A stretch of 32,024 bases of DNA. Origin: a virus. Taxonomy: Duplodnaviria; Caudoviricetes. This document shows, one piece after another, positions 1 through 32,024 of this stretch; the first letter of the stretch is position 1, and the number at the start of each line of letters is the position of its first letter. The stretch covers positions 1 through 32,024 of IMG/VR virus record IMGVR_UViG_3300048577_000472; one strand, given 5' to 3'. Position numbers and translations under genes: made by a program. Below the pieces are notes generated by a model that had not been told where the DNA came from, ran no database searches, and saw nothing but the letters and a program-made list of their open reading frames with translations.

Positions 1-435
1 TTGGTGCACCAAGCCCGACGCTTAAGCCTGCTGGACCTGCCCAGCCTCAACATGGACGCGGATATTGCGACGTCCATGAGCCGGATCGTTGAAAGCTCCG
101 GGCTTTCGCGGGCCGAGGCCGTGGACAGGCTCAACGAAGCGGCGCGGCGTTACGGGGTGCGCCTTTGCGGCGGCAACGCCGAAGCCCTGACCCTGGCGAC
201 CTTTGAAAAATGGCTCAACCCCAACGAATCCAAGAACGTGCCGAGCACCAGGGCCTTGAATGTCTTTTGCCACGTGTTCGGTGCGCCGGAACCGCTGGAC
301 TTGCTGGCTAGGTCTCATGGCCAAGGTTGGCGGGTCATCGACGGCGAGGACGCCCGACTCCTGGAGTGGGCGCGGACGGAGCAGGAAATCAAGCGTCTTC
401 GGGCGCGCAAACGCAAAATCGAGACGGAACTATGA
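1..435 (+). CDS. Phage early regulatory protein (CII-like/HTH); may be 5'-truncated at the window edge
   Basis: ORF from TTG at position 1; FEKWLNP...VPS motif and C-terminal coiled coil; its stop overlaps the next ATG. Confidence 0.6.
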   Translation: MVHQARRLSLLDLPSLNMDADIATSMSRIVESSGLSRAEAVDRLNEAARRYGVRLCGGNAEALTLATFEKWLNPNESKNVPSTRALNVFCHVFGAPEPLDLLARSHGQGWRVIDGEDARLLEWARTEQEIKRLRARKRKIETEL

Positions 436-650
436 AGCGTGAAGGAAGGAAAATCCGCGCCTGGATGGTGGAAAGGGGCATCACGGTGTCCGACGTGGCC
501 CGCCGGGCCGGCATCACCCGGTCCATCGTCTCGGAAACTGTTCACGGACAGCGCAACAACAGGAAGGCCTTGCGGGAGCTGGTGGCCGTGGGGTGTCCGG
601 TGCGGCTGCTTGGTTTGCCGGAAGATATGAAGGGAAAGGAGGCTGCGTGA
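432..650 (+). CDS. Ner/Cro-like HTH DNA-binding protein (72 aa)
   Basis: ATG 432 overlaps the previous stop; MKREGRKIRAWMVERGITVSDVARRAGITRSIVSETVHG is an HTH; position upstream of the transposase matches Mu ner. Confidence 0.75.
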   Translation: MKREGRKIRAWMVERGITVSDVARRAGITRSIVSETVHGQRNNRKALRELVAVGCPVRLLGLPEDMKGKEAA

Positions 651-976
651 TGGAAATGGTCATGGACATGTGGCGAGTGAACCCCAGTCGTTGCGATCCG
701 CCGGAGCAGTGGGTGCCAAGAGAACCTGCGAGCGGGTGTATTGGCTGGCTTGTCGCGCAACCTGTTGATGAAAGGCGTTTCATGGTGGCGGGCGGCCAGT
801 TCGACGTCGATGCGTTCGACGACGCGTCGGTAGGTACGTTTTTTCCTCTTACAAAGGACGGTTACCGCGCTGCTCATGTCGCCCTGCGTCGCAGACTACG
901 GCAACTCGGACACGTCCGCCAGGAAGGGAGCACGGTTGATATTTTTTGCAACGATCCTCTCCCCCTGCCGGCTTGA
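650..976 (+). CDS. Hypothetical phage protein
   Basis: GGAGG SD and GTG/ATG start overlapping the previous TGA; the stop lies just before the first ribozyme. Confidence 0.6.
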   Translation: MEMVMDMWRVNPSRCDPPEQWVPREPASGCIGWLVAQPVDERRFMVAGGQFDVDAFDDASVGTFFPLTKDGYRAAHVALRRRLRQLGHVRQEGSTVDIFCNDPLPLPA

Positions 977-983
977 ACCCCTT

Positions 984-1045
984 TGCGAAACCGCCCCTGC
1001 GGGCGGTCGTCGGACGGTGGCGCGTCCGGCCTGATGAGCAGCCAT
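984..1045 (+). ncRNA. Type II hammerhead ribozyme HH1; predicted cleavage after C1008 (GUC)
   Basis: Stem II TGC984-986/GCA1038-1040; GAAA 987-990; stem III CCGCCC/GGGCGG; GTC 1006-1008; stem I GTCGGACG1009-1016/CGTCCGGC1023-1030; CTGATGA 1031-1037; pseudoknot of loop TGGC1018-1021 with 3' GCCA1041-1044. Confidence 0.93.
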
Positions 1046-1063
1046 AAAAGAGCGGTAGCGACA

Positions 1064-3175
1064 ATGCAAGACACGGTTACAGCAAAAGACATCGCACAAG
1101 CGCTGGGCATATCAGAACGAGCCGTCCAGGCGCGGGCTATGAAAGATTCCTGGCCTTTTGAAGAAGTCTCCTGCCGTGGCGGCAAGCGCCGTCTTTACCC
1201 CTTGGCCTCCCTGCCCGAGGACGTGCGCCAGGCTATTGCCGCCGCCATGCTGGCCGGTGGCCCTGCACCGACAACCCCGCCCGCCGTTGCCGCCTCGTCG
1301 CTTCCAGCCGTGCCCACCAAGGCCCCCGCGCCCCTGGCCAGTCTGACCGCCCACCAGCGTGAAACCGCCCTAGCCCGGCTGGCCTTCGTCCGGGAGATTG
1401 AACGCACAACCCCTTTGATTGGCAAGGAAAAGGCCATCCGCAATCTGCTCAAGGCAGCCGAGGACAACGTGCTGGCTCCCCGGTTGGCGGAATTGATTCG
1501 CGTGGCCAACGACCGCTTCGGTAACGGTCGCGGCCTCTCCCGCCGACGGCTCTACGACTGGTGTTCGCTTTTTACCGAAGGCGGCGAGGCGGCGCTTGCG
1601 CCTCGGCATCCCGGCAAGGTCATGACCGTGCCCGATTGGGCACCGGCCTTTCTGGCCATCTGGCAACAGCCCCAAAAGCCGTCCATCGCCGACGCCTACG
1701 GACAGTTCGCCAAGGCCTACGCGGGGACGCCGCCTTCTATTTTCGCCGTGCGACGGTGGCTGGACAAGATGGCCAAGCCCGACCGCGAGGCCGGCCGCGT
1801 CACGGGCAACGCCCTGCTGCATTTGCGTCCGTACAAACTCCGCAAAACCGACGAGTTGTGGCCCACGGACGTCTATACGGCGGACGGCACCACGTTTGAT
1901 GCGGAAATTCAGCACCCGTTGCACGGCAGCCCCTGGAAACCCGAGGTGACGTTGGTCGTGGACGTGGCCACGCGGCGGGTGGTGGGACTCGCCGTTGGCG
2001 AGGCCGAGTGCGCGGGGACAGTGCTGGATGCGTTGCGCGTGGCCTGCCTGTGGGGTGGAATCCCCTCAATCTTCTACGTGGACAACGGTTCAGGCTACAA
2101 CAATGCCATAACGACAGGTGAAGGGTTTGGCATTCTGACCCGCCTGGATATCGAACTGCGTAACTCCATTCCCGGCCGCCCCCAGGGGAAGGGTCTTATG
2201 GAACGGGCGGTACAGACCATTTGCGTGGCCGCATCCAAGCGTCTCCCGACGTGCAGCCACGCCGATATGGATGAAGACGCGGCCCACAAAATTTTCAAGA
2301 TCACGCGGGCGCAGGTCAAACAGGCCGCAAAACGGCAGTTGCTCCCAACTTTCGAGGAATTCAAGCACGTTCTTTTGGCTCGTGTGGACGAATACAACGC
2401 CAGCCCGCACCGATCCCTGCCTAAAATAATTGACGCCGCCACGGGCAGACGGCGGCACCTCACGCCGGACGAACACTGGCAAAGCTTTCTTAAGCGCGGC
2501 TTCGCGCAACTCCCTGTTCCGGAGGTCTATCGGGACGAACTTTTCATGCCGGGCATCCCGCGAAAGGTTCGCAGCGGCATGGTGCAGCTGTTCAACGGCC
2601 TCTATTACGCCGAGGAATTGGCGGACTTCCACGGCGATTACGTGGAGGTGCGTTACGACATGTGGGACAGCTCGCGCGTTTACTGTTGGACAACAGCGGG
2701 CGAGAAAGTCTGTACGGCTGTACTTGACGGCAATGCCATGGACTACTTCCCCATGACGCAGATCGAGGCCGCCCGAGAGCGGCGGGCCAACGGCAAAGTG
2801 TCACGTCTGGCCAAAAAGCTTGAGGCGGCCATGCCCGGTGCGACGGTGCTCCGACCCGAGGCCACGCCCACCTACACCATGCTTGCCGACTCCGTGATCG
2901 GAGACGGACGCGGGCCGCAAAGCACATCCACGCATGAGATCGTGGTGGAGGCGCTGCCGTCCGCCACTCCGGCGGAGCCTTCCGCCAAGCGGCCCACGTT
3001 CTGGAGCATACAGGATCGTTACAGCTGGCTGATGCACAATCCCGACAGATGGACGGACAAGGACCAGGCGTGGGTGGCCTGGTACGTGGCCAGCAAACAC
3101 TATGATGATCTGCACACGTACTTCGAGGCCCGGTGCATCGCTTGGCCAGGATACGTCCAAAAATCAAAGCAATAA
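1064..3175 (+). CDS. MuA-type DDE transposase
   Basis: N-terminal Mu-type HTH (TAKDIAQALGISERAV); catalytic motifs YTADGT, YVDNGSGY, KGLMER; Mu transposase C-terminal region. ATG 1064 preferred over TTG 983. Confidence 0.95.
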   Translation: MQDTVTAKDIAQALGISERAVQARAMKDSWPFEEVSCRGGKRRLYPLASLPEDVRQAIAAAMLAGGPAPTTPPAVAASSLPAVPTKAPAPLASLTAHQRETALARLAFVREIERTTPLIGKEKAIRNLLKAAEDNVLAPRLAELIRVANDRFGNGRGLSRRRLYDWCSLFTEGGEAALAPRHPGKVMTVPDWAPAFLAIWQQPQKPSIADAYGQFAKAYAGTPPSIFAVRRWLDKMAKPDREAGRVTGNALLHLRPYKLRKTDELWPTDVYTADGTTFDAEIQHPLHGSPWKPEVTLVVDVATRRVVGLAVGEAECAGTVLDALRVACLWGGIPSIFYVDNGSGYNNAITTGEGFGILTRLDIELRNSIPGRPQGKGLMERAVQTICVAASKRLPTCSHADMDEDAAHKIFKITRAQVKQAAKRQLLPTFEEFKHVLLARVDEYNASPHRSLPKIIDAATGRRRHLTPDEHWQSFLKRGFAQLPVPEVYRDELFMPGIPRKVRSGMVQLFNGLYYAEELADFHGDYVEVRYDMWDSSRVYCWTTAGEKVCTAVLDGNAMDYFPMTQIEAARERRANGKVSRLAKKLEAAMPGATVLRPEATPTYTMLADSVIGDGRGPQSTSTHEIVVEALPSATPAEPSAKRPTFWSIQDRYSWLMHNPDRWTDKDQAWVAWYVASKHYDDLHTYFEARCIAWPGYVQKSKQ

Positions 3176-3194
3176 GAACCGACAGGGAGAAAAC

Positions 3195-3941
3195 ATGCGT
3201 AAACAATTCGTGAAAACCGAGAACTACAGCCGCTTTACGGCCGGCATTGCGGCTGTGGAGCAACGCGGCGCGGCCGAGGCCGGCATGCTGCTGGTGCATG
3301 GCGCGCCGGGGTTCGGCAAAAGCCACATTGTCGGACATTGGGCGGCCGAGGCCGGGGCGGTGTTCCTGCGGGCCAATGTCGATTGGACGCCGAAATACTG
3401 TCTGGTGGAGCTGGCCAAGGTGTTGCGCGTGGACCCCTCGGGAACGGCGCAACAACTGTTTTCCCGCCTGCTTGAGCGGGTGGTCGAAACGCAAACGCCC
3501 ATCGTCATCGATGAAGCGGAATTTACCCTGCACCAGGGAGCTGCGGCCCTGGAAAAGGTGCGCGACCTCTCCGACCGGGCCGAAGTGACGGTGGTCTTGA
3601 TCGGCATGGAACGCATTCAGCAATCCATAGCCCGGCACCGTCAGCTGTCCAGCCGGATCGCCCAGGTGGTCGAGTTCGTGCCCTCGACCGTGGCCGACGT
3701 GGAACAGGCCTGCAAGCAACTCTCCGAAGTGGCCATGAGTCCGGCGCTCATGGCCGAGGTACACCGCATTTCGGGTGGCCGCATGCGCGAGGTGCTCAAC
3801 GTGATCGCCACCATCGAACGTCTGGCCCAACTCAACGGCTTGGACACCGTGGCGGTGGCCGACCTGGAAGGCGTGGCACTGGCCCATGACTGGCAAAACC
3901 GCACACCCAAGACGGTCCGCGCGGCCGCCGGGGGGCGTTAG
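3195..3941 (+). CDS. MuB-like AAA+ transposition ATPase
   Basis: Walker A GAPGFGKS, Walker B IVIDE; follows the transposase; SD GGGAG before ATG 3195. Confidence 0.92.
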   Translation: MRKQFVKTENYSRFTAGIAAVEQRGAAEAGMLLVHGAPGFGKSHIVGHWAAEAGAVFLRANVDWTPKYCLVELAKVLRVDPSGTAQQLFSRLLERVVETQTPIVIDEAEFTLHQGAAALEKVRDLSDRAEVTVVLIGMERIQQSIARHRQLSSRIAQVVEFVPSTVADVEQACKQLSEVAMSPALMAEVHRISGGRMREVLNVIATIERLAQLNGLDTVAVADLEGVALAHDWQNRTPKTVRAAAGGR

Positions 3942-4520
3942 ATGGCTTGGTCCGGGCTGGCGATCCTTAACGCCTTGGCGAACGGGCCGAAGCTGACGCG
4001 GCAGATTGCGGCCGGCTTAGGGAAATCTCCCGATGCCGCGCGTCTGTGCCTGGAAACTCTGCGCCGTAAAGGGTTTGTGACCTCGGTCGAGGGCTCGCAC
4101 ACGCTCACCGACAAGGGACGTACGGCCTTGGCCGAAGGCCGAGAAATCACTTCCGGCCCTTGCGGCGGCGCGGCGGCCAGCCGTCGGGAACTGACCCTGC
4201 GGCAAAAGGCTTGGCGCGCCATGGGCATCCGCGACGGCTTTAGCCTGGACGATCTGCTGACCATGCTGTGCGACGGTAGCGAAAAGAGCGCCGCGCGCAA
4301 TCTCAACCGTTACCTATGCGCCTTGGAAGCGGCCGGCTACCTGATGCCCTTGCCCCGGCGGGGCGACGGCGCGGCCAAGCGCTGGCGATTGCGGCGCGAC
4401 CGGGCCACCGGCCCGGAGGCCCCGGCTTTGAACACGCGCACACGGCGGGTGACGGACTGCAACACCGGCCAGGTGTTCGATCTTGACCGCTCCAAAGCGG
4501 AGGTCGCCCATGGCTGCTGA
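3942..4520 (+). CDS. Winged-helix DNA-binding protein (two probable wHTH domains)
   Basis: Coupled to the B stop; HTH-like segments (TRQIAAGLGKSPDAARLCLETLRRKG; ARNLNRYLCALEAAGYL). Confidence 0.7.
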   Translation: MAWSGLAILNALANGPKLTRQIAAGLGKSPDAARLCLETLRRKGFVTSVEGSHTLTDKGRTALAEGREITSGPCGGAAASRRELTLRQKAWRAMGIRDGFSLDDLLTMLCDGSEKSAARNLNRYLCALEAAGYLMPLPRRGDGAAKRWRLRRDRATGPEAPALNTRTRRVTDCNTGQVFDLDRSKAEVAHGC

Positions 4521-4869
4521 TTGGCTTGTCCTGCTTTCTGCCGAGGCGACGCGCACGTCCAAGGCGGCCGTGGGCCGGTCGCTCGGCTACTCCCGCACTG
4601 CCATCAGTCTGGTTTTGGCCGGCAAGTACCCCGGCGGCACGGACAAACTGGCCGCCAAGGTGCTGGCGACGCTTGGCTGGGTGGTCTGCCCGCACCTTGA
4701 GCGCCGGGTAAGTCCGGTCGAATGCGCCGGCAACGCTCGCGAAATGCCCACGTCCAGCCCGGCGGCTTTGCGCTTGTGGCGGGCCTGCCAGACCTGCCCG
4801 CACCGCCCGGCCATCCCCACGAAAACACAACACCGGCCCGAAGCGGTCGGAAAGGAGCATGCGGCATGA
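4510..4869 (+). CDS. HTH protein with C-terminal Cys cluster
   Basis: SD GGAGG; SKAAVGRSLGYSRTAISLVLAGKY HTH; CPH...C...CQTCPH. Confidence 0.75.
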   Translation: MAADWLVLLSAEATRTSKAAVGRSLGYSRTAISLVLAGKYPGGTDKLAAKVLATLGWVVCPHLERRVSPVECAGNAREMPTSSPAALRLWRACQTCPHRPAIPTKTQHRPEAVGKEHAA

Positions 4870-5486
4870 CGACGACGGCAACCCCCATCCCGGACGGCTA
4901 CATGGCCAACGCCAAGGGGCATTTGATTCCTTTGGAGACGGTAAAGCCGGTGGACAAACTGCGCGACGAACTGACGCGCAACATCGTGGCCGCCGCCAAG
5001 GGCGTGCAAACGGCCATGCGGGATTTCCGCGCCAACACCCTGGGCGACATCCAGGCTTTTGCCGACCTCTCGGCCGAGAGGTACGGGGCCAAGCGCGGCG
5101 GCGACAAAGGCAACCTGACCCTGACCAGCTATGACGGTCAATTCAAGGTGCAAGTGCAAATCAGCGAGCGCATGGCCTTTGGCGAACAGTTGCAGGCGGC
5201 CAAGTCGCTTATCGACGAGTGCCTGACCGAATGGGCGCAGGACAGCCGTGAGGAAATCCGGGCCATCATCAACCAGGCATTCGACGTGGACAAGGAAGGC
5301 CGGGTCAACGTCGGCGCGATCCTGGGCTTACGCCGTCTCGACATCCAGGACACGCGCTGGCGCGGAGCCATGGAGGCTATTGCCGACAGTTTGCAGGTGG
5401 TGGGCTCGAAAAAGCTCCTGCGAGTCTACGAACGGCAGGAAGACGGCAGCTATGACCCTATCGCCATGGACATGGCGGCGCTGTGA
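4866..5486 (+). CDS. DUF3164-family early protein of Mu-like phages
   Basis: GYMANAKGHLIP...VDKLRD, GGDKGNLTLTSYDG, AFDVDKEG motifs; ATGA overlap with the previous gene. Confidence 0.85.
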   Translation: MTTTATPIPDGYMANAKGHLIPLETVKPVDKLRDELTRNIVAAAKGVQTAMRDFRANTLGDIQAFADLSAERYGAKRGGDKGNLTLTSYDGQFKVQVQISERMAFGEQLQAAKSLIDECLTEWAQDSREEIRAIINQAFDVDKEGRVNVGAILGLRRLDIQDTRWRGAMEAIADSLQVVGSKKLLRVYERQEDGSYDPIAMDMAAL

Positions 5487-5710
5487 TTTGTGCGGCGCTG
5501 CCTATAGAGGTGCGGCAGGCCTTGGACCGGATGCCGGCCGTCACCACGCCGTGCGCGGCTTCGGCCCTGGCTCTCGGCATCGCCGCCGCCGGCCTGGAGG
5601 TCGGCGCGAACATAGCCAAGGGTCGGGACGACAAGGCGCGCCAAGCGGCGGCTAAGCTCGCTGCCGCCGGCATTCGGCTGGTGGAACATTTGGACCAGGA
5701 CTGGCCGTAG
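5483..5710 (+). CDS. Hypothetical protein
   Basis: GTGA overlap with the upstream stop; fills the operon gap. Confidence 0.5.
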   Translation: MICAALPIEVRQALDRMPAVTTPCAASALALGIAAAGLEVGANIAKGRDDKARQAAAKLAAAGIRLVEHLDQDWP

Positions 5711-5729
5711 GCCGGCCGAGGGAGGCGAT

Positions 5730-6023
5730 ATGGACGGCAAGCGGTTTTACAGGTGCACGGAATGCGGCCACATGGGCGCGGCGCTGTCTGTCGGCGGCGA
5801 GACGCTGTGCGAAAACTGCGCCAGCCGGGGCGTGGTCGCCTGCGACGCGCCAGCGGATCGGCCAGTGCCCATGCGGGTTCTTCGGAGCGCGGAAAAGCAG
5901 GCCTTGACCTGGAAGCGGCAGTCCGAAGCGCTGTCGCGGCTGGTCAATCGGGCCATCAAAAACGGCCATTTGCCCGCGCCCTACGCTGGCGAGGCGCAAC
6001 GGATCATGGCCGGCAGGGCTTAA
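5730..6023 (+). CDS. Zinc-ribbon hypothetical protein
   Basis: SD GGAGG; CTEC...CENC motifs. Confidence 0.7.
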   Translation: MDGKRFYRCTECGHMGAALSVGGETLCENCASRGVVACDAPADRPVPMRVLRSAEKQALTWKRQSEALSRLVNRAIKNGHLPAPYAGEAQRIMAGRA

Positions 6024-6037
6024 AGGGGGAACGGATC

Positions 6038-6448
6038 ATGGGCTACGCCGGCAACTACCATTCAAAATGGCTTGAGCAACAGCTTCAGCATCCCTGTTCA
6101 GCGTTGGGTCGAGAGGTCGCCAACATCCTCGGTTATGTGGGAAATGGTCTTTATAATGCCCCAATAAACATTGAAAAAATCGACTGGACACATCCGTACA
6201 TCATTGAAGTTGTGTGGTCGTCTTACATGGCCAGTTGGGATTTTCCCGTCCTCACACGTCTGTGGGTTGAATGTACTCGGCGTATGGTCAGGGTTTCCGT
6301 GGAGGGCTGCGCACCTCGCAGACTGAAGCTCCAATTTCACAAACGCCATCAACGAAATGGGGATGTGTTTGAACGGCTCCCGGATGTTGAGGAACTTGTG
6401 GCCATGGTGGATGCGGAATGGGGCAGGATAAGGTTCAGCCTACCCTAA
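6038..6448 (+). CDS. Hypothetical accessory protein, lower GC
   Basis: SD GGGGGA, ATG 6038; visibly AT-richer codons; stop TAA abuts HH2. Confidence 0.75.
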   Translation: MGYAGNYHSKWLEQQLQHPCSALGREVANILGYVGNGLYNAPINIEKIDWTHPYIIEVVWSSYMASWDFPVLTRLWVECTRRMVRVSVEGCAPRRLKLQFHKRHQRNGDVFERLPDVEELVAMVDAEWGRIRFSLP

Positions 6449-6510
6449 TGCGAAACCGCCCCCTGCGGGCGGTCGTCGGGACGTGGCGGTCCCGACCTGA
6501 TGAGCAGCCA
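6449..6510 (+). ncRNA. Type II hammerhead ribozyme HH2; predicted cleavage after C6474 (GUC)
   Basis: TGC-GAAA 6449-6455; stem III CCGCCC/GGGCGG; GTC 6472-6474; perfect stem I GTCGGGAC6475-6482/GTCCCGAC6489-6496; CTGATGA 6497-6503; GCA; pseudoknot TGGC/GCCA6507-6510. Confidence 0.94.
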
Positions 6511-6521
6511 AGGAGGTCGAC

Positions 6522-6782
6522 ATGGCTCACGTGTATTGCTGGGCAACCGGGATGTTAGAATTCGGCGAGGCCGTGCCGAATGGGGCACTTTCCCTCGCTG
6601 TCGGCGACATGGAGTCGCTTCGCGATGTCGTCGCCGGGTCGGCAACTCTGGCCTATGACAACGTAACGTGGCTGATCCCTGGGTTTGCTCTGGCCGAGGG
6701 GCATAACGCCCAGATGGATGCCGTGGCCAAGTTTGCTCGCAACCTCCAGGTGTCTCTCGTCTCGGGAGGACGCCATGGCTGA
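6522..6782 (+). CDS. Small early protein resembling Mu-like 'host nuclease inhibitor' annotations
   Basis: SD AGGAGG 6511-6516; YCWATGMLEFG...PNGAL...LIPG motif recalled from Mu-like prophage proteins; function is not established. Confidence 0.65.
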   Translation: MAHVYCWATGMLEFGEAVPNGALSLAVGDMESLRDVVAGSATLAYDNVTWLIPGFALAEGHNAQMDAVAKFARNLQVSLVSGGRHG

Positions 6783-6835
6783 TAGGAGCTTGACAAAGCT
6801 GAATGGCTCCATGGCCATACGGCAAGGAGACAATC

Positions 6836-7027
6836 ATGTATCTGGGTGACGAAGTCGTCAGCCGACGCCACCAGGGGACGATTCGGATCGTGATTGTCTA
6901 CAGCAACGGCGGCGGCGTTGGTCGCAAGATCAAGAAAAACGGCCAGCCAGGCCGGCAGGAGGTTTGCTTACGGCCGGACGACGTTACGGCCGTTAGAATG
7001 TGCCTCCTTGGCTGCCAAGCCCGTTAG
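6836..7027 (+). CDS. Hypothetical protein
   Basis: SD AAGGAG before ATG 6836. Confidence 0.55.
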   Translation: MYLGDEVVSRRHQGTIRIVIVYSNGGGVGRKIKKNGQPGRQEVCLRPDDVTAVRMCLLGCQAR

Positions 7028-7036
7028 GAGAAAACC

Positions 7037-7309
7037 ATGAACAATGCCCAAGGTGTTTACTGGTTGCGCGTCGTGGAGTCGGGGCCGCATCGCTCCACCC
7101 TGGAAGCCGAGGAAGGCTATAAAAACTGCCGCCGGCCGGGGAAGTCCTTTCGGGTCATGCTCGGACCAGATGGCCCGATATGCCCCGGATGTTCCAGGGT
7201 ATGCCGTATTCCGGCCGCTTCCGGTCTGACGCGGGATGACGAGATCGTTATGCAAAAGCACGTCACAATCCGGCAAAAAGGCTCCCCTCGGGTCAAAAAA
7301 GAGGTCTGA
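7037..7309 (+). CDS. Hypothetical protein (CxxC)
   Basis: SD AGGAG; CPGC motif. Confidence 0.65.
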   Translation: MNNAQGVYWLRVVESGPHRSTLEAEEGYKNCRRPGKSFRVMLGPDGPICPGCSRVCRIPAASGLTRDDEIVMQKHVTIRQKGSPRVKKEV

Positions 7310-7312
7310 TCC

Positions 7313-7732
7313 ATGCGTGTAGAATCCCGTAATAGCCTGCTGGCAAAAGTCCATATCGCCAAGAAAGACTTGGGGTTGGATGATGACACCTACCGGGCCA
7401 TGTTGGAGAACCTGACCGGCAAGGAAAGCGCGGCAGCCCTGACCGTGCCCCAGCTAGTGCGGGTGGTGGCCGATCTGCGCGCGCAAGGCTGGAAAGGTCA
7501 AGCCAACAAGTCGGCCACGCGCCGCAAGCCGGTGGTGCGGTCCGAAGCGGCCGGCTACCTGGACAAGATCGAGGCCCTTCTAGCCGAAGCCAAGCGGCCC
7601 TGGTCCTACGCCTCGGGCATCGCCAAACGCATGTACCGGGCGGACAAGCTGGAATGGTTGAATGCGGACCAGATGCGCGGCGTCATGACGGCGCTTATGC
7701 GCGACGCCGTGCGCCACGGGAGGCCGGCATGA
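7313..7732 (+). CDS. gemA: GemA/gp16 (DUF1018) family protein
   Basis: LAKVHIAKKDLGLDDDTYRAMLENLTGKESA signature; directly upstream of the mor-like gene, as in Mu. Confidence 0.9.
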   Translation: MRVESRNSLLAKVHIAKKDLGLDDDTYRAMLENLTGKESAAALTVPQLVRVVADLRAQGWKGQANKSATRRKPVVRSEAAGYLDKIEALLAEAKRPWSYASGIAKRMYRADKLEWLNADQMRGVMTALMRDAVRHGRPA

Positions 7733-8148
7733 GCGACAATAGCCTGCCCGCCTCCGTGGCGGAACTGGTGGACCTGCTCGGCCTGCAAACGGCCATGAAG
7801 CTGGTGCGCGGCCTGGGCGGCACCACGTTTCCCGTGCCCAAGCGGCAGACACCGCTTGGGCAGCGGCGCTACGAAATGCTGGCCGATGTGGTGGGCACGG
7901 AAGCGGCGGACGCACTGGTTGGCTGCTACGGCGGCGGGGAACTCTACGTGCCCCGGTGCGCCGCCGCCTTGCAGGCCGCCCGCGACGCCGAGATCAACGA
8001 GTATTTCGTAACCGAAACCAACAAGGGCCGGTCGTCGGCCGAGGTTGTTTTCCATTTGGCCAGACGTTACAAGCTTTCCGATAGGCGGGTATGGCATATT
8101 CTCAAGACGCTGCCCGTCAAGCCGAATGACCAGTTGCGGTTGTTCTAA
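7729..8148 (+). CDS. mor: Mor/C-family transcription activator
   Basis: LPASVAELVDLLG, YGGGELYVPRC, RDAEI, LARRYKLSDRRVWHIL C-terminal HTH. Confidence 0.9.
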   Translation: MSDNSLPASVAELVDLLGLQTAMKLVRGLGGTTFPVPKRQTPLGQRRYEMLADVVGTEAADALVGCYGGGELYVPRCAAALQAARDAEINEYFVTETNKGRSSAEVVFHLARRYKLSDRRVWHILKTLPVKPNDQLRLF

Positions 8149-8173
8149 GGACCGTTTTTTGGGGGGGTGGAAT

Positions 8174-8503
8174 ATGTCATTTTTTGGGTACGCGATACTT
8201 TTAGGAGCCGCCATAGGTGTCTTTATTGGAGTTTGGCGGTACATCCCATGGTTTGGTCCAATTTGCTCTATTATTCTGATTTCGTTTTTAGGTTATGGGA
8301 TACTTGTTGAAGTTATCGTCAGAACAGCTAACCCAGCCATGTGGTTTCAGATTGTTCCTGCCGCGATCTTTTTTGGTATTGGCGGCCTTGCTTGTCTTTG
8401 GATTAAGCGTGTCCCACAGTATAAGCTCTATGGAGCCATTCTCTTTTTCGGCGCATGCGGAATATGTGGCTTGCTCTTATTAAAAGGCGCGGCAGCCAGT
8501 TAA
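8174..8503 (+). CDS. Low-GC integral membrane protein (about 4 TM helices), moron-like
   Basis: 109 aa, almost entirely hydrophobic; AT-rich relative to its flanks. Confidence 0.75.
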   Translation: MSFFGYAILLGAAIGVFIGVWRYIPWFGPICSIILISFLGYGILVEVIVRTANPAMWFQIVPAAIFFGIGGLACLWIKRVPQYKLYGAILFFGACGICGLLLLKGAAAS

Positions 8504-8511
8504 GCTAGTCC

Positions 8512-8557
8512 CCTGAACCCCTTCACCTATCACCGCCCCCGGTGCGCCGCCTAGTAT
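8512..8557 (+). promoter_or_regulatory. Late promoter 1 (lysis/packaging): activator box CCTGAACCCCTTCACCTATC plus -10 TAGTAT
   Basis: 20-bp box identical to those at 16348 and 27515; TAnnnT exactly 20 nt downstream; no -35. Confidence 0.8.
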
Positions 8558-8583
8558 AGGCGGCGTCCGGGGGCGGTCCTTTT
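8532..8583 (+). terminator. Long GC hairpin with short T-tract overlapping late promoter 1
   Basis: ACCGCCCCCGG8532-8542/CCGGGGGCGGT8567-8577 and CGCCGCCTA8545-8553/TAGGCGGCG8557-8565, followed by CCTTTT. Confidence 0.55.
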
Positions 8584-8615
8584 CCGCCTCCAAACCTCAT
8601 TTACTGGAGGCGAAA

Positions 8616-8963
8616 ATGCTCAACATCCGTTCCCCTCGCATGGTCGTTTGCGGCTTCGTCGCACTGACCCTGCTGGCCCTGGTCGTCTTCCTCTCGCCGC
8701 AGCAAGGGCCGGTGGCCCTGTACAAGCTGTCGTTGGTGCTGGCCGCCGGCTATGCCGGTTACTGGCTCGACCGCTGGGCGTTTCCCTACGCCCGGCCGGA
8801 CAGCTATCTGCAAATCCCAAACTGGCGAAAGGTCATCGCTGGCCAAGAGTCCCTGGCCGACAATCCCGTAGCCGAAGGCCATGCCATCCCCTTTGCGGCC
8901 GCCATGCTGCGCCGGGCCGTGATCATGGGCGCGTGCATGCTGGCCGTGGGCCTGGGGCTGTAG
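8616..8963 (+). CDS. Putative holin (2/3-TM family)
   Basis: SPQQGPVALYKLSLVLAAGYAGYWLDRWAFPYARP and AAAMLRRAVIM...VGLGL motifs; first lysis gene. Confidence 0.85.
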   Translation: MLNIRSPRMVVCGFVALTLLALVVFLSPQQGPVALYKLSLVLAAGYAGYWLDRWAFPYARPDSYLQIPNWRKVIAGQESLADNPVAEGHAIPFAAAMLRRAVIMGACMLAVGLGL

Positions 8964-8965
8964 CC

Positions 8966-9628
8966 ATGCGCCGCCTGGGCAGTTTTCTGTTGGATCGCCT
9001 CGTTGAGCTACTGGTTGCCATCGGGCTTTCCTTATTGCTCATGCCAGCCGGCGCACGCGGTGCTCGGGCCGAAACCATCCCGCCCGAAGCCGCCAAGCAC
9101 CGGGCCGAACTGACCCGGTGCGGCCGTTACGCCTTTGGCCTGGACGCGCCCATCGCCACGCTCGCCGGGCAGGTCCACCAGGAAAGCCGTTGGCGGGCGG
9201 GTGCCGTCTCTCCGGTCGGCGCGCGCGGGCTGGCGCAATTCATGCCCGCCACGTCCGCGTGGATCGCTGACCTTGTGCCCGAACTGGCCGACAACGCGCC
9301 GTTTAATCCCGGCTGGGCCATACGCGCCCTGGCTACCTACGACAAATGGCTATGGGACCGGGTTCACGCCCGCGACGATTGCCAACGCATGGCCATGGCC
9401 CTTGCCGCCTACAACGGCGGCTTGGGCTGGGTGCAACGCGACAAGACCCTGGCCAAGGCGCGCGGCGCGGACCCGTTAACTTGGTTCGAGCAGGTTGAGC
9501 GTTTTAACGCCGGCCGTAGTACCGCCGCCTTCCGGGAAAACCGGGGCTATCCCCGGCGCATCCTGGGAACCCTCGAACCACTCTACATCCGGGCCGGATG
9601 GGGCCAGGGGGTGTGCCATGCCAAGTAA
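8966..9628 (+). CDS. Endolysin, SLT lytic transglycosylase with N-terminal signal/anchor
   Basis: QVHQESRW catalytic Glu, GLAQFMPAT, ALAAYNGGLG. Confidence 0.92.
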   Translation: MRRLGSFLLDRLVELLVAIGLSLLLMPAGARGARAETIPPEAAKHRAELTRCGRYAFGLDAPIATLAGQVHQESRWRAGAVSPVGARGLAQFMPATSAWIADLVPELADNAPFNPGWAIRALATYDKWLWDRVHARDDCQRMAMALAAYNGGLGWVQRDKTLAKARGADPLTWFEQVERFNAGRSTAAFRENRGYPRRILGTLEPLYIRAGWGQGVCHAK

Positions 9629-10211
9629 ATGGCTGCTTTTGGGCGGCGCGTTGGTGCTGGCCTGTGCGCTGGCGTTCGCCGGTGGTTACCGGGCCGGATA
9701 CGGCCGGGCCGACGACGCCCGCCGGGCCGAGGTGGCCGAACTGAACACCAAGCTGGAAACCTGGAAGGAGGAACAGGCCAAGGCCTGGGCCGAGGCCGAG
9801 CGCCTGGCCCGCCAGGAAACCGAAGCCGCAACCCGCCGCGCCAACGCCCTGGCCGCCAAGCTGGACGGAACCAAGCGCGAGACGGCGGCCAAAATTCGCG
9901 ACATCACACGGAGGATACCCCATGCCACGGCTGGCAATGATTGTGATTTTAGCGATGAGTTTGTGCGCTTGTACAACGAGGCCATCGGTTGCGCCGCCGG
10001 TGGTTCCGGTGGTGGTGCCGTGCCCCAAGCCGACGATCCCGCCGGCACTGCTGGAACGCCCGGAAGCGCCCCGGCCGCTGGTGCCGGAGTACGACCAGTC
10101 CGCGCCGTGAAGCCGGCCGACATTCTGGCCCATATCCGCGACTTCGGGGCGCGTAGCCAGGCCGTGACCGCCCAGGTCAACGCCTTAATCGATCTGGTCG
10201 GGGAGCGTTGA
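9618..10211 (+). CDS. Inner-membrane spanin (Rz-like)
   Basis: N-terminal TM helix then long coiled coil; follows the endolysin. Confidence 0.8.
   Translation: MPSKWLLLGGALVLACALAFAGGYRAGYGRADDARRAEVAELNTKLETWKEEQAKAWAEAERLARQETEAATRRANALAAKLDGTKRETAAKIRDITRRIPHATAGNDCDFSDEFVRLYNEAIGCAAGGSGGGAVPQADDPAGTAGTPGSAPAAGAGVRPVRAVKPADILAHIRDFGARSQAVTAQVNALIDLVGER
9922..10110 (+). CDS. Outer-membrane spanin lipoprotein (Rz1-like), embedded in the +1 frame of the i-spanin
   Basis: SD GGAGG; signal peptide MPRLAMIVILAMSLCA-C with lipobox; Pro-rich mature part. Confidence 0.8.
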   Translation: MPRLAMIVILAMSLCACTTRPSVAPPVVPVVVPCPKPTIPPALLERPEAPRPLVPEYDQSAP

Positions 10212-10471
10212 TGGACGCCGCCACTTGGCTGCCCACGGCCATCAACGTCTTGATGGGTCTGATTGCCTTTTTCGGCGGCCTGTGGGTCCGCCATCTCCAG
10301 GATGCGCTCAAGCGCACCGAGGAAGAGGTGGCGGAGCTACGGGAAAAAGTGGCGGACGGCTGCGTGCGCCGCGACGATTACATACTCATGCGTTCGGAAA
10401 TGCTGGCCAGGCTGGCCGCCATAGAAGGCAAATTGGACCGGCTCATCGAACGCCCAGGAGCCAAATCATGA
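10211..10471 (+). CDS. Small membrane/coiled-coil phage protein
   Basis: N-terminal TM plus coiled coil ending IEGKLDRLIE; position matches the small genes between lysis and packaging in Mu-like phages. Confidence 0.7.
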   Translation: MDAATWLPTAINVLMGLIAFFGGLWVRHLQDALKRTEEEVAELREKVADGCVRRDDYILMRSEMLARLAAIEGKLDRLIERPGAKS

Positions 10472-10662
10472 TGGAACGGGAAAAAGAGGAATCCACGGAA
10501 GTGGCGCTCCTGCGACGTATCGACGGCAAGGTGGACAAGGTGACCGAGCAACTCGACGGCGTTGGCCGGCGGGCGGTCATGGCCGGTGGTCTGTCCGGTT
10601 CCATTGCCGGCAGCGTGGTGGCCCTCGGCATCAACTACATCAAGATCAAAATGGGTTGGTAG
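10468..10662 (+). CDS. Small phage protein with C-terminal TM segment
   Basis: SD AGGAG; ATGA overlap with the previous gene. Confidence 0.7.
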   Translation: MMEREKEESTEVALLRRIDGKVDKVTEQLDGVGRRAVMAGGLSGSIAGSVVALGINYIKIKMGW

Positions 10663-10665
10663 GCG

Positions 10666-11163
10666 ATGGCCCACGGCAAGGAAAAGGTGGCGACGGTCCG
10701 GTCCGCCTACGTGCACGAACGCATGCCTATCGAAGCGGCGGCCGCCAAGGCCGGCGTGCCTGCGGCCACGGCCACCCGCTGGAAGCGCAAGGCCAAGGAA
10801 GCCGGCGACGATTGGGACAAGCTGCGGGCCGCTTGCCTGCTCGCCGGTGACGGCCTGGAGGCCGTAGCCCGGCAGATGCTGGCCGACTACGTGGTGCAAC
10901 ACAAGGGGCTAATGGAGCAGATCGCGGCCGACGGCCTGCCGGCAGCCGCCAAGGTGTCCATGTTGGCCAGCCTGGCCGACAGCTTCAATAAGACCGTGGC
11001 GGCCAGCAAGCGCGTGCTGCCAGAAACTTCCGAGCTGGCCACGGCCTTGTCCGTGCTGGACAAGCTGGGGCACTTCATCCGCGACCATTACCCCCAGCAC
11101 GGCCCGGCCTTTGTCGAAGTGTTGGAACCTTTCGGCTCGGTCATCGCCAAGACCTACGGCTAG
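10666..11163 (+). CDS. DUF1804-family protein, probable terminase small subunit
   Basis: MAHGKE...YV, TATRWKRKAKEAGDDWDKLRAA HTH; precedes the large terminase. Confidence 0.85.
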   Translation: MAHGKEKVATVRSAYVHERMPIEAAAAKAGVPAATATRWKRKAKEAGDDWDKLRAACLLAGDGLEAVARQMLADYVVQHKGLMEQIAADGLPAAAKVSMLASLADSFNKTVAASKRVLPETSELATALSVLDKLGHFIRDHYPQHGPAFVEVLEPFGSVIAKTYG

Positions 11164-11172
11164 GAGCCGCCC

Positions 11173-12804
11173 GTGAAGCTCAAGCAAAAGGAGTTCCTGG
11201 AAGAACTGGCCAAGTTGGCCGAAAGTCTGCGCCGCACCATCGAAGCCGAGTGCGACGGCTTCGCCTCGGACGCGGCCGCCTCGCGGCAGCGCCGGGAGCG
11301 CGTGCAAAACGATTTCGCCTTTTTCCGCCACACCTATTTCCCGCATTACTGCCGCTACGGCGACTCGGTGCTCCACGTCTGGCTGGACGAAACCTTGCCG
11401 GCGCTGGTGGCCAACCCGGACGGGCAGCGGCTGGCATGCGCCGCCCCGCGCGGCGAAGCCAAGTCTACCATCGTGGCGCTGATCTTCGTCTTGTGGTGCC
11501 TGCTGACCGGCCGCAAGCGCTACGTGATCCTGGTGGCCGATGCCTTCGAGCAGGCCGCCGCTTTGCTTGAGGCGGTCAAGAGCGAGCTTGAGGTCAACCC
11601 GCGTCTGGTCATGGATTTTGCCGAAGGCACGGGCCAGGGCCGCGTCTGGAACGTAGGCGTGGCCATCACCGCCGCCAATGCCAAGGTGCAGGCCTTCGGC
11701 TCGGGCAAGCGCATGCGCGGCCTGCGCCATGGGCCGCACCGGCCGGACCTGGTCATTTGCGATGACCTCGAAAACGATGAGAACGTCAAAAGCCCGGAGC
11801 AGCGCGACAAGCTGCAAGGCTGGCTCCAGAAAACGGTTTTATCGCTTGGCGAGGCCGGCGACACCATGGACGTGATCCTGGTCGGCACGGTGCTGCATCA
11901 CGATTCCGTGCTGTCGCGTCTGCTGGACAACAAGCTTTGGCGCGCGCGCAAATTCAAGGCCGTCATCGAATGGCCGCACCGCCCGGACCTATGGGACCGC
12001 TGGGAGGAAATCCTTTTGGCCGAGGGCGAGGACCTGGCGCGCGCGTTCTACCTGGAGCGCCAGGCGGCCATGGAGGAAGGCGCGGTGGTTTCCTGGCCGG
12101 ATGCCCGGCCGCTTTACAAGCTGATGCTCAAGCGCGCTCGCGATGGCCACGCCGCTTTTGATTCCGAGCAGCAAAACGACCCTGTCAGCGGCGACGGCGC
12201 ACCCTTTGCCGCCTGCATCACCTTTTGGGTGGAGCGGCGTAACGACTGGCTGTTCTTCGGGGCCGTGGACCCAAGCCTCGGCAAGTCCGGCTCCGGTCGT
12301 GACCCCTCGGCCATCCTGGTCGGCGGCTATTCCCGCGAGCGCGGCGTCCTGGACGTGGTAGAGGCCGCCATCCGCAAGCGCCTGCCGGACCGCATCATCG
12401 AAGACACCATTGCCATGCAGCTGCAATACCACTGCCTGCTGTGGGTGGTGGAGGCCGTGCAGTTCCAGGAATTCTTGCGCACGGAACTGATTCGGCGCGC
12501 CCAGGAACGCGGTCTGGCCATGCCGGCGCGCGGCGTTTCGCCCATCACCGACAAGACCCTGCGCATCGAAGCCATGCAGCCCTATGTGGCACAAGGCCGC
12601 ATTCGGCTGCATCCCTCGCAACGCACACTTGTCGAACAGCTCAAACACTTCCCCAAGGCCGACCACGACGACGGGCCGGACGCCCTGGAAATGCTGTGGC
12701 AAGCGGCCACCAGGGGATTTACCACCATGTCCTTCAAGCCCGTGCAGAAGTCGCGCGGGCGCAGCCTGATACGGGGGAGACGCCATGCTGACGCGGATGA
12801 TTGA
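11173..12804 (+). CDS. Terminase large subunit (Mu gp28-like)
   Basis: Walker A APRGEAKS, Walker B VICDDLE, nuclease motifs AVDPS and HDDGPDA. Confidence 0.93.
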   Translation: MKLKQKEFLEELAKLAESLRRTIEAECDGFASDAAASRQRRERVQNDFAFFRHTYFPHYCRYGDSVLHVWLDETLPALVANPDGQRLACAAPRGEAKSTIVALIFVLWCLLTGRKRYVILVADAFEQAAALLEAVKSELEVNPRLVMDFAEGTGQGRVWNVGVAITAANAKVQAFGSGKRMRGLRHGPHRPDLVICDDLENDENVKSPEQRDKLQGWLQKTVLSLGEAGDTMDVILVGTVLHHDSVLSRLLDNKLWRARKFKAVIEWPHRPDLWDRWEEILLAEGEDLARAFYLERQAAMEEGAVVSWPDARPLYKLMLKRARDGHAAFDSEQQNDPVSGDGAPFAACITFWVERRNDWLFFGAVDPSLGKSGSGRDPSAILVGGYSRERGVLDVVEAAIRKRLPDRIIEDTIAMQLQYHCLLWVVEAVQFQEFLRTELIRRAQERGLAMPARGVSPITDKTLRIEAMQPYVAQGRIRLHPSQRTLVEQLKHFPKADHDDGPDALEMLWQAATRGFTTMSFKPVQKSRGRSLIRGRRHADADD

Positions 12805-14362
12805 GGGCATCAAGGCGGGCTATGCCGCCTTCAAGGGCGGCCCGGCCAAAGGCGAGATGCAGACGCCTACCCTGGCCGCGCTGCATAACCGCTACATCGC
12901 TAGCCTGACCGGCGGGCTGACTCCTGCCAAGCTGGAGCGCATCCTGCGCGCCGCCGACGAAGGCGACATCGTAGGGCAGCACGAACTGTTCGCGGACATC
13001 GAAGATCGTGACGAGCATATCCACGCCGAACTGTCCAAACGCCGTCGGGCGCTGCTCGCCGTCCCCTGGCGCATCGTGCCGGGCCGCGCCAACGACAAGC
13101 GGGCGGACGCCGTGGCTGCCGCCGTGCGCGAGCAGCTGGCCACCATCGCCGACTTCGAGGACGTGATCCTGGACATGGCCGATGGCGTGGGCCACGGGTT
13201 TGCCTGCCTGGAAATCGAATGGGCCTTTGACGGCGGTTTACACCTACCGGCTGCGCTCCATCACCGGCCGCAAAGCTGGTTCCAACTGGCCCCGGACCTG
13301 TCCGGGTTGCGCCTTCGCGACGACGGCCTGGAAGGCGCGGAACTGTGGCCGCTGGGTTGGATCGTGCACCGGCACCGTTCCAAATCCGGCTGGTTCGCCA
13401 GGGCCGGGCTTTTCCGCGTACTGGTCTGGACCTACCTGCTCAAGCAGTATTGCCGGGGTGACTTCTCCGCGTTCCTGGAGATTCACGGCATGCCCATGCG
13501 CCTGGGCAAATACCCGTCTGGTACGAGCGAAGAGGAGCAAGCCGTGCTGCTTAGGGCCTTGCAGGCCCTAGGACATGACGCGGCAGGCATCGTGCCCGAC
13601 GGCATGATGATCGAATTCCACGAAGCGGCGCGCGGCTCGGAAAAGCCTTTCCTGGCCATGCACGAGCTGTGCGAAACCGGGCAGTCCAAAGCGATCCTGG
13701 GCAGCACACTCACCACGGACACCAAGGGGGTGGGTAGCCAGGCCCTTGGCGAAATCCACAACGAAGTGCGTATGGACATCCGCGACAGCGATGCCCGGCA
13801 GATCGCCGGCACGCTGACGCGCCAGTTGCTCGCGCCCCTGGCCATCCTCAACGAAGGCGTGATCGACGCCGGCCTGCTGCCCAGGTTCGTCTTTGACACC
13901 ACTTGCCCGGAAGACCTGGAGAAGCTGGCCACAAGTCTGCCGGCGCTGGCCAAGATCATGCGCATTCCGGCCGCCTGGGCGCATGAACGCGCCGGCATCC
14001 CCATGCCCGAGGATGACGAGCCGGTGCTCGGCGCTGGCACGGAGCAAGCCGACAAGACACCGCAGACCGATATGGCGGCGCTTGCGGCCGAGGCGGACGG
14101 TAGCCCGTCCTTCCCTGACCAGGCCGCCGTGGACGCGGCGAACGTACCCGACGCGGTGCTGACGGCCTTGGCCAAGGACTTGTTGGCCCCTTTGTTGGCC
14201 GAAGCCGAGGCCGGCGCGGCCCCGGAGGCGCTGCTCGGCAAGCTGGCCGAACTGTACCCCAAGATGGACACGACGGCGCTTGAAGAGCTGTGCGCGCGGG
14301 CGCTGTTCGTGGGCGAACTCTGGGGGCGGATTTCGGCGCAGCCTGAAGCCGGGGCCGACTGA
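12785..14362 (+). CDS. Portal protein (Mu gp29, DUF935)
   Basis: LFADIEDRDEHIHAELSKR, FLEIHGMPMRLGKY, SKAILGSTLT, ALGEIHNEVR. Confidence 0.93.
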   Translation: MLTRMIEGIKAGYAAFKGGPAKGEMQTPTLAALHNRYIASLTGGLTPAKLERILRAADEGDIVGQHELFADIEDRDEHIHAELSKRRRALLAVPWRIVPGRANDKRADAVAAAVREQLATIADFEDVILDMADGVGHGFACLEIEWAFDGGLHLPAALHHRPQSWFQLAPDLSGLRLRDDGLEGAELWPLGWIVHRHRSKSGWFARAGLFRVLVWTYLLKQYCRGDFSAFLEIHGMPMRLGKYPSGTSEEEQAVLLRALQALGHDAAGIVPDGMMIEFHEAARGSEKPFLAMHELCETGQSKAILGSTLTTDTKGVGSQALGEIHNEVRMDIRDSDARQIAGTLTRQLLAPLAILNEGVIDAGLLPRFVFDTTCPEDLEKLATSLPALAKIMRIPAAWAHERAGIPMPEDDEPVLGAGTEQADKTPQTDMAALAAEADGSPSFPDQAAVDAANVPDAVLTALAKDLLAPLLAEAEAGAAPEALLGKLAELYPKMDTTALEELCARALFVGELWGRISAQPEAGAD

Positions 14363-15615
14363 TGCCCGAGCCCATTTCCCTGTCCTTCGCCATGGGACTG
14401 GCTCCCAAGGACGCCGTGGCCTACTTCGAGTCCAAGGGCTACCGCGTCACCTTCGACTGGAAGGAGATGGACCAGGCCGCCCACGCCAAGGGCTTCACCA
14501 TCGCCAAGATGGCGGGCCTGGACATGCTGCGCGACGTCCAGACCCACCTGGTGCAATGCCTCAAGGAGGGTAAGACCGAGGCCTGGTTCCAGAAGCAGAT
14601 GGAGCCGTACCTCAAGGCGCGCGGCTGGTGGGGAAAAAGCCCCATGATAGACCCGCGAACCGGCGAGGAACGGCCCGTGCAGTTGGGCAGCCCGGCGCGG
14701 CTCAAGCTCATCTACCGCCAGAACATGCAGACCGCGTTCATGGCCGGCCGTTACAAGCAGATGCTGGATAACGCCGACGCCCGGCCCTGGTGGCAGTACG
14801 TGGCCGTGCTGGATAGACGGACCCGGCCTTCCCACAAAATTCTTTCCGGCCGTACCTTCCGCTATGATGATCCTTTTTGGGGGTCACACTATCCACCCAA
14901 TGGTTGGAACTGCCGTTGCCGTGTCCGGGCGCTATCCGATTCTCGTCTGGAACAGGAAAACGCCGTCCCGGAATCGGGCGTGGGCAACATGGTCACCGAA
15001 AAGGTGGCCGTGCCGGACAGCGTCACCGGACAGACGGTGCGGCGTATGGTGACGGGCTACCGCGTGCCGGAGACGGGCTACACCGTTTTTACGGACATAG
15101 GCTTTTCCGCCAATCCGGGAGAGGCTTGGCTTGGCGACACACTGACCGAGCTGACGCGCAAGCTTGACACTGCGCCCCCTTTGCTCGCTCGGCAGACCGT
15201 GCACGGCATGGTGGCAGGGCCGACGCTGCCGGAGTGGCTCAAACGGCCGGTGGGGCATTTTCCGTTGGCCGTGCTGCCGGCCAAGGACGCCGAGCTGATC
15301 GGCGCGCGCAGCCAGGTGACCCGGCTGTCGCCGCAAACGGCCGGAAAGCAGGCGGCGAAGCATCCCGAACTGACGGCGGCGGATTACGCCCTGGCCCAGG
15401 GAGCTGTGGACCATGGCGAGCGTATCCAGGACAGCGCACAGAGCCTGATCTACGTGTACGAGGATGATGATCGCGGGGGCCTGGTCGTGGTGGTCAAGGC
15501 CACGGAGGAGGGGGATGAACTGTTCGTGCAGAGCATACGGCGGTTGAGTCGCGATGAGGCGGACAAGGATCGTGTCGTGCGGCACCTGAAACGGAAAAGC
15601 GCCCGCCCCGAATGA
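14362..15615 (+). CDS. MuF (gp30) minor head protein with C-terminal putative BECR-fold nuclease domain
   Basis: MuF motifs WQYVAVLDRRTRPSH and PPNGWNCRCRV; about 130-aa C-terminal domain with KHPEL...VVVVKAT...ELFVQSIRR. Confidence 0.88.
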   Translation: MPEPISLSFAMGLAPKDAVAYFESKGYRVTFDWKEMDQAAHAKGFTIAKMAGLDMLRDVQTHLVQCLKEGKTEAWFQKQMEPYLKARGWWGKSPMIDPRTGEERPVQLGSPARLKLIYRQNMQTAFMAGRYKQMLDNADARPWWQYVAVLDRRTRPSHKILSGRTFRYDDPFWGSHYPPNGWNCRCRVRALSDSRLEQENAVPESGVGNMVTEKVAVPDSVTGQTVRRMVTGYRVPETGYTVFTDIGFSANPGEAWLGDTLTELTRKLDTAPPLLARQTVHGMVAGPTLPEWLKRPVGHFPLAVLPAKDAELIGARSQVTRLSPQTAGKQAAKHPELTAADYALAQGAVDHGERIQDSAQSLIYVYEDDDRGGLVVVVKATEEGDELFVQSIRRLSRDEADKDRVVRHLKRKSARPE

Positions 15616-15633
15616 GGCGAGCGCAATACCGAG

Positions 15634-15735
15634 GTGGATGGCGAGGCCCCCCACCCGCTTTCGCGGAAACCTCGCATGGCGCTCCGGGCGGCTGCCCGTG
15701 CTACGGCCGGGAGAATATTACCGTGTCACACCCAC
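15634..15735 (-). ncRNA. Candidate structured antisense small RNA (about 100 nt) between MuF and gpG
   Basis: Closing stem GTGGGTG/CATCCAC, GAAA-capped hairpin, potential pseudoknot, and an upstream minus-strand sigma70 promoter. Confidence 0.55.
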
Positions 15736-15742
15736 GGGTAGG

Positions 15743-15771
15743 AACATAGGCATGATTGAGGTTGAAGTAAA
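15743..15771 (-). promoter_or_regulatory. Minus-strand sigma70-like promoter TTTACT-N17-TATGTT
   Basis: -35 at 15771-15766, -10 at 15748-15743; predicted +1 near G15735, the first base of the RNA closing stem. Confidence 0.55.
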
Positions 15772-16231
15772 CACCGAGGCTCTGGAAGCGCAGCTTGGCC
15801 GCGCCATCGCCCTGGGCGCGAACATGACGCCCATCACCCGCGCCCTGGCCGGCGTGCTGGAGGATATCCCGGAACGGGCCTTCGCCAACCAGGCCGACCC
15901 AACCACGGGACAAGCCTGGGCACCGCTTTCGCCCGCCACGGTCAAGCGCCGGGGCAGCGCCACGCCGATCTTGCAAGTCAGCGGCGCGCTGGCCGCCTCG
16001 ATCCAAAGCGAATACGGCCCGGACTTCGCCCAGGCCGGCACGGCCACGGTCTATGCGCCCCCGCACCAGTTCGGCGCGCGCAAAGGAGCCTTCGGCACCA
16101 CCAGTCGCGGCCGTCCCATTCCCTGGGGAGATATCCCGGCTAGGCCGATTTTCGGGGTTGGGCCGGAGGATGAAGCGGAATTCGCACAAGTGGCGTTAGA
16201 AGGGTTGCAAAGGGTTCTTGAGGGACGATGA
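15752..16231 (+). CDS. Virion morphogenesis protein (Mu gpG/gp31)
   Basis: WAPLSPAT, ILQVSGALAASI, YAPPHQFG, IPARPIFG motifs. Confidence 0.88.
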   Translation: MIEVEVNTEALEAQLGRAIALGANMTPITRALAGVLEDIPERAFANQADPTTGQAWAPLSPATVKRRGSATPILQVSGALAASIQSEYGPDFAQAGTATVYAPPHQFGARKGAFGTTSRGRPIPWGDIPARPIFGVGPEDEAEFAQVALEGLQRVLEGR

Positions 16232-16347
16232 TGCAGCCATCTGGCCAAAACGGATTCTAACGCAGGGTTAACGCTTTCCTTCCCTGTCGTGTGCGTTGTC
16301 TTCCTGTTTGTTTTATGATGCAGGCGCAAGGGGAACGACTCCCCCCT

Positions 16348-16393
16348 CCTGAACCCCTTCACCTATCGCGCAACCCCCTTCCGCCACTAGCGT
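16348..16393 (+). promoter_or_regulatory. Late promoter 2 (head operon): activator box plus -10 TAGCGT
   Basis: Identical 20-bp box 16348-16367; -10 at 16388-16393; ATG 7 nt later. Confidence 0.82.
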
Positions 16394-16400
16394 GGCGGAC

Positions 16401-17558
16401 ATGCGCAACGCGACTCACCCCCCGATAATCCACCCCACGGCCGCCATGGCCGTGCAGTTGCCCCAGGCGGCCGACGCTTCGACGTTGCCCGAGGGCATGA
16501 ACGTCCAACTGATCCCGGACGGCGCATTCGACGCCCGCGACGGCCGCCCCGGCAATCTCAAGGGCTGCACGGCCAAGGCTTGGCGTCTCGACGCCGACAT
16601 CGCCGCCGCGCTGATCGCCCAGGCCGAAGCCCGCGAAACGCCCCTTTGCATCGACTACGAGCATCACACCCTGACCGCCAAGGACCAGGGGCATAAGGCC
16701 CTGGCCGCCGGTTGGATTGAGGCCCTTGCCTACGTTCCCGGCCGGGGGCTTTTCGCCAAGGTCGCCTGGACCGACGCCGCCCGCGCCCACATCGAGGCCG
16801 ACGAATACCGCTACATTTCCCCGCTTTTCACCTTCGACGCGCGCACCGGGGCCGTGCTGGCCCTGGTTAACGCCGCACTGACCAACAACCCGGCCCTGGA
16901 CGGGATGGCCGCCGTGGCCGCCGTGCGCCAGCTGGCCGCAACCCAAGCCCAACAGACGGAGGCCTGTATGGATGAATTGCTGGAGCGTCTGCGCTGGATG
17001 TTAAACCTCCCGGTGACTTCCACCGCCGAGGACATCATCGCGCAATTGGACAAGCTCAAGACCATGCTCGCTGGCGAAGGCGAAGCCGCAACCGGCGTGG
17101 ATTTGCTGGCTATCCTGGCCGGTAAGGACGCCGCCATCGCGGCCCTGACCGCCCAGGCGGACAAACCCGATCCGGCCAAGTTCGCGCCGGTTGTGGCGCT
17201 GGCCGCGCTGACGGAGGAAGTGGCCACCCTCAAGACGAATTTGGCCGCAGCCAAGGCCCAAAATGGCACGGCCGCCCTGGATGCCGAAATCACGGCCGCC
17301 GTGGCCGACGGCCGCGTGCACAAGTCCCTTTCGGGCTGGCTGGCCGATCTGGCCGCCAAAGACCCGGACGCCGCCAGGGACTACCTGGCCAAGGCCGCGC
17401 CCGTGGCGGCCCTGACCGGCATGCAGACCCAGGCCGGGGGCTTTGCGCCGCCCGCGTCCGGCACCGGCACGGCGGCGCTTTCGGCCGAGGAAAAGGAAGC
17501 CGCCAAGCTCCTGGGCATCCCCGAAGAAGTTTTCGCCGGCACCAAGGAGGTGAAGTAA
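16401..17558 (+). CDS. Prohead protease (Mu gpI/gp32)
   Basis: IDYEHHTL, AAGW, EYRYISPLF, AALTNNPALDGM; start uncertain (16401 predicted leaderless). Confidence 0.92.
   Translation: MRNATHPPIIHPTAAMAVQLPQAADASTLPEGMNVQLIPDGAFDARDGRPGNLKGCTAKAWRLDADIAAALIAQAEARETPLCIDYEHHTLTAKDQGHKALAAGWIEALAYVPGRGLFAKVAWTDAARAHIEADEYRYISPLFTFDARTGAVLALVNAALTNNPALDGMAAVAAVRQLAATQAQQTEACMDELLERLRWMLNLPVTSTAEDIIAQLDKLKTMLAGEGEAATGVDLLAILAGKDAAIAALTAQADKPDPAKFAPVVALAALTEEVATLKTNLAAAKAQNGTAALDAEITAAVADGRVHKSLSGWLADLAAKDPDAARDYLAKAAPVAALTGMQTQAGGFAPPASGTGTAALSAEEKEAAKLLGIPEEVFAGTKEVK
16968..17558 (+). CDS. Scaffold protein (Mu gpZ-like), in-frame internal start within the protease gene
   Basis: GGAGG at 16958-16962 before in-frame ATG 16968 (MDELLERLRWMLNLP); same arrangement as Mu I/Z. 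Confidence 0.72.
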   Translation: MDELLERLRWMLNLPVTSTAEDIIAQLDKLKTMLAGEGEAATGVDLLAILAGKDAAIAALTAQADKPDPAKFAPVVALAALTEEVATLKTNLAAAKAQNGTAALDAEITAAVADGRVHKSLSGWLADLAAKDPDAARDYLAKAAPVAALTGMQTQAGGFAPPASGTGTAALSAEEKEAAKLLGIPEEVFAGTKEVK

Positions 17559-18464
17559 ATGGCGATTGTCACTCCGGCGCTTGTTAGCGCCCTTTTTACC
17601 GGCTTCAAGTCCGAATTTCAGCGCGTGTACGGCGAAACCCCGTCGAACTGGGACAAGGTGGCCACCCTCATGCCGTCCACGTCCAAGTCCAACACCTACG
17701 GCTGGCTGGGGCAGTTCCCGCAGCTGGTCGAGTGGGTGGGCGAGCGCGTGCTCAAGGACATGGCGGCCCATGGCTACACCATCACCAACAAGCTCTTCGA
17801 GTCCACGGTGGGGGTCAAACGCACGGACATCGAAGACGACGAAGTGGGCATTTACAAGCCGCTTTTCGGCGAGATGGGCCGGGCGTCCAAGAGCTTCCCG
17901 GATGAACTGGTTTACGGCCTGCTGTCCCTGGGCCTCTCCACGCTGTGCTTCGACGGGCAATACTACTTCGACATCGACCATCCGGTGTTCCCGAACGTCG
18001 ATGGAACCGGTGCGGCCGTCACGGTCAGCAACTTCGCCGCCGGTACGGACACGCCCTGGTATCTGCTCGACACGGCCCGCGTGCTCAAGCCCGTGCTGTT
18101 CCAGGAGCGCACCCAGCCCGAGCTTGCCAGCATGACCGATGGCAAGGACGAAGCGGTCTTCATGACCGACACCTACCGTTTCGGCATCCGCTACCGCTGC
18201 AATGCGGGCTTTGGGTTCTGGCAAACCGCCTTCTGCTCGAAGCTGCCGCTTAACGACGCCAACTTCAACGCCGCCTACGACGCCATGACCGGCTTCAAAG
18301 CCGACGGCGGCCGGCCGCTCGGCATCAAGCCCACCGTGCTGGTGGTGCCCACCAACCTGCGCACCGCAGCCGCCGAGGTGGTGCAGGTGGCCCGCCGGGC
18401 CGATGGCTCGGACAACCCCAACGCGGGCATTGTGGACGTGCTGGTCACGCCCTGGCTCAACTAG
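17559..18464 (+). CDS. Major capsid protein (Mu gpT)
   Basis: SNTYGWLGQFP, FESTVGVKRTDIEDD, CFDGQYYFDIDHPV, NAGFGFWQ. Confidence 0.95.
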   Translation: MAIVTPALVSALFTGFKSEFQRVYGETPSNWDKVATLMPSTSKSNTYGWLGQFPQLVEWVGERVLKDMAAHGYTITNKLFESTVGVKRTDIEDDEVGIYKPLFGEMGRASKSFPDELVYGLLSLGLSTLCFDGQYYFDIDHPVFPNVDGTGAAVTVSNFAAGTDTPWYLLDTARVLKPVLFQERTQPELASMTDGKDEAVFMTDTYRFGIRYRCNAGFGFWQTAFCSKLPLNDANFNAAYDAMTGFKADGGRPLGIKPTVLVVPTNLRTAAAEVVQVARRADGSDNPNAGIVDVLVTPWLN

Positions 18465-18472
18465 GAGGCGTC

Positions 18473-18748
18473 ATGAGCAAGCCTGACTCAGACACCGACG
18501 TCGTTGCCCCTGACAGCGTGGACGCCGTGGTGCGCACGCGCAGCCTGCGCGACGGCCATTTCCGCGCTGGATGCAAGCACGAGACCGAGGCCGTGGACTG
18601 GCCGCCCGGCACCTTTACCGATGCGCAGCTCGACCAACTGCGCGATGACCCGGACCTGGAAGTGGACGTGCTGGAAGACTTCTCCTTCGACGACGACCAG
18701 GACAAAGACGACAAGGGGCAGGCCAAAGATAGGGGCCGGAGCAAGTAA
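18473..18748 (+). CDS. Small head-associated protein (Mu gp35/HI1506-like)
   Basis: HFRAGCKH...FTDAQLDQLRDDPDLEV motif; SD AGGAGG. Confidence 0.7.
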   Translation: MSKPDSDTDVVAPDSVDAVVRTRSLRDGHFRAGCKHETEAVDWPPGTFTDAQLDQLRDDPDLEVDVLEDFSFDDDQDKDDKGQAKDRGRSK

Positions 18749-19165
18749 ATGTACGCCACCTGCCAGGAGATGACCCTTGCCTTTGGGGAGGACGAGGTGA
18801 TCGCCTTGACGGACCGAACGGGAGAGGGCCGCGTGGACGAGACTATCGCCACGGCGGCCCTGGTCCGCGCTAGCGACGAGGCGGACAGCTACCTGGCCGG
18901 GCGTTACGCCGTGCCGGTTTCGCCCGTGCCGCCGGTGTTGATCGCCATGGTCTGCGACATGGCCCGCTACCGACTGACCGGCGGCGCGGCCCAGGAAACC
19001 GACCCCATTACCGAACGCTACCGGTTGGCCATCCAATGGCTGACGCGCGTGGCCGACGGCAATGCAGACTTGCCCGGCGTGGGCGCGCCGGCCTCGGGTG
19101 GCGGCGCGGTGCAATTCAGCGCCGGCCGCCGGGTCTGGCAGCGCACGAGAGGCAAAGATGCTTAA
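18749..19165 (+). CDS. Head-tail adaptor (Mu gp36, DUF1320)
   Basis: MYAT...ASDEADSYLAGRYAVP...CDMARYRL. Confidence 0.9.
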   Translation: MYATCQEMTLAFGEDEVIALTDRTGEGRVDETIATAALVRASDEADSYLAGRYAVPVSPVPPVLIAMVCDMARYRLTGGAAQETDPITERYRLAIQWLTRVADGNADLPGVGAPASGGGAVQFSAGRRVWQRTRGKDA

Positions 19166-19814
19166 TCGCATTGAGGCTGCCATGGCCAAGCACCTAGCCG
19201 AGGCCAAGCTGCCGTACCTGCGCACCGTGGCCACCTACGGCGGCGAGTTCGACGAGGGGCTTACCGGCGTGGTGCGCCAGTTGCCGGCCGTGTGGCTGAT
19301 GTTTCGGGGTAGCGTGGGCGACCCCAAGGCAATGGCCACCAGTCGGCGCGTTTGGAAGGTGCCCGTGGCCTGGCTGCTTATGTGCGGCGCGCGCAACCTG
19401 CGAAACGAGGCCGCGCGCCGGGGCAGCCCGGTCAGCGTCGGCGTGTACCAAATGCTTGGCGACACGGCCCGGCTGCTGGTGAACCGCGACTTCGGGTTGG
19501 GCATTGATCCGCTCGTGCCCGGTCCCGTGCGCGCCATCTACAACGGCAAAACCCAAAGCCAAGCCTTGGCCGTCTACAGCCAGGAATGGCGCACGGCCTA
19601 CTCGCTGACCCTGCCCGCCGGGGCCAGCATCCAGGATTTCGACACGCCATACCCCGGAGCGAAGCTGGTGCCCGGCCAGGACGGCCAGGAAGGCCAGAAC
19701 TGGCAAGCCGACCTGCCGCTGCTCGAAACCATCGGCATCCGCTACCACCTGCTGCCAGACGACGGCGAAGCCGACGCCGAAGACCTTTTGACCTTGCAAG
19801 GAGACAACCCATGA
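19158..19814 (+). CDS. Tail terminator/neck protein (Mu gp37, DUF1834)
   Basis: VATYGGEFD, LPAVWLMF motifs; position. Confidence 0.82.
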   Translation: MLNRIEAAMAKHLAEAKLPYLRTVATYGGEFDEGLTGVVRQLPAVWLMFRGSVGDPKAMATSRRVWKVPVAWLLMCGARNLRNEAARRGSPVSVGVYQMLGDTARLLVNRDFGLGIDPLVPGPVRAIYNGKTQSQALAVYSQEWRTAYSLTLPAGASIQDFDTPYPGAKLVPGQDGQEGQNWQADLPLLETIGIRYHLLPDDGEADAEDLLTLQGDNP

Positions 19815-20026
19815 AGACCATTACCGTGAAGGCCGCGCCGGACGTCAAAGTGCCCATGGAGGGCGCGGCGCGGCGCTATATCACCGAAAGCGAGCCGGTG
19901 GACGTGCCGGAAAGCGCTTACTACCTGCGCCGCCTGGACGATGGCGACCTGGTGCGCGTGGAGGAAACCGCGTCCAAAGTCAAACCCAAGGCCAAGGAGG
20001 CCGCCACGGAGGTCGCCGATGGCTAG
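19811..20026 (+). CDS. Mu gp38-like protein (DUF2635)
   Basis: VKAAPDVKVPME...VPESAYYLRRLDDGDLV. Confidence 0.85.
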   Translation: MKTITVKAAPDVKVPMEGAARRYITESEPVDVPESAYYLRRLDDGDLVRVEETASKVKPKAKEAATEVADG

Positions 20027-21440
20027 CCCTAATATCAGCTTCGACACCTTGCCTTCCAGCATCCGCAAGCCGGGCAAGTATTTCGAGTTCAACACCCGCT
20101 TGGCCGTGCGGACGCTGCCGGCCAACATCCAGAAAATGTTGATCGTTGCCCAGGGCACCGCCGAGGGCACGCAAGCGCCGTTGACCGTGGTCAATGTCTA
20201 CAGCGACGCCGAGGCGGCGGAATTATTCGGCGTGGGCAGCCAGGCACACCTTATGTGCCGGGCTGCCATCACGGCCAATGCCTATTTGCATCTGTCCGTC
20301 ATCGCCCTGCGTGACGACGAGGCCGGTATCGCGGCGACATCCACGATCACCGTCACCGGCCCGTCCGCCGGCCTTGGCGTGGTGGAAGCCCTGGTGGGCA
20401 ACCAGACCGTGCAGATTTCGGTGTCGCTGGGCGATACCGCCGCCGCAATTGCCCTGGCCCTGGCCAACAAGATCAACGGCTATCCGTCGTTGCCGGTGAC
20501 GGCGGCGGCCGCCGAAGGCGTGGTGACGCTGACCGCCCGCAACAAGGGTGCGGCCGGTAATCTGATCCCAGTCAGCGTAACCTCGGCCGTGGATGGCGTG
20601 ACGGTCGCGGCCACGGTCATGAAAAATGGCGCGGTAGACCCGGACATCACGACGGCGCTGGCGGCGGTCTTTGCCGATGGCCATCACATCATCTGCACAC
20701 CGTATGCGTCGCAAACGTCGCTGACGATCCTGCGCCAGCATCTTAACGCCGTCAGCCACGCCCTGGAGCAACGCGGGGCCGTGGGCGTAGTCGGCAGCAC
20801 GGGCACGCTGGCGGCGGCCACCACCCTGGCCGGGCTGATCAACTCCGGGCGCATCACTATGGCCGTGGCGCCGGGCAGCGTCAGCCTGCCGTGCGAGTTG
20901 GCTGCCGCCTACGCGGCCATCATCGCCTTTGAGGAAGACCCGGCCCGGCCGCTCAACACGTTGGCCCTGACCGGCATTGATCCGCCGCCCTTTAAGCAAC
21001 GCCTCTCCCGCATGGAGCAGGAAACGGCACTCTGGAACGGCGTCACGCCATTTGAAGTCGGGCCGGGCGAGGTGGTGCAGATCGTGCGCGCCATAACCAC
21101 CTACACCCGCGACCCCCAGGGCGTGGACGACATCGCGCTTCTGGACCTGACCACCATCCGCACGCTCGACTATGTGCGCAAGGCCTGCCGGGAACGCATC
21201 GCGCTTCGCTTCCCACGCGAAAAGCTGTCCAGCCGCACGCCCCCCAAGGTGCGAAGCGAACTGATCGACGTGCTGAAAAAGCTGGAGGAGCTGGAGATTG
21301 TGGAAGAGGTCAAGGCCAACCTGGACGGGCTTATCTGCGAACGCGACAGCCAAGACCCCAACCGGCTTAACGCCAAAATTCCCTGCGACGTGGTCAACGG
21401 CCTGCACGTGTTTGCCGGCCGCATCGACCTGTTGCTGTAG
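20019..21440 (+). CDS. Tail sheath protein (Mu gpL)
   Basis: ISFDTLPSSIRKPGKYFEFN, IVRAITTY, DVVNGLHVFAGRIDLLL. Confidence 0.94.
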   Translation: MASPNISFDTLPSSIRKPGKYFEFNTRLAVRTLPANIQKMLIVAQGTAEGTQAPLTVVNVYSDAEAAELFGVGSQAHLMCRAAITANAYLHLSVIALRDDEAGIAATSTITVTGPSAGLGVVEALVGNQTVQISVSLGDTAAAIALALANKINGYPSLPVTAAAAEGVVTLTARNKGAAGNLIPVSVTSAVDGVTVAATVMKNGAVDPDITTALAAVFADGHHIICTPYASQTSLTILRQHLNAVSHALEQRGAVGVVGSTGTLAAATTLAGLINSGRITMAVAPGSVSLPCELAAAYAAIIAFEEDPARPLNTLALTGIDPPPFKQRLSRMEQETALWNGVTPFEVGPGEVVQIVRAITTYTRDPQGVDDIALLDLTTIRTLDYVRKACRERIALRFPREKLSSRTPPKVRSELIDVLKKLEELEIVEEVKANLDGLICERDSQDPNRLNAKIPCDVVNGLHVFAGRIDLLL

Positions 21441-21449
21441 GAGATCGCC

Positions 21450-21818
21450 ATGAAAGAATATGTCGGCGCGGTGGTCCTGGAAGTGGACGGCCAAGAGTAC
21501 GAGGTCATCGACCTGAATGTGGACCACCAAACTGGTAAAAAGGTGGTGAAAACAATGAACCGCACCGGTCGTGCCCTGGGGTTTCACCAAGGCGTGGCCA
21601 CCTACGAACTGTCCGTCACCGCCGCCATTCCCGTAACCGATGCCATGGATTGGGCGGCCGTGGAAGGGGCCAAAATCACCACGTATCCACTGGGGCAGGA
21701 AGGCCTGCGCGAGTCTTATCTCGGCTGCGCCGTCATCAGCGCCGGCATCAAATACAGCGTGGACAACGAGGCCCGCATCGACCTCAAGCTTTTAGCCCTG
21801 GACCATGTGAAGGAGTAA
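21450..21818 (+). CDS. Tail tube protein
   Basis: Follows the sheath; 122 aa, beta-rich. Confidence 0.8.
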   Translation: MKEYVGAVVLEVDGQEYEVIDLNVDHQTGKKVVKTMNRTGRALGFHQGVATYELSVTAAIPVTDAMDWAAVEGAKITTYPLGQEGLRESYLGCAVISAGIKYSVDNEARIDLKLLALDHVKE

Positions 21819-21822
21819 TTGC

Positions 21823-22149
21823 ATGCAGACCATCACCGGAAAATTGACCTACGGCCACGTGGACAAGGATGGCGTGACGCACGCGGCGTTCGAGATGCGC
21901 GTGCCCACCATCGAAGACATGGAGGCGGCCATCGAACAGGCCCCCTCCGACGCCAGCACGGCCCGGCTGTCGCGTTACATCTGGGCGCGCACCATCATTC
22001 GCCTGGGCACGCTGCCGCCCGAGGCCATCACCCCGGAGCTTCTGGGGGGCCTGCCTTTTAGCGAATACAGCGTGTTGGAGGCCGTTGAAAAAGAACTGCT
22101 GGGAAAGCTCGCGCCCGCGAGCGCCGCCTCCGGGAGTTCCGACTCTTAG
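21823..22149 (+). CDS. Tail assembly chaperone (short form)
   Basis: Between tube and tape measure; contains in-frame G GGA AAG near its 3' end. Confidence 0.82.
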   Translation: MQTITGKLTYGHVDKDGVTHAAFEMRVPTIEDMEAAIEQAPSDASTARLSRYIWARTIIRLGTLPPEAITPELLGGLPFSEYSVLEAVEKELLGKLAPASAASGSSDS

Positions 22150-22298
22150 AAGTGGCCCTTGCGGGCAAAAACATCACCATTACGGACGTGCGCGCCATGA
22201 CCATGCCCCAGATCGAAACCTACATCGCCCTGCTGACGGGCAAAACCTCGGCTCCCGGCCGGCACATCGTGCCCGCCCGGCGCGGTAAGGGGCGTTAG
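22101..22298 (+). CDS. -1 frameshift extension of the tail assembly chaperone (G-T type long form)
   Basis: Slippery heptamer GGGAAAG 22101-22107; the -1 frame is open to TAG 22296-22298, abutting the TMP ATG. Confidence 0.8.
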   Translation, partial: GKARARERRLREFRLLEVALAGKNITITDVRAMTMPQIETYIALLTGKTSAPGRHIVPARRGKGR

Positions 22299-24392
22299 AT
22301 GGGCAAGGATACTGTAGTCCAGGTCATCTTGCGCCTGCGCGACGAGATGGGCGCGCAGGCCAAAAAGGCTCTGGACGCCGTTGCCCAGGCCACCGGGGGC
22401 GTTGCCAAAGGCGTCGAGACGGCCGGCCGGGCTGCTTCGAAGCTTGGGGCCGTGCGCGATGCCACGGGCCGGCTCCAAAGCGCCGCGCGCGACGCCACTA
22501 GCCAACTCCAGGCCGCCGGCCGCGCGGCCGGGGCCATCCGGGGCGAGCGCATCAATGCCGCAGCCCAGGCCACGGCGCGTCTCGGCCGGGAGGCCAGAAC
22601 CTCCCGGAGGGAACTGGACGAAGCGGCCAAGGCCGGCGGACGGTTGGCCGCCTCGCTGGCCAAGGCCGGCAGCGCCGGAAAAGCCGCCTGGGGAGCGTCG
22701 CGGGGTGTGGGGCAAGTAGCTTCCGGGACCGCCGCCGGAGCTGCCGTGGCGGGGGCGGCGCTCAAAAAGCCCATCGACTTCGAGAAGCGCATGACGCTCA
22801 TGGCCAACACGGCCTATGCCGACGAACGAGACCCGGCCAAGCGTCTGGCCGGACGCCGTAAGCTGGTCGATTCGGTCAACACTGCTGTGCGCCAGGGGGG
22901 CGGCACACGTGACGAGGCGGCCGAAGCCCTGGACAAGATGCTGTCCTCGGGTGCGCTTAAAGAGGACACGGCTCGGAATCTGCTGCCCACAATTCAGAAG
23001 TTCGCCACAGCCTCGGGTGCCGGCTCCGGGGACATCTCGGAGATTCTTATCCGAGGCATCCAGCAAAAGTTCTTCACGGAGGGCCAGGCCGGCGAGGCCC
23101 TGGATAAGGCCTTGGCCGCCGGCCAAGCAGGCGGCTTTGAGCTCAAGGATATGGCCAAATGGCTGCCGAAGATGATGGCCATGGGCAGCGGCATGAAGGG
23201 CATGGGCGGCTACGAGCAGATTTTGGCCTATGCCCAGGCGGCGGCCACCACGGCGGGCAGTAAGGACGAAGCCGGCAACAACCTGGTCAACCTGCTACAA
23301 AAAATCAATTCCTCTGACACGCAAAAAGACTTCGCCCGCCTGGGCATCAACCTGACCGGCACACTGGTCAAAGCACGGGAAAAGGGCATCCTGCCCCTGG
23401 AAGCCTTTGCCAGGCTCATCGAAAAGCACGTGGCCGGCAAGGACCCGCGTTACAAACAGCTGCAAAAACGGCTGGGCGCGGCTCAGGGCGACGAGAAAAA
23501 ACAGATTCTGGGTGACATGGCCGACCTGGCCAACGCCTCGGCCGTGGGCCAGGTGGTTCAGGACCGGCAGGCACTTTTGGCCCTGATCGCGGCAATCAAT
23601 CAGAAGGAATATGTCAAGGAAGTCCTGGGCCGCATGAAGGAGTCCAAGGGGGAAGGCGACCGGAGCTTCGCCACCTACCAAGGCTCCACGGCCTACTCCA
23701 CAGAGCGTTTCGCCAACGAAGCCGAGATCGCCAGATCCAACATGCTCGGCGACGTGTCCGGGCCTCTCAAGGGCGTGGCGGATACAGCGGCGGACCTAGC
23801 CCAGCGGTTTCCGACCTTGGCCACCATGGCTATGGAAGCCACCACGGCCATAGGAGCCATGACGGCGGCCGCCGCAGCCTTTGGGGCCATGCGGCTTTTC
23901 ACCGGCGGCGGAGCCGGCGCGACAGCCGCCGGAGGGCTCGGTTTCTTGAAGGGAACCGGCGGGCTGCTTAAAGGCGCGGGCGTGCTGGGAGCCGCCGGCC
24001 TGGCCGCCTGGGGCATCTACAGCACCGAAAAAAACGACACCCTGACCCGTGCCCAAAAAAACATTGCAAACAGCGGAACCTATGGAGCCACGGGTGGTGC
24101 CCTGGCAGGCGCGGCCATGGGCGCGGCGGCTGGATCGGTTGTCCCGGTGATCGGCACCACCATTGGTGGTCTCCTGGGAGGTGCTTTTGGTTGGTGGGCT
24201 GGCGGCAAGGCCGGGCGGGAGGTGGGCAACAGGGCCTTCGGTGGGCCGTCCGGCGAGACCGTGCAGGGCGCACAGCAGCTGATCCAGCCTCGCGAGGAGA
24301 ACATCAAATTTGAATCCGTCCTTCACCTGGACGGCCGCGAAGTTGCCCGAGTAGTCAACGATTACAACAAAATCGATTCGTTGCGAGATTAG
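22299..24392 (+). CDS. Tail tape measure protein
   Basis: 697 aa, Ala/Gly-rich helical; GGFELKDMAKWLP; position. Confidence 0.9.
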   Translation: MGKDTVVQVILRLRDEMGAQAKKALDAVAQATGGVAKGVETAGRAASKLGAVRDATGRLQSAARDATSQLQAAGRAAGAIRGERINAAAQATARLGREARTSRRELDEAAKAGGRLAASLAKAGSAGKAAWGASRGVGQVASGTAAGAAVAGAALKKPIDFEKRMTLMANTAYADERDPAKRLAGRRKLVDSVNTAVRQGGGTRDEAAEALDKMLSSGALKEDTARNLLPTIQKFATASGAGSGDISEILIRGIQQKFFTEGQAGEALDKALAAGQAGGFELKDMAKWLPKMMAMGSGMKGMGGYEQILAYAQAAATTAGSKDEAGNNLVNLLQKINSSDTQKDFARLGINLTGTLVKAREKGILPLEAFARLIEKHVAGKDPRYKQLQKRLGAAQGDEKKQILGDMADLANASAVGQVVQDRQALLALIAAINQKEYVKEVLGRMKESKGEGDRSFATYQGSTAYSTERFANEAEIARSNMLGDVSGPLKGVADTAADLAQRFPTLATMAMEATTAIGAMTAAAAAFGAMRLFTGGGAGATAAGGLGFLKGTGGLLKGAGVLGAAGLAAWGIYSTEKNDTLTRAQKNIANSGTYGATGGALAGAAMGAAAGSVVPVIGTTIGGLLGGAFGWWAGGKAGREVGNRAFGGPSGETVQGAQQLIQPREENIKFESVLHLDGREVARVVNDYNKIDSLRD

Positions 24393-24394
24393 GC

Positions 24395-25753
24395 ATGGCC
24401 TGGAAAGACGATCTTCTCGACGCCACCTTTCGCGGGGTGTTTTTCGCCGTCATCTCGGCGCGCGACGATGTGGAACGCGCCCAGGTGCAACACGAATATC
24501 CGTATCGCGACGGGGCGGAGATTGAGGACATGGGCCGGCGGCCACGCAAGTTCACCATCCGCGCCGTGTTCTGGGGCGACGATTACGCCGACTACCTGGC
24601 CGATCTGGTCGATACCCTGGACACGCCCGGACCCGGCGAACTGATTCACCCCGTTTTCGGTTCCATCACGGTTTCCGTTTTTTCCTACGAGATCGACCAT
24701 CACGAAGACCATCCAGATTACGCCGAAATCGAAATGGTCATGATCGAGGCCGAGCAGGATCAACCGTTTTTTGCCGCCACCTACACCACCATGGGCCAAG
24801 CCGATGCCCAAGCGTATGACCTTGCCGACGCCGTGGCCGACGCCCAGGCCTGGGCGCTTGAGGCCTATGCCTCCTGGGCCGATGGCATACCGGGCTTGTC
24901 CGACGTGCTGGCCGTGGCCGAAGCCGTGTCCGGCGTCACTGACGCTCTGGCTATGGCCCGTGATCTGGTCGGGCTGCCCCTGGCCATCCTGGACAACGTG
25001 CTGGGCGCGCCCCTGGCCTTGCTGTCAGATGCCACGGCCGTGGCCGGGACCGTACTGGATACGGCGCTGTCCCTGCCGGATGCCGTAGGGGTGTTTTTAC
25101 CATTTGCGCAGTTCTGCGAAGACCTGGTGGCGCTGCCGCTGACCATGGCCGGCGAGGCGCTGACGTTCGTGGCCAGCGTCGAACGCTATGCCGGCATTCT
25201 GCTGGGTGGGCCGGCATCGGATGCACCGGGACCGCAGCCCGTGCTGACGCTGGCCGCGACAGTTACCCCGACGTCGCGCCAAGCGGTGGACCTTGCCACC
25301 GTGGCCAGCCAGGGCTTCGCCCAGGGCGCGATCATCACCAACCTGGCCAGGACTGCGGTCGTGGCCAAGGAAGCTTCTCGTGTGCTGACGGCCGAAGTGT
25401 CGGCCCCAACGCTTACCCCCTCCGAAGTGGAAGCCGTGGTGGGCAGCACACGGGAGCGCATCCAGGCCACCATCGACGACGCCGTCACCGTGCTGCCCAC
25501 GTATAGGGCGCACCCGGTGGCCGAGGCGTTACGCACCGCCGCCCTGGCTGTGCAGGAACTTGGCCGCACGGTCATCCATCTGCATCCGCCGCTTATTAGT
25601 ACCGCCGTGCCCAGCGCCTGTAACCTGCATTGGCTGGCGCACAAGCTCTATGGCGACTACAGCCGCGCCGATGAGCTGGCGCGGCTCAATCCCGGCATCC
25701 GCAACCCCAATTTCCTGGCCCGTGGCCAGACCATTTTACGCTATGCCAAGTGA
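24395..25753 (+). CDS. DNA circularization protein (Mu gpN/gp43-like)
   Basis: DATFRGVFF, HEYPYRDG, GELIHPVFG, LYGDYSRADEL. Confidence 0.9.
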   Translation: MAWKDDLLDATFRGVFFAVISARDDVERAQVQHEYPYRDGAEIEDMGRRPRKFTIRAVFWGDDYADYLADLVDTLDTPGPGELIHPVFGSITVSVFSYEIDHHEDHPDYAEIEMVMIEAEQDQPFFAATYTTMGQADAQAYDLADAVADAQAWALEAYASWADGIPGLSDVLAVAEAVSGVTDALAMARDLVGLPLAILDNVLGAPLALLSDATAVAGTVLDTALSLPDAVGVFLPFAQFCEDLVALPLTMAGEALTFVASVERYAGILLGGPASDAPGPQPVLTLAATVTPTSRQAVDLATVASQGFAQGAIITNLARTAVVAKEASRVLTAEVSAPTLTPSEVEAVVGSTRERIQATIDDAVTVLPTYRAHPVAEALRTAALAVQELGRTVIHLHPPLISTAVPSACNLHWLAHKLYGDYSRADELARLNPGIRNPNFLARGQTILRYAK

Positions 25754-26831
25754 CGATCCCGAACGCATCACCTTGCGCCTGGCCGGCCGGGAGCACCAGG
25801 ATTGGACCACCTACCAGGTGGAGTCCGACCTGATTACCCCGGCCGACGCCTGGCGCGTGACGCTTGGCATCCCGGCCGACCGGGTGCCGGCCTACGTCGC
25901 GCCCTGGGCCGAGGTTATGCTCATGCTTGGCGACGACGTGGTGCTGACGGGCCGCATCGACCGCGTGGAGCGGCGCATCGCCAAAGGCGAGCACGTTTTA
26001 TGCCTGGCCGGGCGCGACAACGCGGCCGTGCTGGTGGACTGCTCCGCGCCGATCCGCACGCGCCGCGAGGTGGACTTGGCCGAGGCCGTGGACTTGCTGG
26101 TCAAGCCGCTGGGCCTATCCCAGGTGCGCGTGGAAGCCACCGGCCACAAGAAAAAGGTGGAGGTCGAGCCGGGCATGACGGCCATGGATGCCCTCAAGCG
26201 CCTATGCGAGGCCAATGGCTGCTGGGCCTGGTGCGAGCCGGACGGCACGTTGGTAGTAGGCGGCCCCGATTACTCGGCCCCGCCCGTGGCCGATCTGGTG
26301 CTGCGGTTCGACGGCGAAGGCAACAACGTGAAAAGCCTGTGCGTCGTGGATGATGTGTCCGGCCGTCATAGCGAGGTGACGATCCTGGGCCAGACCCACG
26401 GCACCGAGACGGCCACCGGGCAACACAATCTGCTGGCCGTGGAGCGCGATGCCGGCGTGAATGGCTACCGGCCGTTAATCGAACACGATTCTGACGTGGA
26501 CAGCCAGGGCGAGGCCTCGCGCCGCGCCCGCAAGCGCATCGCGGATAGCCGGCTTGAGGGCCTGACCATTGAGGCCTGCGTGCGTGGCCATCGCACCGGC
26601 GACGGCGAACCTTGGCGGCCCGGCCAGCGTGTGCGCCTGGTTTCGGAACCGCACGGCCTGGACGGCGTGTATTTTCTGATGAAGCGTAGTTTTTTAGGCG
26701 GCCGTGATCGCGGCACCCTTAGCGAACTGACCCTCAAAGAAGACGGCGTTTGGCTGCCGGACCTGGCCGCCAGTTCCAAGAAAAGCAAGGGCAAGAAGGG
26801 TAAAAGCGAAGGCAAGGTGATGGACGTATGA
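25743..26831 (+). CDS. Baseplate hub protein (Mu gpP/gp44)
   Basis: GRDNAAVLVDCSAP, WRPGQRV motifs. Confidence 0.9.
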   Translation: MPSDDPERITLRLAGREHQDWTTYQVESDLITPADAWRVTLGIPADRVPAYVAPWAEVMLMLGDDVVLTGRIDRVERRIAKGEHVLCLAGRDNAAVLVDCSAPIRTRREVDLAEAVDLLVKPLGLSQVRVEATGHKKKVEVEPGMTAMDALKRLCEANGCWAWCEPDGTLVVGGPDYSAPPVADLVLRFDGEGNNVKSLCVVDDVSGRHSEVTILGQTHGTETATGQHNLLAVERDAGVNGYRPLIEHDSDVDSQGEASRRARKRIADSRLEGLTIEACVRGHRTGDGEPWRPGQRVRLVSEPHGLDGVYFLMKRSFLGGRDRGTLSELTLKEDGVWLPDLAASSKKSKGKKGKSEGKVMDV

Positions 26832-27508
26832 GCAATCCGCTGTGGAGCCGCGTTGATGCCCGCATCAACCGGGCGCTGGCCAGTGTGCGCCAGGGATTCC
26901 GCGCCGTGCTGACGGGCCTGGACACCAAGCCCGGTGTGCAGTTGCTGCAAGCCGACGCATTATCCGGCGAGCAGTTGCAGGCCAGCGAACTAATGCAGCA
27001 CTTCGGCTTTACCAGCGCGCCGCCGGCCGGCACGCAGTGCATTGTCCTGCCCCTTGGTGGCAAGAGCGCGCACAGCATCATCATAGGTACGGAGAATGGG
27101 GCCTACCGGGTGGCGGCGCTCAAAAGCGGCGAGGTGGCCGTCTACAACCAAAGCGGGGCCAAGATCGTCTTGAAGGACCAAAAGGTCATTGAGATCGACT
27201 GCGACGATCTGCTGATCAATGCCGAGAAGTCCATGAGCGTGAACACCAAGACTTTCACGCTCAACGCCGGTGAAAGCATCGGCATAGACACCAAGACGCT
27301 GGATGCTAACGCCGCCAACCACATAGGGTTGCACAGCCCTGACGTGGCCCTGGGCGGAGGCGGCGGCAGCGCCAAAATGCAGGGGGATTTGTGGATCACC
27401 GGCACCAGCCGGGCGGATACGGATCATGTGACGGGAGGCGTTAGCCTGGTGCATCATGTGCACAAAGAAAATGACGAAAAGGGATCGACCGAGCCGCCGT
27501 TAGAATAG
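26828..27508 (+). CDS. Baseplate spike protein (Mu gp45)
   Basis: QHFGFTSAPPAG, GEVAVY, C-terminal HxH motif (HHVH). Confidence 0.9.
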   Translation: MSNPLWSRVDARINRALASVRQGFRAVLTGLDTKPGVQLLQADALSGEQLQASELMQHFGFTSAPPAGTQCIVLPLGGKSAHSIIIGTENGAYRVAALKSGEVAVYNQSGAKIVLKDQKVIEIDCDDLLINAEKSMSVNTKTFTLNAGESIGIDTKTLDANAANHIGLHSPDVALGGGGGSAKMQGDLWITGTSRADTDHVTGGVSLVHHVHKENDEKGSTEPPLE

Positions 27509-27514
27509 TGGTTC

Positions 27515-27560
27515 CCTGAACCCCTTCACCTATCGCCCCCACCCTTTCCGCCACTATCGT
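27515..27560 (+). promoter_or_regulatory. Late promoter 3 (baseplate wedge/fibre operon): activator box plus -10 TATCGT
   Basis: Identical 20-bp box 27515-27534; -10 at 27555-27560; ATG 27568 7 nt later. Confidence 0.82.
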
Positions 27561-27567
27561 GGCGGGC

Positions 27568-27924
27568 ATGGGCATCGACAGAGGGCTTGATCCAACCACC
27601 GGCGACTATGCGGAAGCCAATATAAACCACCTGGGAAATGCGGTCTACATTCGTTTGATGACGCCGCTTGGTTCCTGGTGGTCCGATCCGTCGCTTGGTT
27701 CCCGCCTGCATGAGTTGCAACGTCAAAAAGATTTGTCCCGCGTGCGCAAGTTGGCCGTGCAATATAGCGAGCAGGCCTTGGCGCCGCTGATTGCCGACGG
27801 CCGCGCCCGCGCCATCCGCGTCAGCGCCGCGCAGCCCCATGACGGGCGTTGCTTGTTGCACATCGAGGTGGAGGACGCCGTGGGTCGGACAAGCACTTTC
27901 AGCCATGCAGTGCAGGTGTATTGA
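27568..27924 (+). CDS. Baseplate wedge protein (Mu gp46-like)
   Basis: NAVYIRLMTPLGSWW, LGSRLHEL, QALAPLIADGRA. Confidence 0.88.
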   Translation: MGIDRGLDPTTGDYAEANINHLGNAVYIRLMTPLGSWWSDPSLGSRLHELQRQKDLSRVRKLAVQYSEQALAPLIADGRARAIRVSAAQPHDGRCLLHIEVEDAVGRTSTFSHAVQVY

Positions 27925-28982
27925 TGTACGAGATTCCCAGCTTCAACACCATCCGGGCCACGTACCTGCGCGACGTGCTGAATCTGTTGCCGGATGCGGC
28001 CACGGATGACGATTCCGACATTTACGTGCGGGCCACGGCCGCCTCATCGGCCGTCTATGGCCTGTATCAATATCTGTTGTGGATCGCCCGCCAGATCATG
28101 CCGGACACCGCTGACACCGAGAACCTGGAGCGCCACGCGGCGTTGCGTGGCATCACCCGCAAGCCCGGCACCGTGGCCACCGGCACGGCAACCTTCACGG
28201 GTCAGATCGGCGCTGCCATCCCGGCGGGCACGGCCGTCAAGCACGTGGCCACGGAACTGTTGTGCGTCACGGACGCCCTATCCCAGATCGGCGCGGACGG
28301 CACGGTGGTGGTGCCGTGTCGGGCGTCCAGCGCCGGTGCGGTGCCGGACTACCAGGATGAAACCGTGCTGGCGGTCAGCACGCCGTCCGGGGTGCAGTCG
28401 CAAGCGCTGCTGACGCTTTCCGGCGGCACCGACGTGGAGACGGACGCCGAGCTTTTGGCCCGGCTGCTGGAATACATGCGCAATCCGCCCGGCGGCGGCA
28501 ACTCCTATGACTATAAACGCTGGGCCATGGAAGTGGCCGGCGTGTCCGCCGCCTGGGTCTATCCGTTGCGCCGGGGCATCGGCACTGTGGACGTGGCCGT
28601 ATTAAGCGCTAAGGGCCTGCCCTCGACCGAGCTGGTGGCCACCGTGCAGGCCTATCTGGACGCAAAGCGCCCCGTGGCCTGCCCGGACGTCCGGGCTTGG
28701 GCTCCCACGCCACTGGCTGTGCCGATCCACGCACGTCTTCGGGTCAGCGGCACCACCCTGGCCGTGGTCAGCGCCGCCGCCCAGGATGGATTGGCGGCCT
28801 ATTTCGTCGGTCTGGCACCAGGTGCACAAGTGCTGCGCTCCCGGATCGAAACCATCCTTTCCGGCCTCACGGGCGTGGAGGATCGTGAGCTTGTGGAGCC
28901 TGCCGCCAATGTCCGGGCCGTAGTGGACGCCACGCACCTGGAATGGCCGCGCCTGGGCGCGCTCACCGTGGAGGCGTTATGA
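27924..28982 (+). CDS. Baseplate J-like protein (Mu gp47)
   Basis: GGTDVETDAELLAR, PPGGGNSYDYKRWA, RRGIGTVDV. Confidence 0.92.
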   Translation: MYEIPSFNTIRATYLRDVLNLLPDAATDDDSDIYVRATAASSAVYGLYQYLLWIARQIMPDTADTENLERHAALRGITRKPGTVATGTATFTGQIGAAIPAGTAVKHVATELLCVTDALSQIGADGTVVVPCRASSAGAVPDYQDETVLAVSTPSGVQSQALLTLSGGTDVETDAELLARLLEYMRNPPGGGNSYDYKRWAMEVAGVSAAWVYPLRRGIGTVDVAVLSAKGLPSTELVATVQAYLDAKRPVACPDVRAWAPTPLAVPIHARLRVSGTTLAVVSAAAQDGLAAYFVGLAPGAQVLRSRIETILSGLTGVEDRELVEPAANVRAVVDATHLEWPRLGALTVEAL

Positions 28983-29557
28983 GCCATGCCACGTTGCTTG
29001 CGTTGCTGCTGCCGCCGGTCAGCTACGCGCCCGGCGACAGGATGGGCGCGGAACTGGCTGCCGAAGGCGCGGCCCTTGATGCGGTGCACGCCGACGCGGT
29101 GCGCGCCGTGCGGGGCATCAACCCCTTTCAGGCGACGGAATGGGTGGAGGACTACGAGCGGGTCTATGGCCTGCCCGACAACTGCGCCTTGCTGGAACGG
29201 ACCTATCAGGAACGCCTAGCGACCCTGGCCATCGCGGCCATGGAACGCCGGGGCATCTCCCGCGCCTATTTCATCCGGCTGGCCTCACTCATCGGCTACA
29301 GCATCAACATTACGGAATACAAGCCGTTTACGGCCGGCTCCCGCGCCGGGGAAAGTCTGACCAACGGTGACTGGAAATTCGCCTGGTGCGTGCAAGCGGC
29401 GGCAGTGACCATCCGGCGCTTCGCCGCCGGCCGCAGCTGTGCCGGCGAGGCTCTGGCCATCTGGGGCGACGAATACCTGGAATGCGTGATGCGACGTTTT
29501 AAACCCGCCCACACGGTGGTGCTCTTTGCATACGGAGGAAGCTATGCACCGAATTGA
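28979..29557 (+). CDS. Baseplate wedge protein (Mu gp48, DUF2313/YmfQ)
   Basis: LLPPVSY, YERVYGLPD, LECVMRRFKPAHT. Confidence 0.9.
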   Translation: MSHATLLALLLPPVSYAPGDRMGAELAAEGAALDAVHADAVRAVRGINPFQATEWVEDYERVYGLPDNCALLERTYQERLATLAIAAMERRGISRAYFIRLASLIGYSINITEYKPFTAGSRAGESLTNGDWKFAWCVQAAAVTIRRFAAGRSCAGEALAIWGDEYLECVMRRFKPAHTVVLFAYGGSYAPN

Positions 29558-30239
29558 TTCACCCAACGCGCTGCCCGGTGGCTTCTTTACAGAAGGCGAT
29601 CCCCTGGTGCCCGTTCCGGCCACGGAGGTCAGCGACGATTGGCTCAACGCCACACAAGAGGAGATTGCGGCGGTCATTGCGGCGGCCGGGATCGAGTTGA
29701 ATAAAGCAGACAACGGGCAGTTGCGAAAGGCCATACAGGCCCTGATCGACGCCTCTCTAGCATCTTATGGCGTGGGTACGGTGTTGTATGTGCCAGCAAC
29801 GTCGCCACCCCATGGTTTTGTAAAATCGAATGGGGCACTGCTATCCCGTACGGCGTATGCAACTCTGTGGGCCTATGCCCAAGTGAGCGGTAATGTTGCT
29901 GCCTCTGACGCTGCATGGATTGCCGGAAAATTTAGCCCCGGCGACGGTGCCACGACATTTCGTATCCCCGATTTGCGCGGCGAGTTCGTTCGTGGATGGG
30001 ACGACGGACGCGGAGTTGACATGAGCCGCATCCTTGGCAGCAAACAGGACGATGAATACAAGGCGCACACCCACGGTTCGGGAGGTAACAACGGATTTTG
30101 GGTTGATATGCCTGGTCGATATATATCTCCAGCTAGTGGTTCTATTGTAAATCTGAATAATACGACCGAAACAACGTCGTCAGGAGGAGTTGAAACCCGT
30201 CCTCGCAACGTAGCTCTTATGCCGTGTATTAAATACTAA
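29544..30239 (+). CDS. Short tail fibre protein with tail-collar domain
   Basis: MHRID N-terminus, WLNATQEE, collar motifs TFRIPDLRGEFVRGWDDGRGVD and ETRPRNVALMPCIKY. Confidence 0.88.
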   Translation: MHRIDSPNALPGGFFTEGDPLVPVPATEVSDDWLNATQEEIAAVIAAAGIELNKADNGQLRKAIQALIDASLASYGVGTVLYVPATSPPHGFVKSNGALLSRTAYATLWAYAQVSGNVAASDAAWIAGKFSPGDGATTFRIPDLRGEFVRGWDDGRGVDMSRILGSKQDDEYKAHTHGSGGNNGFWVDMPGRYISPASGSIVNLNNTTETTSSGGVETRPRNVALMPCIKY

Positions 30240-30252
30240 TGGAGTAATAGTT

Positions 30253-30729
30253 GTGATTGTATATAGCTATGACTACATCACTGGTGAGTATTTGGGGAAT
30301 AGTACCGCCGATGAGTCGCCACTTGAGCCCGGTGTGTATCTAATTCCTGCCAATGCGACATCGGCGCAGCCGCAAGAAGCTGAATCTGGCTCTGCCATGG
30401 TCTGGATAGATGGATCATGGCATCAGGTTGAGGACCACAGGGGTGAGGCGGGATATTTAAACGGCGGTGCCACGACTATTACAACTCTGGGGCCTCTGCC
30501 CCCTGGGTGGAGCACCACAGAGTCTGCGCCCTCGGCTGAGGACGTTACGGCGGCCAGGATTTTGGTTCTCGATGACGCGTTGCAGGCAGCCCTGGATGCC
30601 GCCCGCACTGATTTGCTGACGGCCACGTTAGCCGACGACATAGATGGCGTAGTGGCGGCCAAGGCGGCTTACAGTGTGGCAGTGACGACCTATAGCGCGG
30701 GCCTCGCGGCCCTGAACGCGGAGGCGTAA
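30253..30729 (+). CDS. Tail fibre assembly chaperone-like protein
   Basis: YSYDYITGEYLG, IPANAT, WHQVEDHRGE, TLGPLP motifs. Confidence 0.82.
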   Translation: MIVYSYDYITGEYLGNSTADESPLEPGVYLIPANATSAQPQEAESGSAMVWIDGSWHQVEDHRGEAGYLNGGATTITTLGPLPPGWSTTESAPSAEDVTAARILVLDDALQAALDAARTDLLTATLADDIDGVVAAKAAYSVAVTTYSAGLAALNAEA

Positions 30730-30909
30730 ATGAGCAAGTGCATTTTGTGTCGCCGGGATACGGACGGTGACGGGTATTGCGTCAACGCGGTCTGTCCTCG
30801 GTCAAAGATTCGCGCCATCATTGAGGCAGCTAAGGCTAAGGATGCGGCGACGAACAGCGCGGGGGCTGCTACCGAGGCGGCGGTTGTTGATGAGGATACC
30901 GCCTCATAA
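30730..30909 (+). CDS. 59-aa Cys-rich small protein (absent from the ORF track)
   Basis: SD GGAGG; ATG immediately after the previous TAA; MSKCILCRRDTDGDGYCVNAVCPRSK... Confidence 0.65.
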   Translation: MSKCILCRRDTDGDGYCVNAVCPRSKIRAIIEAAKAKDAATNSAGAATEAAVVDEDTAS

Positions 30910-30911
30910 GT

Positions 30912-31016
30912 GGAGCAGGAGGGGCGGCTAGACCCCGTCCCACTGGCCCGGTGTGTGACCACCGGTCCACCGGCTTTCGCCGGCTGCTCCCTGCCCACGA
31001 TCTGGCGACCGGGGGT
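30912..31016 (-). ncRNA. Candidate cloverleaf antisense RNA upstream of com
   Basis: Four-way junction 30912-30990 plus a 5' hairpin; minus-strand TTTACA-N17-TAACGC promoter at 31052-31024. Strand is not certain. Confidence 0.5.
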
Positions 31017-31061
31017 GACGGGGGCGTTAGCAGCGGAAGCGCAACCTGTAAAGAGAAGGAA

Positions 31062-31259
31062 ATGCGGGAGATACGGTGTGGATCGTGCGATAGGTTGTTA
31101 GCCAAGGGTGAGGCACTGAACCTCGCCATCAAATGCCCCCGATGCGGGGCCGTAAACATTGTGAGGGCCGCGAGCCCCAACCCAGAAGGCCATGGAGCCT
31201 CCCCCAGGGAGCAACTCTATGGCCAGGCCATACCATCCACCCAAACCAAGCCATTATGA
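31062..31259 (+). CDS. com: Com zinc-finger translational activator
   Basis: EIRCGSCDRLLAK...IKCPRCGAVN; overlaps the mom start, as in Mu. Confidence 0.9.
   Translation: MREIRCGSCDRLLAKGEALNLAIKCPRCGAVNIVRAASPNPEGHGASPREQLYGQAIPSTQTKPL
31188..31224 (+). promoter_or_regulatory. Hairpin sequestering the mom SD and AUG
   Basis: GGCCATGGAG31188-31197/CTCTATGGCC31215-31224 with inner CTCCC/GGGAG. Confidence 0.7.
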
Positions 31260-32024
31260 AGCGCCGACCGGCGACCAGCCGGACTACTTGATAGGTGCAA
31301 CCGGCGTGCAAGGCTTCGGCAAACGCGACCTCTACCTGGCTGCCATTCCGGCGGCCAGGGCGCGGGAAACGATAGTGGCCAAGCATTATTCCAAGCGGGT
31401 AGTCAACAATAGCTACGTGCACCTGGGCGTCTACCACCAGGGACACTTTCGGGCGTGCTCCAGTTTGGGTACGCCCTAAATCCGCACCGGGCGGGCAGCA
31501 TAGTGGAGGGAACCCGTGTCGGCGAATACCTGGAACTCAACCGAATGTGGCTGGACGATGCCTGTCCGCGCAACACCGAGAGCCAGGCGATAAGCTTTGC
31601 CGTGAAATACATCCGCCGGGCCTGCCCGACGGTAGCGTGGATTCAGAGCTTTGCCGACGAACGGTGCGGCGGGCTGGGGGTGGTCTATCAGGCGAGCAAT
31701 TTTCAGTTTTGCGGCAGCCACCTGACCACCTTCTGGCACCTGGACGGGGACTGGTATCATGAAATGATGCGGACGGCCCACCGAGGAGGGGGGAGACGCG
31801 GGGAGCACCTCAGACAGAACCTTCAGCGAGCCACAAGGCATCAATTCCGGCAGTTCCGCTACGTGTTATTCTTGAAACAATCCTGGCGGAAACGACTGTG
31901 CCTAACGGTCCTGCCGAACCCCAAACGGCAAGCAGCGGGACCAAGTGCCAACGACGGCGCAAATCAGTGCCAAATCGCGCGCCGCCTTACTAATAACCAT
32001 TCCCCAGAAATCCCAGGCCAATAG
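31219..32024 (+). pseudogene. mom: Mom adenine-modification enzyme, split by a 1-nt frameshift at about 31451-31453
   Basis: 5' frame HYSKRVVNNSYVHLGV continues in another frame as VLQFGYALNP...LELNRMWL...RNTESQAIS...QSFADERCG...GVVYQASNF, matching Mu Mom motifs. Confidence 0.88.
31944..31991 (+). repeat. Probable right-end transposase-binding repeats
   Basis: AGTGCCAA at 31944 and 31966 (22-bp period), just after the Mom-homologous region ends. Confidence 0.5.

Follow-up and report, generated by a model that had tools for sequence, protein, structure and literature searches.

Type II hammerhead ribozymes with a pseudoknot are known from prophages, in which tandem copies flank varying genes (Perreault et al., 2011; PMC3088659). 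Cleavage of such tandem copies has been observed both in vitro and in E. coli, and a contribution to the processing of long phage transcripts has been proposed (PMC3088659). The strongest ribozyme-gene associations involve Mu-like phage genes, with the biological reason stated to be unknown in a later account that cites two earlier papers (PMC10085705). What purpose self-cleaving ribozymes serve in Mu-like phages is likewise given as unknown in passages of PMC10085705 and PMC6765202, the latter repeating the idea that the cleavage fragments differ in stability or translation. Another system that bears comparison is that of the PeSLs of T4-type phages, promoter-terminator units that were shown to recombine and to form DNA mini-circles (PMC2839356). 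The ribozyme class, its pseudoknot, the tandem prophage copies and the association with Mu-like phages are already published. In synthetic ribozyme insulators such as RiboJ, a self-cleaving RNA is placed just upstream of the ribosome-binding site and fixes the 5' end of the message. Searches, mostly of papers open without subscription and of main texts, turned up no paper on hammerheads located immediately 5' of a Mu transposase or on the distance from stop codon to Shine-Dalgarno (SD) sequence.

The DNA analyzed here (the window) is a stretch of 32,024 nt that represents a near-complete Mu-like prophage. It carries a regulator, a Cro/Ner-like gene, MuA, MuB, DUF3164, gemA and mor, followed by lysis, head, tail, com and mom-like genes, and the named relatives of its transposase come from Desulfovibrionaceae. 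Two hammerheads, termed copy 1 and copy 2, lie among the following features:

1-435, plus strand: transcriptional regulator (phrog_2345), open at the 5' end of the window
432-650, plus strand: Cro/Ner-like helix-turn-helix (HTH) gene, labeled ner from its position and HTH matches
650-976, plus strand: orphan accessory open reading frame (ORF) of 108 aa, its ATG overlapping the ner stop, within a 413-nt insert
984-1044, plus strand: type II hammerhead ribozyme copy 1, before the transposase (Rfam match 983-1047)
1064-3175, plus strand: MuA-like transposase, A (phrog_310, E 5e-145; PF09299), with relatives starting at the same MQD
3195-3941, plus strand: MuB-like AAA transposition protein, B, by family matches
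6038-6448, plus strand: accessory ORF with a GC content of 51% (64% for the window), inserted between the 5730-6023 gene and copy 2
6448-6513, plus strand: type II hammerhead copy 2, upstream of gemA (Rfam 75.3 bits), predicted cut after C6474
6522-6782, plus strand: phrog_1518 gene ('host nuclease inhibitor'), by family match
7313-7732, plus strand: gemA, by family match
7729-8148, plus strand: mor, by family match

No RNA run was found to contain the copy 1 region, three DNA runs cover it in pieces only, and positions 560-1400 gave no match among GenBank phages. For the orphan ORF at 650-976, three homologues with 62-86% identity were found; it has no PHROG or Pfam family and no fold match, and it was not found in viral contigs, metagenome contigs, 401 genomes of the order and the fetched loci up to L307. 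A likeness of this ORF to reverse transcriptases (Atlas) was discarded, as it consisted of sub-threshold rows and a low-confidence model. Longer starts for A, namely an in-frame TTG at 983 and an ATG at 1034 inside CUGAUGA, were rejected: this frame runs into a stop codon in one related prophage (L293) and is shifted in another (L232), and relatives start at MQD. Elsewhere in the window, an AT-rich segment after mor (8150-8580) contains a possible small membrane-protein gene and then a GC-rich inverted repeat before the lysis genes, and the right end (30951-32024) holds com-like and mom-like DNA modification genes.

Copy 1 is a well-formed type II hammerhead. It matches the Rfam model RF02276 (Hammerhead_II) at 983-1047 with 59.8 bits (cut-off 37; E 3.7e-10; model positions 1-66) and has an intact core and three stems, which bears out the preliminary description of a complete hammerhead directly upstream of the transposase, for which a search with this model had been proposed as a check. 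Its elements are arranged as follows:

990-1007, plus strand: stem III hairpin (990-996/1001-1007) with a loop of 4 nt, which would form the 3' end of the upstream fragment
1008-1009, plus strand: predicted cleavage site after C1008 of the GUC at 1006-1008, by hammerhead numbering on the Rfam alignment
1009-1030, plus strand: stem I hairpin (1009-1016/1023-1030) with a loop of 6 nt, which would form the 5' end of the A-B fragment
1018-1044, plus strand: pseudoknot of loop I UGGC (1018-1021) with the tail GCCA (1041-1044), from the sequence
1031-1037, plus strand: core CUGAUGA, the second core strand being GAAA at 987-990
1050-1056, plus strand: weak SD-like GAGCGGT, 7 nt 5' of the transposase ATG

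Stem II consists of 984-986 paired with 1038-1040 (3 bp, open end), and the minimum free energy (MFE) fold of 984-1044 together with covariation gives a topology in which loops close stems I and III and stem II is open. The characteristic G10.1-C11.1 and A15.1-U16.1 pairs are present as C986-G1038 and A990-U1007. Calculated with a model that omits pseudoknots, the MFE structure of 984-1044 alone is exactly the three-stem fold, and within a 184-nt context the pair probabilities reach 0.81-1.0 for stems I and III and about 0.39 for stem II; the z-score for the fold of the whole segment, -0.31, is uninformative. The core-only motif occurs twice in the window, compared with a mean of 0.13 and a maximum of 1 in 100 shuffles. 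In an alignment of 20 hand-picked and mutually related copies, 97.7% of cells are paired (26-45% in slid controls), and changes on both sides are seen at 10 of 22 pairs, a count reached in 0 of 500 shuffles that is not a probability because the copies are related. This covariation falls in stems I and III. The 4-bp UGGC/GCCA complement, which had been noted at the outset as a loop I/3'-tail pseudoknot, is present and 100% paired in the 20 copies; its variation is one-sided only and amounts to conservation without compensatory support. Core columns are invariant across copies except for the hammerhead variable position. The cut is presumably after C1008, where established hammerhead numbering places it, and the predicted leader (1009-1063) measures 55 nt; both this cut and the structured 5'-OH leader anticipated for it follow from the anatomy. 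On the flanks, the upstream stop TGA occupies 974-976 and the transposase ATG lies at 1064, and the GAGCGGT between ribozyme and start fails a 4-nt SD test, its GCGGT part being native to the ribozyme-free junction. Like the hammerheads of PMC3088659, as far as its main text describes them, copy 1 combines this topology, core, short stem II and pseudoknot with the occurrence of several prophage copies and no constant gene identity. Its position between ner and A sets it apart from the main text of that paper, in which the word transposase has 0 occurrences and whose supplements may list such contexts.

Copy 2 was detected by the same Rfam scan and was not among the features listed in the preliminary description. 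It begins at the stop of the upstream ORF, and an AGGAGG (6511-6516) lies directly 3' of its pseudoknot strand. A downstream ribozyme in this pre-gemA position is found in 25 of the 27 related prophages with at least 4.9 kb of downstream sequence (12/12, 10/12 with one inverted, and 3/3 extended loci). In relatives, copy 2 stands out as an isolated similar stretch with an inserted block on either side (6024-6443 and 6516-7312). The block at 2495-3367 of L301, comprising a gene like that at 5730, a hammerhead and a phrog_1518-like gene, is inverted relative to the rest of that prophage. Two further hammerheads (L149 and L150 in G001) lie in regions with no match to the early proteins of the window.

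Before A, the ribozyme is an optional state and occupies an uncommon but recurring position. Relatives gathered by transposase similarity, together with L151, comprised 58 loci, of which 51 are distinct by a 100-nt key and some of these still near-identical (L153 and L293 are one locus, as are L155 and L295). A ribozyme within 900 nt upstream of A is present in two of the 51 (L153/L293 and L301). Since the pattern search missed two Rfam-detected copies (L299, L307), absence upstream of A was based on Rfam scans or on gaps too short for 61 nt. A conserved cis-regulator of A would be present across related phages, and presence in 2/51 does not show that distribution. Among the 46 loci with a ner match, 35 have an estimated ner-A gap of at most 55 nt, two have the ribozyme and nine have ribozyme-free inserts of 296-1051 nt. 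Five relatives with a ner 73-88% identical (L154, L158, L159, L160, L162) show 12-13 nt between the ner stop and the A start. In the window, this interval holds the 413-nt insert, made up of the orphan ORF and the ribozyme at its end, after which the native sequence from GCGGT to the ATG resumes. Similarity of the window to L293 ends at 635 and returns at 984, the first base of the ribozyme.

Two additional prophages, L085 and L232, came from pattern scans and are therefore outside the 51. L085 has ner, a phrog_1518-like gene, the ribozyme, other ORFs and a different A, and L232 starts as L085 does and contains two ribozymes, the second directly before A, so that phrog_1518 homologues lie between ner and the pre-A ribozyme in both. 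A ribozyme between ner and A thus recurs in four other prophages (L293, L301, L085, L232) with three kinds of A, and in L293 and L301 it stands before A with no accessory gene. The window, L155/L295, L085 and L232 share the overlap of ner stop and ATG and then continue with different genes, which identifies the ner-A junction as a slot for accessory genes. Among the 110 loci from targeted scans for a ribozyme followed by the start of A, tblastn with two A queries found an A-like gene after the ribozyme only in L232. Against the published Mu-like cases in the passages of PMC10085705, the likeness consists in a Mu-like prophage with one ribozyme near another; what goes beyond them is the usual position before gemA (25/27) with a rare second one before A (2/51), within one host family.

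Other features of this junction were also recorded. L085 (3203-3480) and L155 (about 1070-1500) have a similar inverted repeat just upstream of A, overlapping the start region of a small antisense ORF (63 aa in L085), whose SD may be sequestered. The transposases of L085 (3497-5722), L232, L296 and L301 are close to the window A at the N-terminus and 28-38% identical overall, with 66% identity over the first 59 residues in L085, suggesting that the N-terminal A domain may be exchanged together with the regulator genes.

Hammerheads in the sampled phage contigs fill gene junctions. A scan of viral contigs for the core pattern gave at least 133 loci from 5 of 64 parts, with about 1600 stretches estimated in all. 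Structural filtering, deduplication and a flank requirement left 154 ribozymes, spread over 94 contigs, among the matches listed, and junctions were scored for one ribozyme per contig with mechanical ORF calls and an upstream ORF of at least 40 aa. Of the 94 contigs, again among the matches listed, 64 have a stop codon no more than 10 nt upstream of the ribozyme, 62 have an SD and a start in the 35 nt that follow it, and 42 have both. The corresponding figures are 8, 3 and 1 of 94 for the antisense control and 7.0%, 12.5% and 1.5% for 4700 random positions on the same strand. Compact phage operons alone could produce the same tight spacing, and proximity to stop and start is therefore no proof of coupling. 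When the 18 ribozymes of the L093 array and the 12 without a callable ORF are subtracted from the 154, 124 downstream ORFs remain, none of which, among the matches listed, has a PHROG transposase match (0/124; 57/124 have no family); since those from short loci end at about 95 aa, the N-terminus of a transposase could be missed. In the L093 array, 18 validated copies (20 pattern matches) lie within about 5.5 kb (about 3000-8500, minus strand), nearly one hammerhead per gap between small genes and most of them followed by the same SD motif.

The predicted cut within 984-1044 would split the early transcript, and its role is probably that of optional punctuation at an accessory-gene junction and not of a dedicated transposase switch, the former being the likelier because most related prophages have no ribozyme before A. 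Read-through of the early operon is inferred from the overlapping stop and start codons at 432-435 and 648-652, and neither a terminator-like site near the ribozyme nor a plus-strand promoter in 1-9000 was found. Stem III was also considered as a terminator and rejected, as it has no T run and no terminator is predicted there. L085 has a divergently oriented, repressor-like ORF 5' of the regulator, in a region that falls outside the window. During transcription, stems III and I would fold as local hairpins, after which the stem II of 2-3 bp and the pseudoknot would close the core and the RNA would be cut after C1008. The regulator, ner and the orphan gene would then be on an upstream piece that stem III closes at its 3' end, where it would bear a cyclic phosphate; the A-B piece would have a 5'-OH terminus, located where the stem I hairpin begins. 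Decay and translation of each piece would become separate, and initiation at A would be freed from ribosomes ending ner 12-13 nt upstream, on which it may depend in ribozyme-free relatives. A modest shift in transposase output would be a likely side effect. RiboJ offers a parallel, from which the window ribozyme differs in being natural, of type II and located between genes inside an operon.

In the preliminary description, cleavage was taken to part the regulator genes from an A-B mRNA. A predicted cut upstream of A does stand, but the gene directly upstream is the orphan ORF of the insert; similarly, the predicted 5' end of the A-B product at 1009 holds, but the piece is also bounded by the second ribozyme, 5,466 nt downstream (1009-6474), so that the A-B piece would be delimited on both sides. 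The further suggestion that copy 1 may affect stability or translation of the transposase mRNA is plausible. The direction of such an effect may depend on the host nucleases. RNase E prefers 5'-monophosphate ends and RNase J degrades the 5'-OH product of glmS; protection has been argued both for 5'-OH ends and for 3'-end hairpins. RNase J, RNase E/G and RtcB are each found in 5/5 related host genomes, and RNase Y is above the cut-off in 3/5. As all five encode both RNase E/G and RNase J, a 5'-OH could stabilize or destabilize the message. Structure in the 5' UTR protects mRNA in E. coli (PMC4033574), a protection that may fail against RNase J.

Of the alternatives, the one that survives best, although it is unlikely, is that copy 1 is kept specifically to tune the transposase, so that the cut would set stability or translation of the A-B message and hence the rate of replicative transposition. 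The ribozyme precedes A in five prophages with three A types, and its retention in L293 and L301 without an accessory gene fits selection on the A leader and argues against pure hitch-hiking, which is why this explanation keeps some weight. The left junction of L293, where the end of ner is changed and shortened, is colinear with the window up to the orphan ATG, a pattern expected if only the gene were missing and the ribozyme had stayed. Four double changes, all of which preserve pairing, distinguish stem I of L293 from that of the window. These differences nevertheless match the downstream copy of L293 itself, and need not reflect selection before A; the other five of the six pre-A copies (window, L085, both in L232, L301) have identical stem I sequences, and this sequence recurs in the downstream copies of L003 and L012. 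Ribozyme-bearing A leaders are predicted to be somewhat more open (opening energy 6.0-6.4 kcal/mol) than native junctions (7.0-10.7 kcal/mol), in a comparison of two with five loci, whereas the cleaved and uncleaved forms of the window are nearly equal (6.26 and 6.43 kcal/mol in a model without pseudoknot). A cleavage-dependent release of the A ribosome-binding site was rejected on these nearly unchanged energies, within the same model. In addition, no ligand-binding or switching element is visible, and 49 of 51 related loci, close relatives included, have no ribozyme at this position.

It is improbable that the main role lies at the DNA level, where the 60-nt repeat would serve as a recombination anchor for gene swaps and overwriting of copies in the manner of PeSLs, cleavage only freeing the incoming genes. 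The resemblance to the PeSL cassettes as presented in PMC2839356 lies in short repeated regulatory elements amid accessory genes that vary, and in indels whose boundaries coincide with the element; the element in the window is instead a ribozyme, recombination is here only suggested, and neither window copy shows a promoter-like or a terminator-like site, whereas a PeSL is defined by a sigma70 promoter and a terminator stem-loop. As to recombination between copies, the other PeSL property, boundaries at ribozyme edges and one identical pair were found, with boundaries elsewhere too. Such edges occur at 984 against L293 and around the similar stretch at 6444-6515, which unrelated blocks flank in comparisons with L003, L010, L294 and L295, and a contig of run X2 joins 6515 to 7313 (gemA) with 7 other letters, which represents an empty allele. 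The identical pair is that of L293, where the copies at 6786-6851 and 1753-1818 equal each other over 62 nt, the two being direct repeats that flank A and B, while the A-side tail resembles those of the window and L232. The L093 array, with nearly one copy per small gene, points the same way. However, boundaries are also seen at ordinary junctions (about 2890, 5486, 6013 and 7313), nine of 46 loci have ner-A inserts free of a ribozyme, L293 is a single case that could be an independent duplication, and recombination alone would not need the conserved catalytic core and pairing.

Very improbable is the excision by the two ribozymes of a 5,466-nt RNA, from A through the 6038 gene, with its ends joined to a circle by a reconstituted core or by RtcB: the geometry allows it and RtcB is encoded in the hosts, but most relatives carry the downstream copy only, nothing but a 3-bp stem II would keep the two ends together, and for tandem prophage hammerheads the main text of PMC3088659 reports that no spliced or circular products were detected. 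Just as improbable is a neutral passenger that arrived with the insert and whose cleavage, if any, is without consequence, since the absence of the ribozyme at ner-A in most relatives is countered by the perfect core and pairing, by an intact ribozyme in all five prophages that have it before A and by the finding of no decayed copy when 13 loci were searched with E values up to 1.

A bolder and less likely reading is one in which phage type II hammerheads are both RNA insulators and DNA recombination anchors and, in some Mu-like lineages, were captured at ner-A and kept after gene loss to reset transposase output. As insulators, they would leave both neighbors hairpin-ended after the cut and the downstream gene with a fixed leader and its own SD; as anchors, they would be the DNA repeats through which accessory genes swap and copies get overwritten.

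The analysis of the window adds a measured stop-ribozyme-SD pattern with controls, and a natural comparison in which the same regulator-ner-A layout is found with ribozyme and gene (window), with the ribozyme alone (L293, L301), with a gene alone (L155) and with neither (L294, L158). The locus itself does not explain the presence of ribozymes in Mu-like phages. Were transposase output altered by the ribozyme, this would be a phage tuning its replication enzyme by a ribozyme. If the reading as both insulator and anchor is true, the near-matched alleles with and without the ribozyme (L293 and L294) would allow a direct test of why Mu-like phages carry ribozymes.

Follow-up and report, generated by a model that had tools for sequence, protein, structure and literature searches.

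A predicted type II hammerhead ribozyme in the slot upstream of gemA and mor in a Mu-like provirus

A 32,024-nt stretch of Caudoviricetes DNA (positions 1 to 32,024 of IMG/VR record IMGVR_UViG_3300048577_000472; here called the window) carries on its + strand, at 6449 to 6510, an element (HH2) that, judged from its sequence, is a true type II hammerhead whose structure is under selection and in which loop I and the 3' tail form a pseudoknot. It very probably self-cleaves. The slot that HH2 occupies, upstream of gemA and the gene for a Mor-family transcriptional activator (mor), is conserved and lies in a variable stretch between a DUF3164 gene and gemA-mor. We lean, with modest conviction, toward reading HH2 as a constitutive cut that would insulate the downstream gene block from the upstream accessory genes, acting as punctuation and not as a switch.

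The window is a 32-kb provirus (IMG/VR class provirus) with Mu-type genes in Mu order, i.e., a ner-like helix-turn-helix (HTH) gene, transposase A (start at 1064), transposase B, two HTH genes, the DUF3164 gene (4866 to 5486), small accessory open reading frames (ORFs), gemA, the Mor-family activator gene, and lysis, head, and tail genes. It holds the genes that define a Mu-like transposable prophage, namely, those for transposases A and B, GemA, a Mor-family activator, and Mu-type head and tail proteins. The nearest named GemA relatives come from a Desulfovibrionaceae assembly (77% identity) and a Solidesulfovibrio assembly (68% identity), and the host is therefore likely a member of the Desulfovibrionaceae.

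HH2 lies between two accessory ORFs on its own strand. The upstream ORF (6038 to 6448; 136 amino acids; PHROG 22261, of unknown function) has a stop codon that adjoins HH2, and no homolog of it was found at the relatives' loci searched or in the 11 genome loci listed. The downstream ORF (6522 to 6782; 86 amino acids; here called gene 6522) matches PHROG 1518, annotated as a host nuclease inhibitor (E = 1.9e-17). It is followed, also on the + strand, by two small accessory ORFs within 6836 to 7309 (6836 to 7027, with the start picked by its Shine-Dalgarno [SD] sequence, and 7037 to 7309), gemA (7313 to 7732; Pfam PF06252), and mor (7729 to 8148; Pfam PF08765, PHROG 836). A weak terminator-like site at the mor stop (8136 to 8163) is a possible operon end, in a count of 12 such sites against 10.1 expected. 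In a weak test for internal sigma-70-type promoters, none was called on the + strand in positions 1 to 9000. A perfect TTGACA hexamer stands at 6790 to 6795 without a good -10 partner, and a 24-codon ORF with a strong SD sequence (6775 to 6849) overlaps the end of gene 6522.

The family model RF02276 (Hammerhead_II) matched positions 6448 to 6513 over its full length (model positions 1 to 66) at 75.3 bits against a cutoff of 37 (E = 3.2e-14). At an E value of ≤1, the window contained only one other match, a second hammerhead (HH1), and none of 14 control genomes matched (0/14). As the initial annotation had placed it, HH2 starts directly after the upstream stop, with T6449 following the TAA at 6446 to 6448, and both the sequence and the RF02276 match confirm that position. 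The 5' strand of stem II, G6450-C6451, pairs with G6504-C6505, and T6449 and A6506 could form a third stem II pair, as predicted in the minimum free energy (MFE) structure. The conserved core element GAAA (6452 to 6455) leads into stem III (6455 to 6473), which the RF02276 alignment and folding define as 7 bp between 6455 to 6461 and 6467 to 6473 and for which folding of 6400 to 6570 gave pair probabilities of 0.73 to 0.86. Hammerheads cut after C17 of a GUC by consensus, which on the RF02276 alignment puts the predicted cleavage site of HH2 after C6474 (6474 to 6475).

Stem I (6475 to 6496) comprises 8 bp between GTCGGGAC (6475 to 6482) and GTCCCGAC (6489 to 6496), with calculated pair probabilities of 0.88 to 0.92, and encloses loop I, GTGGCG (6483 to 6488). 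The catalytic core CUGAUGA (CTGATGA in the DNA; 6497 to 6503) was recognized in the sequence and on the RF02276 alignment, and is followed by the 3' strand of stem II (6504 to 6505), A6506, and the pseudoknot strand GCCA (6507 to 6510), which pairs with TGGC at 6484 to 6487, a pairing backed by covariation. The last pseudoknot base, A6510, does adjoin an SD-like AGGAGG (6511 to 6516), as had been claimed; the SD lies 5 nt ahead of the ATG at 6522. The hammerhead core CUGANGA, GAAA, and UH is complete in HH2, the last as TC at 6473 to 6474. The topology is that of type II, with loops closing stems I and III and stem II open-ended, and TGGC/GCCA provides the at least four loop I/3'-tail pairs that mark this type. 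The whole-segment folding z-score of HH2 was unremarkable (-1.09, in a range of -1.2 to 0.05 over six segments), and folding of the longer precursor (6400 to 6570) without the pseudoknot gave an alternative fold as the MFE structure. With so ordinary a z-score, the evidence for HH2 is the family model and covariation, not folding energy.

Selection on RNA structure had initially been argued from a comparison of HH2 with HH1. The stem I strands quoted for the two were correct: both bases differ in pairs 6 to 8, and pair 2 has a single-base change (U-G to U-A). The double changes at pairs 6 to 8 admit another reading, in which one pair was gained and another lost. Moreover, the HH1 stem I recurs identically in 8 of 125 other phage copies, and the HH2 stem I is found within one base in 2 of the 125. 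Since both alleles occur in other phages, the two-copy argument is weak; the alleles are best read as circulating variants, which need not have diverged within this phage. For the same reason, an origin of HH2 from HH1 by local duplication and divergence is not favored.

What upholds the claim of structural selection, although not the use of the two copies as independent evidence for it, is a broader alignment. A pattern scan of viral contigs gave 125 loci and so sampled the roughly 430 stretches estimated to exist in IMG/VR. Stem I with its loop had the modal length of 22 nt in 116 of the 125 copies, and 79 distinct regions of this length were aligned. Two-sided changes occurred at all eight stem I pairs, with 98.4% of cells paired, compared with 21 to 56% in slid controls. 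None of 500 shuffles reached the whole-structure covariation score of the 79 sequences, a control that relatedness can inflate. When the set was narrowed to 10 copies from the window and its seven closest relatives, two-sided changes still appeared at five of eight pairs and 99.5% of 210 cells were paired. The first pattern fixed the tail, and a second scan for variant tails returned 33 loci, or 23 after removal of 4 with poor stems and 6 duplicates. At least four loop-tail pairs could form in 16 of these 23, compared with 7.3 when tails were shuffled (0 of 2,000 shuffles equaled the observed count), and compensatory pseudoknot variants such as TGAC/GTCA were clear. The alignment of homologs that had been proposed as a check, once run, showed covariation of stem I in both the 79- and the 10-sequence sets and of the pseudoknot among the 23 variant-tail copies.

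Some finer patterns accompany these alignments. Copies whose loop I contains GGC tend to have T just 5' of stem II (21/35), and those with GGT tend to have A there (38/54), as if the A after stem II had two alternative partners, one that would extend stem II by a third pair and one in the loop. In one viral contig (L024), five matches to the pattern fall within 3 kb, and several of them have a near-identical SD-bearing spacer downstream. Variant hammerheads in Bilophila-type prophages (L137, L138, L142, and L143) have either an extra base past the core or a stem I of 6 bp whose loop and tail differ as well.

The slot itself was examined in GemA-bearing viral records, the first 50 of 80 being searched whole, with redundancy kept and many records being fragments. 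RF02276 was present in 33 of the 50 (14 of 19 near-complete records) and missing from 17 (5 of 19). All 40 hammerhead matches shared the strand of gemA. They preceded it by 10 to 2,816 nt in 39 cases, immediately so in 4, and followed it at 1.5 kb in the remaining one. In all seven closest relatives (L128 to L131, L210, L211, and L226), the ribozyme sits between a homolog of ORF 5730 and gemA, directly after that homolog in six. The gene after the ribozyme is gemA in three of these relatives and another accessory gene in four, and a gene 6522 homolog stands beside the ribozyme in none of the seven. A fixed link between gene 6522 and the hammerhead was rejected: a direct search gave two weak loci, and gene 6522 homologs lie directly downstream of a hammerhead in one contig (L030) but upstream in five (L018, L054, L153, L157, and L165). 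The initial proposal that HH2 frees an mRNA spanning gene 6522, gemA, and mor holds insofar as the predicted cut would release such an mRNA and the slot is conserved, but gene 6522 is not a fixed partner.

The element also occurs in cultivated phages, with 81 matching records, 76 of them from Pseudomonas phages, and with DMS3, JBD30, and MP22 among the matches. The DMS3 copy (L308:3999-4070; record positions 8950 to 9021) scores 66.2 bits, follows the DMS3-16 stop immediately, lies one gene ahead of gemA and the late activator gene, falls within the same 2.9-kb distance upstream of gemA as the 39 matches above, and is unannotated. Replacement of an absent hammerhead by another ribozyme class was rejected: at 18 negative loci, consisting of 9 of the 17 negative viral records and 9 of 44 genome loci without a pattern match, no other Rfam ribozyme was found within the fetched flanks (0/18), a point of difference from PMC10085705, which names both hammerhead and twister ribozymes. 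One record without a type II hammerhead (L161) carries an RT-15 RNA motif (RF03018, 142.7 bits) at 6587 to 6789, 1.2 kb upstream of gemA.

This conservation bears on the idea that the cut is a timing device, giving the gemA-mor piece a lifetime of its own and so setting the buildup of the Mor-family activator and the onset of late genes. Nearly all matches (39 of 40) falling within 2.9 kb upstream of gemA, 4 of the 40 immediately before it, the retention of the ribozyme in seven of seven closest relatives while its neighbors change, and the position of the DMS3 copy would all fit such a role. However, the stretch upstream of gemA is also an accessory region that tolerates insertions, one match lies downstream of gemA, 5 of 19 near-complete records (redundancy kept) do without the ribozyme, and another copy can stand before the transposase A gene. 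We consider a timing role possible and rather doubtful.

That other copy is HH1, a second type II hammerhead at 984 to 1044 on the + strand (RF02276 match at 983 to 1047, 59.8 bits), between an ORF at 647 to 976 and the Mu transposase A gene with its ATG at 1064. The pretransposase slot is filled in the window and in L210 but is empty in L131, L132, L133, and L211. In L210, identical hammerheads lie 5 kb apart at 2170 to 2225 and 7203 to 7258, suggesting recent duplication or gene conversion. Each hammerhead of the window is preceded by an ORF (647 to 976 and 6038 to 6448) that L210 lacks at the same slot, and the stem I alleles of the two differ, a pattern that suggests ORF-plus-ribozyme cassettes arriving by recombination.

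A further question is whether the RNA, while cleaving, is a 60-nt conserved stretch kept mainly as homology for accessory-gene swaps, with little effect on expression. In the four closest viral relatives, the ribozyme is an island of 82 to 88% identity between unrelated flanks (4/4); neighbors vary on both of its sides; and L210 has identical copies at both slots without the preceding extra ORF, while the window has an extra ORF and a distinct allele at each. All of this is as expected if the ribozyme marks a cassette boundary. Against it, stems change with their pairs kept, and the CUGA.GA core varies at N7 among the 39 copies listed, which argues for selection on catalysis and not on DNA identity. 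We regard this explanation as unlikely when taken as the main reason for retention; it can coexist with insulation, and the rival explanations are in general not mutually exclusive.

HH2 touches both a stop codon and an SD sequence, and we compared this layout across the family in 98 clusters of copies, 96 of which had enough flank. An ORF stop fell within -1 to 6 nt of the ribozyme in 71 of the 96, compared with 3.3% at random positions, and an SD core plus start codon followed just downstream in 53 of the 96, compared with 3.0% in the control. The modal distance from ribozyme to start codon was 12 nt (11 nt for HH2). Among copies reached via GemA and not via the pattern, a stop lay within 6 nt in 35 of 39. 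The SD core started 0 to 5 nt past the pseudoknot in 50 of 98 copies and at exactly zero in 6, and zero to one base separated the stop from stem II in 40 of 96. Of the 10 annotated junctions of DMS3, 7 have gaps between -16 and 2 nt, and these operons are compact in general. Contact with the stop codon and the SD is the family norm and fits compact operon spacing. The SD contact that had been singled out in HH2 is real, but it is the family default and a matter of compact spacing.

The same contacts could in principle make HH2 a translation-coupled switch, in which ribosomes at the upstream stop or at the SD compete with ribozyme folding, so that cleavage reports translation or gates initiation at 6522. 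From the general size of the ribosome footprint, a ribosome at the 6522 ATG would cover the pseudoknot strand, and the 40 of 96 copies in which stem II follows the stop almost directly are also in keeping with a switch. In a Pseudomonas-type subgroup that includes DMS3, an in-frame ATG lies 2 to 4 nt past the pseudoknot, so any SD there would sit inside the ribozyme core; this too would suit such coupling. (The annotated start of DMS3-17 is about 110 nt further downstream than this ATG and may be miscalled.) On the other hand, SD offsets are spread over 0 to 5 nt, compaction explains the spacing, and the SD of HH2 lies outside the structure, with an opening energy of 2.29 to 2.39 kcal/mol in precursor and product alike (the pseudoknot being outside the folding model). 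Folding calculations without the pseudoknot gave no riboswitch-like alternative structure in which one state conceals the SD, and an anti-SD helix spotted by eye (6493 to 6498 with 6514 to 6519) was rejected at a probability of ≤0.02, again with the pseudoknot outside the model. Gating by a metabolite of the glmS type finds no footing either, in that the window had no other Rfam match and the downstream gene differs among relatives. We judge a translation-coupled switch quite improbable.

Insulation by a constitutive cut could work as follows. A single early transcript would run from the ner-like gene to mor and end near the weak terminator-like site. In the portions of PMC9936078 available, gemA and mor belong to a single early operon of the Mu-like phage Fc02, and mor is the last gene of the operon in Mu. 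HH2 would cut this transcript without a trigger after C6474, between the accessory stop and the next ribosome-binding site, and if HH1 and HH2 both cleaved in vivo, three pieces would result. The upstream piece would have the stem III hairpin as its 3' end, 26 nt beyond the stop codon. The downstream piece, of about 1.7 kb from gene 6522 to mor, would begin with a 5'-OH and a flush 8-bp stem I hairpin with no unpaired 5' base, and would have its own SD. The products should part, since only the 2- to 3-bp stem II and the core would join them and both strands of the pseudoknot belong to the 3' piece.

Activity in this setting has precedent, as tandem prophage hammerheads were active in vitro and one set was also active in Escherichia coli (PMC3088659). 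According to the same source, another ribozyme became about 20-fold slower when its pseudoknot was trimmed from 6 bp to 4 bp; by analogy, the 4-bp pseudoknot of HH2 may give it a modest rate.

The consequences of the cut would depend on how the new 5' end is treated. A hairpin-capped 5'-OH end would hinder 5'-end-dependent decay, and the stability and translation start of the downstream piece would then be independent of the upstream accessory genes; in the sections of PMC3997798 at hand, a 5' hairpin can stabilize an mRNA and impedes RppH. The same sections also describe degradation of the 5'-OH product of the glmS ribozyme by RNase J. Matches to the RNase J family scored above the cutoff in all four Desulfovibrionaceae-type genomes, which represent hosts of relatives, and RNase E/G was found in all five genomes tested. 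Because the relatives' hosts encode RNase J, the cut might either stabilize or destabilize the downstream mRNA. An essential role is made less likely by the 5 of 19 near-complete GemA-bearing records without RF02276.

The opposite outcome, a glmS-like destabilizer whose 5'-OH product is handed to RNase J so that downstream expression is damped or shortened, draws on these RNase J matches and on the glmS precedent (PMC3997798). It is set against a product that begins with a flush 8-bp hairpin and against retention of the ribozyme in Pseudomonas phages (76 of 81 records), the one Pseudomonas genome tested being without an RNase J match, and we hold it to be a poor candidate.

In the text of PMC3088659 (Perreault et al., 2011) considered, type II hammerheads have the same topology, core, short stem II, and pseudoknot as HH2, from which we found no structural difference, and hammerheads with this pseudoknot are described as common in bacteria. 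The same text reports several copies flanking gene blocks in a prophage, with inconstant neighbors and a proposed role in polycistron processing, as seen here; it gives neither the spacing to stop and SD nor the position ahead of gemA-mor. According to PMC10085705, the genes with which bacterial hammerhead and twister ribozymes associate most strongly are those of Mu-like phages, which matches the setting of HH2, and the reason for this association was called unknown there. The available parts of PMC6765202 and PMC10085705 call the role of bacterial and phage self-cleaving ribozymes largely elusive, and PMC10651486 used a hammerhead only as a tool. In the literature covered by title and abstract, with subscription papers mostly outside, no in vivo function was reported for these phage hammerheads and none for that of DMS3.

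The glmS ribozyme, as presented in the accessible passages of PMC6765202 and PMC3997798, shares with HH2 self-cleavage upstream of a ribosome-binding site and a 5'-OH mRNA product; in those passages, its activity depends on a metabolite and RNase J1 then degrades the mRNA, whereas HH2 lacks a ligand domain and would yield a product that starts with a paired hairpin. The nearest functional likeness to an insulating cut is engineered. In synthetic insulators of the RiboJ type, cleavage by a hammerhead trims off the sequence upstream, and the SD is then preceded by a defined 5' end that bears a hairpin. Those insulators have a different permutation and are placed after a promoter, whereas HH2 is natural and lies inside an operon.

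Prophage type II hammerheads and their proposed role in polycistron processing have been known since 2011, and HH2 is a known kind of ribozyme in its usual setting. As one more of several hundred copies, it adds little beyond pointing to DMS3. At the level of the family, a speculative extension, to which we attach limited credence, is that a hammerhead is kept in this slot by Mu-like phages whose hosts are distant from one another (Desulfovibrionaceae, Pseudomonas, Chromobacterium, and others) so that gemA-mor would become a hairpin-capped, longer-lived mRNA that times late activation regardless of the upstream accessory genes. The element deserves further attention for the conservation of its slot ahead of gemA-mor and for its presence in DMS3, where an unannotated copy in the same slot of a well-studied phage makes the role of the ribozyme directly testable.
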